A DNA stretch of 64,000 nt, taken from NCBI GenBank assembly GCA_965203445.1, contig OZ241883.1, positions 2,208,001-2,272,000 on the forward strand, read 5' to 3'. Made by a program: the position numbers and the translations under genes. Shown piece by piece: positions 1-64,000 of the stretch (its first letter is position 1; every line of letters starts with the position of its first letter). The notes below the pieces were generated by a model that made no database searches, was not told where the DNA came from, and saw nothing but the letters and a program-made list of their open reading frames with translations. The DNA comes from Candidatus Oxydemutator sp. (GTDB taxonomy: Bacteria > Pseudomonadota > Gammaproteobacteria > Poriferisulfidales > Oxydemutatoraceae).

Positions 1-28
1 ACCGGTTGATCACAGCCTGGGGTCAGTT

Positions 29-508
29 GTGACCGGCAGTAAAGAGCGTTGTGCCGCCGTCACTTTCAAAAAACGCGGAAGCACGTATCGGGGAACGGTG
101 TTTCTTAGCAATCTCGCCCTGCTCCGCAACGATCCCGCTGAAACGATGCGCGAGGTGACGACCATCTATCGAAAAGCGATGGCGGACGTGCGATGCTGGC
201 AAAGCGACGTCAACGCATTGCGCCAATCCAGGGTACCTTTATCTGCCCGAAAAGCCTGGGAGCTGGGAGACATTCTGCACAGATTGAAGACGGACCTCGC
301 AAAACGCAGATGCCGCCTGGATGGCCTCTACGACCATCTGCAACGGCACATCGGGCTCGCTCCCAGGCGCGCAAGCAGTTTCGTGACCTTTCGCAGGTAC
401 GTGAAGGATCCCGCTTCCATACCTGAAAACCTCAAATGGCACAGCATGGAAAAGACCGCGAAATTGTCCAGCCGGGGCATTGCCGCCAATCCGTCGTCGA
501 GGCAATAG
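29..508 (+). CDS. Hypothetical protein, weak resemblance to the YhcG/DUF1016 N-terminal domain
   Basis: 159-aa ORF with a 'WELGDIL...FRRY...LKWHS' pattern; stop lies 2 nt before the next ATG; start uncertain near the window edge. Confidence 0.5.
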   Translation: MTGSKERCAAVTFKKRGSTYRGTVFLSNLALLRNDPAETMREVTTIYRKAMADVRCWQSDVNALRQSRVPLSARKAWELGDILHRLKTDLAKRRCRLDGLYDHLQRHIGLAPRRASSFVTFRRYVKDPASIPENLKWHSMEKTAKLSSRGIAANPSSRQ

Positions 509-510
509 CG

Positions 511-2076
511 ATGTCGGACGCACTGGGACTACTAATTGACAAGGTGATCCAAAAACTGGCTGACCAACCTTGGCGGCTGAGGGGCACGTCTGCATCCCGC
601 ATCAACAAAGCAATCGAAGCGCTGGCCGGCCAACGAGCCGTGTTCTCGACCATGGACATCGCCACTTATGCCGATTTGGAGCAGGTGGGCGACGCTATAA
701 AAAACGCCGTCCACGCATATTGCGAAAATCGAATCATCGTGTGTTCCGAGCAACAAAACAACGCGGCGTCCCGCCGCCGCTATCTGGGCACCCGCGTAGT
801 CAGGCAATGGTGGATCGGTCTGACGAAGCGATTGGTCGAATTGGGGGACGTGAATTTCCTGACAAAAAACCAACTCGCCGCCACGATGTCTCTCGCGTTC
901 AGAGCTTCTCCGCCGTGGAACACCCCTCCCCAAAACCTGCTGAACATCGGACACCGGTGGGCCATGGTCGCCGCCGGCCACAAACCAGGCACTTTTGTAT
1001 TTCCGTGGGCAATAATCCTGCGTGCCTACCCTCAGGCAAAAGGTTGGTTTCGCTTGAATTTCGCCGACGAGAAACGGCTGTTGCAATTAAGGGAATTATC
1101 CCTTGAGAGCGTGCTGGACAAAGCTCTGGAAACTTTGGACTCGCGGGAAGCCGAGGTGGTCCGCAGCCATTTCGGCATAAACACGGATCGTTCGACGTTG
1201 GATAAGATCGGCAAACAGTACGACGTCACCAGGGAACGCATCCGCCAAATTGAAAAAGAGGCCCTGGCCAAACTGCGTCACCACGTATGGCCCGGGTTTG
1301 CAGCTGATTTTGTCACATCCAAAGGATCATTATTGATTCCTTATCCGCTATCACCGCACTATAAACTGCTTGTCCGCTGCACCGATCTGAATATCACCGA
1401 TCTCCTGGAACTCAAAAAACTCTGTGTCATTGACATCGGACGTGAAACCAATTACCAAGATCTTTCTATCTTTCCCCGTGCCGATGCCGTGCGCATAAAT
1501 GAAATCAGAGAACAACGTCTATACAGACTAGGCACCCGTTCAAGACCGCAAATGTTGTTCGTGGCCCTGCGCTCATTAGGCCGTGCCGCGCATTACGAAG
1601 AAATAGCGCAATGGTGCAATCAGCGATTTCCAGAGAGGCAGTGCTCTATACAAAACTGGCACGTCGCGCTTTCACGCTGCGCAAAAGACGAAACTTCCGG
1701 CATCGTATGGATAGGGGCAAAAGGGAAGTATGGCCTCAAAGAACACGGCTACTCCCGCCCAAAAACGAGTCTGCATGACGCCGTCGCCCGGATCGTCAAG
1801 GACATCTACGCTGAGAAAAAGACCCCGGTGCCGCGTGAGACCGTGGTACGCGAACTGCGCAAGCAACGCAGAGAACTGAACCCGAACAGTGTCGGTATAG
1901 CGCTTAATCTCAACGACAGATTGGAAACCACGCCGAACGGCTATATCCCGAAAGCGGGTATTTCCGAAGCGCCACCCGATATCCCCCGCTCCCGGCGGTA
2001 CGACGTCGCCGCCGGCTTCAGGGCATTTGCCACTGCCGAGAACGGCAACGATCAACCAACCGGAACCGAGAAATAA
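511..2076 (+). CDS. Sigma-70 region-4 HTH protein with C-terminal winged-helix (RNAP-delta/HARE-like) domains
   Basis: LDSREAEVVRSHFG...TLDKIGKQYDVTRERIRQIEKEALAKLRH is sigma region 4; 'HYEEIA...WIGAKGKYGLKEHGY' is wHTH-like; no region 2 seen; ATG 511 chosen as start. Confidence 0.7.
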   Translation: MSDALGLLIDKVIQKLADQPWRLRGTSASRINKAIEALAGQRAVFSTMDIATYADLEQVGDAIKNAVHAYCENRIIVCSEQQNNAASRRRYLGTRVVRQWWIGLTKRLVELGDVNFLTKNQLAATMSLAFRASPPWNTPPQNLLNIGHRWAMVAAGHKPGTFVFPWAIILRAYPQAKGWFRLNFADEKRLLQLRELSLESVLDKALETLDSREAEVVRSHFGINTDRSTLDKIGKQYDVTRERIRQIEKEALAKLRHHVWPGFAADFVTSKGSLLIPYPLSPHYKLLVRCTDLNITDLLELKKLCVIDIGRETNYQDLSIFPRADAVRINEIREQRLYRLGTRSRPQMLFVALRSLGRAAHYEEIAQWCNQRFPERQCSIQNWHVALSRCAKDETSGIVWIGAKGKYGLKEHGYSRPKTSLHDAVARIVKDIYAEKKTPVPRETVVRELRKQRRELNPNSVGIALNLNDRLETTPNGYIPKAGISEAPPDIPRSRRYDVAAGFRAFATAENGNDQPTGTEK

Positions 2077-2286
2077 ATAGCAACCGTGAGCAGAAATCCG
2101 TTTTACCTCCTATCCTTTATTTCTCTCCCGAAGGAGGATGGTGTACAAGGCACTCTTCTCATAGACGGCGGTTGCCACCAGCCGCCGGTTCGGGCATAAT
2201 CGCTGCCCTCTCGGGCGCCCGGGCGCGGCGCGGTTGCCGAGATTCAGACGAACCCAACCACAGCTGAATACAGCAAGGAACCAACT

Positions 2287-3543
2287 ATGCCAGGACGCAA
2301 TTTCCTATTCGTACCGGGTCCGACCAACATTCCCGTCGCGATCCAAAACGCGATGAACATTCCGCAGGAGGACCACCGCCGACCCGATTTTCACAAACTG
2401 ACCAAGCCCCTGATCACCGACGTCAACAAGGTCTTCAAGACCAGGAGCGGGCGTTCGTTTCTGTTTCCGGCGACCGGCACCGCGGGTTGGGAAGTCGCGC
2501 TCGCCAACACGATGTCGCCGGGCGACAAGGTGCTGACGTCGCGTTTCGGCCAGTTCAGCCACCTGTGGTGGGACCTGGCGGTGCGCATCGGCCTCGACGT
2601 CGAGACGATAGACGTGCCGTGGGGCGAGGGCGTGCCGGTCGAGAAGTTCCGCCGCCGCCTCGAGCGCGACAAGAAGCACGAGATCAAGGGCGTGCTGGTG
2701 TGCCACAACGAGACCGCGACCGGCGTTACCAGCGACGTCGCCGGACTGCGCAACGCGATGGACTCGGTCAAGCACCCGGCGATGCTGTTCGTGGACGGCG
2801 TAAGCTCGATTGCCAGCATTGATTTCCGAATGGACGAATGGGGCGTGGACGTCGCCGTCAGCGGCTCGCAAAAAGGCTTCATGCTGCCGGCGGGCATGGC
2901 CATCGTGTGTTTCAGCCGCCGCGCGCTGGCTGCCAGAAAACGCGCCAAATGCGCGCGCTGCTTCTTGGACATTCAGGACCATATCAACGCCAACAAGGAC
3001 GGTTTCTTTCCGTACACGCCGTCCATCCCGCTGCTGCACGGGCTGAAGAAATCGCTCGAAATACTGCTCGTCGAGGAGGGCCTGGAAAACATCTTCAAAC
3101 GCCACCACCGCCTGGCCGAAGGCGTGCGCCGCGCGATTGCGGCGTGGGGTTTGAGGCCGGTGGCGAAGAAGCCGGCGTGGTATTCGGACACGGTCACCGC
3201 GATCCGCGTGCCGGCGCGCTGCGACGCGCGCGACGTCATGGACTACGCCTACCACCGCTACAACGTCTCGTTGGGCGCCGGCCTGTCGGTGCTGGCGGGC
3301 AAGGCGTTTCGCATCGGCCACCTGGGCGATCACAACGAGACCTCGGTGCTGGCGTGCCTGGCCGGAACCGAAATGGCGCTGCGCGACGCCGGGCTGCGCG
3401 TCATCCCGGGCGTCGGCGTCGGCGCCGCTCTCGAGTACTACCGCAAGACCGCGGCGCCGATGAGGGTCAAGCTGACGACCGAGAAGATGACAACCGCGAG
3501 CAAGGGCAAGGGCACCAAAAAAGGCGCCATCGTGCGGCGCTGA
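2287..3543 (+). CDS. sgaA: Serine-glyoxylate aminotransferase (class V PLP)
   Basis: GRNFLFVPGPTN, HNETATGV, DGVSS and GSQKGFMLP motifs. Confidence 0.88.
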   Translation: MPGRNFLFVPGPTNIPVAIQNAMNIPQEDHRRPDFHKLTKPLITDVNKVFKTRSGRSFLFPATGTAGWEVALANTMSPGDKVLTSRFGQFSHLWWDLAVRIGLDVETIDVPWGEGVPVEKFRRRLERDKKHEIKGVLVCHNETATGVTSDVAGLRNAMDSVKHPAMLFVDGVSSIASIDFRMDEWGVDVAVSGSQKGFMLPAGMAIVCFSRRALAARKRAKCARCFLDIQDHINANKDGFFPYTPSIPLLHGLKKSLEILLVEEGLENIFKRHHRLAEGVRRAIAAWGLRPVAKKPAWYSDTVTAIRVPARCDARDVMDYAYHRYNVSLGAGLSVLAGKAFRIGHLGDHNETSVLACLAGTEMALRDAGLRVIPGVGVGAALEYYRKTAAPMRVKLTTEKMTTASKGKGTKKGAIVRR

Positions 3544-3551
3544 GGCGAGCG

Positions 3552-4499
3552 ATGAGCCATACACGCTTTGAGCCTGCGAAGGCGCGCCTGCAACGCAGCG
3601 AACTCGCGGTGCCGGGATCGAACCCGCGCATGATCGAAAAAGCGCTCGCGTGCGCCGCCGACTACGTGTTCCTCGATCTCGAGGACGCGGTCGCGCCCGA
3701 CGACAAGGAGCAGGCGCGCAAGAACGTCATCGAGGCGCTGAACGATCTCGACTGGAAAAACTCCGGCAAGACGGTGTCGGTGCGCATCAACGGCCTCGAC
3801 ACGCATTACATGTACCGCGACGTCGTCGACGTGATCGAGCAGGCCGGCCGCAATCTCGACACGATCCTGGTGCCGAAGGTCGGCGTGCCGGACGACCTCT
3901 ACACCGTGGACGTCCTGGTCACGCAGATCGAGGAGGCCAAAGGCATCGAGCATCGAATCGGCCTGGAAGCGTTGATCGAGACCGCGCTCGGCATGGCCAA
4001 CGTCGAGCGCATCGCGGCCGCGCGCGGCACGCGCCTCGAGGCGTTGCATTTCGGCGTCGCCGATTACGCCGCCAGCAACCGCGCGCGCACCGTCAACATC
4101 GGCGGCTTGAACCCCGACTACCCGGGCGACCAGTGGCACGCCGCGATCACGCGCATGACGGTCGCCTGCCGCGCCTTCGGCCTGCGCCCGATAGACGGGC
4201 CGTTCGGCGACTTCAACGACGCCGACGGCTACACGCTGGCGGCGAAGCGCGGCGCGGCGCTCGGCATCGAGGGCAAGTGGGCGATACACCCGTCGCAGAT
4301 CGCGCTCGCAAACGACGTATTTTCGCCGCCCGCGTCCGAGGTCGAAAAAGCGCGCCGCATCCTCGAGGAACTCGCAAAAGCCGCGCGCGAAGGGCGCGGG
4401 GCGGCGTCGCTCGACGGCAGGATGATAGACGCGGCGTCGGCGCGCATGGCCGAGAACGTCGTCAACATGGCCGCGGCAATCGAGGCGAAACAAGGCTGA
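3552..4499 (+). CDS. mcl: L-malyl-CoA/beta-methylmalyl-CoA lyase
   Basis: RLQRSELAVPGSNP, FLDLEDAVAP, PIDGPFGDF and GKWAIHPSQ; ATG at 3552. Confidence 0.88.
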   Translation: MSHTRFEPAKARLQRSELAVPGSNPRMIEKALACAADYVFLDLEDAVAPDDKEQARKNVIEALNDLDWKNSGKTVSVRINGLDTHYMYRDVVDVIEQAGRNLDTILVPKVGVPDDLYTVDVLVTQIEEAKGIEHRIGLEALIETALGMANVERIAAARGTRLEALHFGVADYAASNRARTVNIGGLNPDYPGDQWHAAITRMTVACRAFGLRPIDGPFGDFNDADGYTLAAKRGAALGIEGKWAIHPSQIALANDVFSPPASEVEKARRILEELAKAAREGRGAASLDGRMIDAASARMAENVVNMAAAIEAKQG

Positions 4500-4562
4500 T
4501 CGAAGCGCGACATTCTCATCCCAGCCCCATTCCAAAGGAAGCAGGGAGAATACGGAGGAACC

Positions 4563-5741
4563 ATGGACATCCACGAATACCAGGCGAAGGAAATCCTGCA
4601 GAAATACGGCGTCAAGACCGCCCCCGGCAAGCTCGCCTACAGCCCGGCGCAGGCGGTCACCTGCTATCGCCAGATCGGCACGCCGACCTGTGTCGTCAAG
4701 GCGCAGATCCATTCCGGCGCGCGCGGCAAGGCCGGCGGCGTCAAGCTGTGTTCGAGCGAGGACGAGGTGCAGAAAGCCACCAACCAGATGATCGGCACGC
4801 GCCTGGTGACGATCCAGACCGGGCCGCAGGGCAAGATCGTCGAGAAGGTCTATATCGAGGCCGGCACCGAGATCGGGCGCGAACTCTACCTGGCCTTCGT
4901 GCTCGACCGCGCCACCGAGCGCATCGTCGCGATCGCCTCGGGCGTCGGCGGCATCGGCATAGAGGAACTCGCCGCCGAACACCCACAGTCCATCGTGCGC
5001 ATCCCGATAGACCCGGCCGTGGATCTGCGGCGTTTTCAGGCGGCCGAGATCGCGTTCGCGCTCGAGATGCCGAAGAACCTGCTGAACGCCGCGATCAATA
5101 CGATCACCGGTTGCTACCGTGCGTTCGTCAAGTCGGACGCGAGCCTGGTCGAGGTCAATCCGCTGGTCATCACCAAGAACCAGGAGCAACTGATCGCGCT
5201 CGACGCCAAGATGATCGTGGACGACAACGCGCTGTTCAAGCACCCGGAGATCTCGGAGATGCGCGACAAGTCGCAGGAGGACGCGCGCGAGACCAGGGCC
5301 TCCGACCACGACCTCAGCTACGTCGGCTTGGACGGCAACATCGGCTGTATGATCAACGGCGCCGGACTTGCGATGGCGACGATGGACATGATCAAGCACG
5401 CCGGTGGCGAACCGGCCAACTTTCTCGACATCGGCGGCGGTGCGTCGCCGGAACGGGTCACCAAGGCGTTCGAGCTGGTGCTCGAGGACAAGAACGTCAA
5501 GGCGATGCTGGTCAACATCTACGCCGGCATCAACCGCTGCGACTGGATCGCCGAGGGCCTGATCAAGGCGGTGCGCGCGATAGACCTGAAGGTGCCGCTG
5601 GTGGTGCGCCTGTCCGGCACCAACGTCGAGGTCGGGCGCGAAATGCTGAAGGAGAGCGGTCTGCCGATACTCTCGGCCGACACCCTGGGCGAGGCCGCGC
5701 ACATGGCCGTCGAGGCCGCCGGCAAAGCCGCGTCCAAATAA
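4563..5741 (+). CDS. mtkA: Malate-CoA ligase (malate thiokinase) beta subunit, SucC-like
   Basis: MDIHEYQAKE, KAQIHSGARGKAGG, AGINRCDWIAEG; adjacent to mcl. Confidence 0.85.
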   Translation: MDIHEYQAKEILQKYGVKTAPGKLAYSPAQAVTCYRQIGTPTCVVKAQIHSGARGKAGGVKLCSSEDEVQKATNQMIGTRLVTIQTGPQGKIVEKVYIEAGTEIGRELYLAFVLDRATERIVAIASGVGGIGIEELAAEHPQSIVRIPIDPAVDLRRFQAAEIAFALEMPKNLLNAAINTITGCYRAFVKSDASLVEVNPLVITKNQEQLIALDAKMIVDDNALFKHPEISEMRDKSQEDARETRASDHDLSYVGLDGNIGCMINGAGLAMATMDMIKHAGGEPANFLDIGGGASPERVTKAFELVLEDKNVKAMLVNIYAGINRCDWIAEGLIKAVRAIDLKVPLVVRLSGTNVEVGREMLKESGLPILSADTLGEAAHMAVEAAGKAASK

Positions 5742-5763
5742 GGTCACACCGGAGAACGACATC

Positions 5764-6651
5764 ATGGCGATACTGTTAGACGAAAAAACCAGGGTCATCG
5801 TGCAGGGTTTCACCGGCAGGATCGGCACCTTCCACGCGCAGGAAATGCTCGAATACGGCACCCGCATCGTCGGCGGCGTCACGCCCGGCAAAGGCGGCAC
5901 CGAGCACCTGGACAAACCGGTGTTCAACACGGTCAAGGAGGCGGTCGCCGAGACCGGCGCCCAGGCCAGCGTGATGTTCGTGCCGGCCGCGGCCGCGGCC
6001 GACTCGATCATGGAGGCCGCCGACGGCGGCATACGCTATTGCGTCGCGATCACCGACGGCATACCGGCGCTTGACATGATGCGCGTCAAGCGCTTCATGC
6101 GCCGCTACCGCCGGGAGAAGAAAATGGTGTTGACCGGCCCCAACTGCGCCGGCACCATCAGCCCCGGCAAGGCCATGTTGGGCATCATGCCGGGCCACAT
6201 CTACAAGGCCGGGCACGTCGGCGTCGTCGCCCGCTCCGGAACCCTCGGCTACGAGGCGGCGTCGCAGATGAAAGCCGCCGGCATCGGCATCTCTACCAGC
6301 GTCGGCATCGGCGGCGACCCGATCAACGGCAGCTCGCACCGCGACGTCCTCGAGATGTTCGAGTGCGACCCCCAGACCCGGGCGGTGATGATGATCGGCG
6401 AGATCGGCGGCCCGCAGGAGGCCGAAGCCGCCGACTACATCCGTCGCTACATGACCAAGCCGGTGGTCGCCTACGTTGCCGGGCTGACCGCGCCCAAGGG
6501 GCGGCGCATGGGGCACGCCGGCGCCATCGTCTCGGGCAAGGGCGAGAGCGCCGCCGAGAAGACCGAAATCCTGAAGGCCGCGGGCGTCGCGATCGCGCCC
6601 AACCCGTCGGAACTGGGCTCGACCATGGCCGAGGTTCTACAGAAACAATAG
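5764..6651 (+). CDS. mtkB: Malate-CoA ligase alpha subunit, SucD-like
   Basis: VQGFTGRIGTFH, GPNCAG, RSGTLGYE, MGHAGA phospho-His motif. Confidence 0.82.
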   Translation: MAILLDEKTRVIVQGFTGRIGTFHAQEMLEYGTRIVGGVTPGKGGTEHLDKPVFNTVKEAVAETGAQASVMFVPAAAAADSIMEAADGGIRYCVAITDGIPALDMMRVKRFMRRYRREKKMVLTGPNCAGTISPGKAMLGIMPGHIYKAGHVGVVARSGTLGYEAASQMKAAGIGISTSVGIGGDPINGSSHRDVLEMFECDPQTRAVMMIGEIGGPQEAEAADYIRRYMTKPVVAYVAGLTAPKGRRMGHAGAIVSGKGESAAEKTEILKAAGVAIAPNPSELGSTMAEVLQKQ

Positions 6652-6661
6652 GAACAACATC

Positions 6662-7642
6662 ATGAGCAAAGCGAAACAGAAAGTAATCGTCACGCGACGC
6701 TGGCCGTCCGTCGTCGAGGATGAGCTACGGCAGATGTGCGACGACGTGCGCCTGAACGAACAAGACCGTCCGCTGTCGCGCGAGCAGCTGCAGGACGCGC
6801 TGCGCGACGCCGATTGCGTGCTGCCGACGGTGACCGACGCGATGGACGCCGAGACCCTCGGCGTCGAAAACCCGCGCTGTCGGTTCCTCGGCAACTTCGG
6901 CGTCGGCTTCAACCACATAGACCTCGAGGCCGCGAAAAAAGCCGGGATGGCCGTCACCAACACGCCGGAAGTACTGACCGACTGCACCGCCGACATCGCG
7001 ATGATCCTGCTGCTGTCGGTGGCGCGGCGCATCGGCGAGGGCGAGCGCCACGTGCGCGCGCGCCAGTGGAGCGGCTGGCGCCCGACCCACATGACCGGCA
7101 CCAAGGTCACCGGCAAGACGCTCGGACTGGTCGGCTTCGGGCGCATCGCGTGCGCGGTCGCGCGCCGCGCGCACTTCGGCTTCGGCATGAAAATCCTGTT
7201 CCACGACCCGTTCGATCCGCCGCCGGAGGTCGTGCGCGAGCTGAGCGCGACCCCGTATCCGTCGCTCGAGGCACTGATCCCCGAAGCCGACTTCCTGTCG
7301 CTGCACTGCCCCGGCGGCGAAAAAACCTACCATCTGATGAACCGCGAACGAATCGCGCTGATGAAACCCGGCGCCTTTCTGATCAACACCGCGCGCGGCG
7401 ACGTCATAGACAACGAAGCGCTGATCGAGGCGCTGAAAGACCGCTCGATAGCGGGCGCCGGTTTAGACGTGTATGAAGGCGAACCGGACCTGAACCCCGG
7501 CTTTCTCGACCTGGAGAACGCGGTGCTGCTGCCGCATCTCGGCAGCGCGTCGCAGGAGACCCGCGTCGCCATGGGCCGCCGCGTGCTGCAAAACCTGCGC
7601 GCCTGGCTGGCGGGCGAGAAACTGCCCGATCAGGTCGCCTGA
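6662..7642 (+). CDS. D-glycerate dehydrogenase / hydroxypyruvate (glyoxylate) reductase
   Basis: D-2-hydroxyacid dehydrogenase motifs GVGFNHID, GFGRIA, INTARG, LLPHLGSA; operon context. Confidence 0.85.
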   Translation: MSKAKQKVIVTRRWPSVVEDELRQMCDDVRLNEQDRPLSREQLQDALRDADCVLPTVTDAMDAETLGVENPRCRFLGNFGVGFNHIDLEAAKKAGMAVTNTPEVLTDCTADIAMILLLSVARRIGEGERHVRARQWSGWRPTHMTGTKVTGKTLGLVGFGRIACAVARRAHFGFGMKILFHDPFDPPPEVVRELSATPYPSLEALIPEADFLSLHCPGGEKTYHLMNRERIALMKPGAFLINTARGDVIDNEALIEALKDRSIAGAGLDVYEGEPDLNPGFLDLENAVLLPHLGSASQETRVAMGRRVLQNLRAWLAGEKLPDQVA

Positions 7643-7770
7643 AACGCCTAGACCGACCCACCCCGGGCCAGCCCCCGCCCCAACGGGGCCCCAGCGGGCG
7701 CGTGGCGGGCAACGTCCCGGAGACGGCCCGCTTTCGCGCCAATGACGGACCAAGGAGGACCGGACGGGGC

Positions 7771-10280
<2,510 letters not shown>

Positions 10281-10335
10281 CGCCCGGTCGTCACTTTGCC
10301 GTGGTCGCCATGCGTCGCGCGGCGTCGCGGCAACG

Positions 10336-10533
10336 TCAATAGCCGCGACCGGCGACGTATATCAGCACGGCGCCGCCGATCAGCGCGACCAAACCCAGCG
10401 CCCTGAGCCGGAAATTGCTGAGCTGCTCCACCATCCTCGCCACGCCGCGCGATTTCTCAGGACTTAAGAACGGCAGCAAACCCTCGAAGATCATCACCAG
10501 ACCGAGGACCACGAACAAGTCCGACCATCTCAT
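10336..10533 (-). CDS. DUF2065/YjeT-family small membrane protein
   Basis: 'GLVMIFEGLLPFLSP...LRALGL'; located between hflC and hisZ. Confidence 0.85.
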   Translation of the reverse strand: MRWSDLFVVLGLVMIFEGLLPFLSPEKSRGVARMVEQLSNFRLRALGLVALIGGAVLIYVAGRGY

Positions 10534-10623
10534 TCGGGACTATCCGTCGCCATGTCGGTAACAAGCGGTGGCAGGCTGCGCGGTTGCGGGGTGAGCGCCG
10601 TAGGACGCGGGGAGCCACCCGAC

Positions 10624-11484
10624 TCAGGGGCTGCCTTGTTTGTCGAAATAATTGAAAAACTCCGAATCGGGTTCGACCACGAGCGTATCGTTGCCGCCGA
10701 AGGCGTCCTCGTAGGCGCCGATGCTGCGCATGAAGGCGTAGAACTCAGGATCCAGGTTATAGGCCTCGGCATAGGTCTTGGCCGAGGTGGCGTCGCCGTC
10801 GCCGCGAATTTTCTCGGCCTCACGGTAGGCGTCGGCGACGATCTCGATGCGCTCGCGGTCGGCCTTGGCGCGGATGCGCTCGGCCTCCTCCATGCCGCGC
10901 GCGCGGAAGTCCCTGGCCACGCGGTTGCGCTCGGCGCGCATGCGCGAATACACCGCGCCGCTGACGTCGTCGGGCAGATCAATGCGGCTTACGCGCACGT
11001 CCACGACCTCGATGCCCAGTTCGCTGGCAAGCGAGTTGGCCTTGACTTGCAGACTCTCCATGATCGCGCTGCGCTCGCCGGAGACGGCCTGCTTGATCGT
11101 GCGCTTGCCGAACTCGTTGCGCAGGCCATCCTTCATGATCTGCGACAGGCGGCTCTGGGCGTTGCGCTCGTCGCCGCGCGTCGCGCGGTAGTACTGCGCC
11201 ACGTTGAGGATGCGCCACTTGGCGAAGAAGTCCACGGTGACGTTCTTCTTCTCGACCGTCAGGAAGCTTTCCGGGCGCGCGTTCAGCGTCAGGATGCGCG
11301 CGTCGAACACGCGCGCGTTGTTGATCAACGGGTATTTGAAATGCAACCCCGGCTTGACGTCGGAACGCACGATCTCGCCCAGGCGGAACAGCAGCGCCTT
11401 CTCGCGCTGATCGACGATATAGGTCGAGAAATAGACGACGACCGCAAGCAGGGCGACGACGGCGCCGGTCACTTTAGCGCCCAT
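10624..11484 (-). CDS. hflC: FtsH protease modulator HflC
   Basis: SPFH domain, RMRAER, DPEFYAFMRS. Confidence 0.95.
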   Translation of the reverse strand: MGAKVTGAVVALLAVVVYFSTYIVDQREKALLFRLGEIVRSDVKPGLHFKYPLINNARVFDARILTLNARPESFLTVEKKNVTVDFFAKWRILNVAQYYRATRGDERNAQSRLSQIMKDGLRNEFGKRTIKQAVSGERSAIMESLQVKANSLASELGIEVVDVRVSRIDLPDDVSGAVYSRMRAERNRVARDFRARGMEEAERIRAKADRERIEIVADAYREAEKIRGDGDATSAKTYAEAYNLDPEFYAFMRSIGAYEDAFGGNDTLVVEPDSEFFNYFDKQGSP

Positions 11485-12643
11485 CGCGTCCCTCTCTCGC
11501 GCCGCGCAACGCGCGACGCGCCTGCGACGTCATCTTTTCGCGCATGGACTGCGCGTCGCCGGACGAGGTGCCGGCGTCACCGGCGGCTTCGGGCACGGGC
11601 GGCACGTTGCCACCACCCTTCATCAGGCGGTCGAGCGGCAGGTAGAATATGTTGTTGCTGCCCTTGACGTCCACCATGACCTTGTTGCTCTTCGACAATA
11701 CCGACTGCATCGCCTGCAGATAGAGGCGCTTGCGCGTGACCTCGGGCGCCTTGCGGTATTCCCCGTAGAGCTTCAGAAAGCGATGCGCCTCGCCCTCGGA
11801 GTTCGCGGTCACGCGCTCGCGGTAGGCGGTCGCCTCCTGCACCATGCGCGCGGCCTCGCCACGCGCCTGCGGGATGATGCCGTTGGAGTAGGCCTCGGCC
11901 TCGTTGATGAAGCGGATCTCGTCCTCGCGCGCCTTGATGGCGTCGGCGAACGCGCCCTGCACCGCCTCCGGCGGCTGCGACTGCTGCAAGTTCACCGTCA
12001 CCACCTCGAGGCCGGAGCGGTACTGGTCCAGCACCTGCTGCATCAGCTGCTTGATGCGCGCGGCGATCTCGGCGCGCCCCTCGCCCAGCACGAAGTCCAT
12101 GCGGCTCTTGCCGACGACCTCGCGCAGCGCGCTCTCCATGACCTGGAACAGGGTGCCGACCGACTGGTCGCGGAAGTCCTCGCCGACGTCCGGCAGGCGC
12201 ACGTTGAACAGATAGTTCGAGGCGTCCTTGACGCGGTACTGCACCGCCAGCTCGACCTCGACGATGTTCTCGTCCTCGGTCAGCATGTGCGACTTGTTGG
12301 TCGCCGAGCGAATACGGTCAACGTCCACTTCCTCGACCGTCTCTATCGGGTACGGAATGTGCCAGTGCGGACCGGGCAGCGTCGTCGCACTGTACGCGCC
12401 GAAGCGCAACTCCACCCCGCGCTGGCCCTCGCTGACGATGTAGATGCCGGAGAACAGCCAGATCACTACGAGCAGCGCGGCTATCAGGCCGAGATTCAGC
12501 GAGCTGATCCTGCCGCCGCCACCCTTGCCGCCGAAGCCGCCACCGAACATCTTGCGAAATATCTCGAACAAATCGGGCGGGCCGCCGCCGGCGCCGGATT
12601 TCCACGGATCGCGTTCGCCGTTTGATGATTGGTTCCAAGGCAT
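11474..12643 (-). CDS. hflK: FtsH protease modulator HflK
   Basis: MPWN...DPW...GPPDL N-terminus, MLTEDENIV, APEVTRKRLYL. Confidence 0.95.
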   Translation of the reverse strand: MPWNQSSNGERDPWKSGAGGGPPDLFEIFRKMFGGGFGGKGGGGRISSLNLGLIAALLVVIWLFSGIYIVSEGQRGVELRFGAYSATTLPGPHWHIPYPIETVEEVDVDRIRSATNKSHMLTEDENIVEVELAVQYRVKDASNYLFNVRLPDVGEDFRDQSVGTLFQVMESALREVVGKSRMDFVLGEGRAEIAARIKQLMQQVLDQYRSGLEVVTVNLQQSQPPEAVQGAFADAIKAREDEIRFINEAEAYSNGIIPQARGEAARMVQEATAYRERVTANSEGEAHRFLKLYGEYRKAPEVTRKRLYLQAMQSVLSKSNKVMVDVKGSNNIFYLPLDRLMKGGGNVPPVPEAAGDAGTSSGDAQSMREKMTSQARRALRGAREGRDGR

Positions 12644-12721
12644 GATGGTCAGTATATTGAAAGTCGCCTGCGGGCGCAAGATTGTATAAGGCCAGAAACA
12701 TACTGGACTCTATTCCGAACG

Positions 12722-12769
12722 GCAAAAGGTGGCCGACGTGCTTTATTTACACGTCGGCTGTCTTTTTGC
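12722..12769. terminator. Probable bidirectional intrinsic terminator
   Basis: Stem GCCGACGTG/CACGTCGGC flanked by an A-run and a T-run, downstream of the DJ-1 gene. Confidence 0.6.
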
Positions 12770-12809
12770 GGCTAGGATATTGTCCGGTATGTTTCTGGCC
12801 CCATACACC

Positions 12810-13493
12810 TCAGCGTGCCGCCAGTTGTCGCAGCACCTCGTGCGCGACCGGCGCGGACGACGCCGGGTTCTGGCCGGTTATCAAGTTGTCCGCCACCGCG
12901 ACGTGCGGCTGCCAGTCGTCGCCCTTGGAATAGCGCCCGCCGTTCTCTTTCAGGTCATCCTCGACCAGAAAAGGCACGACGTCGCGCAATCCGGCCGCGT
13001 CCTCCTCGGTGTTGGAAAAACCCGTCACCGCGCGGTGGCGCACCAATGGCGCGCCGTCCGGCGTCTTCGCGCGACGCAGCACGCACGGCCCGTGGCAGAC
13101 CGCTGCGACCGGCTTGCCGGCGGCGTGCATCGTCTCGACCAGCGCGATTGAGGAAGCGTCCTCGGCCAGATCCCACAACGGCCCGTGGCCACCCGGATAA
13201 AACACCGCATCGTAGTCCGCGCCCGACACGTCGGCCAGCTTCAACGTGGCGGCGAGCGCCTGCTGCGCCTCGTCGTCGCCCTTGAAGCGCGTGATCGCCT
13301 CGGTCTGCGAAGCAGGATCGTCGCTCTTCGGATCGAGCGGCGGCTGCCCGCCCGCGGGCGAGGCCAGCGCAATCTCGGCGCCGGCGTCTTTGAACACGTA
13401 GTACGGCGCCGCCAGCTCCTCGAGCCAGAAACCGGTAGCGGCACCAGTGTCGCCGAGGCGGTCGTGGGACGTCAAGACTATCAGGATTTTCAT
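12810..13493 (-). CDS. DJ-1/PfpI-family (type 1 glutamine amidotransferase-like) protein
   Basis: TGFWLEELAAPYY, PGGHGP, AVCHGP, ITGQNPASS. Confidence 0.93.
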   Translation of the reverse strand: MKILIVLTSHDRLGDTGAATGFWLEELAAPYYVFKDAGAEIALASPAGGQPPLDPKSDDPASQTEAITRFKGDDEAQQALAATLKLADVSGADYDAVFYPGGHGPLWDLAEDASSIALVETMHAAGKPVAAVCHGPCVLRRAKTPDGAPLVRHRAVTGFSNTEEDAAGLRDVVPFLVEDDLKENGGRYSKGDDWQPHVAVADNLITGQNPASSAPVAHEVLRQLAAR

Positions 13494-13579
13494 TTGATGA
13501 TTATACCGCCAATCCCGGACAACGGCAAAGTTCCAAGACCAATGGGAGGACTATCTGATCTACTCGAACACGCGAACCG

Positions 13580-14893
13580 TCAAGTGCGCAGACCGGCACC
13601 AGCGCGGCCGTCGCGCACCGCGACGCGGCCGAAGCGTTTTTGCAGTCTCCGCAGCGCGATCTCTCCCAGCTCGAAGCGCAGGCTCCAACCCTCGTCCGGA
13701 ACGTAGCGCTCGCTCAGGATGCTGCCGTTGTCGTAGAGGAAAGCGCGCAAGGCGGGGGCGCCGACCGGCACGTCGAGCCGGTAGATGCGCCGACGCGGCG
13801 ACAGTTGCTCGTGCAGGGCCCGTTTGAGCAAATCCAGCCCCTGCCGCGCCAGCGCCGACAAGCGCACGCCGGCGACGCCGGCACGCGCGCCGTTGCCGCG
13901 CACCAGGCACGGCTGCTCGCCGATGCGATCTATCTTGTTGAACACGTTGATCTTCGGGATGCCGGCGGCGCCGATCGAGGCGAGCACCACCTCGACCTGG
14001 TGGCGGCGTTCGGCGCAGTCCGGATCGGAGGCGTCCTCGACGTGCACGATCAAGTCGGACTCGCGCACTTCCAGCAGCGTCGCATTGAACGCCTCGACCA
14101 GTTCGTGCGGCAGATTGCGGATGAAGCCGACCGTGTCGCCGATCAACACGCCGCCGCCGGGAAGATTCACCTTGCGAACGAGCGGATCGAGCGTCGCGAA
14201 CATCCTGCTCTCGCCGTCGGCGCCGGATTCGGTCAGCGCGCGGAACAGGGTGGATTTGCCGGCGTTGGTGTAACCCACCAGCGCGACCGAGAACAGCGCG
14301 TTCTTGCGGCGCCGGCGCCGGCGCTGCCGACGCTGGCGCTTGATGCGCTCGAGCTGGCGCGCGATGCCGTCCATGCGCCGGCGCAGGAGACGGCGGTCGG
14401 TCTCGAGCTGCTTCTCGCCGGGGCCACGCAGGCCGATGCCGCCCTTTTGCCGCTCGAGGTGGCTCCAGCCACGCACAAGGCGCGTCGAGAGGTACTCGAG
14501 CTGCGCCAGTTCGACCTGCAACTTGCCCTCGTGCGACTGCGCCCTCTGCGAGAAAATGTCCAGTATCAGGCCGGTGCGGTCGAGCACCCTCGCCTGGATG
14601 CGGCTTTCGAGGTTGCGCTCCTGCCCCGGCGTCAGGTCGCGGTCCACAATCAGCAGACGCACGTCGTTTTCACGCACCCATTGCCGAACCTCCTCGGCCT
14701 TGCCGCTGCCGATGAAGTAGCGGGGATCGGGGCGGGTGCGACGCGCGCGCATCAAACCGCGACTCTCTACGCCAGCAGACGCGGCCAATTCGACAAACTC
14801 ATTTAGACCGCGCCGCCCGCCGCGTGCGCCGACGGCAACGGACATCAGCAACGCCGCGCTGCGGTCAGCGGCGGCGGCGGTTTCGTCCGTCAT
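13580..14893 (-). CDS. hflX: Ribosome-splitting GTPase HflX
   Basis: GPGEKQLETDRR, GYTNAGKST, FATLDP, DTVGFI, NKID. Confidence 0.96.
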   Translation of the reverse strand: MTDETAAAADRSAALLMSVAVGARGGRRGLNEFVELAASAGVESRGLMRARRTRPDPRYFIGSGKAEEVRQWVRENDVRLLIVDRDLTPGQERNLESRIQARVLDRTGLILDIFSQRAQSHEGKLQVELAQLEYLSTRLVRGWSHLERQKGGIGLRGPGEKQLETDRRLLRRRMDGIARQLERIKRQRRQRRRRRRKNALFSVALVGYTNAGKSTLFRALTESGADGESRMFATLDPLVRKVNLPGGGVLIGDTVGFIRNLPHELVEAFNATLLEVRESDLIVHVEDASDPDCAERRHQVEVVLASIGAAGIPKINVFNKIDRIGEQPCLVRGNGARAGVAGVRLSALARQGLDLLKRALHEQLSPRRRIYRLDVPVGAPALRAFLYDNGSILSERYVPDEGWSLRFELGEIALRRLQKRFGRVAVRDGRAGAGLRT

Positions 14894-14917
14894 CGGCCTC
14901 CATGGGGGGCATCATAT

Positions 14918-15424
14918 GGGAATTATATACATGACACCATCGAGTGGTACCGTGTATCCATTTGACGTTCCACCAGATGAGTCGCCCCTCCGGTTTTACC
15001 ACGTCCAGCAGCCCCATTCCCGAAGGCCAATATGTTCCATGCGGTATTCACGTCCGCATTATCCCGATAGCCGCACGTGAAATCCCGGGCGGCCGCCCTC
15101 CTTCTTGAAGAATTGCCGGTATGCCGTCTCTATAGGCTTCAACGACTGCCGCACTATCGCCATGGAATACTCCTGCAACCACGTATCCTCGTCCCTGCGC
15201 AACGACGTGAACCGCTTTCCCAGGGAATAAAACCGGTAATGGCACTCGTTATGCGTGGCGTACTCGCCACGCAACTTGGCCACAAAATGGTTCCACACGA
15301 ACCGGCACGCACCGGCGGTGCCCGCCAACTTGCGCGCCTTGGCCTGCGTCTGCGTGTGCAGCCGATAGCCGATTGTCCGGTGTGTCTTCATTCAATCTCG
15401 TTTGATGGTATCAAATATATTCCC
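14918..15424 (-). mobile_element. Internally deleted non-autonomous tnpB element with terminal inverted repeats and a perfect 8-bp TSD (CATCATAT)
   Basis: Ends GGGAATTATATACATGAC and ...TCAAATATATTCCC; CATCATAT at 14910-14917 and 15425-15432; both ends homologous to 61902-63187. Confidence 0.9.
15059..15391 (-). pseudogene. tnpB: Truncated tnpB (N-terminal ~104 aa joined out of frame to the 3' end)
   Basis: MKTHRTIGYRLH...AYRQFFKKEGGRPGFH matches the N-terminus of ORF 61938; the central RuvC-I/II-coding part is deleted. Confidence 0.88.
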
Positions 15425-15454
15425 CATCATATCACTTCTCAAGGCAGCAGTACG

Positions 15455-15625
15455 CTTGGAGCGTCGTGGCGGGAGTCTGACGAATACCTGAAGCACGCGG
15501 GCAGAGAACACTGCTGCACCTACCCGCGTCGTCCGAAGAGGAACGCCCGAAGAGGAATACACCGGGAAAGCGCTTCAACTTCAACCCGGCAGGAGGAGTT
15601 CGCGGATTACCAGGAACATGGATTG
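15455..15625 (-). ncRNA. Candidate structured small RNA or leader (unassigned)
   Basis: Minus-strand stems CCGGG/CCCGG and ACGCGGGTAG/CTGCCCGCGT; CU-rich CTCCTCC and 2x TTCCTCTTCGG; no credible ORF. Confidence 0.3.
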
Positions 15626-15725
15626 TTTGTGGCCCCATACATACACTTTATTTCTGGCGGCGTGGCCATTATGATAGCAGCCCGAACGGGGTGGCGCGCC
15701 GCCACGACCCAAGCCAGAGACGACG

Positions 15726-16916
15726 ATGCCGACCAGACCCTTCGCCCAACGTACGCAAAAAATCAGCCCGTCGCAGACGCTCAGCATATCGGCGCTGTCG
15801 AACCGGTTGCGCGCCGAGGGCAAGGACGTCATCAACCTGGCCGTCGGCCAGCCGGATTTTCCGACGCCGGAACACGTCAAGGACGCGGCCGCGCGCGCGA
15901 TGCGCGACGGCAAGACCGGTTATACCGCGGTCGACGGCACCGCGGAACTGAAGCAGGCCATCGTGAACAAGCTCAAACGCGACAACGACCTCGACTACGC
16001 GAGCGAACAAATCATAGTGTCGTGCGGCGCCAAGCACAGCCTCTACAACCTTTGCCAGGCGCTGCTCGACGACGGCGACGAGGTGCTGACGCCGGCGCCG
16101 TTTTGGATCTCGTACCCGGAAATGATCAAGCTCGCCGACGCCGAGCCGGTGATTATCGCCGCCGACGGCGCCCAGAACTACAAGATTACCGCGCCGCAGT
16201 TGCGGCGCTACATCAACGAGAATACCCGGCTGCTGATGCTGAACAGTCCGAACAACCCGTCGGGGATGTTGTACTCAAGGGACGAACTGGCGGCGCTCGC
16301 CGAAGTGCTGTTGCAGCACCCGAACGTCTATATATGCAGCGACGACATCTACGAACACTTCGTGTTCACCGGCGAACCGTTCGTGAACATCGTCAACGTA
16401 TGCCCGGAGCTGCACGCCAGAACCATCGTGATCAACGGCGTGTCGAAGGCCTACTCGATGACCGGCTGGCGCATCGGCTACGCCGCCGGCCCCGAAAAAC
16501 TGATAGCGGTGATGAAAAAAATCCAGTCGCAGAGCACCTCGAACCCGTGCTCGATCTCGCAGGAGGCGGCGCGCGCGGCGATGGACGGGCCGCTCGATTT
16601 CGTCGTCAACATGCGCGAGACCTTCACCGCGCGCCGCGCCTACGCCTACGACGCGCTGCAAAAAATGGACGGCGTAGAGGCGCTGGAACCGGACGGAAGT
16701 TTTTATATATTCCCGAATTTTTCGGGCGTCATCGAGCGCCACCCCGAGGTGAACAACGACTTGGAATTGGCCGAGTATCTATTGATGAAACACCACGTGG
16801 CGACGGTGCCGGGCATCGCGTTCGGCATGGCCAACCACCTGCGCTTCTCGTTCGCGACCGAAACCGAGACGTTGAAAAGAGCCATAGACAGGGTCAGGGA
16901 AATGGTCGGGGGATGA
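15726..16916 (+). CDS. aspC: PLP-dependent aspartate aminotransferase (class I/II)
   Basis: GQPDFPTP, NSPNNPSG, SDDIYEH, SKAYSMTGWRIGY. Confidence 0.88.
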   Translation: MPTRPFAQRTQKISPSQTLSISALSNRLRAEGKDVINLAVGQPDFPTPEHVKDAAARAMRDGKTGYTAVDGTAELKQAIVNKLKRDNDLDYASEQIIVSCGAKHSLYNLCQALLDDGDEVLTPAPFWISYPEMIKLADAEPVIIAADGAQNYKITAPQLRRYINENTRLLMLNSPNNPSGMLYSRDELAALAEVLLQHPNVYICSDDIYEHFVFTGEPFVNIVNVCPELHARTIVINGVSKAYSMTGWRIGYAAGPEKLIAVMKKIQSQSTSNPCSISQEAARAAMDGPLDFVVNMRETFTARRAYAYDALQKMDGVEALEPDGSFYIFPNFSGVIERHPEVNNDLELAEYLLMKHHVATVPGIAFGMANHLRFSFATETETLKRAIDRVREMVGG

Positions 16917-16969
16917 TATAATAAAGCCTCTGACGAAGGCGCGTCGCGCGCGCACGCAGGAGAAACCCG

Positions 16970-17419
16970 ATGAAAAAAACGAAAGAAATTTGCGCAGTAT
17001 TGCTCAGCTCGATACTGCTATCCGCCTGTATGAGCGCCGCTCAACATAAAGAAGCGGTCCAGGACGACTCCGCCGATCGAATGACTGTCGGGAAGGTCCA
17101 AAAAGAAATACGGGTAGGAATGACCGGGGCAGACGTTGCCACAGTCCTGGGATCCCCCAATATCGTAACCACCGATGAAAAAAGAAACGAAGTATGGATA
17201 TACGACAAAATTGCCACCGATACCGCCTATTCAAAAAGCAAAGGAGGAATTCTCGCGTTGATTTTGGGTGGTCGCTCTTCAGTCGGGGCCGGAGTAGGTG
17301 GAGGAGTCAGCCGCTCTGCTGGAGCAGACAGCAAATCGCAAAGGACGTTAACTGTAGTTATCAAATTTGATGATAAAGGAAAAGTAAAAGACTTTGCCTA
17401 CCACACGTCGCGATTCTAA
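16970..17419 (+). CDS. Lipoprotein with SmpA/BamE-like domain
   Basis: Lipobox LSAC; GMTGADVATVLGSPNIVT...WIYDK; lower GC. Confidence 0.7.
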   Translation: MKKTKEICAVLLSSILLSACMSAAQHKEAVQDDSADRMTVGKVQKEIRVGMTGADVATVLGSPNIVTTDEKRNEVWIYDKIATDTAYSKSKGGILALILGGRSSVGAGVGGGVSRSAGADSKSQRTLTVVIKFDDKGKVKDFAYHTSRF

Positions 17420-17437
17420 GAAAACGCAAATCAGTCA

Positions 17438-17989
17438 ATGAAGACATTGATAAAAAACTCATCCTGCCGCTCCACAGCACTGTTCTTGTGCCTGATTACA
17501 GCTGGGTGCGCACCGCAAATACCCGAAGACGCCCTGCAACTCTCACCGGAAACTTTGGAGCAAAGAACTCTCCAGACAAGAAAATACGAAGGCATTTCCG
17601 AAAAAAAACTGTTGGCCGCCTCTACAGGCATCATACAAGACTTAGGATTTAATCTCGACGAAAGCGAAACAAGTCTAGGCATCGTGGTCGGCTCAAAAGA
17701 GAGGGACGCCACCGAGGCCGGTCAGATAATCCTTTCTGTCCTTCTCGCGTCACTCACTGGATCGGTAACGCCCGTTGACAAGGAACAAAAAATACGAGTG
17801 GCCCTAGTAATCAGGCCAGCAACTAAAGACGATGACAAAAACCATTTCGTTAGGATCTCTTTTCAGAGGATTGTCTGGAACACCCAGGGGGATATAAGCA
17901 AAGTCGAAAGCATCAATGATCCAGAGATATATCAGAAGTTTTTTAGCAGTCTATCCAAATCCGTTTTCCTGGAGGCACAAGAAATATGA
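17438..17989 (+). CDS. Hypothetical lipoprotein
   Basis: Lipobox TAGC; QTRKYEG...QDLGF motif; YQKFFSSLSKSVFLEAQ tail. Confidence 0.7.
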   Translation: MKTLIKNSSCRSTALFLCLITAGCAPQIPEDALQLSPETLEQRTLQTRKYEGISEKKLLAASTGIIQDLGFNLDESETSLGIVVGSKERDATEAGQIILSVLLASLTGSVTPVDKEQKIRVALVIRPATKDDDKNHFVRISFQRIVWNTQGDISKVESINDPEIYQKFFSSLSKSVFLEAQEI

Positions 17990-18411
17990 AACGATCAATG
18001 ATCGCGCTGGTTTCGGTCGCTGTATGTTTTCTGGCGACAAGTTGCCAAATGTCTTCGAAACAGCAGATTTTAGCGACGTCGCAAAGTCAAGTCAGCCTGC
18101 GCAGTATCCAAACACGGGCATTTGATACGACGGAAAAAAATAAGACTCTGCGGACCGTCATAGCGACCCTGCAAGATTTGGGTTTCATAGTGGACAAAGC
18201 CGACGAAACTCTTGGCACTGTCAGCGCGACAAAATTAGACGGCTATCAACTCAGAATGACCGTCACGGTCCGCCCTAGAGGGAAAACGCAATTACTGGTC
18301 AGAGCGAGCGCTCAGTATCAAAACACGGCGGTGGATGACCCTCAACCCTATCAGGATTTTTTCACTGCTCTTGGAAAATCAATGTTCCTGACTGCACATT
18401 CAGTAGAGTGA
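17986..18411 (+). CDS. Hypothetical lipoprotein, paralog-like to the upstream gene
   Basis: Lipobox-like ATSC; QTRAFDT...LQDLGF; YQDFFTALGKSMFLTAH; ATGA overlap. Confidence 0.7.
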   Translation: MKRSMIALVSVAVCFLATSCQMSSKQQILATSQSQVSLRSIQTRAFDTTEKNKTLRTVIATLQDLGFIVDKADETLGTVSATKLDGYQLRMTVTVRPRGKTQLLVRASAQYQNTAVDDPQPYQDFFTALGKSMFLTAHSVE

Positions 18412-18508
18412 CAGCCTTCCCGACCAAATAGATCACGATACACCCCGCCCGCAAACAAGTCTGAAACTCTGGCAACCGGCTATAAAAATAAACTGAGCTT
18501 CATGCTGA

Positions 18509-18538
18509 TTGACTTGTCGCCACCCTCTCCTTTACACT
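18509..18538 (+). promoter_or_regulatory. Sigma-70 promoter of tRNA-Asn
   Basis: TTGACT-N18-TACACT ~20 nt upstream of the tRNA. Confidence 0.55.
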
Positions 18539-18557
18539 TTCAGTCTGCTCCTTGCGT

Positions 18558-18633
18558 TCCCCGATAGCTCAGTTGGTAGAGCGGGTGACTGTTAATCACT
18601 AGGTCGGCGGTTCGAGCCCGTCTCGGGGAGCCA
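18558..18633 (+). tRNA. tRNA-Asn(GTT)
   Basis: TCCCCGATAGCTCAGTTGGTAGAGC...GACT-GTT-AATC...GGTTCGAGCCC...GGGGAGCCA cloverleaf. Confidence 0.97.
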
Positions 18634-18707
18634 GATTGGCGAAAGCGCACGCTTTGCCCTCAGGCCGATACATCGGCACCCGTGTAAGAACACGGCGACG
18701 ACAAAAA

Positions 18708-19601
18708 ATGACCGACGTGAAACCACTCCCTAAGATAAAAGAACTTCTGTTCCCGACACTGAAGGCCATCAAAAAAGAAGGTGGTTCTGCGACCAAATCA
18801 GAGTTGGAGAAAACCGTTCCCGAGATTGCCGGAATCAGCGAAGCACAACTCGAAGTAAAGTTTCCGCAAGGATCTGCACATGAGGGACGCCCCAAGATTC
18901 TTTACAAGATCGGGTGGGTCCTTACGCAACTCAAAAAGTTGGAGGCGGTAAACAACAGCGAACGCGGGGTCTGGTCGGCCACTTCCACGGGACTCGAATA
19001 CCTGGCAGATGAGAATAAACTGATAAAAGACTACAAGGCATTAAAAACTAAGCGGAACAAGTTGTATAAGTTAAGAAAAAACCAGATTGGACAGACAGAA
19101 GATCAAGAAGACAACATAGAAGACGACGAGGCGGAAGATGGCTGGAAGAACAGCCTGCTGAAGACACTGAAGAACATAGCCCCGGATGCATTCGAGCGCC
19201 TCACGATGCGCATCCTCAAAGAGGCCGGGTTTCGCAACGTCGAGGTCCTGGGCAAGTCGGGCGATCAGGGCATAGATGGCGTCGGCACGTATAAGGTGTC
19301 ATTGGTGAGCTTCCCGACGTACTTTCAGTGCAAGCGCTATTTCGGCAGCGTCTCCGCCGGCGCCGTCAGAGACTTTCGCGGCGCCATGGCCGGCCGAGGC
19401 GACAAAGGCATACTCATCACCACCGGGACCTTCACCTCCTCTGCAAGGTCGGAAGCAAACAAACCCGGCGCGCCACCCATAGACCTGATTGACGGCGACG
19501 AATTGTGCGATCTGCTGGTCGAATACGAAATCGGAGTTCGCGTAGAACAACGAACCGTCAAGGACATCACCGTCGACAAAGGCTTTTTCGAGAGCGTCTG
19601 A
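18708..19601 (+). CDS. mrr: Mrr-family (type IV) restriction endonuclease
   Basis: Mrr N-terminal wHTH (IGWVLTQLKK...RGVW); catalytic FERL...DQGIDG...QCKRY...IDLIDG. Confidence 0.9.
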   Translation: MTDVKPLPKIKELLFPTLKAIKKEGGSATKSELEKTVPEIAGISEAQLEVKFPQGSAHEGRPKILYKIGWVLTQLKKLEAVNNSERGVWSATSTGLEYLADENKLIKDYKALKTKRNKLYKLRKNQIGQTEDQEDNIEDDEAEDGWKNSLLKTLKNIAPDAFERLTMRILKEAGFRNVEVLGKSGDQGIDGVGTYKVSLVSFPTYFQCKRYFGSVSAGAVRDFRGAMAGRGDKGILITTGTFTSSARSEANKPGAPPIDLIDGDELCDLLVEYEIGVRVEQRTVKDITVDKGFFESV

Positions 19602-19865
19602 AGAGCATTTGCAAAGAACAAACGGCCTTTTATTTGGCGAGTACCCTGCAAGAAACATTCTACGGAAATAGAATAGAAATTCTCCCAATGTCAGCGGGAC
19701 TAATACTAATGTAGGGGGAAGGTCAGTCAAACTGAATTGCAATTAAGGTCCGCACGAACGGGTACTGGTGTTTTAACTGTAAATAGGCGCTGAGAAGCAC
19801 TTCGCCGACTCAATAGTTGACTAGGCACTTATAGCACCGAACATAGCCCAAGTACAAAATCTATT

Positions 19866-20357
19866 TCAGCTCTGCTCGTTATCAACAACCAGAACAGGGT
19901 CCGACTCCGTTTCCATTTTAATTTTTGACTTCTCACGCTGTTTCGTTGCTTTTGCCACTTGCTTTATGCGCTTTTTAGCTTCGTCGCTTTCAATCAAATC
20001 GCGTTTGATAACTTCATCAGCTATCATTTCCTTGATTTCATCCGCTCCAACCTTCAAGCCCGCCTTTATTTTTCGGACTTCTCTTCGGATTATATTTATC
20101 ACCGGTTCCGTCAATAAAACTGCGCCGACGGTATAACGGTTTACTGATTGCCTATATTCATAAAACTCAGTTATTACATCTTTTGCCACACCACGTTTGC
20201 ACAACAGAAAAAGCATTTGCTGATGGTCGCCATTTTTCGGATTTAACTCAAGAAAATCAAAAGCAAGCAGCTTTTTGCTCTGTACTTTTCCATCGCAATC
20301 AACCCTATGGATTTCCCAGTTTATTCCATTCGTCAACATCGCCCATTTAATTCCTCC
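19866..20357 (-). pseudogene. 5'-truncated HsdR-N-like restriction-nuclease-domain gene
   Basis: Frame begins at 'GIKWAMLTNGINW', an internal LTNG motif of the family; the N-terminal nuclease part is absent; low GC. Confidence 0.6.
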
Positions 20358-20513
20358 CTTAGGCGCTTGACAGTTGTTGCGGGGACATTAGTGTTGGCCA
20401 TAGTTCCTCCAATCCATAATTTTGTTTATGCCAAAAAGCCACTTCCCAAGAGAAGCTTTTGGCTTCCATTGAAATGAATACTCTCCTGACATCTCTTACT
20501 ATGACCAGAGTCA

Positions 20514-20781
20514 CAGTCGTCGGGAGAAATTCCATTCTATCAGGCTGTCGTCTCCCAAAGCGTCTGCGACGGCACGGCATACAGTCTGTCGCCGAAAGGC
20601 AGGAGCCTCTCGCCGTTATACACCAGCACCCCGCCCGCGAAACGTTCGCCCGTTGCGTCCCTGAGTTTGCGCAGTCCGCGAAAGTCGGACTTTGTGACTG
20701 TGGCAGACGTCTTCACCTCCACCCCCGCCAAGCCGTCGCGCCGCGCTCTATCACGATGTCCACTTCCGTACCGCCCCTGTC
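20514..20781 (-). pseudogene. Duplicated, frameshifted 3' fragment of the AAA/DUF4143 ATPase gene (direct repeat of ~33376-33644)
   Basis: GVEVKTSATVTKSDFRGLRKLRDATGERFAGGVLVY nearly identical to the C-terminus of ORF 33402-34646. Confidence 0.85.
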
Positions 20782-20911
20782 CCCATCCGCCATCCGGCGG
20801 CGACGGCCTTGCACCAAGCCGGCGACGGCGTCAACCAAGCCATGGCCGGCGACGCCAACCAGGCCACAACTTCCCCCCATACCATCCCGCCCCTCTCTCT
20901 ATAATGCCGCC

Positions 20912-21057
20912 ATGCCGCTGAACAAAGCGGATACGCGGGCCAAGCTGATTGACCCCGCCCTGCACCGGAAAAGACTACGACCGGGCGATTGGACGCGAAC
21001 CCGGTGATGCGGACGCCCTACTACAACCGCGGAATTGCCAAAGCCAAGCGGGGCGAC
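20912..21057 (+). pseudogene. Gene scraps: type I HsdR N-terminus followed by a TPR-repeat fragment
   Basis: MPLNKADTRAKLIDPALH (HsdR-like start, TATAAT upstream), then DYDRAIGREPGDADA/YYNRGIAKAKRGD with a frameshift. Confidence 0.55.
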
Positions 21058-24000
21058 TAACGGACGGCGCAGGCGAGGGGCAGAGTGTTTCCGATCTTAT
21101 TCAGAATGATATAACGGCGGTCCGCCGAGAGCACCTCGCCGTCAAAGTCCAAATCGGCGTCTATCGCGTAGCCGTTGCCGGAGACCGCCCGGTAGTGCCG
21201 CCTGCCTATAGTCTCAAGGTTGCTCGCCCGGATCGCGGCCTCGTCGTCGGCGTCCACGTCATTGTCACCGTCGGTATCCCCGGCAAACATCGCATAGCGA
21301 CCGCCGGCCAACGGCGCCTGGCAGTTCTGGTGCGACGGCTGGAGCCGGAAGTCCACGCAATAATCGGCACCGGCGCCGGCGTCGCAGGCGACGGCCGTGG
21401 CCGTCGCCATCACCGACAAATGATTGCGGTGGTGGATCAGCACGTACAAATCCTCGCTCGCGCTATCTATGCCTGCGCCAAAAAGCACACCCTCGGTTCG
21501 CAGCGCGTCACCATTCAGGCCGTCCACGCCGACTATCGTGCCGTCGCCCAACAACAACGCCGCCTGGCGCGCCAACGGTGTGACGGCGGCCGCGGCGCCG
21601 GCGTGTCGCGGCGTCTTTCTCAACTCCACCAGTACCCAATCCACGACCGTGTCGGTAACGCCGGACAAGCCGAAATCACCGGCACTCATCCCCGGCACCG
21701 TTATCTGCGGCGCGTTCCACGGCGCCGTCCCGTAGGGCGAACTCGCCGGCAGATACTCGATCAACCGGGTTCTCATGCGATCGCCGCCGGCGTACGCGCC
21801 CTGCAAATATACGTGCGCGGACACCACGGAAATCCTGTCGCGTATGCCGACCTGCGACGCCGCCGGCACTCCTATTTCCGCGAACAGGCCGCAATTCCGG
21901 CAGCCCGTCAGCCGCAAACGAAACTGCTCGCCGCTTTCACCCGGCGTATCGTCGCCAGCCACCCGCACCGATACTCTCGCGATATCGCCGACGCCCACCG
22001 TTACGCTCCCGGTAACCGGCAGCGCGACCACCCGCACACTGGTAACGCCGCCGCGATCCATTGCGGTCACGCTCTGCAAGTCGGCGGGCGTCAAACCTTC
22101 GGAGACGGCGGTAATCTCATATTCCACGGTCACGGCGCCATCGCCGGCACCGACGCCCACCAGCCTCACCATAAACGTCGCAGTAGCACCCTCGTCCACC
22201 GTAGCGGACGCCGCCGCCACCGTCACTCGGAGATCTCCATTGGCCGCTATCGTCGTTTGCACGACGGAACCTCGACCCAAACTCGCGTTGTCGGCGTTCC
22301 CGCTAAGCACCGCGTCGCCCAACGACACCTCGAAAACCTCCTCCGGTTCGGAGAAACCGTCCACGGCCACCGCCAACGAGAACGACGCGCTGCTGCGACC
22401 CGGTGCGATGACCACGTTTCCTCTGGTCGTGTCGTCAAAGTCATCGGCACCGACCACACCGCCGTCCACCGCCCAACTCCAACTCGCGGTCACGCCCAAC
22501 GGCAACGCCCGCTCCAAACTCACCACGTAGCTCGCCCTCTCCCCTTCCGACACGGCCCTGCTCCCATCTAATACAGGCGTCAGACTTATCCTCGTTTGAC
22601 TCGAATACTGCGCTTGTACGGTGGCTGTGGTTCGGCCCTGGCGCAATACCGGATATTGGAACGGACTGCCAAAGTCCCACGGCGCGTCGTCGTTCAAGTC
22701 GCGGTCGCCGCCCTGATCCACGCCGTCCACGTTCAACTTGTCCCAACCAGCGTAGATGCCCATAGCCGTCGTCGGGCCGCGCAACTCGGCTGACGTCCTG
22801 GACGACCGATACGGCAGCGACGCGCCTGAACCGCAACATGACGATAGCCCGCTGCGCTCCGTGTCGAAGTAGCTTGACTGGATCTCGCCGCCGTCGGCAC
22901 GCCATCCCGCCAACCCCCCCGTCACGCCGCCGCGCGCCGAAGGCTTCCCGATAGAGTAACTCGCGCTCACGACACCAGAATCGGCCAGAGCGCTCACCAA
23001 GCCCCCGGATAGGGCTTCGTCGCTGTTGTACTTCGCGTGCGCTTCTACGTTCGCGTAGCAGGCTATCACCGCTCCTTCATTCGTACCCACCAACCCGCCC
23101 GCGCCATAACCGGTTTTCACGCTGCCACCCACCACGTAGCTCGCCGCTATCCTGCCTTTGTTGATACCCGCCAACGCGCCCGCAACCACGGAGCGATCCG
23201 TCAAGTCCACCTCCACGTCCCTGAGGCCCGTGTTGCGGATCATCCCCCCGGCACCCAAGATGCCGAACAAGCCCACGTTATCCAATCTCGACCCCAAAAC
23301 GATTCTCATGCCGCTTATCACAAAACCGTTGCCCTCGAACGTCCCCGTGTATTCGTCGCCGGCGCCGTTGCCTCTGTTGGCAACGCCACCGCCCAACGGC
23401 TGCCACTCCACACCCGACAAATCCAGGTCATTCGACAATTCGTAGCCCCTGCAATCGCCCGCACACGTCTCGGCCTCGTCGAAAAACGAAAATGCCTCCT
23501 CGTAAGCAGCCTCGCCTTCATCATCCACGCCGCGCAAACCTTCGCCGCCCAAGTCATGGCGGATCGCCGCCAACTGCGACGTCGTCGCAACGTTTATCAG
23601 ATTATTGCCGTCGGCGTCGTAATTTCTCCCATTCGAGGCGATGACGCTGACGACCGCGGAACTGGCGACACCCAAATGCACGTTGTCCGGGCCTCGCAAA
23701 TCGCTTAGCCTCACTCGATACGTCTCTCTCCGCTCCAGCGTCCCGTCCTGCGCTATCCGGATACTGAAAACCGCGCTGTTGGTATTGACCAGGGTTACCG
23801 TCCCTCTCGTCGAACTGGCAAAATCGGACGCCTCGGCGTGGCCGGCGCCGGAGCCGGTCAATTCCACCGACCAACTCATCGTCACCACGACGCTGCCGCC
23901 GGCATCCAATTCCACCGCGTACCTTACCGTCGAACCTTCCGCTGCCACAGCGTCGCTTCGCTGCGACAGCGTCACCGATATCGGCGACAGCAAGCGCCGC

Positions 24001-27000
24001 TGCACACCGGCAGCGGTGGTGTTGCCGTCGGGATAACGCGCGCTCACGCCGCGCAACACCGGATACTCCAAATCGCTCCCGAAATCCCACGGGCCGTCAT
24101 CGTTCAACGTCACAACGCCCATGGCCGTGCTCGCCGCGTCGTCCACGTTCAACTCGTCCCAACCGGTATAGATGCCGACCGCCGTGGTCGGAATCCTCAA
24201 CTGGGCGGACGTCCTCGACGTATCCGCGTCAAACGACGGCATGTCCTGGCCGCAGCATGAAGCCTGCCCGCTGCGCACCCTGTCAAAGTAGCTTGCCTGA
24301 ACGTCATATCTGACGGCGTCGGGCTCATTACGCCCCCCCCCCAACAAGCCACCCCTTAAGATGCTTCCGCCGTATTCTCCCCCTGTCACCATACCAATGG
24401 AGTAACTGGCGCTCACCACCGAACCTATACCGGCTTCGCCTATCAAACCACCCGATCTGTGCACAATCGCATGCACTTCCACGTCCGCGTAACTCGCTAT
24501 TACCGTGCCACTATTGATACCCACCAGACCGCCCGCCGAAAAGACGCCTCCTACGCTGCCGCCTATCACCCAACTCGCCGCCACTTTGCCGTGGTTACGA
24601 CCCACCAAGGCGCCCGTATAATAACTGCCGCCCCACACTCTTACGCTCACGTCCCTAAGACCCACGTTGCGGATTGTGCCGACGTCGCTTGTGCCACCAA
24701 ACAACCCCGCGTGATGCAACCGTGACGACGGCCTGTGAATACGCAATTTGCTTATGACGTGGCCGTTGCCTTCAAAAACAGCGGTGTAATACGCTATCGG
24801 ATCGCCGCCCCCTATCGGCGTCCAGTTCTCTATGCCCGACAAGTCCAGGTCGTTCAACAATTCGTAGCCCTTGCAATCGCCCGCACACGTCGCGACCTCG
24901 TCGAAAAACGGAAACGCCTCTTCGTAAGCAGCCCTGTCTTCATCATCCACGCCGCGCAAACCTTCGCCGCCCAAGTCATGGCGGATCGCCGCCAACTGCG
25001 ACGTCGTCGAAACGTCTATCAGATTATTGCCGTCGGCGTCGTAATTTCTCCCATCCGGGGCGATGACGCTGACGACCGCGGAACTGGCGACACCCAAATG
25101 CACGTTGTCCGGGCCTCGCAAATCGCTTAACCTCACTCGATACGTCTCTCTCCGATCCGGCGTCCCGTCCTGCGCTATCCGTATACTGAAAACCGCGCTG
25201 TCGGTATTGACCAGGGCCACCGTCCCTCTCGTCGAATCGGCAAAATCGGACGCCTCGGCGTGGCCGGCGCCGGAACCGGTCAATTCCACCGACCAACTCA
25301 TCGTCACCACGACGCTGCCGACGGCATCCAATTCCACCACGTACCTTACCGTCGAACCTTCCGCTACCACAGCGTCGCTTCGCTGCGACAGCGTCACCGA
25401 TACCGGCGGCAGCAAGCGCCGCTGCACGCCGGCAGCGGTGGTGTTGCCACCGGGATAACGCGCGCTCACGCCACGCAACGCCGGATACTCCAAATCGCTC
25501 CCGAAATCCCACGGGCTGTCATCGTTCAACGTCACAACGCCCATGGCCGTGCTCGCCGCGTCGTCCACGTTCAACTTGTCCCAACCGCTATAGATGCCGA
25601 CCGCCGTGGTCGGAGCCCTCAACTGGGCGGACGTCCTCGACGTATCCGCGTCATACGACGGCACGTTCTGGCCGCAGCACGAAGTCTGCCCGCTGCGCAC
25701 CCTGTCAAAGTAGCTTGCCTGAACGTCATATTTGTCGGCGTCGGTTTCATTACGCCCCCCCAACAAGCCGCCCCGTAAGGTGCTTCCATCGTATGTCCCC
25801 CCTGTCACCATACCAATGGAGTAACTGGCGCTCACCACCGAACCTATACCGGCTTCGCCTATCAGACCACCCGATCCGTGTTCATCCGCATGCACTTCCA
25901 CGTCCGCGTAACTCGCTATTACCGTGCCATAATTGGCACCCGCCAAACCGCCCGCCGACCAGACACCTTCTACGCTGCCGCCTACCACGTAACTCGCCGC
26001 CACTTTGCCGTGGTTACGGCCCACCAAGGCGCCCGTATAAAAACTGCCGCCCCCCACTCTTACGTTCACGTCCCTAAGACCCACGTTGCGGATTGTGCCG
26101 ACGTCGCTTGTGCCACCAAACAACCCCGCGTGATGCAACCGTGACGACGGCCTGTGAATACGCAATTTGCTTATGACGTGACCGTTGCCTTCAAAAACAG
26201 CGGTGTAATACGCTATCGGATCGCCCCCCCCTATCGGCGTCCAGTTCTCTATGCCCGACAAATCTACGTCGTTCAACAATTCGTAGCCCTTGCAACCGCC
26301 CGCACACGTCGCGACCTCGTCGAAAAACGGAAACGCCTCTTCGTAAGCAGCCCTGTCTTCATCATCCACGCCACGCAAACCTTCGCCGCCCAAGTCATGG
26401 CGGATCGCCGCCAACTGCGACGTCGTCGAAACGTCTATCAGATTATTGCCGTCGGCGTCGTAATTTCTCCCATCCGGGGCGATGACGCTGACGACCGCGG
26501 AACTGGCGACATCCAAACGCACGTTGTCCGGACCTCGCAAATCGCTTAGCCTCACTCGATACGTCTCTCTCCGATCCGGCGTCCCGTCCCGCGCTATCCG
26601 TATACTGAAAACCGCGCTGTCGGTATTGACCAGGGCCACCGTCCCTCTCGTCGAATCGGCAAAATCGGACGCCTCGGCGTGGCCGACGCCGGAACCGGTC
26701 AATTCCACCGACCAACTCATCGTCACCACGGCGCTGACGCCGGCATCCCATTCCACCGCGTACCTTACCGTCGAACCTTCCGCTACCACAGCGTCGCCTC
26801 GCTGCGACAACGCCACCAATACCGGCGACTGCAAGCGCCACTGCACGCCGGTAGCGGTGGTGTTGCCGTGGGGATAGCGCGCGCTCACGCCACGCAACAC
26901 CGGATATTGGAACGGACTGCCAAAATCCCACGGGCTGTCATCGTTCAACGTCACAACGCCCATAGCCGTGCTCGCCACGCCGTCCACGTTCAACTTGTCC

Positions 27001-30000
27001 CAACCATCGTAGATGCCCGTCGCCGTGGTCGGCTCGCGCAACTTCCCCACACTCCTGGCCGGCGACCCCGGCACACCCACGCCACCCCCGCCCCAACCGC
27101 CGACGTCGCCGGCATAGTAACTGCTCTGGATCACGTCATGTCTATGTCTATCACCGCTTCCCTCGTTGAAACCTACCACACCGCCAACTCTCGTTGCAGC
27201 CGGACTGTAGGGCAGCCGCTTCAACCGGGAGCGCGCATAACTCGCTATGATCCTGCCGCCACGGTTCCAACCCACCAGACCACCAGCCCGATCTCTTCGC
27301 ACTGCCACGGTCACGTCGGCGTAAGAAGCGACGATCTCCTCTCTATTCTCATTCCTCTCATTCCTGCCCGTCAGACCGCCTACACCATAAAAGCCCCTCA
27401 CCATACCGCCCACCACGTAGCTCGCCGCCACCTGGCCGAAGTTGGCACCCACCAGCGCACCCACCCAGAAGCTGATCGACTCGGCCACGTCGACGTTCAC
27501 GTTCACCAGACCCACGTTGCGGACGACACCGTCGGAACCCAGAACACCGAACAAACCCACGGAATTCAAGTTCCTGACCGTACTCGACAAATGCAAACGT
27601 TCGATGACGTGGCCGTTACCCTCAAAGACCGCGTTGTAGCGATTCCCGGGCGGATTGGCAAACGGGCCGAGTACGCGCCCGCCCCCTATCGGCGTCCAGT
27701 TGACGCCGGACAGGTCTATGTCGTTCAACAGTTCATAACCTTTGCAAGTGCCGGGACAACCCATGCCCTGCACGGCGTCGGGAAACGCAGCGCCATAGGC
27801 GGCGGCGGCGGCGTTGCCGGCGCCCGCCAGATCGTGGGCGATGGCCTGCAACTGCGTCGAGGTCTCGACGTCTATCAAATTGTTGTCATTCACGTCATAG
27901 TCGACGCCCCCAGGATGCACTTCCGCGGTGGCTGTGGTTCGGCCCTGGCGCAATACCGGATATTGGAACGGACTGCCAAAGTCCCACGGCGCGTCGTCGT
28001 TCAAGTCGCGGTCGCCGCCCTGATCCACGCCGTCCACGTTCAACTTGTCCCAACCAGCGTAGATGCCCATAGCTGTCGTCGGGCCGCGCAACTCGGCCGA
28101 CGTCCTGGACGACCGATACGGCAGCGACGCGCCTGAACCGCAACATGACGATAGCCCGCTGCGCTCCGTGTCGAAGTAGCTTGACTGGATCTCGCCGCCG
28201 TCGGCACGCCATCCCGCCAACCCCCCCGTCACGCCGCCGCGCGCCGAAGGCTTCCCGATAGAGTAACTCGCGCTCACGACACCAGAATCGGCCAGAGCGC
28301 TCACCAAGCCCCCGGATAGGGCTTCGTCGCTGTTGTACTTCGCGTGCGCTTCTACGTTCGCGTAGCAGGCTATCACCGCTCCTTCATTCGTACCCACCAA
28401 CCCGCCCGCGCCATAACCGGTTTTCACGCTGCCACCCACCACGTAGCTCGCCGCTATCCTGCCTTTGTTGATACCCGCCAACGCGCCCGCAACCACGGAG
28501 CGATCCGTCAAGTCCACCTCCACGTCCCTGAGGCCCGTGTTGCGGATCATCCCCCCGGCACCCAAGATGCCGAACAAGCCCACGTTATCCAATCTCGACC
28601 CCAAAACGATTCTCATGCCGCTTATCACAAAACCGTTGCCCTCGAACGTCCCCGTGTATTCGTCGCCGGCGCCGTTGCCTCTGTTGGCAACGCCACCGCC
28701 CAACGGCTGCCACTCCACACCCGACAAATCCAGGTCATTCGACAATTCGTAGCCCCTGCAATCGCCCGCACACGTCTCGGCCTCGTCGAAAAACGAAAAT
28801 GCCTCCTCGTAAGCAGCCTCGCCTTCATCATCCACGCCGCGCAAACCTTCGCCGCCCAAGTCATGGCGGATCGCCGCCAACTGCGACGTCGTCGCAACGT
28901 TTATCAGATTATTGCCGTCGGCGTCGTAATTTCTCCCATTCGAGGCGATGACGCTGACGACCGCGGAACTGGCGACACCCAAATGCACGTTGTCCGGGCC
29001 TCGCAAATCGCTTAGCCTCACTCGATACGTCTCTCTCCGCTCCGGCGTCCCGTCCTGCGCTATCCGTATACTGAAAACCGCGCTGTTGGTATTGACCAGG
29101 GCTACCGTCCCTCTCGTCGAACTGGCAAAATCGGACGCCTCGGCGTGGCCGGCGCCGGAGCCGGTCAATTCCACCGACCAACTCATCGTCACCACGACGC
29201 TGCCGCCGGCATCCAATTCCACCGCGTACCTTACCGTCGAACCTTCCGCTGCCACAGCGTCGCTTCGCTGCGACAGCGTCACCGATATCGGCGACAGCAA
29301 GCGCCGCTGCACACCGGCAGCGGTGGTGTTGCCGTCGGGATAACGCGCACTCACGCCGCGCAACACCGGATACTCCAAATCGCTCCCGAAATCCCACGGG
29401 CCGTCATCGTTCAACGTCACAACGCCCATGGCCGTGCTCGCCGCGTCGTCCACGTTCAACTTGTCCCAACCGGTATAGATGCCGACCGCCGTGGTCGGAA
29501 TCCTCAACTGGGCGGACGTCCTCGACGTATCCGCGTCATACGACGGCATGTCCTGGCCGCAGCATGAAGCCTGCCCGCTGCGCACCCTGTCAAAGTAGCT
29601 TGCCTGAACGTCATATCTGACGGCGTCGGGTTCATTACGCCCCCCCCCCAACAAGCCACCCCTTAAGATGCTTCCGCCGTATTCTCCCCCTGTCACCATA
29701 CCAATGGAGTAACTGGCGCTCACCACCGAACCTATACCGGCTTCGCCTATCAAACCACCCGATCTGTGCACAATCGCATGCACTTCCACGTCCGCGTAAC
29801 TCGCTATTACCGTGCCACTATTGATACCCACCAGACCGCCCGCCGACCAGACCCCTCCTACGCTGCCGCCTATCACCCAACTCGCCGCCACTTTGCCGTG
29901 GTTACGACCCACCAAGGCGCCCGTATAAATACTGCTGCCCCACACTCTTACGCTCACGTCCCTTAGGCCCACGTTGCGGATTGTGCCGACGTCGCTTGTG

Positions 30001-33000
30001 CCACCAAACAACCCCGCGTGATGCAACCGTGACGACGGCCTGTGAATACGCAATTTGCTTATGACGTGGCCGTTGCCTTCAAAAACAGCGGTGTAATACA
30101 CTATCGGATCGCTGCCCCCTATCGGCGTCCAGTTCTCTATGCCCGACAAGTCCAGGTCGTTTAACAATTCGTAGCCCTTGCAATCGCCCGCACAAGTCGC
30201 AACCTCGTCGAAAAACGGAAATGCCTCGTCGTAAGCAGCCTTGTCTTCATCATCCACGCCGCGCAAACCTTCGCCGCCCAAGTCATGGCGGATCGCCGCC
30301 AACTGCGACGTCGTCGTAACGTCTATCAGATTATTGCCGTCGGCGTCGTAATTTCTCCCATTCGGGGCGATGACGCTGACGACCGCGGAACTGGCGACAC
30401 CCAAATGCACGTTGTCCGGACCTCGCAAATCGCTTAACCTCACTCGATACGTCTCTCTCCGATCCGGCGTCCCGTCCTGCGCTATCCGTATCCTGAAAAC
30501 CGCCCTGTCGGTATTGACCAGGGCCACCGTGCCTCTCGTCGAATCGGCAAAATCGGACGCCTCGGCGTGGCCGGCGCCGGAACCGGTCAATTCCACCGAC
30601 CAACTCATCGTCACCACGACGCTGCCGACGGCATCCAATTCCACCACGTACCTTACCGTCGAACCTTCCGCTACCACAGCGTCGCTTCGCTGCGACAGCG
30701 TCACCGATACCGGCGGCAGCAAGCGCCGCTGCACGCCGGCAGCGGTGGTGTTGCCACCGGGATAACGCGCGCTCACGCCGCGCAACGCCGGATACTCCAA
30801 ATCGCTCCCGAAATCCCACGGGCTGTCATCGTTCAACGTCACAACGCCCATGGCCGTGCTCGCCACGCCGTCCACGTTCAACTTGTCCCAACCGGTATAG
30901 ATGCCGACCGCCGTGGTCGGAGCCCTCAACTGGGCGGACGTCCTCGACGTATCCGCGTCATACGACGGCACGTTCTGGCCGCAGCACGAAGACTGCCCGC
31001 TGCGCACCCTGTCAAAGTAGCTTGCCTGAACGTCATATTTGTCGGCGTCGGGTTCATTACGCCCCCCCAACAAACCACCCCGTAAGGTGCTTCCACCGTA
31101 TGTCCCCCCTGTCACCATACCAATGGAGTAACTGGCGCTCACCACCGAACCTATACCGGCTTCGCCTATCAGACCACCCGATCGGTGCTCATCCGCATGC
31201 ACTTCCACGTCCGCGTAACTCGCTATTACCGTGCCATAATTGGCACCCGCCAAACCGCCCGCCGCCCAAACACCTTCTACGCTGCCGCCTACCACGTAAC
31301 TCGCCGCCACTTTGCCGTCGTTACGGCCCACCAAGGCGCCCGTATAAATACTGCTGTCTCCCACGTGTACGTTCACGTCCCTAAGGCCCACGTTGCGGAT
31401 TGTGCCGACGCTGCTTGTGCCACCAAACAACCCCGCGTGATGCAACCGTGACGACGGCCTGTGAATACGCAATTTGCTTATGACGTGGCCGTTGCCTTCA
31501 AAAACAGCAGAGTAATGCTCTATCGGATCGCCGCCCCCTATCGGCGCCCAATTCTCTATGCCCGATAAATCCAGGTCGTTTAACAATTCGTAGCCCTTGC
31601 AGCCGCCCGCACACGTCGCGACCTCGTCGAAAAACGGAAATGCCTCTTCGTAAGCAGCCCCGTCTCCATCATCCACGCCGCGCAAACCTTCGCCGCCCAA
31701 GTCATGGCGGATCGCCGCCAACTGCGACGTCGTCGTAACGTCTATCAGATTATTGCCGTCGGCGTCGTAATTTCTCCCATCCGGGGCGATGACGCTGACG
31801 ACCGCGGAACTGGCGACACCCAAATACACGTTGTCCGGACCTCGCAAATCGCTTAGCCTCACTCGATACGTCTCTCTCCGATCCGGCGTCCCGTCCTGCG
31901 CTATCCGTATCCTGAAAACCGCGCTGTCGGTATTGACCAAAACCACCGTCCCTCTCGTCGAATCGGCAAAATCGGACGCCTCGGCGTGGCCGGCGCCGGA
32001 ACCGGTCAATTCCACCGACCAACTCATCGTCACCACGGCGCTGACGCCGGCATCCCATTCCACCGCGTACCTTACCGTCGAGCCTTCCGCTACCACAGCG
32101 TCGCCTCGCTGCGACAACGCCACCAATACCGGCGACTGCAAGCGCCACTGCACGCCGGTAGCGGTGGTGTTGCCGTGGGGATAGCGCGCGCTCACGCCAC
32201 GCAACACCGGATATTGGAACGGACTGCCAAAATCCCACGGGCTGTCATCGTTCAACGTCACAACGCCCATAGCCGTGCTCGCCACGCCGTCCACGTTCAA
32301 CTTGTCCCAACCATCGTAGATGCCCGTCGCCGTGGTCGGCTCGCGCAACTTCCCCACACTCCTGGCCGGCGACCCCGGCACACCCACGCCACCCCCGCCC
32401 CAACCGCCGACGTCGCCGGCATAGTAACTGCTCTGGATCACGTCAAATCTATGTCTATCACCGCTTCCCTCGTTCAAACCCACCACACCGCCAACTCCCG
32501 TTGCAGCCGGACTGTAGGGCAGCCGCTTCAACCGGGAGCGCGCATAACTCGCTATGATCCTGCCGCCACGGTTCCAACCCACCAGACCACCAGCCCGATC
32601 TCTTCGCACTGCCACGGTCACGTCGGCGTAAGAAGCGACGATCTCCTCTCTATTCTCATTCCTCTCATTCCTGCCCGTCAGACCGCCTACACCATAATGG
32701 CCCCTCACCATACCGCCCACCACGTAGCTCGCCGCCACCTGGCCGAAGTTGGCACCCACCAGCGCACCCACCCAGAAGCTGATCGACTCGGCCACGTCGA
32801 CGTTCACGTTCACCAGACCCACGTTGCGGACGACACCGTCGGAACCCAGAACACCGAACAAACCCACGGAATTCAAGTTCCTGACCGTACTCGACAAATG
32901 CAAACGTTCGATGACGTGGCCGTTACCCTCAAAGACCGCGTTGTAGCGATTCCCGGGCGGATTGGCAAACGGGCCGAGTACGCGCCCGCCCCCTATCGGC

Positions 33001-33293
33001 GTCCAGTTGACGCCGGACAGGTCTATGTCGTTCAACAGTTCATAACCTTTGCAAGTGCCGGGACAACCCATGCCCTGCACGGCATCGGGAAACGCAGCGC
33101 CATAGGCGGCGGCGGCGGCGTTGCCGGCGCCCGCCAGATCGTGGGCGATGGCCTGCAACTGCGTCGAGGTCTCGACGTCTATCAAATTGTTGTCATTCAC
33201 GTCATAGTCGACGCCCCCGGGAGGGGTTTGGGCCGCGGCGCCGACGGTAAAAACCATCAGCGCCAGACACGCAGCAATTCTCATTGCCCACAC
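21057..33293 (-). CDS. Giant secreted repeat protein (4078 aa): 8 GLUG-motif-like modules, Calx-beta-like domains, C-terminal dockerin/EF-hand-like domain
   Basis: Signal peptide MRIAACLALMVFTVGAAAQ; repeated DYDxDxNNLIDV...CKGYEL...FEGNGH...GGLVG...WDFGS...YPVL; 'IAQDGTPDRRETYRVRLS' Calx-beta-like; GDTDGDNDVDADD. Confidence 0.85.
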   Translation of the reverse strand: MWAMRIAACLALMVFTVGAAAQTPPGGVDYDVNDNNLIDVETSTQLQAIAHDLAGAGNAAAAAYGAAFPDAVQGMGCPGTCKGYELLNDIDLSGVNWTPIGGGRVLGPFANPPGNRYNAVFEGNGHVIERLHLSSTVRNLNSVGLFGVLGSDGVVRNVGLVNVNVDVAESISFWVGALVGANFGQVAASYVVGGMVRGHYGVGGLTGRNERNENREEIVASYADVTVAVRRDRAGGLVGWNRGGRIIASYARSRLKRLPYSPAATGVGGVVGLNEGSGDRHRFDVIQSSYYAGDVGGWGGGGVGVPGSPARSVGKLREPTTATGIYDGWDKLNVDGVASTAMGVVTLNDDSPWDFGSPFQYPVLRGVSARYPHGNTTATGVQWRLQSPVLVALSQRGDAVVAEGSTVRYAVEWDAGVSAVVTMSWSVELTGSGAGHAEASDFADSTRGTVVLVNTDSAVFRIRIAQDGTPDRRETYRVRLSDLRGPDNVYLGVASSAVVSVIAPDGRNYDADGNNLIDVTTTSQLAAIRHDLGGEGLRGVDDGDGAAYEEAFPFFDEVATCAGGCKGYELLNDLDLSGIENWAPIGGGDPIEHYSAVFEGNGHVISKLRIHRPSSRLHHAGLFGGTSSVGTIRNVGLRDVNVHVGDSSIYTGALVGRNDGKVAASYVVGGSVEGVWAAGGLAGANYGTVIASYADVEVHADEHRSGGLIGEAGIGSVVSASYSIGMVTGGTYGGSTLRGGLLGGRNEPDADKYDVQASYFDRVRSGQSSCCGQNVPSYDADTSRTSAQLRAPTTAVGIYTGWDKLNVDGVASTAMGVVTLNDDSPWDFGSDLEYPALRGVSARYPGGNTTAAGVQRRLLPPVSVTLSQRSDAVVAEGSTVRYVVELDAVGSVVVTMSWSVELTGSGAGHAEASDFADSTRGTVALVNTDRAVFRIRIAQDGTPDRRETYRVRLSDLRGPDNVHLGVASSAVVSVIAPNGRNYDADGNNLIDVTTTSQLAAIRHDLGGEGLRGVDDEDKAAYDEAFPFFDEVATCAGDCKGYELLNDLDLSGIENWTPIGGSDPIVYYTAVFEGNGHVISKLRIHRPSSRLHHAGLFGGTSDVGTIRNVGLRDVSVRVWGSSIYTGALVGRNHGKVAASWVIGGSVGGVWSAGGLVGINSGTVIASYADVEVHAIVHRSGGLIGEAGIGSVVSASYSIGMVTGGEYGGSILRGGLLGGGRNEPDAVRYDVQASYFDRVRSGQASCCGQDMPSYDADTSRTSAQLRIPTTAVGIYTGWDKLNVDDAASTAMGVVTLNDDGPWDFGSDLEYPVLRGVSARYPDGNTTAAGVQRRLLSPISVTLSQRSDAVAAEGSTVRYAVELDAGGSVVVTMSWSVELTGSGAGHAEASDFASSTRGTVALVNTNSAVFSIRIAQDGTPERRETYRVRLSDLRGPDNVHLGVASSAVVSVIASNGRNYDADGNNLINVATTSQLAAIRHDLGGEGLRGVDDEGEAAYEEAFSFFDEAETCAGDCRGYELSNDLDLSGVEWQPLGGGVANRGNGAGDEYTGTFEGNGFVISGMRIVLGSRLDNVGLFGILGAGGMIRNTGLRDVEVDLTDRSVVAGALAGINKGRIAASYVVGGSVKTGYGAGGLVGTNEGAVIACYANVEAHAKYNSDEALSGGLVSALADSGVVSASYSIGKPSARGGVTGGLAGWRADGGEIQSSYFDTERSGLSSCCGSGASLPYRSSRTSAELRGPTTAMGIYAGWDKLNVDGVDQGGDRDLNDDAPWDFGSPFQYPVLRQGRTTATAEVHPGGVDYDVNDNNLIDVETSTQLQAIAHDLAGAGNAAAAAYGAAFPDAVQGMGCPGTCKGYELLNDIDLSGVNWTPIGGGRVLGPFANPPGNRYNAVFEGNGHVIERLHLSSTVRNLNSVGLFGVLGSDGVVRNVGLVNVNVDVAESISFWVGALVGANFGQVAASYVVGGMVRGFYGVGGLTGRNERNENREEIVASYADVTVAVRRDRAGGLVGWNRGGRIIASYARSRLKRLPYSPAATRVGGVVGFNEGSGDRHRHDVIQSSYYAGDVGGWGGGGVGVPGSPARSVGKLREPTTATGIYDGWDKLNVDGVASTAMGVVTLNDDSPWDFGSPFQYPVLRGVSARYPHGNTTATGVQWRLQSPVLVALSQRGDAVVAEGSTVRYAVEWDAGVSAVVTMSWSVELTGSGVGHAEASDFADSTRGTVALVNTDSAVFSIRIARDGTPDRRETYRVRLSDLRGPDNVRLDVASSAVVSVIAPDGRNYDADGNNLIDVSTTSQLAAIRHDLGGEGLRGVDDEDRAAYEEAFPFFDEVATCAGGCKGYELLNDVDLSGIENWTPIGGGDPIAYYTAVFEGNGHVISKLRIHRPSSRLHHAGLFGGTSDVGTIRNVGLRDVNVRVGGGSFYTGALVGRNHGKVAASYVVGGSVEGVWSAGGLAGANYGTVIASYADVEVHADEHGSGGLIGEAGIGSVVSASYSIGMVTGGTYDGSTLRGGLLGGRNETDADKYDVQASYFDRVRSGQTSCCGQNVPSYDADTSRTSAQLRAPTTAVGIYSGWDKLNVDDAASTAMGVVTLNDDSPWDFGSDLEYPALRGVSARYPGGNTTAAGVQRRLLPPVSVTLSQRSDAVVAEGSTVRYVVELDAVGSVVVTMSWSVELTGSGAGHAEASDFADSTRGTVALVNTDSAVFSIRIAQDGTPDRRETYRVRLSDLRGPDNVHLGVASSAVVSVIAPDGRNYDADGNNLIDVSTTSQLAAIRHDLGGEGLRGVDDEDRAAYEEAFPFFDEVATCAGDCKGYELLNDLDLSGIENWTPIGGGDPIAYYTAVFEGNGHVISKLRIHRPSSRLHHAGLFGGTSDVGTIRNVGLRDVSVRVWGGSYYTGALVGRNHGKVAASWVIGGSVGGVFSAGGLVGINSGTVIASYADVEVHAIVHRSGGLIGEAGIGSVVSASYSIGMVTGGEYGGSILRGGLLGGGRNEPDAVRYDVQASYFDRVRSGQASCCGQDMPSFDADTSRTSAQLRIPTTAVGIYTGWDELNVDDAASTAMGVVTLNDDGPWDFGSDLEYPVLRGVSARYPDGNTTAAGVQRRLLSPISVTLSQRSDAVAAEGSTVRYAVELDAGGSVVVTMSWSVELTGSGAGHAEASDFASSTRGTVTLVNTNSAVFSIRIAQDGTLERRETYRVRLSDLRGPDNVHLGVASSAVVSVIASNGRNYDADGNNLINVATTSQLAAIRHDLGGEGLRGVDDEGEAAYEEAFSFFDEAETCAGDCRGYELSNDLDLSGVEWQPLGGGVANRGNGAGDEYTGTFEGNGFVISGMRIVLGSRLDNVGLFGILGAGGMIRNTGLRDVEVDLTDRSVVAGALAGINKGRIAASYVVGGSVKTGYGAGGLVGTNEGAVIACYANVEAHAKYNSDEALSGGLVSALADSGVVSASYSIGKPSARGGVTGGLAGWRADGGEIQSSYFDTERSGLSSCCGSGASLPYRSSRTSAELRGPTTAMGIYAGWDKLNVDGVDQGGDRDLNDDAPWDFGSPFQYPVLRQGRTTATVQAQYSSQTRISLTPVLDGSRAVSEGERASYVVSLERALPLGVTASWSWAVDGGVVGADDFDDTTRGNVVIAPGRSSASFSLAVAVDGFSEPEEVFEVSLGDAVLSGNADNASLGRGSVVQTTIAANGDLRVTVAAASATVDEGATATFMVRLVGVGAGDGAVTVEYEITAVSEGLTPADLQSVTAMDRGGVTSVRVVALPVTGSVTVGVGDIARVSVRVAGDDTPGESGEQFRLRLTGCRNCGLFAEIGVPAASQVGIRDRISVVSAHVYLQGAYAGGDRMRTRLIEYLPASSPYGTAPWNAPQITVPGMSAGDFGLSGVTDTVVDWVLVELRKTPRHAGAAAAVTPLARQAALLLGDGTIVGVDGLNGDALRTEGVLFGAGIDSASEDLYVLIHHRNHLSVMATATAVACDAGAGADYCVDFRLQPSHQNCQAPLAGGRYAMFAGDTDGDNDVDADDEAAIRASNLETIGRRHYRAVSGNGYAIDADLDFDGEVLSADRRYIILNKIGNTLPLACAVR
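22619..33222. repeat. Near-identical tandem duplication with period 5307 bp (1769 codons), each unit with four modules
   Basis: 22621 matches 27928 and 23037 matches 28344 (offset 5307); internal offsets of 1419-1422 bp. Confidence 0.95.
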
Positions 33294-33401
33294 CTTGGCT
33301 ATGCGGAATTAGAGAGGGAGGGTGTAATCATCAGGATATTGTACAACAGTCGACCTTCCTCCTGAATCAGGGCCGCAGTCATTGAGAGAAATCCCATTGT
33401 A

Positions 33402-34646
33402 TCAGGCTGTTGCCCCCCAAAGCATCTGCAACGGCACGGCATACAGTCTGTCGCCGAAAGGCAGGGGTCTCTCGCCATTATAAACCAGTACCCCGCCGGC
33501 AAAGCGTTCGCCCGTTGCGTCCCTGAGTTTGCGCAGTCCGCGAAAGTCGGACTTTTTGAGCGTGGCGGACGCCTTCACTTCCACCCCCGTCAAAGCCATC
33601 GCGTCGCGCTCTATCACGATGTCCACTTCCGCGCCGCCCTTGTCTCGATAGTGGTAGAAGGTATGCGGTTCCTGATGTCCGCTTGCCTGCCGCCTCAATT
33701 CCTGCAAGACAAACGATTCCAGCATGTGACCGAACAGGGGGCCGTTGTACGCAAGTGCCGCGCCGTTCAATTTCATCAAAGCGCAGGCAATTCCGGTATC
33801 GCTGACGTGCAGTTTGGGGGTCTTTATCAAGGATTGCAGGCGATTGCTGTGCCACGCCGGCAATTTTTCCAGCAAAAACATTTTTTCCAACAGGAAAAGA
33901 TAGTCTCGGACGGCGGTGCGGCTGAGTGCAAACGACGTCGCCAAGCCGTTCACGCTCAAGAGCCGGGCGGTCTGCGCCGCGGCCATCAACAGCAACCGGG
34001 ACAGATTTTCAGGCGAGCGGATTGCGGCCACGTCCGGCACGTCGTGTTGGACGAGAGCCCTGATGTATCCGTTGTACCACGCCGTGCGCCTTCTGCCGGA
34101 ACGTTGCAGTGCCGCCGGGTAGCCGCCGGCCACAACGCGATCCGCGATTTGCTCCCGCGCGGGCCTGCCTCGTCGCGCCTGAAAGGTCGTGGCAAACAGG
34201 GAGTCAAGAAACGTGGGCGCGGTCTGGGCAAGTTCGCATTGTGAGAAAGGATGCAGGTCTATGATTTCCATGCGGCCCGCAAGCGAATCGGCAATTTGGC
34301 GCACCTGCAACACGTTCACCGAACCAGTCAGCAGAAAGCGCCCCGGCGTGCGGTTGCGGTCAACCATCAGTTTGATGGATGAGAATAACCAGGGAACCCG
34401 CTGCGCCTCGTCCAATATGACGCGCTCGGACAAGTTATTGGCAAAGCCGACGGGATCTTCTTCGACGGACTTGCGCACGTCGTCGTCGTCGAAACTGATG
34501 TACTCGTAACCCGCGGTTCGCCCAACCATCTGGGCAAGCGTCGTTTTGCCGCACTGACGCGCCCCTTGAATCAGCACGACGGGAGAATCCGCCAGCGCTT
34601 CTTTCAGACGCGGTTCGACGTGGCGTGTGTAGTCGGTTTCGATCAC
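33402..34646 (-). CDS. AAA_14/DUF4143-type ATP-binding protein
   Basis: GARQCGKTT Walker A, ILDEAQR Walker B, LLTGS, GGYP, YHYRDKGGAEVD...EVK. Confidence 0.9.
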   Translation of the reverse strand: MIETDYTRHVEPRLKEALADSPVVLIQGARQCGKTTLAQMVGRTAGYEYISFDDDDVRKSVEEDPVGFANNLSERVILDEAQRVPWLFSSIKLMVDRNRTPGRFLLTGSVNVLQVRQIADSLAGRMEIIDLHPFSQCELAQTAPTFLDSLFATTFQARRGRPAREQIADRVVAGGYPAALQRSGRRRTAWYNGYIRALVQHDVPDVAAIRSPENLSRLLLMAAAQTARLLSVNGLATSFALSRTAVRDYLFLLEKMFLLEKLPAWHSNRLQSLIKTPKLHVSDTGIACALMKLNGAALAYNGPLFGHMLESFVLQELRRQASGHQEPHTFYHYRDKGGAEVDIVIERDAMALTGVEVKASATLKKSDFRGLRKLRDATGERFAGGVLVYNGERPLPFGDRLYAVPLQMLWGATA

Positions 34647-34650
34647 AGTG

Positions 34651-34802
34651 TTCTAATTGTATATCTATAAGCCTTCTAATTGCACATTTATATGTGTATT
34701 TTTCTGGTATTTACAAGGGGAACAAACCATATATTATTGATATAAAAATATATTTTATGTCTATTATAATTGCACATTTATGGGTATTCTAATTGCACAT
34801 TT
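34651..34802. promoter_or_regulatory. AT-rich promoter region with repeated TAATTGCACATTT boxes
   Basis: Copies at 34654 (degenerate), 34677, 34767 and 34790, forming two pairs with 23-bp spacing. Confidence 0.55.
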
Positions 34803-34817
34803 GACGGGGATATATTG

Positions 34818-36023
34818 TCATTTTTCCCTCATCCCCGCACCTTCTATCACCTCCCTGACCGCCTCCAGTTCCGCGGCTACCGTGCGTATTTTTCCCTGCG
34901 CCTGGCGCATCGCGACGTCCGGGTCTTTCAGGCCGTGGCCGGTCAGCGTGCATACAATGCGGCTGCCGGCCTCGATTTTGCCCGCCTCGACGTCCTTCAG
35001 CAATCCGGCGATAGAGATCGCCGACGCCGGTTCGCAGAATATGCCCTCGCGTTCGGCCAGCATTCGTTGCGCCGCCAGGATCTCCTCGTCGGTGCGGCAA
35101 TCGAACCACCCGCCAGATTCCTGCCCGGCGATCAGCGCCATGTCCCAGCTTTGCGGATTGCCGATGCGGATGGCGGTCGCTATCGTATCCGGGTTCTCGA
35201 CTTTCCTGCCCGACACAATCGGCGCGGCGCCCACGGCCTGGTAGCCCAACATGCGCGGACGGCGGTTCGCCCGGGCGCCGTCGTAGCCGCGCCACGCCGC
35301 GCCCAAGGCTTGCCTGGCCTTGTCCACGCAACCGCTCGGCAGGCGCGCGGCTTCGGAATAGCCCATCCAGTAGGCGGAGATATTGCCGGCGTTGCCGACC
35401 GGCAGGCAGTGGTAGTCGGGTGCGTCGCCCAACGCCTCGACGATCTCGAAGGCGGCGGTCTTCTGGCCCTGCAAGCGGTACGGGTTGACCGAGTTCACGA
35501 GCGTCACCGGCATCTCGGCGGACAGCGTCTTGACCAGTTCCATGCCCTGATCGAAGTTGCCCCGGATCTGGACGACGGCGGCGCCCTCGATGATCGCCTG
35601 CGCGAGTTTGCCCATCGCGATCTTGCCGTCCGGTATCAGCACGAACACGGCGAGGCCGGCGCGCGCCCCGTAGGCCGCGGCCGAGGCCGACGTGTTTCCG
35701 GTCGAGGCGCAGATCAACGCGCGGCTGCCCTCGGCGACGGCCTGGGTCACGGCCACCGTCATGCCGCGATCCTTGAACGAACCGGTCGGGTTCAGGCCCT
35801 CATATTTGACGTGGATTTCCAGCGGCACGCCCAAAGCCGCGGGGATATTGCGAAGGCGGATCAGCGGCGTCGCGCCCTCGCACAGGGACACCGGCGCGGC
35901 GTCGTCCGGCAGCGGCAAGCAATGCCGATAGGCGGAGATCAGGCCGTCGCGTGAACACGTGGTTTCGCCGGGAATCATTTGTAGAAAACAATCAGGGGAG
36001 GAAAAACCATCACCCCAGATCAC
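34818..36023 (-). CDS. thrC: Threonine synthase (start may be 35978)
   Basis: [33 protein letters not shown]. Confidence 0.95.
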
Positions 36024-37336
36024 CCCAGGTCTTCGACGCGGATTTGCACGACTTTATCGTCCACGCTGTCGAGCGCGCGTATCCGCCGCACGGCTTCGTC
36101 CACGTCGCGTTCGCGCACCGGGTAGGTCATCAGCACCAGCGGCACCGGTTTGCCGTCGCCGCGGGTTTCCTTTTGCATGACCGCCTCGATGCTGATCCGC
36201 AGATCGCCCAACACGCGCGTGATCGCGGCCAGCACGCCCGGCTCGTCGCGCACTTGCAGGCGCAGATAACAGGCGGTGATCACGTCGCCGATTGCGACCA
36301 CCGGGACGTCCGCCAGCGCGTCGGGCTGAAACGCCAGATGCGGCACGCGGTTCTCCGGGTCCGACGTCAGCGCGCGCACAACGTCTATCAGGTCGGCGAC
36401 CACCGCCGACGCGGTCGGCTCGGCGCCGGCGCCGGCGCCGTAATACAGCGTCGGGCCGGCCGCGTCGCCGTCCACCATGACCGCGTTCATCACGCCCTCG
36501 ACGCTGGCCAGCAGCGAGTCGCCGCGGATCAGCGCCGGGTGCACGCGCAACTCTATGCCGTCGTCGCCGCGCCTGGCCACGCCCAAGTGTTTGATACGAT
36601 AACCCAACTCGTCGGCATAAATCACGTCGTCGGTATCCAGACCGACCAGCCCCTCGATGTACACGCCGCCGAATTGCAGCGGAATGCCAAACGCGGTCGC
36701 CGCGATAATCGTCAGCTTGTGCGCGGCGTCTATACCGTCGACGTCGAACGCCGGATCAGCCTCGGCGTAACCCAGCATCTGCGCCTCGGCCAGGGCGTCG
36801 GCGAAACTGCGCCGCTTATCCCGAATCTCGGTCAGGATAAAGTTGGTCGTGCCGTTGATGATGCCGACGATGCGCTCGATGCGGTTGCCGGACAGCCCTT
36901 CGCGCACCGCCTTGACAATCGGAATGCCGCCGGCGACCGCGGCCTCGAACGCGACGACGACGCCGCGTCGTTGCGCGGCCTCGAAGATCTCGCGCCCGTA
37001 GTCCGCGATCAGCGCCTTGTTCGCGGTGACGACGTGCTTGCCGCCGTCTATCGCGCGCAGCACCAGATCGCGCGCCGGCTCGATGCCGCCGAACAGTTCG
37101 ACGACGACGTCTATATCCCGGTCGCCGATAACGTCGTTCGGGTCGCTCGACAGTTCGATGCCGGCGAGATCCGCCGGACGCTCGCGCGCAAGGTCGCGCG
37201 CGACCGCGCGCGTTACGCGGATCGTGCGCCCGGCGCGGCGCTCGATCTCGCCGGCGTTGCGCGCAAGCACGTTCAGCGTACCGCAACCGACGGTGCCGAG
37301 TCCCAGCAGGCCGACCGAAACCGGCTTCATCGTCAT
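36020..37336 (-). CDS. hom: Homoserine dehydrogenase
   Basis: [30 protein letters not shown]-terminal ACT domain. Confidence 0.95.
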
Positions 37337-38514
37337 CCCTGCAATATCCTCTTGACGTTGCGCACCGCCTGGCGTATACGCTGTTCGTTCTCTATCAGGC
37401 TGAAGCGCACGTGGCCGGCGTCGTCTTCGTGCTCGCCGAAGCCGACGCCGGGCGAGACCGCGACCCGCGCGCGCTCGAGCAGCATCTTCGAGAAACTGAG
37501 CGTGTCCACGTCGCGGTACGCCTGCGGCAACGGCGCCCACACGAACATCGTCGCGCGCGGCTTGTCGAACTCCCAGCCGGCGGCGGCCAGCCCGTCGCAC
37601 AAGACGTCGCGACGGCTGCGATACAGTCGCCGCGTCTGCTCGACGCAATCCTGCGGCCCCTCGAGCGCGCTGATCGCGGCCACCTGCACCGGCGTGAACA
37701 GACCGTAATCGAGATAGGACTTGATCCGCGCCAGCGCCGACACCAGGTCGCGGTTGCCGCACATGAAACCGACGCGCCAGCCGGGCATATTATAGGTTTT
37801 CGACAGCGAATAAAATTCCGCGGCGATTTCGCGCGCGCGCGGCACTTGCAGGATCGAGGGCGCGCGGTAGCCGTCGAACACGAGCTCGCCGTAGGCCAGA
37901 TCGTTGACGACCCAGATGCCGTGCTCCGACGCGACCTCGACCACCTGCTCGAAGAACTCGAGCTCGACGCAGTCGGTCGTCGGGTTGGTCGGAAAGTTCA
38001 GTATCAGCAACTTCGGTTTCGGCCAGCTGTCGCGGATGGCCTTGGCCAGCGCCGGAAAAAAATCCGCCATCGGCGCAATCGGGATGTAGTGCACGTCGGC
38101 ACCGGCGATAACGCAACCGTACGGATGAATCGGATAGGCCGGCGTCGGCACCAGCACGCGCTCGCCGGGTTCGAGCATCGCCAGCGCCAGGTGCGCCAGC
38201 CCTTCCTTCGAGCCCAGGGTGACGATGGCCTCGCTGTCCGGATCGAGTTCGACGTCGAACTTGCGTTTGTACCAGTTGCAGATCGCCGCGCGCAGGCGCG
38301 GGATGCCGCGCGACGTCGAGTAGCGGTGCGTGTTCCTGCGCTGCGCCACCTCGATGAGCTTGGCGGTTACGTGCGCCGGCGCCGGCTGGTCGGGATTGCC
38401 CATGCCGAAGTCCACGACGTCCTCGCCGCGCGCGCGCGCCTCCTGCTTCAGGCGATTGACGATGTCGAAGACATACGGCGGCAGGCGGCGGATGCGGTGG
38501 AATTCCCGGGTCAT
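37333..38514 (-). CDS. alaC: Alanine transaminase
   Basis: FHRIRRLPPYVF, GMGNPD, ARIKSYLDYG; alaC-hom-thrC synteny. Confidence 0.9.
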   Translation of the reverse strand: MTREFHRIRRLPPYVFDIVNRLKQEARARGEDVVDFGMGNPDQPAPAHVTAKLIEVAQRRNTHRYSTSRGIPRLRAAICNWYKRKFDVELDPDSEAIVTLGSKEGLAHLALAMLEPGERVLVPTPAYPIHPYGCVIAGADVHYIPIAPMADFFPALAKAIRDSWPKPKLLILNFPTNPTTDCVELEFFEQVVEVASEHGIWVVNDLAYGELVFDGYRAPSILQVPRAREIAAEFYSLSKTYNMPGWRVGFMCGNRDLVSALARIKSYLDYGLFTPVQVAAISALEGPQDCVEQTRRLYRSRRDVLCDGLAAAGWEFDKPRATMFVWAPLPQAYRDVDTLSFSKMLLERARVAVSPGVGFGEHEDDAGHVRFSLIENEQRIRQAVRNVKRILQG

Positions 38515-38528
38515 GGCGCGGCCGTTGC

Positions 38529-39296
38529 TCACGACGCCGGCAGATAGCGCAGCGCGTTGACGGCGCGACCGCGCCTCCTGATCTCGAAATACAACGCCGC
38601 TCCTCTCGTGTATATGCTTTCCCGCGCAAGAAGTCCGAGGGGCGCGCCGGCGGCGACCTGGTCTCCTTCCCGCACCAGCAGCCGGTCGTTGCCGCCGTAG
38701 GCGCTGAAGAAATCGCCGGCGTGGCGCACGATAACGAGGCCCTGGTAATGCTTCAGGCCGAAACCGCTGTAGACGACGCGCCCGGCGGCGGCGCTGTGCA
38801 CCGTCTGCCCGGCAGCGCCGCGCATCAGCAGACCGTGACCGCCGCCGGCGCGTCTCGCACGCGCCTTCAAGTGCGGCGAGCGCAACGGCCATTTCCACGC
38901 GGGTGCCTTGGCCGCGCGCGTCGTCTTGGGCGCGGGCGCGGCGCTCGGCGCGTTCTCGGCGGGCTTCGCCGGGCGTTCGTCCTCGGGCGCGACGCGGCGG
39001 TAATCGGCGGGCGGTCTCAGGCGCAGGCGCTGGCCCGGATAGATCAGGTAGCGCGGCGCCTTGACGTCGTTCCAATCGGCCAGTTCGCGGTAGTCAAGCG
39101 TGTGCAACCACGCGATCGCATACAGCGTGTCGCCCTTGCGTACGACGTGCTCGCCACTTTGCGGCGAGGGGTGCCCGTCCTCGCGCGGCTCGTCGCCGCT
39201 GAAGAACTCGTAGTCGGCGCCGCAACCGTGCAGCAAGAACGCGAGCGCGGCCAGCAGCGCGAACGCGAACACCGGAAGAGCAGAAACGCGCGGCAT
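38529..39296 (-). CDS. nlpD: LysM/M23-family lipoprotein (NlpD-like)
   Basis: Lipobox LHGC, LysM HVVRKGDTLYAIAW, M23-like LYFEIRR; surE-pcm-yqaA-nlpD synteny. Confidence 0.8.
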   Translation of the reverse strand: MPRVSALPVFAFALLAALAFLLHGCGADYEFFSGDEPREDGHPSPQSGEHVVRKGDTLYAIAWLHTLDYRELADWNDVKAPRYLIYPGQRLRLRPPADYRRVAPEDERPAKPAENAPSAAPAPKTTRAAKAPAWKWPLRSPHLKARARRAGGGHGLLMRGAAGQTVHSAAAGRVVYSGFGLKHYQGLVIVRHAGDFFSAYGGNDRLLVREGDQVAAGAPLGLLARESIYTRGAALYFEIRRRGRAVNALRYLPAS

Positions 39297-39877
39297 CACA
39301 GGTAACGATAGGCGATGGCGGCGGCCAGCAGCGCGACGACGATCCAGCCGGCGACCTCGATACGCTTCTCTATATAGGAAAACAGCGCCGGGCCGAAGCG
39401 TTTCATCAAAAACCCGACCAGCCCGAAACGCGCGCCGCGCCCGAGCAACGACGCCAGCACGAACAACGCCAGGCTCTGGCCAAGCACGCCGGCGCTGATC
39501 GTGAACAGCTTGTACGGCACCGGCGTCAACGCGGCGACGAACACGATCCACACGCCCCACTCGTAGAACATTGCAACCGCGTCCTGGTATTCGCCCCAGT
39601 AGCCGGCGGCGTGCAGCCACGGCTCGATCCAGTCGAACAGGAACACGCCGACGGCGTAACCAAAGATGCCGCCCAGGGCCGAGAACACCGTCGTCCACGC
39701 GACCAGGCGCGCGGTGCGCGGCGGGTGCAGCGCGCACATCGGTGCGAGCATCACGTCGGTCGGAACCGGGAACACCACCGACTCGCAAAAACTCAGGCCG
39801 TAGAGGTACTTCTCGGCGCCGCGCCTGCCGATCAGCGACATGGTCGCGGCGTAGGGGCGGGCGAACAGCGACATCAT
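39296..39877 (-). CDS. YqaA/DedA-family membrane protein
   Basis: SFCESVVFPVPTDVML, TPVPYKLFTI. Confidence 0.88.
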   Translation of the reverse strand: MMSLFARPYAATMSLIGRRGAEKYLYGLSFCESVVFPVPTDVMLAPMCALHPPRTARLVAWTTVFSALGGIFGYAVGVFLFDWIEPWLHAAGYWGEYQDAVAMFYEWGVWIVFVAALTPVPYKLFTISAGVLGQSLALFVLASLLGRGARFGLVGFLMKRFGPALFSYIEKRIEVAGWIVVALLAAAIAYRYL

Positions 39878-40572
39878 CCGCCGTTTGCGCCCACCAGCGG
39901 CACAAACCTGACCGGCAGCAGGCGGCGTTCGGAATAGCCGCGGCGGGTGCGCGTTATCAACGTCAATTCCTGGGTCTCGGTGGCGTCGCCCAGCGGCACC
40001 ACCGCGCGCCCGCCGACGGCCAGCTGATCGAGCAGCGCCGACGGCATTTCGGCGGCGGCGGCGGTGACCATGACGCCGTCGTACGGCGCGAACTGCCGCC
40101 ACCCCCTGGCGCCGTCACCGCGGCGAAAGTGCACGTTGGCGTAGCCCAGCTCCCCGAGCAGCGCGCGCGCGCGCTGGTAGAGCGCCGCGACGCGCTCGAT
40201 GGTGAACACGCGCGCCACCAACGCCGCAAGCACCGCGGTCTGGTAGCCGGAACCGGTGCCGACCTCGAGCACCTGCCGCACCTTGCCCGCGCGCAGCAGG
40301 GTCTGAGTCATGTAGGCGACGACGTACGGCTGCGAGATCGTCTGCCCGTGGCCGATGGACAGCGAGCGGTCGGCGTAGGCCAGGCTCTCGAAGCCGGTCT
40401 CGACAAAGCGGTGGCGTGGCACCTCGACCATCGCCTTCAGCACGCGCTCGTCGCCGATGCGGCGGTCGCGCAGTTTCGCGGCCAAGCCCTCGCGCAGCGA
40501 GCGCGAAAAGCGGCGCGACGCGGCGCTTTGTCCGCCGCCTCGTTCATCGAGGAAGCCACGACGCGCGCTCAT
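39874..40572 (-). CDS. pcm: Protein-L-isoaspartate O-methyltransferase
   Basis: [27 protein letters not shown]. Confidence 0.95.
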
Positions 40573-41318
40573 CGCCGTTCGAGCCAGCGCCCGACCTCGT
40601 CGAGCGACTGGTGGCGCGTCAAGTCCACCTGCAACGGCGTGACCGACACGCAATCCTCGCCGATTGCGTGAAAGTCGGTGCCGGCGCCGGCGTCCTGTTC
40701 GGGGCCGGCGGCGCCGACCCAGTAGATCGGGCGCCCCTGCGGATCCTCGGACTTGATCGCCGGTTCGGCGCGGTGGCGGCTGCCCAGGCGCGTCGCGCGC
40801 TCGCCTTTGATCGCGGACAGCGGCCGATCCGGGATGTTGACGTTGAGTATGAACTCCGCCGGCAACGGTTCGCGCTGAAGCCGCTCGACTTGGCGGCGCG
40901 CGATTTGCGCCGCGTCCTCGAGGTGGCGCGGATGGCTCGAGCAGACCGAGACCGCGATCGCCGGAAAGCCGAGAAAGCGCCCTTCCATGGCCGCGGCCAC
41001 GGTGCCCGAGTAGAGCACGTCGTCGCCCAGGTTGGCGCCGGCGTTGACGCCGGCGACCACCATGTCCGGCTCGCGCGCCTCGAGCAGCCCGGTCACCGCG
41101 AGATGGACGCAGTCGGTCGGGGTGCCGTCCACCGCGTAGCAGTTCTCGTCCATGCGGCTCACGCGCAGCGGGCGCTCGAGCGTCAGCGAATTGCTGGCGG
41201 CCGAGCGGTCGAGGGTCGGCGCCACTACCGTGACCTCGGCGACTTGCGCGAGCTGACGCGCCAGAATACGAAGACCGCGGCTGTCGTAACCATCGTCGTT
41301 ACTGATTAAAATGTGCAT
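40569..41318 (-). CDS. surE: 5'/3'-nucleotidase SurE
   Basis: [26 protein letters not shown]. Confidence 0.96.
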
Positions 41319-41330
41319 AATGAGTACGCC

Positions 41331-41843
41331 ATGATCGCCGAAAACGACAACCAGCCGAAATCCGCGCCGAATTTCAGGGAATTGCTCGCCGACCCCGGCA
41401 GGCTCGCGGACGCGCGCCCGCCGCGCCGCCGCGCCGCGAGACCGGCAGCCGCAATGCGCACAATCGCAAGGGATTATAGCCGCAACGCGCCCGAATTTCC
41501 GGTTCTCGACGCGCCGCCGCCGAGATTTGTCAAAGCCGGCGTCAACCGCGCCGACCGGCGCAAGTTCGAAAAAGGCAGGATGGCGATGCGCAAATTCGAT
41601 CTGCACGGCTGCACGCGCGACCGGGCGGTGAGCGAACTCGAGCACGAAATCCGCCAATGCGTGGCCAACGACGTGCGCTGCCTGCTGGTCGTCGTCGGCA
41701 TCGGGCGCTTCTCGAAAGGCGCGCCGGTGCTGAAGACGCACGTGCTCTCCTATCTGATGCAACACGACGACGTGCTCGCCTACGCACCCGCCAAAAGCAG
41801 AGACGGCGCCGCCGGCGCGGTGTACGTGATGCTGCGGAGATAA
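41331..41843 (+). CDS. Smr/MutS2-domain protein
   Basis: [15 protein letters not shown]; divergent from surE. Confidence 0.85.
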
Positions 41844-41844
41844 C

Positions 41845-43137
41845 GTGGCGCGTACCGCCCCCGAACCGGTCGCGCACGACCATAGTTGCGGCGACGACTT
41901 CGATCCGCAATCGCTGCCGTTCGACGAGGCGCTGCGCCGGGTGCTGGAGGCGGCGCCGGCGCCGGCGCAATCGCAACGGCTGCCGCTCGGCGACGCCCTC
42001 GGGCGGGTGCTGGCACGCGACGTGCGCGCGCGCTGCGACGTGCCCGGACATACGAATTCGGCGATGGACGGCTATGCGGTGCGCGCGCGGGATCTGCCGC
42101 GCGCCGGCGCGGCGCGTTTCAAGGTCATCGGCGCGGCGTTCGCCGGACGTCCTTTCGACGGCGCGGTCGGCGCCGGCGAATGCGTGCGCATCATGACCGG
42201 CGGCGTCATGCCGCGAGGCGCCGACACCGTCGTGATCCAGGAGCACGCGGCCGCCGACGGCGACGGCCCGGGCGCGCGCGTTGCGATCAACGCCGGGCAC
42301 CGCGCCGGGCAGAACGTGCGCCGCGCCGGCGAAGACGTAGCCCACGGCGACGTCGCACTGATGCGCGGCAGACGCTTGTCGGCGGCCGACGTCGGCCTGC
42401 TCGCGGCACTCGGCGTCGGCGAGGTCGAGGCGTTCCGAAGGCCCAAGGTGCTCCTGTTCTCGACCGGCGACGAACTGCGCCCGGTCGGCGCGCCGCTCAA
42501 AGCCGGCGAGGTGTACGACAGCAACCGCCATACCATCGCGTGTATGTTGCGGCGCCTGGGCGCGGACGTCGGCGACCTCGGCGTCGTGCGCGACGACCGC
42601 GAACAACTGCGCGCGGCGTTCGCCGAAGGCGCGCGCGGCCACGACGCGGTCATCACCTCGGGCGGCGTCTCGGTCGGCGAGGCCGATTTTACGAAGCGCA
42701 CGCTGGACGAGCTGGGCGAGGTCGGCTTCTGGAAGATCGCGATGAAACCAGGGCGGCCTTTTGCATTCGGGCGCATAGCCGACGCCGTCTATTTCGGGCT
42801 GCCCGGCAACCCGGTGTCGGTCATGGCGACGTTCTACGTGCTGGTGCAGCCGGCGCTCCGGAAGATGATGGGCGAGAACGACGTCGCGCCGTTCAAGCTG
42901 CGCGCGCGCTGCACGTCGGCGTTGCGCAAACGCCCGGGGCGCGTCGAGTTTCAGCGCGGCATCCTGACCGCCGGCAGCGGCGCCGGGTTGCCCGCGGTCG
43001 AGTCCACCGGCGCGCAGGGTTCCGGCATCCTCAGTTCGATGTCGCGCGCGAACTGTTTCATCTTTCTGCCGGAGGACGCGGGCGAGATCGCCGCCGGCGG
43101 CGAAGTAACGGTGCTGCCTTTCGCCGGACTGGCGTGA
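41845..43137 (+). CDS. moeA: Molybdopterin molybdotransferase
   Basis: [39 protein letters not shown]. Confidence 0.95.
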
Positions 43138-43138
43138 A

Positions 43139-43723
43139 TCAGGAGGACACGAACACCACGTTCAGGCTGACCGGTATCGTCGTCGGTATCTTGAACAATC
43201 CGACCAACGCGCGCAGCGTCTCGAAGCCGTCGAGCATGCCGTAGGCCTTTGCGTCCACCAGGATCGGCTCGACCGTCTGCACCAGCAGGCCGCCGCCGTC
43301 GAGACCGGTGACGCGCACCTTTGCGCTGAGCGGGCGCGTCTGCCCGCGCAGGTTCAACTCGGCGGACAAGTCGTGCAACGCGGTGCCGCCGGGCGCCAAG
43401 CCGCGTCGCACCGCCTGCGGCAGCGACAGCGACACCGTCGCCCGCGGATACCGGGCGACGGCAAAAGCATGCTCCTTGACGCGCTCGTCGCGGAGCGCGA
43501 CGCCGGTATCCACGCTGTCGAGGTCTACGACGACGCGCACGCCGCCGTTCTCGTCTATGGTTCCCGAGAAGCGGTGAAAACGGTTCGGCTCGAAGATCGC
43601 GGTGTGCGCGCCGACGACGATCTTGCTCGACAGGTACGTGATCGAGGATCGCGCCGCGTCCAGCTTCCAATCGGCGAACGCGCCCGGCGACAACGCCAGG
43701 CATAAAAGAATCAGATAACGCAT
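43139..43723 (-). CDS. YceI-family periplasmic protein
   Basis: Signal peptide + WKLDAARS, DLDSVDTGVALRDER. Confidence 0.85.
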   Translation of the reverse strand: MRYLILLCLALSPGAFADWKLDAARSSITYLSSKIVVGAHTAIFEPNRFHRFSGTIDENGGVRVVVDLDSVDTGVALRDERVKEHAFAVARYPRATVSLSLPQAVRRGLAPGGTALHDLSAELNLRGQTRPLSAKVRVTGLDGGGLLVQTVEPILVDAKAYGMLDGFETLRALVGLFKIPTTIPVSLNVVFVSS

Positions 43724-44208
43724 CAGACTGCCTCCATGACCGCCGGTTCGCTCGCGGGCGGCGTATTGTGCTCGACCCAACGTTCCTCGCTCGGGCCGTC
43801 GCCGGGGGCGCCACCGGCGAGTCTTTCCTTTTTCCAGAACGGCGCCCTCGCCTTCAATTCCTCGACCAGCAAGCGATTGACGGCACAGGCCGCGCGCCGG
43901 TGCGCGGCCCAGACCGCGACCGCGACAATCGCATCGCCCGGATAGACCCAACCGACGCGGTGCGCGATGAACAGGTCCTCGACGGCGTGCAGTCGGCGCG
44001 CCTCCCGCGCCGCGCGACGCAGGAAGCGCTCCGTCATAGCGGGGTAATGCTCAAGCCACATCGCCTCGACGGCGGCGCCTTCGTTGCAGTCGCGCATCGT
44101 GCCGACGAACAGCGACTGCGCGCCGAAACTGCCGCGCCGCAAACGCTCCTGGTGCGCCCGCACCTTGCGCCACGGATCGAACGGTTTTTCAAGGATCTCT
44201 ATTTCCAA
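43723..44208 (-). CDS. moaE: Molybdopterin synthase catalytic subunit
   Basis: LEHYPAMT, HRVG, AHRR, LKARAPFWKKE. Confidence 0.93.
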   Translation of the reverse strand: MEIEILEKPFDPWRKVRAHQERLRRGSFGAQSLFVGTMRDCNEGAAVEAMWLEHYPAMTERFLRRAAREARRLHAVEDLFIAHRVGWVYPGDAIVAVAVWAAHRRAACAVNRLLVEELKARAPFWKKERLAGGAPGDGPSEERWVEHNTPPASEPAVMEAV

Positions 44209-44275
44209 CGAAACCTCCGTCTGCGCAAGGAATTATATAGGAGATCCATGGGAATGATGGGAATTACACACGGCT

Positions 44276-45514
44276 TCAGGCGGGACAGCGGCGGTGCAGC
44301 AGCAGCGCGGTCAGCAGCATCAGCACGGCGGTGACTACGAAGGCTGCTTGCAGGCCGTCGTAGAATACCGCGACCGCGCCCAAGGTGCCGCTGCCGGCGG
44401 CGTAGCCGAAATCGCGCCAGAAACGATACACGCCCATCGCCGGCGCGCGCAGCGCGGGCGAACTGAAGCGGCTGATGACCGTGCTCAACGTCGGGTAGAG
44501 CAGGCCCATGCCGACGCCCATTATCAGCGCGTTGGCGTACCACCACGCCGGATGGTCGAACGCGAGTATCGTGAGCGCGGTGACGCCGCACAGCACCATG
44601 CCGGAGTTGATAAGCCACTTCAATGAGACGCGGTCCGCGAGCAATCCCGACGGCAGTTGCACGACGCCCCACGCGACCGCGTAGGTGCCGGTGATCAGGC
44701 CGATCTGCGGCAGCGAAAATCCGCGCCGGTAGAGATAGACCGGAAACACGACCCACACCAGCACGTCTATGAATTTCTCGACCAGGCCGGCCAGGCACAC
44801 CACCGACGAAACCTTGTCGCCGAAACTGACGTGCCAAAACGTGCCGCGCCCCGTGCCGGCCTTTTGCGCGCTATCGCGTCTTGCGCCGGCGTCCTTGACG
44901 GCCGCGGGCAGCGTCTCGAAACACAATATCGAGGCCAACGACAATGCGACGCCTATCATCAACGTGCTGAATACGAGCAGTCCGGCGCGGGTACCGAGCG
45001 CCAGCACCAGTTCCGGCGTCAGGTAGCCGCCGAGCGCGACGCCGAAATAGCCGGCGAATTCGTTCCAGCCGATGACGGTGCCGTGGCGCTCGCGCGCGAC
45101 CAGATCGAGTTTGGCGATCTGCGACATGGACCAGCAGCAACCCTGCTGCGCGCCGAGCAGCACGGTGGCGACGACGATCCACCACCAGTCGGCGGCGTAC
45201 ACCAGCATCGCCGGGATCGGCACCGCGAACAGCCAGCCGACGACGAGGACACGCTTGCGTCCGTGGAGATTCGACAGGCCGCCGGCCCACAGGTTCGCAA
45301 AACTCTTGACAACGCCGAAAGCCAGGACGAAACTGGCGAGCAACAGGTACGAGTCGCGCGGCACCTGGAACTCGGTCTCGGACATGACCGGAATGACCGT
45401 GCGAAACAAACCCAGCGTCATGCCGGTGAAGAAAACCTGCAATACGAACTGCGCCAGTTGGAAGCGCCGCGAACGGACGTCGAAGCGGGCGAGGTTTTCG
45501 ATGGCATACCGCAT
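44276..45514 (-). CDS. MFS transporter
   Basis: Multiple TM helices, HGRKRVL loop, GVYRFWRDFGYA. Confidence 0.88.
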   Translation of the reverse strand: MRYAIENLARFDVRSRRFQLAQFVLQVFFTGMTLGLFRTVIPVMSETEFQVPRDSYLLLASFVLAFGVVKSFANLWAGGLSNLHGRKRVLVVGWLFAVPIPAMLVYAADWWWIVVATVLLGAQQGCCWSMSQIAKLDLVARERHGTVIGWNEFAGYFGVALGGYLTPELVLALGTRAGLLVFSTLMIGVALSLASILCFETLPAAVKDAGARRDSAQKAGTGRGTFWHVSFGDKVSSVVCLAGLVEKFIDVLVWVVFPVYLYRRGFSLPQIGLITGTYAVAWGVVQLPSGLLADRVSLKWLINSGMVLCGVTALTILAFDHPAWWYANALIMGVGMGLLYPTLSTVISRFSSPALRAPAMGVYRFWRDFGYAAGSGTLGAVAVFYDGLQAAFVVTAVLMLLTALLLHRRCPA

Positions 45515-45541
45515 GGTGTATCCCGCCGATTATAAAGCGCC

Positions 45542-46294
45542 GTGAAGAAACACCCGTTCATTGCCGCCGGCGTGGTGCTCGCGCTGCTCGCGTGGGGCGG
45601 CTACACGCTGCTGGGGCCGGGGTCGCCGTGGCGCGCGCCCGAAATCGGCGCCGGCAACGGCGACGGATTGTGGCGCGGGCACTTCGACATCAACCGGCGC
45701 GGTCGTTACGAGTTCACCGCGCTGCACGTCGGCGGGCGGCTCATCGCGCTCAGTCCCGACGCGCGCGTCGCCTACCGCGGCGACGTCGCTTTCGACGACG
45801 GCCGCTACCACGCCGAGATGGACATGTACTTCATCAACGGTTCGCCGTTTGATCGGGTGACGCTCGACGGCGACGTGACGTCCGCGCAGCGTATCGAGGC
45901 GCGCTTTACGACGCTCGGCGCCAAGGACGAAGGCAGCCTGGTGCTCGAATACGACCGGGCGCTGTACGAGAAAGGCGCTTCGCTCGAACGAGTACGCGGA
46001 CGGTGGATACTCTACGAAGGATTCACGATCGCCAGGTTCACGATCAAGGATGACGGCAAATTCCACGGCGCCGACGCCAACGGCTGCGACTACCAGGGCC
46101 TGATCGAGGTCATCAACCCCGACTACAACGCGTACCGCACGAGGCTGCTGGCGTCGTCGTGCGACGGCCTAGGCGGAGAGTTTGCGGGCATGGCGTTTTT
46201 GACCGGCAGCCTCGCCGAGGACGACACCCTGCACGTGCAGGTCGCGAACGACAACCGCGGGCTGTACATGCCGATCGTGCGTGACCGCGGCTGA
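45542..46294 (+). CDS. Hypothetical exported/membrane-anchored protein
   Basis: 250-aa ORF with host-like codon usage and an N-terminal hydrophobic segment. Confidence 0.65.
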   Translation: MKKHPFIAAGVVLALLAWGGYTLLGPGSPWRAPEIGAGNGDGLWRGHFDINRRGRYEFTALHVGGRLIALSPDARVAYRGDVAFDDGRYHAEMDMYFINGSPFDRVTLDGDVTSAQRIEARFTTLGAKDEGSLVLEYDRALYEKGASLERVRGRWILYEGFTIARFTIKDDGKFHGADANGCDYQGLIEVINPDYNAYRTRLLASSCDGLGGEFAGMAFLTGSLAEDDTLHVQVANDNRGLYMPIVRDRG

Positions 46295-46336
46295 GGCGGC
46301 GGCGACCGCTACGCCGACACTTGTATCCAGCGACGG

Positions 46337-46412
<76 letters not shown>

Positions 46413-46454
46413 ACGCGACGGACGCGCGCAATGTAGCACACGCGCCGCGCGTGC

Positions 46455-47234
46455 TCAACCGGTCACGCCGCGCGTGCTCGATTCGAGGAACTCTATCAGG
46501 ACTTTTACCTCGGGATGTTCGCGCGCGACTTCGAGGTGCCTGTCCAAATAACTACGCAGTCCGCCCGGCGTGCGCACCAGATCGAGATAAGCGTTGTGCA
46601 GCGCGCGGATTTTGTCGTCGGCGAAACCGGCGCGACGCAGCCCGACCTTGTTCAGGCCGTGGGTCCTGGCGGGGTTGCCCGAGGCCAGCGTGTACGGCGG
46701 CAGATCCTTCGAGAAGGCGCTGCCCTTGCCGCTGAACGCATAGGAGCCGACGCGGCAAAACTGGTGGATCAGGCTGAAGCCGCCGAGCGTCGCGTGGTCG
46801 CACACCTCGACGTGGCCGCCGAGCGACGCGCCGTTGGCGAAGATCACGTGGTCGCCGACGACACAGTCGTGGGCGACGTGCACGTAGGCCATCAACAGGT
46901 TGTCGTCGCCGACGACGGTCTTGCCAAGCGCCACGCCGGTGCCTCGGTGGAGCGTGCAGTATTCGCGGATGACGTTGCGCTCGCCGATGATCAGTTCGGT
47001 GCGCTCGCCGCGAAATTTCTTATCCTGCGGTTCCTCGCCGACCGAGGCGAACTGAAAAATGCGGTTGTCGCGGCCGATCGAGGTCGGCCCCTTGACGACG
47101 ACGTGGGGGCCTATGCGGGTGCCGGCGCCGATCACGACGCCGGCGCCGATGACGCTGTAGGCGCCGACCGAGACGTCGGGCGCAAGTTCGGCCGCGGCGT
47201 CCACTATCGCGGTCGAATGTACGTCGGCGCCCAC
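46455..47234 (-). CDS. lpxA: UDP-GlcNAc acyltransferase
   Basis: Hexapeptide repeats, PQDKKF, HVAHDC, GLNKVGLRR. Confidence 0.95.
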   Translation of the reverse strand: MGADVHSTAIVDAAAELAPDVSVGAYSVIGAGVVIGAGTRIGPHVVVKGPTSIGRDNRIFQFASVGEEPQDKKFRGERTELIIGERNVIREYCTLHRGTGVALGKTVVGDDNLLMAYVHVAHDCVVGDHVIFANGASLGGHVEVCDHATLGGFSLIHQFCRVGSYAFSGKGSAFSKDLPPYTLASGNPARTHGLNKVGLRRAGFADDKIRALHNAYLDLVRTPGGLRSYLDRHLEVAREHPEVKVLIEFLESSTRGVTG

Positions 47235-47249
47235 GTCCGTTCCGCGCGG

Positions 47250-47677
<428 letters not shown>

Positions 47678-47681
<4 letters not shown>

Positions 47682-48721
47682 CGTCGCTCCCCGCCCCCGA
47701 CGGCGTCCCCTTTCTCGAGCGCGCCGACGCGCCTTGCCAATTCGTCGAGGCGCCGGTGCCGCGAGGCACTGCGCAACCATTCGCGGTGCGGCTGGTGCGG
47801 CAGGCACGACGTATAGCGCCCGGCCCTGGGGATGGACTTGGTGACCGCGGTCATGCCGGAGATGACGACGTCGTCGCCGATCTCGACGTGGCCCTGGATA
47901 CCGGAGTGGCCGCCGATCATGCAGCGCCTGCCGATGACGGCGCTGCCGGCGATGCCGACGCAGCCGGCGATCGCGGTGTCATCGCCGATGCGCACGTTGT
48001 GCCCTATCTGAACCAGGTTGTCTATCTTGACCCCATTGCCGATGACGGTGGCGTCGAGGGCGCCGCGATCTATCGTCGTGTTGGCGCCGATCTCGACGTC
48101 GTCGCCGATCTCGACGCCGCCCAGCTGCTCGATCTTGACCCAGCGCCCGGCGCGGTTGGCATAGCCGAAACCGTCGGCGCCGATGACCGCGCCCGGATGG
48201 ATCACGACCGCGCACCCCAGGCGCACCCCGCGTTGCAGCGTGACCCGCGCGACCAGGCGGCAACGGCGGCCGATGCGGCAATTCTCCATCAGCACGCAAT
48301 TCGGGCCTATGACCGTGCCGTCGCCGAGGCGGCAGCCGGAGGCGACGACGCTGCCGGCCGCGATCGCGACGTCCTCGCCCAGAACGGCGTCGGCGGCGAC
48401 GACCGCGGTCGGATGCAGGCCTGGGCACGGTGCGTGATCGCGGCGGAACAACCGCGAGATGTCGGCGAAGGCCAGGTAGGGATCGTCGCAGACCAGCGCC
48501 GGCAGACGGCACGCGGCGCCGTCGGCGGCGCGCAGCACGATGGCCGAGGCGCGCGTCCCGGCGAGCAGATGGCGGTGCCTGGAGTCGCCGAGAAACGTCA
48601 GCTGGCCGGCGCGCGCGCGGTCGAGACTGCCGAGGCCGCGGATCTCCGGATCGCCCGCGCCCCTGCGCTCGGCACCGGAGTACTCCGCCAGTTCGGACAG
48701 CGTGTAGCTCCTTGTTTGCAT
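47678..48721 (-). CDS. lpxD: UDP-3-O-acyl-glucosamine N-acyltransferase
   Basis: [27 protein letters not shown]. Confidence 0.96.
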
Positions 48722-48747
48722 CGGCGCGGACGGCGGCGCGGCGGCGG

Positions 48748-49329
48748 CTACCGCGCGCGTTTCTCCAACACTTTGAGCACGCGGTCGGTGACGTCTATGC
48801 GCTCGCTCGCGTAGATGACGGGTTCCGATACGATCAGGTCGAACTTGTCCTTCTTCGCAATATCCGAGATCACCTTGGCCACCATCTTCCGGATCTCGGC
48901 CAGTTCCTCGTCTCTGCGCTCGGTGAAATCGCTCTGGAAGTCCTCCTTGCGCGAGCGCAGTTTGCGCCCCTTCGATATGATCTCGCGCTCGAGGCGTTTT
49001 TTCCGCTTCGCCTCCATCTTGTCGCGGTTGCGGCGCAGCCGGTCCTCAAGCCTGCCGATCTGCTCCTCGCTCTCGCGCAGTTTGTCGCCACGACCGGAAA
49101 ACTCCTTCTCGAGACGCTCTTTCGCGGCCTTCGCCTGCGGTGCCTCCTGCATCACGCGCCCTAGGTTGACGAAACCGACGGTGAGGGATTTCTGCGCCGC
49201 CAGCGGCTGCCACGACAGCGCCGCGCCCAGGCACAGCGCCAGCGCCGCTTTCGGCGTCGTCCGCGGCGCGCGCGCCGCGGCTTCAGAAACTCGCGCCGAA
49301 GTCGAACTGAAAGGATTCGGTATCGTCAT
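48748..49329 (-). CDS. skp: OmpH/Skp periplasmic chaperone (start uncertain)
   Basis: VGFVN...APQA...LEKEF...IDVTDRVL; between bamA and lpxD. Confidence 0.88.
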
Positions 49330-51664
49330 CGCGTTCGTCATTATAATGCGTCGCAAAGTTAAAAGTAACCGCGCCGATGGCGGTCAGCCAGCTTACGTTC
49401 AAGCCGGCCGAACCGCGCAGGTCGCCCAGCGAAAAATCGCTGAATTTCTCGGTCACGTTGCCGACGTCGGTGAACAGGCTCAGGCGCAGTCTTGCCGGGT
49501 CGTAGACCACGCCGCTCGGGAAAAACAAGTCGAAATTTCCGAGCAGCCTGAAATTCCCGCCGATGGCGTCGTCCGGATCCACCGGATCCTTCGGGCCGAT
49601 CGAGTTGTTCTGGTAGCCGCGCACGCTGCGGGTACCGCCGGCGTAGTAGCGGTCGTAAAACGGCACGTCCGGGGTGTCGCTGAGCGCGCTCGCGTACGAT
49701 ACGGTGGCGCGCGGCGAAAACACGAACCTGCGCTTGTCGTCGAGCGGCAGATAATGGTTTTGCGAATAATTCAGCTTGACGTAGCTCAAGCCGCCGCCGG
49801 GGCCGTATATTTCCGCCGAGCTGCGGATGCGCGCGCCCTCGGTCGTGAACAGCGAACGGTCGCGCGTGTCGTACACCAGGTTGGCGCTCACGATGTAGTT
49901 TCTGAACCGGAGGGCGTAGTCGTAGGGACCGCCGACGTCGGTGCCGACCTCGGGAATAAAGTCCTCGGCGAAGGCGCACAAATCGGTGCGGCGCCCGCTG
50001 GTGCAAGGCACGTCGAGACGTATGTCCTGAAAGCGGACGCCGAGTCCCAGCACGTCCGATTCGGAAATCGGAACGCCGTAATTGAGCGACAAGTTCAGCT
50101 CGTCGGTGTCGGCCGCGGTCAGGTTGAGACGATTGTTGCCGTAATCCACCGAGCGGTAGCTCATCCGCCACGAGCGACTGACGCCGTCCATCGTGTGATA
50201 GGGATCCAAAAAGCCGAGCGCATAGCGCGCGCTCGAGGCGCTGTTGTCGAAGGCGAAATCCACGCGGTTGCCGCTGCCGAGAAAATTGTCCTGGGCGACG
50301 CTCAGAGACAGAACGCCGCCTTCGTTGTCGGAGTAGCCGGCGCCGACGTTGAAATTGCCGGACAGGCGCTCGCTGACCTCAAAACCGAGATCCAGCTGGT
50401 CGCCGGTGTCCACGACCGGCTTCTCCTCGATCGAGACCTCGGATACGTACGGAAGCCGTTGCAGGCGGCGGCGCGACAGTTCGACGTTTCCGGCCGAGTA
50501 GGCCGCACCCTCGAGCTGGCGCAGCTCGCGCCGAAACACCTCGTCGTCGGTGGTCTCGTTGCCGTGAATTTCGATGCGGCGCACGTAGGTGCGCTTGCCG
50601 GGGACTACGAAAAACGCAAGATCCACGCTGGAGGTTCCCGGCTGCTGCTCGGGCATAACCTGGGTCTTGGCGAACGCATAGCCCTGGTCTTTCAAGCGCC
50701 GCGTGATCTCGTCGCTGAGCGCCAGCGTCTCGCCGCGCGAGAAAATCCTGCCCTCGAGCGGACGCACCAGCTTGCGCAAGGCGCCGCGCCCGGGCACGCG
50801 CGCGCCGGTCACGTGCACGTCGCGGATACGGTAGCGGCGTCCCTCGACGACCTTGATCAGCACGTCTATGTAGCGCTTGTCCGGCGTCAGCGTAACGCGC
50901 GTCTCGGCGACCTCGAAATCGAGATAGCCGCGGTCGAAGTAGAGGTTGCGCAAGCGCTCGAGGTCGCTTTCGAGCTTGAACTTCGAGTACTGATCCTTGC
51001 TGCCCCAGAAGTCGTACCAGGCCCTGGCGCCGGACTCGAAATCCTCCTTGATCTGGTCCTCGGGAATGACGCGGTTGCCGGCGATGCGAACGCCGCGGAT
51101 GATCGCGCTCTCGCCCTCGTCTATCGTGATCACCAGGCGCACTTGGTGCTCCGGCGCCTCCAGCGCCTGAAGACGCACTTTCACGCCGTACTTGCCAAGC
51201 GCGTAATACTGCTGCTTGAGTTCCTGGCGCAGCCGCTCGAACGTGGCGCGGTCGTAGATGCGCCCGACCGCGACCTCGATCTCGGCCAGCCCCTCGAGCA
51301 GCGCCTCGTCCGGGATCGCCTCGTTGCCGCTGATCTCGAGCGCCGCGATGCCCGGCCTCTCGCGCACGACGAACACCAGCTTGCGGCCTTCGCGGCGCAG
51401 CACGAGGTCCTCGAACAATCCCGAACCGTAGAGTTCGTTCATGACGCCGGGCGCGTCGGCCGGATCGAAGGAATCGCCGACCCGCACCGACAGATTCGAG
51501 AACACCTGGCCGGGGCGGACGCGCTGCAGGCCCTCGACCTCGACGTCGCTTATGACAAAGCGCGCGGCGTCGCGCTGGGCCGCGGCCGCGGCCGCCAGCG
51601 TCAGCAGGCAAAGCGCAAGCGCGCCTCGGCGCAAGCGCCCGCTTCGCGTAGTCCCCCGTGGCAA
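49283..51664 (-). CDS. bamA: Outer membrane protein assembly factor BamA (start approximate)
   Basis: VEGLQRV POTRA start, YAGG...SVRGY, terminal FQFDFGASF. Confidence 0.95.
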   Translation of the reverse strand: MPRGTTRSGRLRRGALALCLLTLAAAAAAQRDAARFVISDVEVEGLQRVRPGQVFSNLSVRVGDSFDPADAPGVMNELYGSGLFEDLVLRREGRKLVFVVRERPGIAALEISGNEAIPDEALLEGLAEIEVAVGRIYDRATFERLRQELKQQYYALGKYGVKVRLQALEAPEHQVRLVITIDEGESAIIRGVRIAGNRVIPEDQIKEDFESGARAWYDFWGSKDQYSKFKLESDLERLRNLYFDRGYLDFEVAETRVTLTPDKRYIDVLIKVVEGRRYRIRDVHVTGARVPGRGALRKLVRPLEGRIFSRGETLALSDEITRRLKDQGYAFAKTQVMPEQQPGTSSVDLAFFVVPGKRTYVRRIEIHGNETTDDEVFRRELRQLEGAAYSAGNVELSRRRLQRLPYVSEVSIEEKPVVDTGDQLDLGFEVSERLSGNFNVGAGYSDNEGGVLSLSVAQDNFLGSGNRVDFAFDNSASSARYALGFLDPYHTMDGVSRSWRMSYRSVDYGNNRLNLTAADTDELNLSLNYGVPISESDVLGLGVRFQDIRLDVPCTSGRRTDLCAFAEDFIPEVGTDVGGPYDYALRFRNYIVSANLVYDTRDRSLFTTEGARIRSSAEIYGPGGGLSYVKLNYSQNHYLPLDDKRRFVFSPRATVSYASALSDTPDVPFYDRYYAGGTRSVRGYQNNSIGPKDPVDPDDAIGGNFRLLGNFDLFFPSGVVYDPARLRLSLFTDVGNVTEKFSDFSLGDLRGSAGLNVSWLTAIGAVTFNFATHYNDERDDDTESFQFDFGASF

Positions 51665-51672
51665 AAGCTCTA

Positions 51673-53043
51673 TCAGAAATTCGACAACAGCAGGCGGTCT
51701 ACGTCGTTGTAGATCGCGAGCAGAAAGAGCATACCGAGCAGCGCGATACCGATAATCTGCGCGCGCGCCTCGGCGCGCCTCGACAACGGCGATCCTTTGA
51801 TCCACTCGATCAGGTAATACAGCAGGTGGCCGCCGTCCAACACCGGAATCGGCAGCAGGTTGAGGATACCGATACTGATGCTGAGCAGGGCCATGGTCGT
51901 GAGATACGCCACAAACCCCATCAAAAACGAAGCGCCGGCGAATTCCGCGATCGTCAGCGGGCCGCTTACGTGCTCGAAGGACACGTGTCCCGTCAGCATG
52001 CGCCCGATGAACTTGAGCGTCATCCACGACATCGCGACGGTCTCGGAAAACGCGCGCGCCACCGCCGCAAGCGGGCCGTAACGCACCAGCACCCGATAGC
52101 GCTGCAACGACTCCGGCGACGCCTCGGGCGCGGCGCCGATGCGTCCGATCCGCTCGCCGCCCTGGGCGACTTCGTCTATCGCCAGCGACAGCGACAGCAG
52201 CGCGCCGTCGCGCTCGATCACGACCGGCACGACGCGCCCCGGGCGCGCGCGCACGTCCTCGACCAGAGCACGCCAGCCGGACACGTCGCGCCCGTCGAAA
52301 ACCGCGACGCGGTCGCCGACCATGACGCCGCTGCGCAGCGCCGAGCCGGAAGGCGTCAGCTCGCCAATCACCGCCGGCAACGAAGGCACTTGCGGCGTAA
52401 CGCCGAGGCGCGCAAGCAGCGAGCTTTTGACGTCATACATGTCCTGTCCCGCCAAGTCGAGCACCAGGCGCCTGCGTTCGCCGGCGTTTGTGACCTCGAG
52501 CGGCACGCGCGTGTCGGCGTCGAGCGACGCGTCCAGCAACGTCAACACCACGTCCTTCCAACCGTGCACGTCGCGCCCGGCGACCGCTACGATCTCGTCG
52601 TCGGCGACCAGCCCGGCGCGCATCGCCGCGCTGTCGGGCGCCACCGCGCCGACCAGCGGGCGCACCTGATAAACGCCGACCACGGCGATGACGAAGTACA
52701 ACAAAAACGCGAGCAGCAGGTTGGCGGCCGGCCCGGCGGCGACGATGGCGGCGCGCGCGTGGAGCGGCTGGTTGTTGAACGCGCGCGACGCCTGCTCCGG
52801 CGCGACCTCCCCTTCGCGCTCGTCAAGCATCTTGACGTAGCCTCCGAGCGGCAGCATGCCGACCACGTACTCGGTGCGGTCGGCGCCGGCGATTCGGCGG
52901 TACAGGGGTCTGCCGAAACCGATGGAAAACCGGATTACCTTGACGCCGAAACGCCGCGCCACCCAATAATGGCCGAATTCATGAAAGGCGATCAGTATGC
53001 CGATGGCAACGATGAACCCTATGGCGCCGAACAAAAATGACAT
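51673..53043 (-). CDS. rseP: RIP metalloprotease RseP
   Basis: HEFGH, LGGYVKM, PDZ domains, NLLPIPVLDGG. Confidence 0.96.
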   Translation of the reverse strand: MSFLFGAIGFIVAIGILIAFHEFGHYWVARRFGVKVIRFSIGFGRPLYRRIAGADRTEYVVGMLPLGGYVKMLDEREGEVAPEQASRAFNNQPLHARAAIVAAGPAANLLLAFLLYFVIAVVGVYQVRPLVGAVAPDSAAMRAGLVADDEIVAVAGRDVHGWKDVVLTLLDASLDADTRVPLEVTNAGERRRLVLDLAGQDMYDVKSSLLARLGVTPQVPSLPAVIGELTPSGSALRSGVMVGDRVAVFDGRDVSGWRALVEDVRARPGRVVPVVIERDGALLSLSLAIDEVAQGGERIGRIGAAPEASPESLQRYRVLVRYGPLAAVARAFSETVAMSWMTLKFIGRMLTGHVSFEHVSGPLTIAEFAGASFLMGFVAYLTTMALLSISIGILNLLPIPVLDGGHLLYYLIEWIKGSPLSRRAEARAQIIGIALLGMLFLLAIYNDVDRLLLSNF

Positions 53044-53102
53044 GTCTGCTCCCGCTTGCCTCAGACCGCGCCATTATACGGCAACCGCGCGCCCCGGCCG
53101 CG

Positions 53103-54278
53103 CTATCGGCGCCAGGAGCGCGTCAGACGCGCCGCGTGGGCGCGCGCCCTGGCGCCGGCCTCGAGCACCTCGTCGAGGGTGCCGGCCGGCGCGGCGCCCA
53201 ACGCCGACAAGGTTTCCTCGTTGACGCGGGCGATCGCGGGAAAGGCGACGTCGCCGGCCAGGAAGGCGCGCACCGCCTCCTCGTTGGCGGCGTTGAGCAC
53301 CGCGGGCGCGGCGCCGCCCGCTTCGAGCGCGGCGTAGGCCAGCGCCAAACACGGGAAACGCGCGCTCTCGACCTCGCCGAACGCGAGCGCCCCGCAGCGC
53401 GCCAAGTCGAGCGTCGCGACGCCGCTGGTGATACGCCGCGGCCACGCCAGCGCGGCGGCAATCGGCACGCGCATGTCCGGCGCGGCCATGTGCGCCAACG
53501 TGGTGCCGTCGCGCAGCTGCACGAGGCCGTGGACGATGCTCTGGGGGTGGATCCAGACGGCGATACGCGCACGCTCGAGGCCGAACAGCCAATGCGCTTC
53601 GATGACCTCCAGGCCCTTGTTCATCATGGTCGCCGAGTCCACCGAGATTTTGCGCCCCATGCGCCAGTTCGGGTGTGCGCACGCCTGATCGGGGGTAATC
53701 GCGTCAAAATCTTCGAGCGGGCGCGTCAGAAAAGGGCCGCCCGACGCCGTCAACACGATCCTGTCCACGTCGCTCCCCGCGCGCAACCCCCCCAGGCACT
53801 GGAAGATCGCGTTGTGCTCGCTGTCTATCGGCAGCAACTCGGCGCCGCCGTCGCGCACGGCGCGCATGAAGAACTCGCCGGCGGTGACCAGCGCCTCCTT
53901 GTTCGCGAGCAGCAATCGCTTGCCGGCGCGCGCCGCCGCCAGCGCCGCCGGCAGGCCGGCGGCGCCGGCAATGCCGGCGACGACCGTGTCGCAATCGTCA
54001 GCCGCGGCGACCTCGACCAGCGCCCGTTCGCCGGCGGCGGCGCGCGCCTTCAGTTTGCGCTCGCGCAGACATTGTTCCAGGCGCGGCAGACTCGCGGCGT
54101 CGGCGACGACCGCAAGCCGCGGGTGGAACTCGGCGCACAGCCCGGCCAGACGCTCGGCGTCGCGGTGTGCGGTCAGCGCGAACACGCGCATGCTTTCGCG
54201 GTTGCCGCGCACGACCTCGAGCGTGCTGGCGCCGATGCTGCCGGTGGCGCCCAGTAGCGCGAGCGAGCGCGTCGTCAT
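53103..54278 (-). CDS. dxr: 1-deoxy-D-xylulose-5-phosphate reductoisomerase
   Basis: LGATGSIG, LANKE, PIDSEH, DSATMMNKGLE. Confidence 0.97.
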   Translation of the reverse strand: MTTRSLALLGATGSIGASTLEVVRGNRESMRVFALTAHRDAERLAGLCAEFHPRLAVVADAASLPRLEQCLRERKLKARAAAGERALVEVAAADDCDTVVAGIAGAAGLPAALAAARAGKRLLLANKEALVTAGEFFMRAVRDGGAELLPIDSEHNAIFQCLGGLRAGSDVDRIVLTASGGPFLTRPLEDFDAITPDQACAHPNWRMGRKISVDSATMMNKGLEVIEAHWLFGLERARIAVWIHPQSIVHGLVQLRDGTTLAHMAAPDMRVPIAAALAWPRRITSGVATLDLARCGALAFGEVESARFPCLALAYAALEAGGAAPAVLNAANEEAVRAFLAGDVAFPAIARVNEETLSALGAAPAGTLDEVLEAGARARAHAARLTRSWRR

Positions 54279-55081
54279 CACAGGTACGACAGGCCGAGCA
54301 GGAAAACCGGCGCCGCCGCCAGTTGCGAGTCCAGGCGGTCGAGCACGCCGCCGTGTCCGGGCAACGCGCGGCCGCTGTCCTTGACACCGGCGCGGCGCTT
54401 GGCCATGCTCACGGTCAAATCGCCGACGACGCCCATCAGACAGACGAACAGGCTCAGCAACAGGAGATACACGGCGTCGAGGACGCCGAGGCCGAGCCAC
54501 GACGCGGCGAGCGCGCCGAGCACGAAGGCCGCGGCAAGCGCACCGAGCAGCCCTTCGCGGGTCTTGCCGGGACTCAGGTCCGGACATAGCCTGCGTCGCC
54601 CGAAGCGGCGTCCCGCGTAATACGCCGCGACGTCGCAGGCGGCCGTCAGCAGTATCACGTACAGCAACCAGCCACGATGCAGCAGGTGCAGACCCGCGAC
54701 CGCGTGCCAAAAAGCCGCGGCCGCGACCACGAAGTGCGCCGACAAGGCCCACAAGAACCAGGTGCGCCCGCAAAACCCGCTGGAAAACGCGGCGACCAGC
54801 ACCGTCATCGCCAGCCACCAGGACACCGCCACGAACAGCCAAGTGCGGTCGGGCGACGGCGCCAGAAGAATCCACAGCGACGCCGTGAACGCGGCGCATA
54901 TCGCCGGATACAGCCAGCGCGGGGCGCGCGCGGCGACCAGGGCGCCCCATTCATAAGCACCCCAGGCGGCTATGAGCGCGACGGCGACCAGCAGCGCGTC
55001 GCGCGGCAGCCACCAGACCGCCGGCGCCACGACCGCCGCCAGCGCCGCGCCGACCGCCAGGCGCATGCGCCGATCGTCCAT
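54278..55081 (-). CDS. cdsA: Phosphatidate cytidylyltransferase
   Basis: SPGKT.EG, KRRAGVKDSG..LPGHGGVLDRLDS. Confidence 0.94.
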   Translation of the reverse strand: MDDRRMRLAVGAALAAVVAPAVWWLPRDALLVAVALIAAWGAYEWGALVAARAPRWLYPAICAAFTASLWILLAPSPDRTWLFVAVSWWLAMTVLVAAFSSGFCGRTWFLWALSAHFVVAAAAFWHAVAGLHLLHRGWLLYVILLTAACDVAAYYAGRRFGRRRLCPDLSPGKTREGLLGALAAAFVLGALAASWLGLGVLDAVYLLLLSLFVCLMGVVGDLTVSMAKRRAGVKDSGRALPGHGGVLDRLDSQLAAAPVFLLGLSYL

Positions 55082-55101
55082 GCCCGGCCTAGGCCTCGAC
55101 T

Positions 55102-55848
55102 CTAGGCCTCGACGCCGCCGAAGCGCCGTTCGCGCCGTGCGAACCAAGCCAGCGCCTTGTCGTATTCAGCACGGTCGAACGCGGGCCACGGCACCGGCGT
55201 GAAATACAGCTCGGCGTAGGCGCACTGCCACAACAGGAAGTTGCTGAGGCGTGATTCGCCGCCGGTGCGGATCAGCAAGTCCACGTCGCCGGCGCCCGAG
55301 TCGTCGAGATGGCGGGTAATGAAAGCCTGTATCGCATCGTTGTCGGGAAGGTCGCGCGCGGCCGCGCGCTCCCGGCGCGGCCCGTCGCACAGCAGGCGCG
55401 CGACCGCGTCGGCGACGTGCCAGCGCCCGCCGTAGTTGGCGGCGACGTTCAGGCGTAGGCGGCGCAGAGCGGCGGTGCGCCGTTCGGCGTGGCGGATCTC
55501 CCTTTGCAGCACCGGGCCGAAGGCCGAGACGTCGCCGATGAAGGAGACGCGCACGCCGTTGCCGGCCAGCTCCTCGATCTCGTCGCGCAACGCGCGCACG
55601 AACAAATCCATCAGGCCGCGCACCTCGCGGCGCGGGCGCCGCCAGTTCTCGCTGCTGAACGTGAACAGCGTCAGCGCCGCGATGCCGTACTCGACGCTGG
55701 TCTCGATGACCATGCGCACGCTGTCCAGGCCCTTGCGGTGGCCGTGGCCGCGCTCCTTGTGGCGCGCCTCGGCCCAGCGGCCGTTTCCGTCCATGATGAT
55801 GGCCACGTGCCGCGGCCGCCTCTGCTCCATCGCGTCGCTCGAACTCAA
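55102..55848 (-). CDS. uppS: Undecaprenyl diphosphate synthase (start may be 55830)
   Basis: HVAIIMDGNGRWA, FSSENW, RTGGESRLSNFLLWQ. Confidence 0.96.
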   Translation of the reverse strand: MSSSDAMEQRRPRHVAIIMDGNGRWAEARHKERGHGHRKGLDSVRMVIETSVEYGIAALTLFTFSSENWRRPRREVRGLMDLFVRALRDEIEELAGNGVRVSFIGDVSAFGPVLQREIRHAERRTAALRRLRLNVAANYGGRWHVADAVARLLCDGPRRERAAARDLPDNDAIQAFITRHLDDSGAGDVDLLIRTGGESRLSNFLLWQCAYAELYFTPVPWPAFDRAEYDKALAWFARRERRFGGVEA

Positions 55849-55869
55849 AACCGCGGGCGCCGGGCGCGC

Positions 55870-56427
55870 TCACATCTCCGTCAGTTCTTTCTCTTTCTCG
55901 GCGAGCATGCGGTCTATCGAAGCGACGTGCTCGGCGGTCACCTTGTCGATCGCGGCGTGCGCCGTTTTCTCGTCGTCCTTGCCGAGTTCCTTCTCCTTCA
56001 GCGCCTCCTTGATCTTGTGATTGGCGTCGCGGCGCACGTTGCGCACCGCCACCCGCGCCGCCTCGCCCTCGCGCCGCACCAGCCTGACCAGCTCCTTGCG
56101 CCGTTCGCCGGTCAGCGACGGCATCGTCACGCGCACGACGCTGCCGTGCACCGCCGGGTTCAGCCCCAGGTCCGATTCGGCTATGGCCTTCTCGACCTGC
56201 TTGACCAGGGCCTTTTCCCAGACGTGCACCGCCAGCGTCCTGGCCTCCTCGACGGTGACGTTGGCGACTTGGTTCAGCGGCGTCTCGTTGCCGTAGTACT
56301 CGACCGACACGTGGTCAAGCAGGCTCGCGTGCGCGCGCCCGGTGCGGACTTTCGCCAACTCCGAGCGCAGCGACGCCGTGCTCTTTTTCATGCGCTCGCC
56401 GGTGGCGCGCGCAAGTTCGTCAATCAT
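55870..56427 (-). CDS. frr: Ribosome recycling factor
   Basis: [28 protein letters not shown]. Confidence 0.96.
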
Positions 56428-57145
56428 CGTTCTCCCCCCGCTCCGACACCAGCGTGCCGACGTCGCGGCCGGCGACGGCGCGCGCAAGCGCGCCCGCCTC
56501 GTTCATGTTGAAAACCCGGATCGGTATGCGGTTGTCGCGGCACAGCACGATGGCGGTGGCGTCCATGAAATCGAGGCGGTCGCGCAATACCCGGTCGTAG
56601 CTCAGGCGCCGGTAGCATTTGGCGCGCGGGTTGTTCGCGGGGTCGGCGTCATAGACGCCGTCCACCTTGGTGGCCTTCAGCAGCAGCTCGGCGCCGATCT
56701 CGACGGCGCGCAGGCTCGCCGCCGAGTCGGTCGTAAAGAACGGGTTGCCGGTGCCGGCGGTGAACACGACGACGCGCCCCTTTTCGAGGTGGCGCACCGC
56801 GCGGCGGCGGATGTAGCCTTCGCACACCGCCTTGACCTCGAGCGCGGACATCACGCGCGTATGCAGGTGTTCGCGTTCCAGCGCCTGCTGCAACGCCAGC
56901 GCGTTGACGATGGTGGCGAGCATGCCCATGTGGTCGGCGGTCACGCGATCCACGCCGGTGGCGGCGAAATCGTCGCCGCGCACGATGTTGCCGCCGCCGA
57001 TGACGAGCGAGACCTGAACGCCGGTGTCCTTGAGCGCCTTGATTTCGCCGACCAGGCGTTCGACCGCGCCGATGTCTATACCGCGCGTGCCGCCCGGGGA
57101 CAGCGCCTCGCCGCTCAGTTTCAGGAGGATGCGCGAAGCCGCCAC
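56420..57145 (-). CDS. pyrH: UMP kinase
   Basis: [27 protein letters not shown]. Confidence 0.96.
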
Positions 57146-57150
57146 CGGCG

Positions 57151-58023
57151 TCAACCGCCCCGGGCTTGCGCCATGACCTCTGCGGCGAAGTCCTCCTTTT
57201 TCCTTTCGATGCCCTCGCCGACTTCGTAGCGGTGAAACGCGAGCACCGCGGCCGAGTGCCCGGCGAGCAGCGCGCCGACCGTGTGCTCGCCGTCCTTGAC
57301 GAACGGCTGTTCGAGCAGCGCGATCTCGCGTATATATTTGTCGAGGCGCCCCTCGACCATCCTGGCGACGATGTCGGCGGGCTTGCCGCTGTCCTCGGCC
57401 TGCGCCGTCAGGATTTTGCGTTCGCGCGCGAGCAATTCGGCGGGTGCGTCGTCCCTCGTCAGACACAGCGGGCGGGTCGCGGCGACGTGCATTGCGAGGT
57501 CGCGCGCAAGTTCGTCGTCGCCGCCGGCGACGTCTACGAGGACGCCGATGCGCGAACCGTGGCGGTAGGCGCCGCAGCACGAACCCGCGGGTTGCAGCCG
57601 CAGAAAACGCCGCACCTGAACGTTCTCGCCGATCTTCGAGATCAGTTCCAGGCGTGCGGCTTCGACGTCGCCACCGCCGACGTCGAGTTGTGCCAACGCC
57701 ACGGCGTCGCGCGGCGCGTGCTCGAGTATCGCGCGTGCGACCCTGGCGCAAAAGTCGTTGAATTGCGCGTCCTTGGCGACGAAGTCGGTCTCGCAGTTGA
57801 CTTCGAGCAGCACGAACGCATCGGCGGCCCGCTCGAGCACGACCACGCCCTCGGCCGCGGTGCGCGCGCCGCGACCGTCGGCCTTTGCCTGCCCCGACTT
57901 GCGCAACAGCTCGACGGCGCGTTCCACGTCGCCGCGCGCCTCGACCAGCGATTTCTTGCACTCCATCATGCCGACCCCGGTCCTGTCGCGCAGGGCCTTG
58001 ACCATGGCTGCCGTGACTTGCAT
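57151..58023 (-). CDS. tsf: Elongation factor Ts
   Basis: [31 protein letters not shown]. Confidence 0.97.
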
Positions 58024-58055
58024 TGCTTGGCGGGCGGGCGGCGGCCAGGAACCGC

Positions 58056-58796
58056 TCAGGCGGTCTCGGCGGCGACCTCGACGTAGGCGCCCTCGTCCGA
58101 CGGAAGGTCCTTCGCCTCGGCGATGCTCTCGATGATGGTGTCCGCGACCAGCGTCGCGTACAGCTGCACTGAGCGGAGCGCGTCGTCGTTGCCGGGAATC
58201 ACGTAATCCACGTTGTCGAGCGAACCGTTGGTATCCACGATCGCGACTATCGGAATCTCCAGCTTCGCGGCTTCCTTGACCGCGATGTTCTCGCGGCCCA
58301 CGTCGACGATGAACAACGCGTCCGGCGGGCGCTCGAGGTCGCGTATGCCCTCGAAACTGCGACTCAGCTTTTGCAACCTGCGGCGCATGCGCTGCGCTTC
58401 CTTCTTGCGCATCGTCTCGAGCTTGCCGTTCTCGACCATGTCCTTCAGCTCGCCGTAGCGAACGATGGACCTGCGCACCGTCTTGAAGTTGGTCAGCGCG
58501 CCGCCCAGCCAGTGGTGGTGCACGTACGGCATGCCGCAACGCTCGGCGTTCTCGCGGATCGCGCGCGACGCGGTTCTTTTGGTGCCGACGAACAACACGC
58601 GCCCGCCGCTCGCCGCCAGCGACGACAGAAAATTCAGCGCCTCTTTCAGCAGCGGCAGGGTTTTGTCTAAATCAATGATATGGACGCCGTTGTGCTCCCC
58701 GTAGATGTAGGGAGCCAGCTTCGGGTTCCAGAACCGCGACCGGTGTCCGAAATGCGCGCCCGCCTCGAACAGTTGCCGGACGGTTACTTCAGTCAT
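58056..58796 (-). CDS. rpsB: 30S ribosomal protein S2
   Basis: [23 protein letters not shown]. Confidence 0.97.
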
Positions 58797-58852
58797 ATCG
58801 GGTATCCATCCCCATAGTATAGCATGTGGGCCTTCGGGAACGCTCATAGGGG

Positions 58853-58922
58853 CGTTCCCTTGCTTTTTGGGGACCCCGGGGTGGTGTTCCCTTGCTTTTT
58901 GGAGACGCCCGGGGCGTTCCTT
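58853..58922. repeat. Short tandem repeat (~31-bp unit, two copies plus a partial) in the rpsB leader
   Basis: GTTCCCTTGCTTTTTGG(G/A)GAC..CCGGGG twice, then GTTCCTT. Confidence 0.7.
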
Positions 58923-59102
58923 CTCGATGGCTTGGCACGATGATATTCCCCGAACTCCGGTGCGGGCGCTCGGCGTTGTAGCGTTTGGGTCGTCCGTGGC
59001 CACGTGCTATAATTCACTGAAGACTCCGTCGAGTATCTTTCCGGCCTTATACATGCGCTATCCCGCCGGTATGGACACTGGCGCGACACCTCGTCCCGGA
59101 CA

Positions 59103-59867
59103 ATGGCCGGCGTTAAATCACCCGAAGAAATAGAGAAGATGCGCGTCGCCGGGCGCCTGGCCGCGCGCGTGCTCGAGATGCTCGGCGCGCACGTCGCGCC
59201 GGGCGTCACCACCGACGCCGTCAACGACGTCTGTCACGAATACATCGTCGGCAAGCTCGGCTGCACGCCGGCACCGCTGCACTACAAGGGTTTCCCGAAA
59301 TCCGTCTGCACCTCGGTCAACCACCAGGTCTGCCACGGCATCCCGGGGCCGCGACGGCTGAAGAACGGCGACGTCCTGAACGTGGACGTCACCGTCATCA
59401 AAGACGGCTACCACGGCGACACCAGCCGCATGTTCCTCGTCGGCAAGCCGGGAGTACAGGCGCGGCGCCTGGTCGAGACGGCCTACGAGGCGTTGTGCCG
59501 CGGCATCGAGGCGGCGCGGCCCGGCAACCGCTTAGGCGACGTCGGCCACGCGATCCAGCAGTGGGCCGAGAGCCGCCACTACAGCGTCGTGCGCGAGTAC
59601 TGCGGCCACGGCATCGGCGTCGAGTTTCACGAAGAACCGCAGGTGTTGCATTACGGCGAACCCGGCACCGGCCTCGCGCTGGAGCCGGGCATGACCTTCA
59701 CCATCGAACCGATGATCAACGCCGGCGGGCGCCACGTGCGCCTGCTGCCCGACGGCTGGACCGTGGTTACCCGCGACCATTCGCTGTCGGCACAATGGGA
59801 ACACACCATTTTGATTACCGAATCCGGAAACGAGGTGCTGACGCGGCGTTCGGAGGAAACGCTGTAG
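59103..59867 (+). CDS. map: Methionine aminopeptidase type I
   Basis: FPKSVCTSVN, CHGIP, YCGHGIG, FTIEPM, SAQWEHT. Confidence 0.97.
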   Translation: MAGVKSPEEIEKMRVAGRLAARVLEMLGAHVAPGVTTDAVNDVCHEYIVGKLGCTPAPLHYKGFPKSVCTSVNHQVCHGIPGPRRLKNGDVLNVDVTVIKDGYHGDTSRMFLVGKPGVQARRLVETAYEALCRGIEAARPGNRLGDVGHAIQQWAESRHYSVVREYCGHGIGVEFHEEPQVLHYGEPGTGLALEPGMTFTIEPMINAGGRHVRLLPDGWTVVTRDHSLSAQWEHTILITESGNEVLTRRSEETL

Positions 59868-60126
59868 CGGCGGCACACCGGCGTACTCCGTTCGTCAGAT
59901 TTATTTCGCTGCCATGCTCTGCACTTAACGATTTTCTATTGCAAAACAAGCCTTTCGGGGCTGGTTTTTCCCTCGCGCCACACTATAATCCTTGCATGTC
60001 TCTCTACTCCGTCATTCGTCGGCCAAATCCCACCTCTCGTCGGCGCGCGGCGACGGCGACCGGTATCGGCCCTTATAAACACCGAAACCGGTTTGTCCAT
60101 CAATAACAACGCAACGGGAGGATTCC

Positions 60127-61005
60127 ATGGGCGAAGAAAAAAAGGGGGAAGTGCGCGAACCAGCCGTGCAGGAGGCAATCGAATGGAGCGCGCCAGTCGC
60201 GCAAGGCGAGTTCAGAGAGGCGATGGCCGAGATCCGCGGCAAATTTGTCGAGATACGTGCCGAGCGCAAGGAGGACATCAACGATCTACGTCTCGAGATC
60301 ATGGAAGACTTCAACGCCTTGCGCATCGAAGTCAAAGAAGACATCCAGGCTCTGCAAATCGAAATCGAACGGGACATCGAAGTCCTGCGCGATGAAACCA
60401 GACAGGAAATCCAGGTTCTGCGCGATGAAACCAGACAGGAAATCCAGGTTCTGCGTGATGAAACCAAACAGGAAATCCAGGCCCTGCGGATCGAAGTCAA
60501 GGAAGGCATCCAGGCCCTGCGAATCGAAATCAAACGGGACCTCGAAGTCCTGCGCGATGACACCAAACAGGAAATCCAGGCTCTGCGCATCGAAGTCAAG
60601 GAAGACATCCAGGCCCTGCGAATCGAAATCAAACGGGACCTCGAAGTCCTGCGTGATGAGACCAAGCAGGAAATCCAGGCTCTGCGCATTGAGATCAAAG
60701 CAGACGTTGCCCGACTCGCATGCGAAATCGACAACCTGAGAGATGAAGTCGTCACCCTGCGCAATGAAATGGGAAGAGAGATCGCCACCCTGCACATTCA
60801 AATGAGAGCAGGCATCGCCACCCTGGGCAATGACACGAGAGGGGGCTTCACCATCCTGCGCGGTGAGATGGAAGGACACGTCGCTACTCTGCAAAGCGAG
60901 TTCAGAGAGGCTATCACCAGATCACAAAACACCATCATCCTGTCTTTTATCAGCATCGCCGCGCTCCTGGCCGGGATCGTATTCGGCATGGTGCGCTATC
61001 TGTGA
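60127..61005 (+). CDS. Coiled-coil repeat protein with C-terminal TM anchor (DUF1640/CCDC90-like)
   Basis: ~13 x 11-aa repeats ([11 protein letters not shown] / [11 protein letters not shown]) and a hydrophobic C-terminus; GGAGG RBS. Confidence 0.75.
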
Positions 61006-61081
61006 CGGAAAATCCGCCGCGCGCCGCGGGCGCTCCCGTCGCCGGCGGCGTCGAAGTTATAATCCCCCGATGGATACCCCC

Positions 61082-61901
61082 ATGGATAACTTGATAGAGA
61101 CCATCGAACGCGCGTTCGAGGAGCGCGATACGATCACGCCGGCGGACGCGCCGCCCGAAGTGACGGCGGCGGTCGAGCGCTGCCTGGCGGGGCTTGACGA
61201 CGGCAGTCTGCGCGTCGCCGAGAACAGCGACGGCACATGGCGCGTTCACGAGTGGCTGAAGAAGGCGGTGCTGCTGTCGTTCCGGCTGTTCGACAACCGC
61301 GTCACCGACGCCGGCTACACGCGCTTCTACGACAAAGTGCGCCTCAAATACGCGCACCACGACGAGGCCGCGCTGAAGGCAAGCGGCGTGCGCGTCGTGC
61401 CGGCGGCAATCGCGCGCTACGGTTCCTACCAGGCGCCGGGGGTCGTGATGATGCCCTGCTACGTCAACGTCGGCGCCTACGTCGGGCGCGGGACGATGGT
61501 GGACACGTGGGCGACGGTCGGATCGTGCGCCCAGATCGGCGCCAACGTCCACCTGTCCGGCGGCGTCGGCATCGGCGGCGTGCTCGAACCGTTGCAGGCG
61601 GCGCCGACCATCATCGAGGACGACTGCTTCATCGGCGCGCGTTCCGAAATCGTCGAGGGCGTCATCGTCGAGCGCGGCGCGGTCGTCTCGATGGGCGTCT
61701 ATATCGGGCGCAGCACGCGCATCTACAACCGCATGACCGGCGAAATCGGCTACGGGCGGATACCGGCGGGCGCGGTCGTCGTGCCCGGCAATCTGCCGGC
61801 GGCGGACGGCAGCCACAGTCTGTACTGCGCCGTCATCGTCAAGCAGGTGGACGAGAAGACGCGCGGCAAGGTCGCGCTCAACCAGCTGTTGCGCGATCCT
61901 G

Positions 61902-61918
<17 letters not shown>
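61082..61918 (+). CDS. dapD: Tetrahydrodipicolinate N-succinyltransferase; last codons supplied by the inserted element
   Basis: [33 protein letters not shown]; stop lies within the left TIR. Confidence 0.96.

Positions 61919-64000
<2,082 letters not shown>

Follow-up and report, generated by a model that had tools for sequence, protein, structure and literature searches.

An internally deleted tnpB element with IS1595-type ends retains an omegaRNA-like module upstream of an hflX-like gene

A 507-bp sequence on the minus strand at positions 14918 to 15424 of the window, which is the whole 64,000-nucleotide stretch of DNA analyzed here, is a protein-dead, internally deleted derivative of a tnpB-only insertion sequence. 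It belongs to a family of tnpB-only cargo elements that are bounded by IS1595-type TIRs and 8-bp AT-rich duplications, and the 3′ segment that it retains is supported as a conserved, covarying RNA-like module that is wholly present in this copy. The explanation that best accounts for these features overall, to which we assign a probability of roughly 0.6, is that the sequence is a tnpB derivative that was moved by an IS1595 transposase and that has retained its omegaRNA scaffold, possibly for use in trans.

TnpB is the ancestor of Cas12, and its accepted role, which is to re-cut the scarless donor joint, is tied to the chemistry of IS200/IS605 and IS607 elements. The family described here is a compact case, found across several phyla of symbiont-like MAGs and equipped with defined TIRs and duplications, that makes directly testable what an RNA-guided nuclease does for a cut-and-paste element and whether guide-only elements can hijack such a nuclease. 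Toward these ends, the family offers a well-supported RNA model, a proposed pseudoknot that would use the terminus of the TIR, a candidate TAM that straddles the duplication, and natural derivatives that consist of little besides the scaffold. The stakes of the single 507-bp copy are modest, as it adds one more protein-less derivative with a guide module. The idea that it newly exemplifies has already been published for PATEs, and the new part is the IS1595-type context of the family.

Structure of the deleted element and its full-length relatives

The boundaries of the element were established from two blastn pieces that match full copies, from the TIR motifs, and from an 8-bp duplication. 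The sequence CATCATAT is present on both flanks: the TSD copy adjoining the right end (14910 to 14917), which reads ATATGATG in the orientation of the element, is identical at 8/8 positions to the copy adjoining the left end (15425 to 15432). A match of this quality is expected by chance once per 65,536 pairs of flanks, and the 507-bp copy with a perfect TSD that had been described in the initial annotation is recovered as described. The right-end TIR (14918 to 14943, minus strand; GGGAATTATATACATGACACCATCGA read inward) is intact, and its terminal six bases form the 3′ arm of the pseudoknot proposed below. The left end (15392 to 15424, minus strand; GGGAATATATTTGATACCATC) carries a TIR that, when aligned to the right end, has three gap positions within its first 24 nt. 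Thus, the description of this copy as keeping both TIRs holds for the right end, whereas the left TIR is degenerate.

Approximately 105 N-terminal tnpB codons are retained (15076 to 15391, minus strand; 105.3 codons ahead of the junction), and the protein that they encode is 66.7% identical to the full copy over amino acids 1 to 114 by tblastn; these values are close to the 104 codons and roughly 70% identity estimated previously by eye. The remnant ORF spans 15059 to 15391 on the minus strand (110 amino acids), where a frameshift at the junction adds five foreign residues before a stop. The junction itself, TTCACG|TGCGG, is located at window positions 15076|15075. Upstream of it, element positions 5 to 349 correspond to positions 8 to 373 of the full copy at 61902 to 63187, with 74.7% identity by blastn, and downstream of it, element positions 350 to 507 correspond to positions 1129 to 1286 of the same copy, with 88.6% identity. 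The retained 3′ segment is 158 nt long, in agreement with the ~160 nt originally noted at this junction, and the absent portion amounts to ~755 bp (positions 374 to 1128 of the full copy), including the coding parts for RuvC-I and RuvC-II, where a loss of ~750 bp had been estimated. The RuvC-III codons are kept but are out of frame, and the D-E-D set of catalytic motifs is lacking. The remnant ORF matches the Pfam model HTH_OrfB_IS605 (E = 8e-8), and it matches the NCBIfam TnpB models as a fragment only, with 39.2 bits on NF040570 (cutoff 100) and 50.8 bits on NF038281 (cutoff 425), which leaves it outside full-length TnpB membership. Of the marks of a MITE, the copy shows small size, TIRs with a TSD, and the absence of a transposase, but this deletion form occurs once in the genome; true multi-copy MITEs that consist of the scaffold only are those of the relative G006 described below.

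The genome is complete (2.38 Mb, one contig), and the count of full versus deleted copies that the initial annotation had proposed yielded 13 full-length tnpB copies and four partial ones, with this deletion form present as a single copy. The full-length copy in the window (61902 to 63187, plus strand; 1286 bp) contains tnpB at 61938 to 63182 (414 amino acids) and the scaffold at 63030 to 63187. Its TIRs are identical at 25/30 positions, and its duplication is degenerate (CGATCCTG / CGGTCTTG, 6/8). The TnpB protein encoded by this copy scores 177.7 bits on the NCBIfam guided_TnpB model NF040570 (cutoff 100), which makes it a member, and it aligns over amino acids 7 to 388 with the solved ISDra2 TnpB (E = 3.6e-10). 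The catalytic motifs GID, HLEKL, and NADVNA, which provide the D, E, and D residues, were identified by eye in its translation. All 13 full copies have intact ORFs of 406 to 434 amino acids, with protein identities to the window copy of 57.5% to 77.8%, and their tnpB stop codons fall within the right TIR at 5 to 19 nt from the element end. Throughout the 18 elements listed for this genome, the TIRs start with GGGAATTATATA followed by ~12 subfamily-specific bases, and the 8-bp duplications are perfect in 10 of the 18 and match at 7/8 positions in two.

Evidence for a structured RNA

Identity at synonymous codons among the 13 full copies is 0.45 to 0.65 across most of tnpB, 0.69 to 0.71 near amino acids 356 to 366, and 0.76 to 0.90 from amino acid 379 to the end of the gene. 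The deletion junction corresponds to amino acid 364. When the terminal 152 to 177 nt of 22 full copies were aligned with MAFFT, RNAalifold returned a consensus of 31 pairs, 13 of which have compensatory changes, and some of these changes occur at synonymous sites within RuvC-III codons. A covariance model of 155 positions (R1) was built from this 22-copy alignment and used to search the window with cmsearch, which gave two significant matches only, namely the full copy (135 bits, as a member of the training set) and the deleted copy. The match in the deleted copy (14918 to 15075, minus strand) scores 126 bits (E = 3e-34) over model positions 1 to 155 of 155 and constitutes a complete 158-nt omegaRNA-like scaffold module that includes the right TIR. 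The earlier assertion that the whole putative guide-RNA scaffold had been kept is borne out by this result. Full copies outside the training set score 85 to 111 bits, and in all listed copies the match ends exactly at the element end and overlaps the 3′ end of tnpB.

The conservation of the module as a set of covarying helices extends to 88 copies, which come from several phyla. In these model-aligned copies, 93.2% of cells are paired compared with 79.8% in shuffles (0 of 500 reach the observed value), double changes are found in 22 of the 35 pairs, and slid controls pair at 32% to 45%; the alignments were fitted to the model, such that the pair counts lean toward it, and the unfitted 22-copy alignment agrees. 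Conservation of structure among copies, on which the initial annotation had staked its proposal for the 3′ segment, is supported.

The deleted copy differs from the neighboring full copy at 18 of the 158 scaffold positions, and it keeps 31 of the 35 model pairs, compared with 30 of 35 in that full copy. One pair has switched from GC to AU by a compensatory double change, and stem 1 is better paired in the deleted copy than in the full copy. The first covarying stem starts 15 nt downstream of the deletion junction, and the fourth helix is present as the same variant in the deleted copy and in the full copy at 61902 to 63187. Folding energies of the single sequences are no better than those of shuffles (z = −0.41 for the deleted copy and +0.10 for the full copy), and therefore the case for RNA structure rests on covariation and not on stability. 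Rfam scans of both copies, with E values up to 10, returned chance-level matches only. Given this body of comparative evidence, we infer that the 3′ module is an omegaRNA scaffold.

Element ends of the IS1595 type

The same genome carries a 2616-bp IS1595 transposase element (genome positions 1978350 to 1980965) that shares the TIR ends of the tnpB elements and their 8-bp duplication. Its transposase gene (1979910 to 1980851) encodes 314 amino acids, in which the domains DDE_Tnp_IS1595 (E = 1e-43) and Zn_ribbon_IS1595 were recognized. The element also carries a 436-amino-acid passenger ORF, and it is the source of the only DDE_Tnp_IS1595 transposase in the genome. The terminal 12 to 13 TIR bases are common to this element and the tnpB elements, and the inner TIR sequence is different. 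A search for Y1 TnpA (PF01797) gave zero matches in the complete genome, and the control search matched 6 of 14 named genomes.

Related elements from other organisms carry the same kind of ends. A set of 80 related tnpB loci was assembled from outside this genome, all of them from MAGs (Gammaproteobacteria, Thermodesulfobacteriota, Dadabacteria, Poribacteria, and others). Both end motifs are present in 63 of the 79 loci with a usable match, and the 8-bp duplications are perfect in 36 of these 63 and match at 7/8 positions in six more. Outside loci with an IS1595 transposase were filtered for TIRs of at least 20/24 and duplications of at least 7/8, and 28 of 80 passed. Several of the outside IS1595 elements have the same inner TIR sequence as particular subfamilies of tnpB elements, and a tnpB gene inside the same element was found in none of the 80 outside IS1595-transposase loci.

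The initial annotation had been framed around IS200/IS605 elements, even though it had itself recorded TIRs and a TSD. This framework does not withstand those features, nor the finding that the genome encodes a single DDE transposase of the IS1595 family and lacks a Y1 TnpA. IS200/IS605 and IS607 elements are described in a recent review as having neither TIRs nor duplications (PMC13565253), and of the marks of an IS200/IS605 element (no TIRs, no TSD, and an available Y1 TnpA), none applies here. The marks of a nonautonomous IS1595 derivative, which are matching TIRs and an A/T-rich duplication of 8 bp, are both found. Repeats of this length and composition are reported to be made by a member of the IS1595 family, such as ISApl4 (PMC12561309). 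Because transposase-encoding IS1595 elements carry matching TIR subfamilies, the tnpB elements have probably been moved in trans by DDE transposases of the IS1595 family. A literature search found no report that links IS1595 with TnpB or that describes IS1595-type tnpB elements, and the supplements of one survey (PMC10691335) may name the family.

Candidate guide and flanking motif

Features at the right end suggest where the guide would be located. The loop of the second stem, GGGAAU, is able to base-pair with the six terminal bases of the element, AAUUCCC, to form a proposed pseudoknot whose 3′ arm would sit directly at the transposon end. In this helix 92.4% of cells are paired, and one pair occurs as 57 AU, 11 CG, and 6 GU with 10 unpaired; a weakness of the pseudoknot is that three of its six pairs have 10 to 14 unpaired cells.

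A further indication comes from the DNA beside the elements. Among 50 nonredundant insertions that were placed in tnpB orientation and whose duplications match at 7/8 positions or better, a purine immediately precedes the duplication on its 5′ side in all 50 (G in 32 and A in 18), the base before that purine is a C only once, and the first duplicated base is an A in 40. The opposite edge of the duplication has no mirror bias in these 50 insertions. By comparison, the flanks of 29 IS1595-transposase elements have the purine in 13 or 14 cases and the A in 8 or 12 cases, depending on the orientation chosen. Fisher tests of the tnpB flanks against the transposase-bearing flanks give p values from 3e-9 to 1e-3, which are rough values for sites that are not phylogenetically independent. 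The deleted copy fits the motif (GTG|ATATGATG). This orientation-specific motif looks TAM-like if the first guide base coincides with the start of the duplication at the right end or lies just within that duplication, which is where we infer that the guide begins; the motif is low in information and could partly reflect insertion beside gene starts.

On geometric grounds, a guide that starts at the element end would have the sequence ATATGATGCCCCCCATGGAG (14898 to 14917, minus strand). This putative guide covers the duplication and the ribosome-binding region of hflX, and its own locus is its only perfect match in the genome, so the vacated site would be its sole target. For a guide that starts after the duplication, a candidate off-target at genome position 383808 (15/16) was judged to be a chance match.

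Genomic setting, expression, and age

The hflX-like GTPase gene (13580 to 14893, minus strand; 437 amino acids) was taken from the ORF list and was named from motifs and the initial annotation rather than from a family search. The gene starts 24 nt past the right end of the element, with which it is co-directional. The scaffold is probably transcribed, because it resides in the hflX leader and has the same direction as hflX, and a transcript of hflX would have to cross the scaffold unless the promoter is confined to the last few bases. Because the 3′ end of the module faces hflX, the hflX leader would supply any guide that is drawn from flanking DNA. As a hint only, a crude longest-ORF rule, which mislabels some GC-rich flanks (e.g., dapE by the full copy), finds that the gene faced by the right end is co-directional in 35 of 48 insertions (p = 0.002), and that the gene on the upstream side is so in 25 of 48.

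On the left side of the element, 293 bp are followed by a divergent aminotransferase gene. A promoter-like site (15414 to 15442, minus strand) reads into the element, with a −35 sequence of TTGAGA in the flank and a −10 sequence of TATATT within the left TIR. It has 10/12 consensus matches and is weak evidence, given that one site was seen where 0.6 would be expected by chance. An outward promoter in the right TIR was also considered; TATAAT is present there, but its −35 partner looked poor on inspection and the scan called no such site. A relic of another IS transposase gene (15473 to 15629, plus strand) lies immediately upstream of the left end; it is 74% to 82% identical to an internal segment of six repeats located elsewhere in the genome and was judged by eye, rather than by a family search, to be a fragment of an rve-type transposase.

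The age of the insertion is difficult to read from its duplication. The closest resident copies are 81% to 89% identical to either half of the deleted copy, and the two halves have different nearest relatives. With nearest copies at only this level, the deleted copy was not freshly derived from any resident element. The initial annotation had proposed that the insertion is more recent than that of the full copy, and this ordering finds no support when no resident copy is closer than 81% to 89%; a perfect duplication says little about the age of the 507-bp copy. The hflX-like gene is matched in relatives of the same genus, and two of them (G001 and G003) have no element upstream of hflX, which is the one observation that bears on age. 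In both relatives the sequence upstream of hflX has diverged and the aminotransferase gene is no longer syntenic, such that the boundaries of the insertion are not confirmable base for base.

Scaffold-only derivatives and possible use in trans

A relative from a different genus (G006) holds many decayed copies and also has forms that parallel the deleted copy. Four elements of ~181 bp, each at a different site, consist of a left TIR and the scaffold only, and in these elements stem 1 has been replaced by a different hairpin. They were found by means of the scaffold itself and therefore give no frequency of scaffold retention. The position immediately upstream of hflX is occupied in G006 by an independent deleted copy of ~267 bp, oriented like the 507-bp copy, which belongs to another TIR subfamily and has a junction that is likewise at the 5′ edge of the scaffold. 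Copies that were found via the protein or the TIRs retain 3′ segments of 158, 211, 330, and 420 nt and longer, and there are a 180-bp MITE that retains ~60 nt only and a 163-bp MITE that retains TIRs only. The clustering of junctions just upstream of the scaffold was considered as a sign of selection and was dropped, as the G006 copies had been ascertained by their scaffolds.

Elements that are reduced to a scaffold make sense if their RNAs are used in trans, and it is plausible that the RNA of the deleted copy is used in this manner by the TnpB protein of a full copy. In the mechanism that we propose, DDE transposases of the IS1595 family would move tnpB elements in trans, and the omegaRNA scaffold of the deleted copy would probably be transcribed from the hflX leader. 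This RNA would then be loaded by the TnpB of a full copy, where the copy with the nearest scaffold is the one at 61902 to 63187. The resulting complex might recognize the vacant site upstream of hflX and thereby help to retain the element after excision. The two weakest steps are transcription and the loading of the RNA by TnpB, with the recognition and retention that would follow from it.

Weighing the explanations

Some observations are awkward for any benefit to the element itself. The left TIR is degenerate and the resident transposase has a different inner TIR, so the deleted copy may no longer move, and if it is immobile, a homing guide would be pointless. Likewise, there is no sign of transposition after the deletion, because the deletion form is single-copy, and a benefit of TnpB homing has been doubted for cut-and-paste DDE elements in general, as discussed in a review (PMC13565253). 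The copy might accordingly be viewed as an inert fossil, that is, a decaying and immobile remnant whose scaffold is intact for lack of time and whose RNA is unused. We consider this unlikely, albeit far from negligible. Its degenerate left TIR, its presence as one copy to which nothing else in the genome is closely related, the folding energies that do not stand out from shuffles, the many decayed copies in G006, and the adjoining IS relic, which indicates that the region upstream of hflX collects debris, are all what a fossil would predict. The pattern of substitutions argues the other way: the 18 differences among 158 scaffold positions have left 31 of 35 pairs in place, with one compensatory GC-to-AU change and an improved stem 1. 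Furthermore, compared with the same two copies, the 5′ half is more diverged (74.7% to 81.7% identity) than the scaffold (81.0% to 88.6%), and the scaffold-only MITEs of G006 keep the structure in the absence of coding constraint. A different fate for such a remnant would be cis-regulatory exaptation, in which it is kept as a promoter or leader of hflX and not for a guide RNA. The co-directional placement 24 nt upstream of the hflX start, the promoter-like site across the flank and left TIR, the independent ~267-bp copy upstream of hflX in the same orientation in G006, and the 35 of 48 right ends that face co-directional genes are all in keeping with this view, yet we regard it as improbable. 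The promoter is a single consensus match where 0.6 would be expected by chance, the 35 of 48 count depends on the rule that mislabels some GC-rich flanks, and two relatives of the same genus express hflX with no element at this location. In addition, exaptation would be compatible with the RNA reading. That the copy could be an ordinary IS200/IS605 PATE moved by a Y1 TnpA is scarcely credible. The protein part does match IS200/IS605-type TnpB models and the right end does contain a hairpin, but only the right end has such a hairpin, the elements have TIRs along with perfect 8-bp duplications (10 of 18 in this genome and 36 of 63 outside it), and the complete genome has no Y1 TnpA.

The preferred reading, in which an IS1595-moved tnpB derivative has retained its scaffold, can be extended to a three-tier parasitic hierarchy comprising the IS1595 transposase, the tnpB-only elements, and scaffold-only borrowers of both. 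This extension is tentative, and we would sooner bet against it than for it. In the first tier, a cut-and-paste IS1595 transposase would move tnpB-only elements in trans. In the second, homing by TnpB and omegaRNA would have been fitted to ends with TIRs and TSDs, such that the terminus of the TIR would serve as the pseudoknot, the guide would start at the duplication, and the TAM would lie just 5′ of the duplication. In the third, the deleted copy and the 181-bp MITEs of G006 would borrow both the transposase and TnpB. If this hierarchy is true, then a purine at position −1 and an A at the first duplicated base would be the TAM of the clade, and insertions without this purine/A motif would be lost.

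Comparison with known systems

The closest published parallels are the IS200/IS605 PATEs, which as presented by Meers et al. (10.1101/2023.03.14.532601) are likewise protein-less and keep their ends and a guide-RNA module. Their omegaRNAs have been proposed to need TnpB in trans from other copies (10.1101/2023.03.14.532601). PATEs are described as having subterminal palindromes, no TIRs or duplications, and a Y1 TnpA, whereas the 507-bp copy has IS1595-type TIRs and an 8-bp TSD, and unlike PATEs as described, it still bears 105 dead codons.

Associations of TnpB with DDE transposases have been reported previously. The survey of Altae-Tran et al. (2023; PMC10691335) describes six branches of TnpB that are associated with DDE transposases and whose elements have inverted terminal repeats, in which the 3′ end of tnpB is at most 250 bp from the transposon end, and solo tnpB copies whose ends match those of transposase-bearing elements and whose mobilization is presumed to occur in trans. 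The main text of that survey names IS630 alone and does not mention IS1595. A 2026 review (PMC13565253) lists ISL2, IS630, and IS1031, and in its account the association of DDE transposases with TnpB is rare in prokaryotes and its benefit is questioned.

Several RNA-guided systems resemble the proposed arrangement. In Fanzor elements, as reported by Yoon et al. (2023; PMC10711439), the guide-RNA scaffold incorporates a TIR and the guide is located in the flank past the transposon end, which is a similar geometry. Fanzor elements differ in being eukaryotic or viral and in that the whole TSD is reported to be within the scaffold (PMC10711439), whereas in the tnpB family the guide would begin at or just within the duplication. 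The RNA of the ISDra2 TnpB-omegaRNA complex (8bf8, 8exa, 8h1j) likewise overlaps the 3′ end of the gene and the right end of the element, but ISDra2 belongs to the Y1 elements, uses TTGAT as its TAM, and lacks TIRs and a TSD, and its TnpB has low sequence identity to that of the full copy. The placement of a pseudoknot at the element end also resembles the geometry described for reRNAs. With regard to the ends, the IS1595 family and its MITEs, as described for ISApl4 (PMC12561309), have TIRs and A/T-rich 8-bp duplications in common with the tnpB elements. The cargo differs, as IS1595 elements carry a transposase and the tnpB family carries tnpB and a structured RNA, and insertions of the tnpB elements show an orientation-specific flank motif that is absent in the transposase-bearing IS1595 elements.

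Insertion sites and coding overlap of full tnpB copies

The tnpB elements discussed here carry IS1595-type TIRs and are flanked by 8-bp duplications. When the left border of the duplication was examined at 50 insertion sites, drawn from the organism's own genome and from the fetched loci L002 to L078, an orientation-specific motif, A-K-R | A-W-W, was evident across the 5' edge of the duplication. A purine occupies position -1 at every one of the 50 sites, and the first duplicated base is A at 40 of them. The motif was not found in 29 elements that carry an IS1595 transposase.

Within the organism's own complete genome, the tnpB ORFs of all 13 full copies run about 25-35 codons past the end of the family-model match and across the RNA module, the conserved omegaRNA-like segment of about 155 nt at the 3' end of these elements. 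Each of the 13 ORFs terminates at a TAA within the TIR (TATATAA; for example, window 63180-63182), leaving 5-19 nt between the tnpB stop and the element end. Often, a co-directional host ORF begins only a few bases after this stop. Translation of tnpB may be coupled to that of the host gene.

One such full copy lies in the region 61840-63260 of the window, placed exactly between two co-directional genes that by eye appear to be dapD and dapE. The upstream ORF ends 17 nt inside the left TIR (...DPGELYI*), and the right copy of the duplication contains a TTG at about 63193 that fits the start of the downstream gene. This element may have split a stop/start junction at which the two genes overlapped.

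Deleted derivatives and the region upstream of hflX

Besides the 507-bp deleted copy upstream of hflX in the window (14918-15424, minus strand), another, independent deletion derivative of tnpB, about 267 bp long, is present in a relative of a different genus (G006, G006:C1:194321-197646, locus positions about 949-1210). It belongs to a different TIR subfamily, and it also lies directly upstream of hflX, with its right end facing the gene. This derivative scores 144.8 bits against the scaffold covariance model built from 22 full copies, and its junction again falls at the scaffold's 5' edge. The recurrence of a deleted derivative at this position may reflect convergence or a hotspot.

The same relative carries four elements of about 181 bp that consist only of a left TIR and the scaffold (loci L194, L196, L197 and L200). 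These candidate guide-only MITEs score 60-86 bits with the scaffold model and, in place of the first stem, carry another hairpin, CAGG(U)/(A)CCUG.

Upstream of hflX, the window is a mosaic of IS debris in which synteny with relatives of the same genus breaks down. A 157-nt stretch at 15473-15629, 74-82% identical to sequence from inside six other genomic repeats, reads by eye as part of an rve-type IS transposase gene.

Other element ends and TIR-motif matches in the genome

The sole element of the genome with an IS1595 transposase (1978350-1980965) contains a 436-aa passenger ORF that by eye resembles a fusion between a DNA methyltransferase and an HNH motif. At 1431141-1432433 and 247590-248387, element ends are nested or chimeric. 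One of these copies has two left TIRs of different subfamilies in succession; the insertion of the 786-bp deleted copy abuts another TIR-like motif, and the right end and body of this copy belong to different subfamilies. The 12-base TIR motif occurs 133 times in the 2.38-Mb genome (two or fewer mismatches). Many matches stand alone in intergenic-looking sequence; possible explanations are solo ends, small MITEs or chance hits on an AT-rich, promoter-like word.
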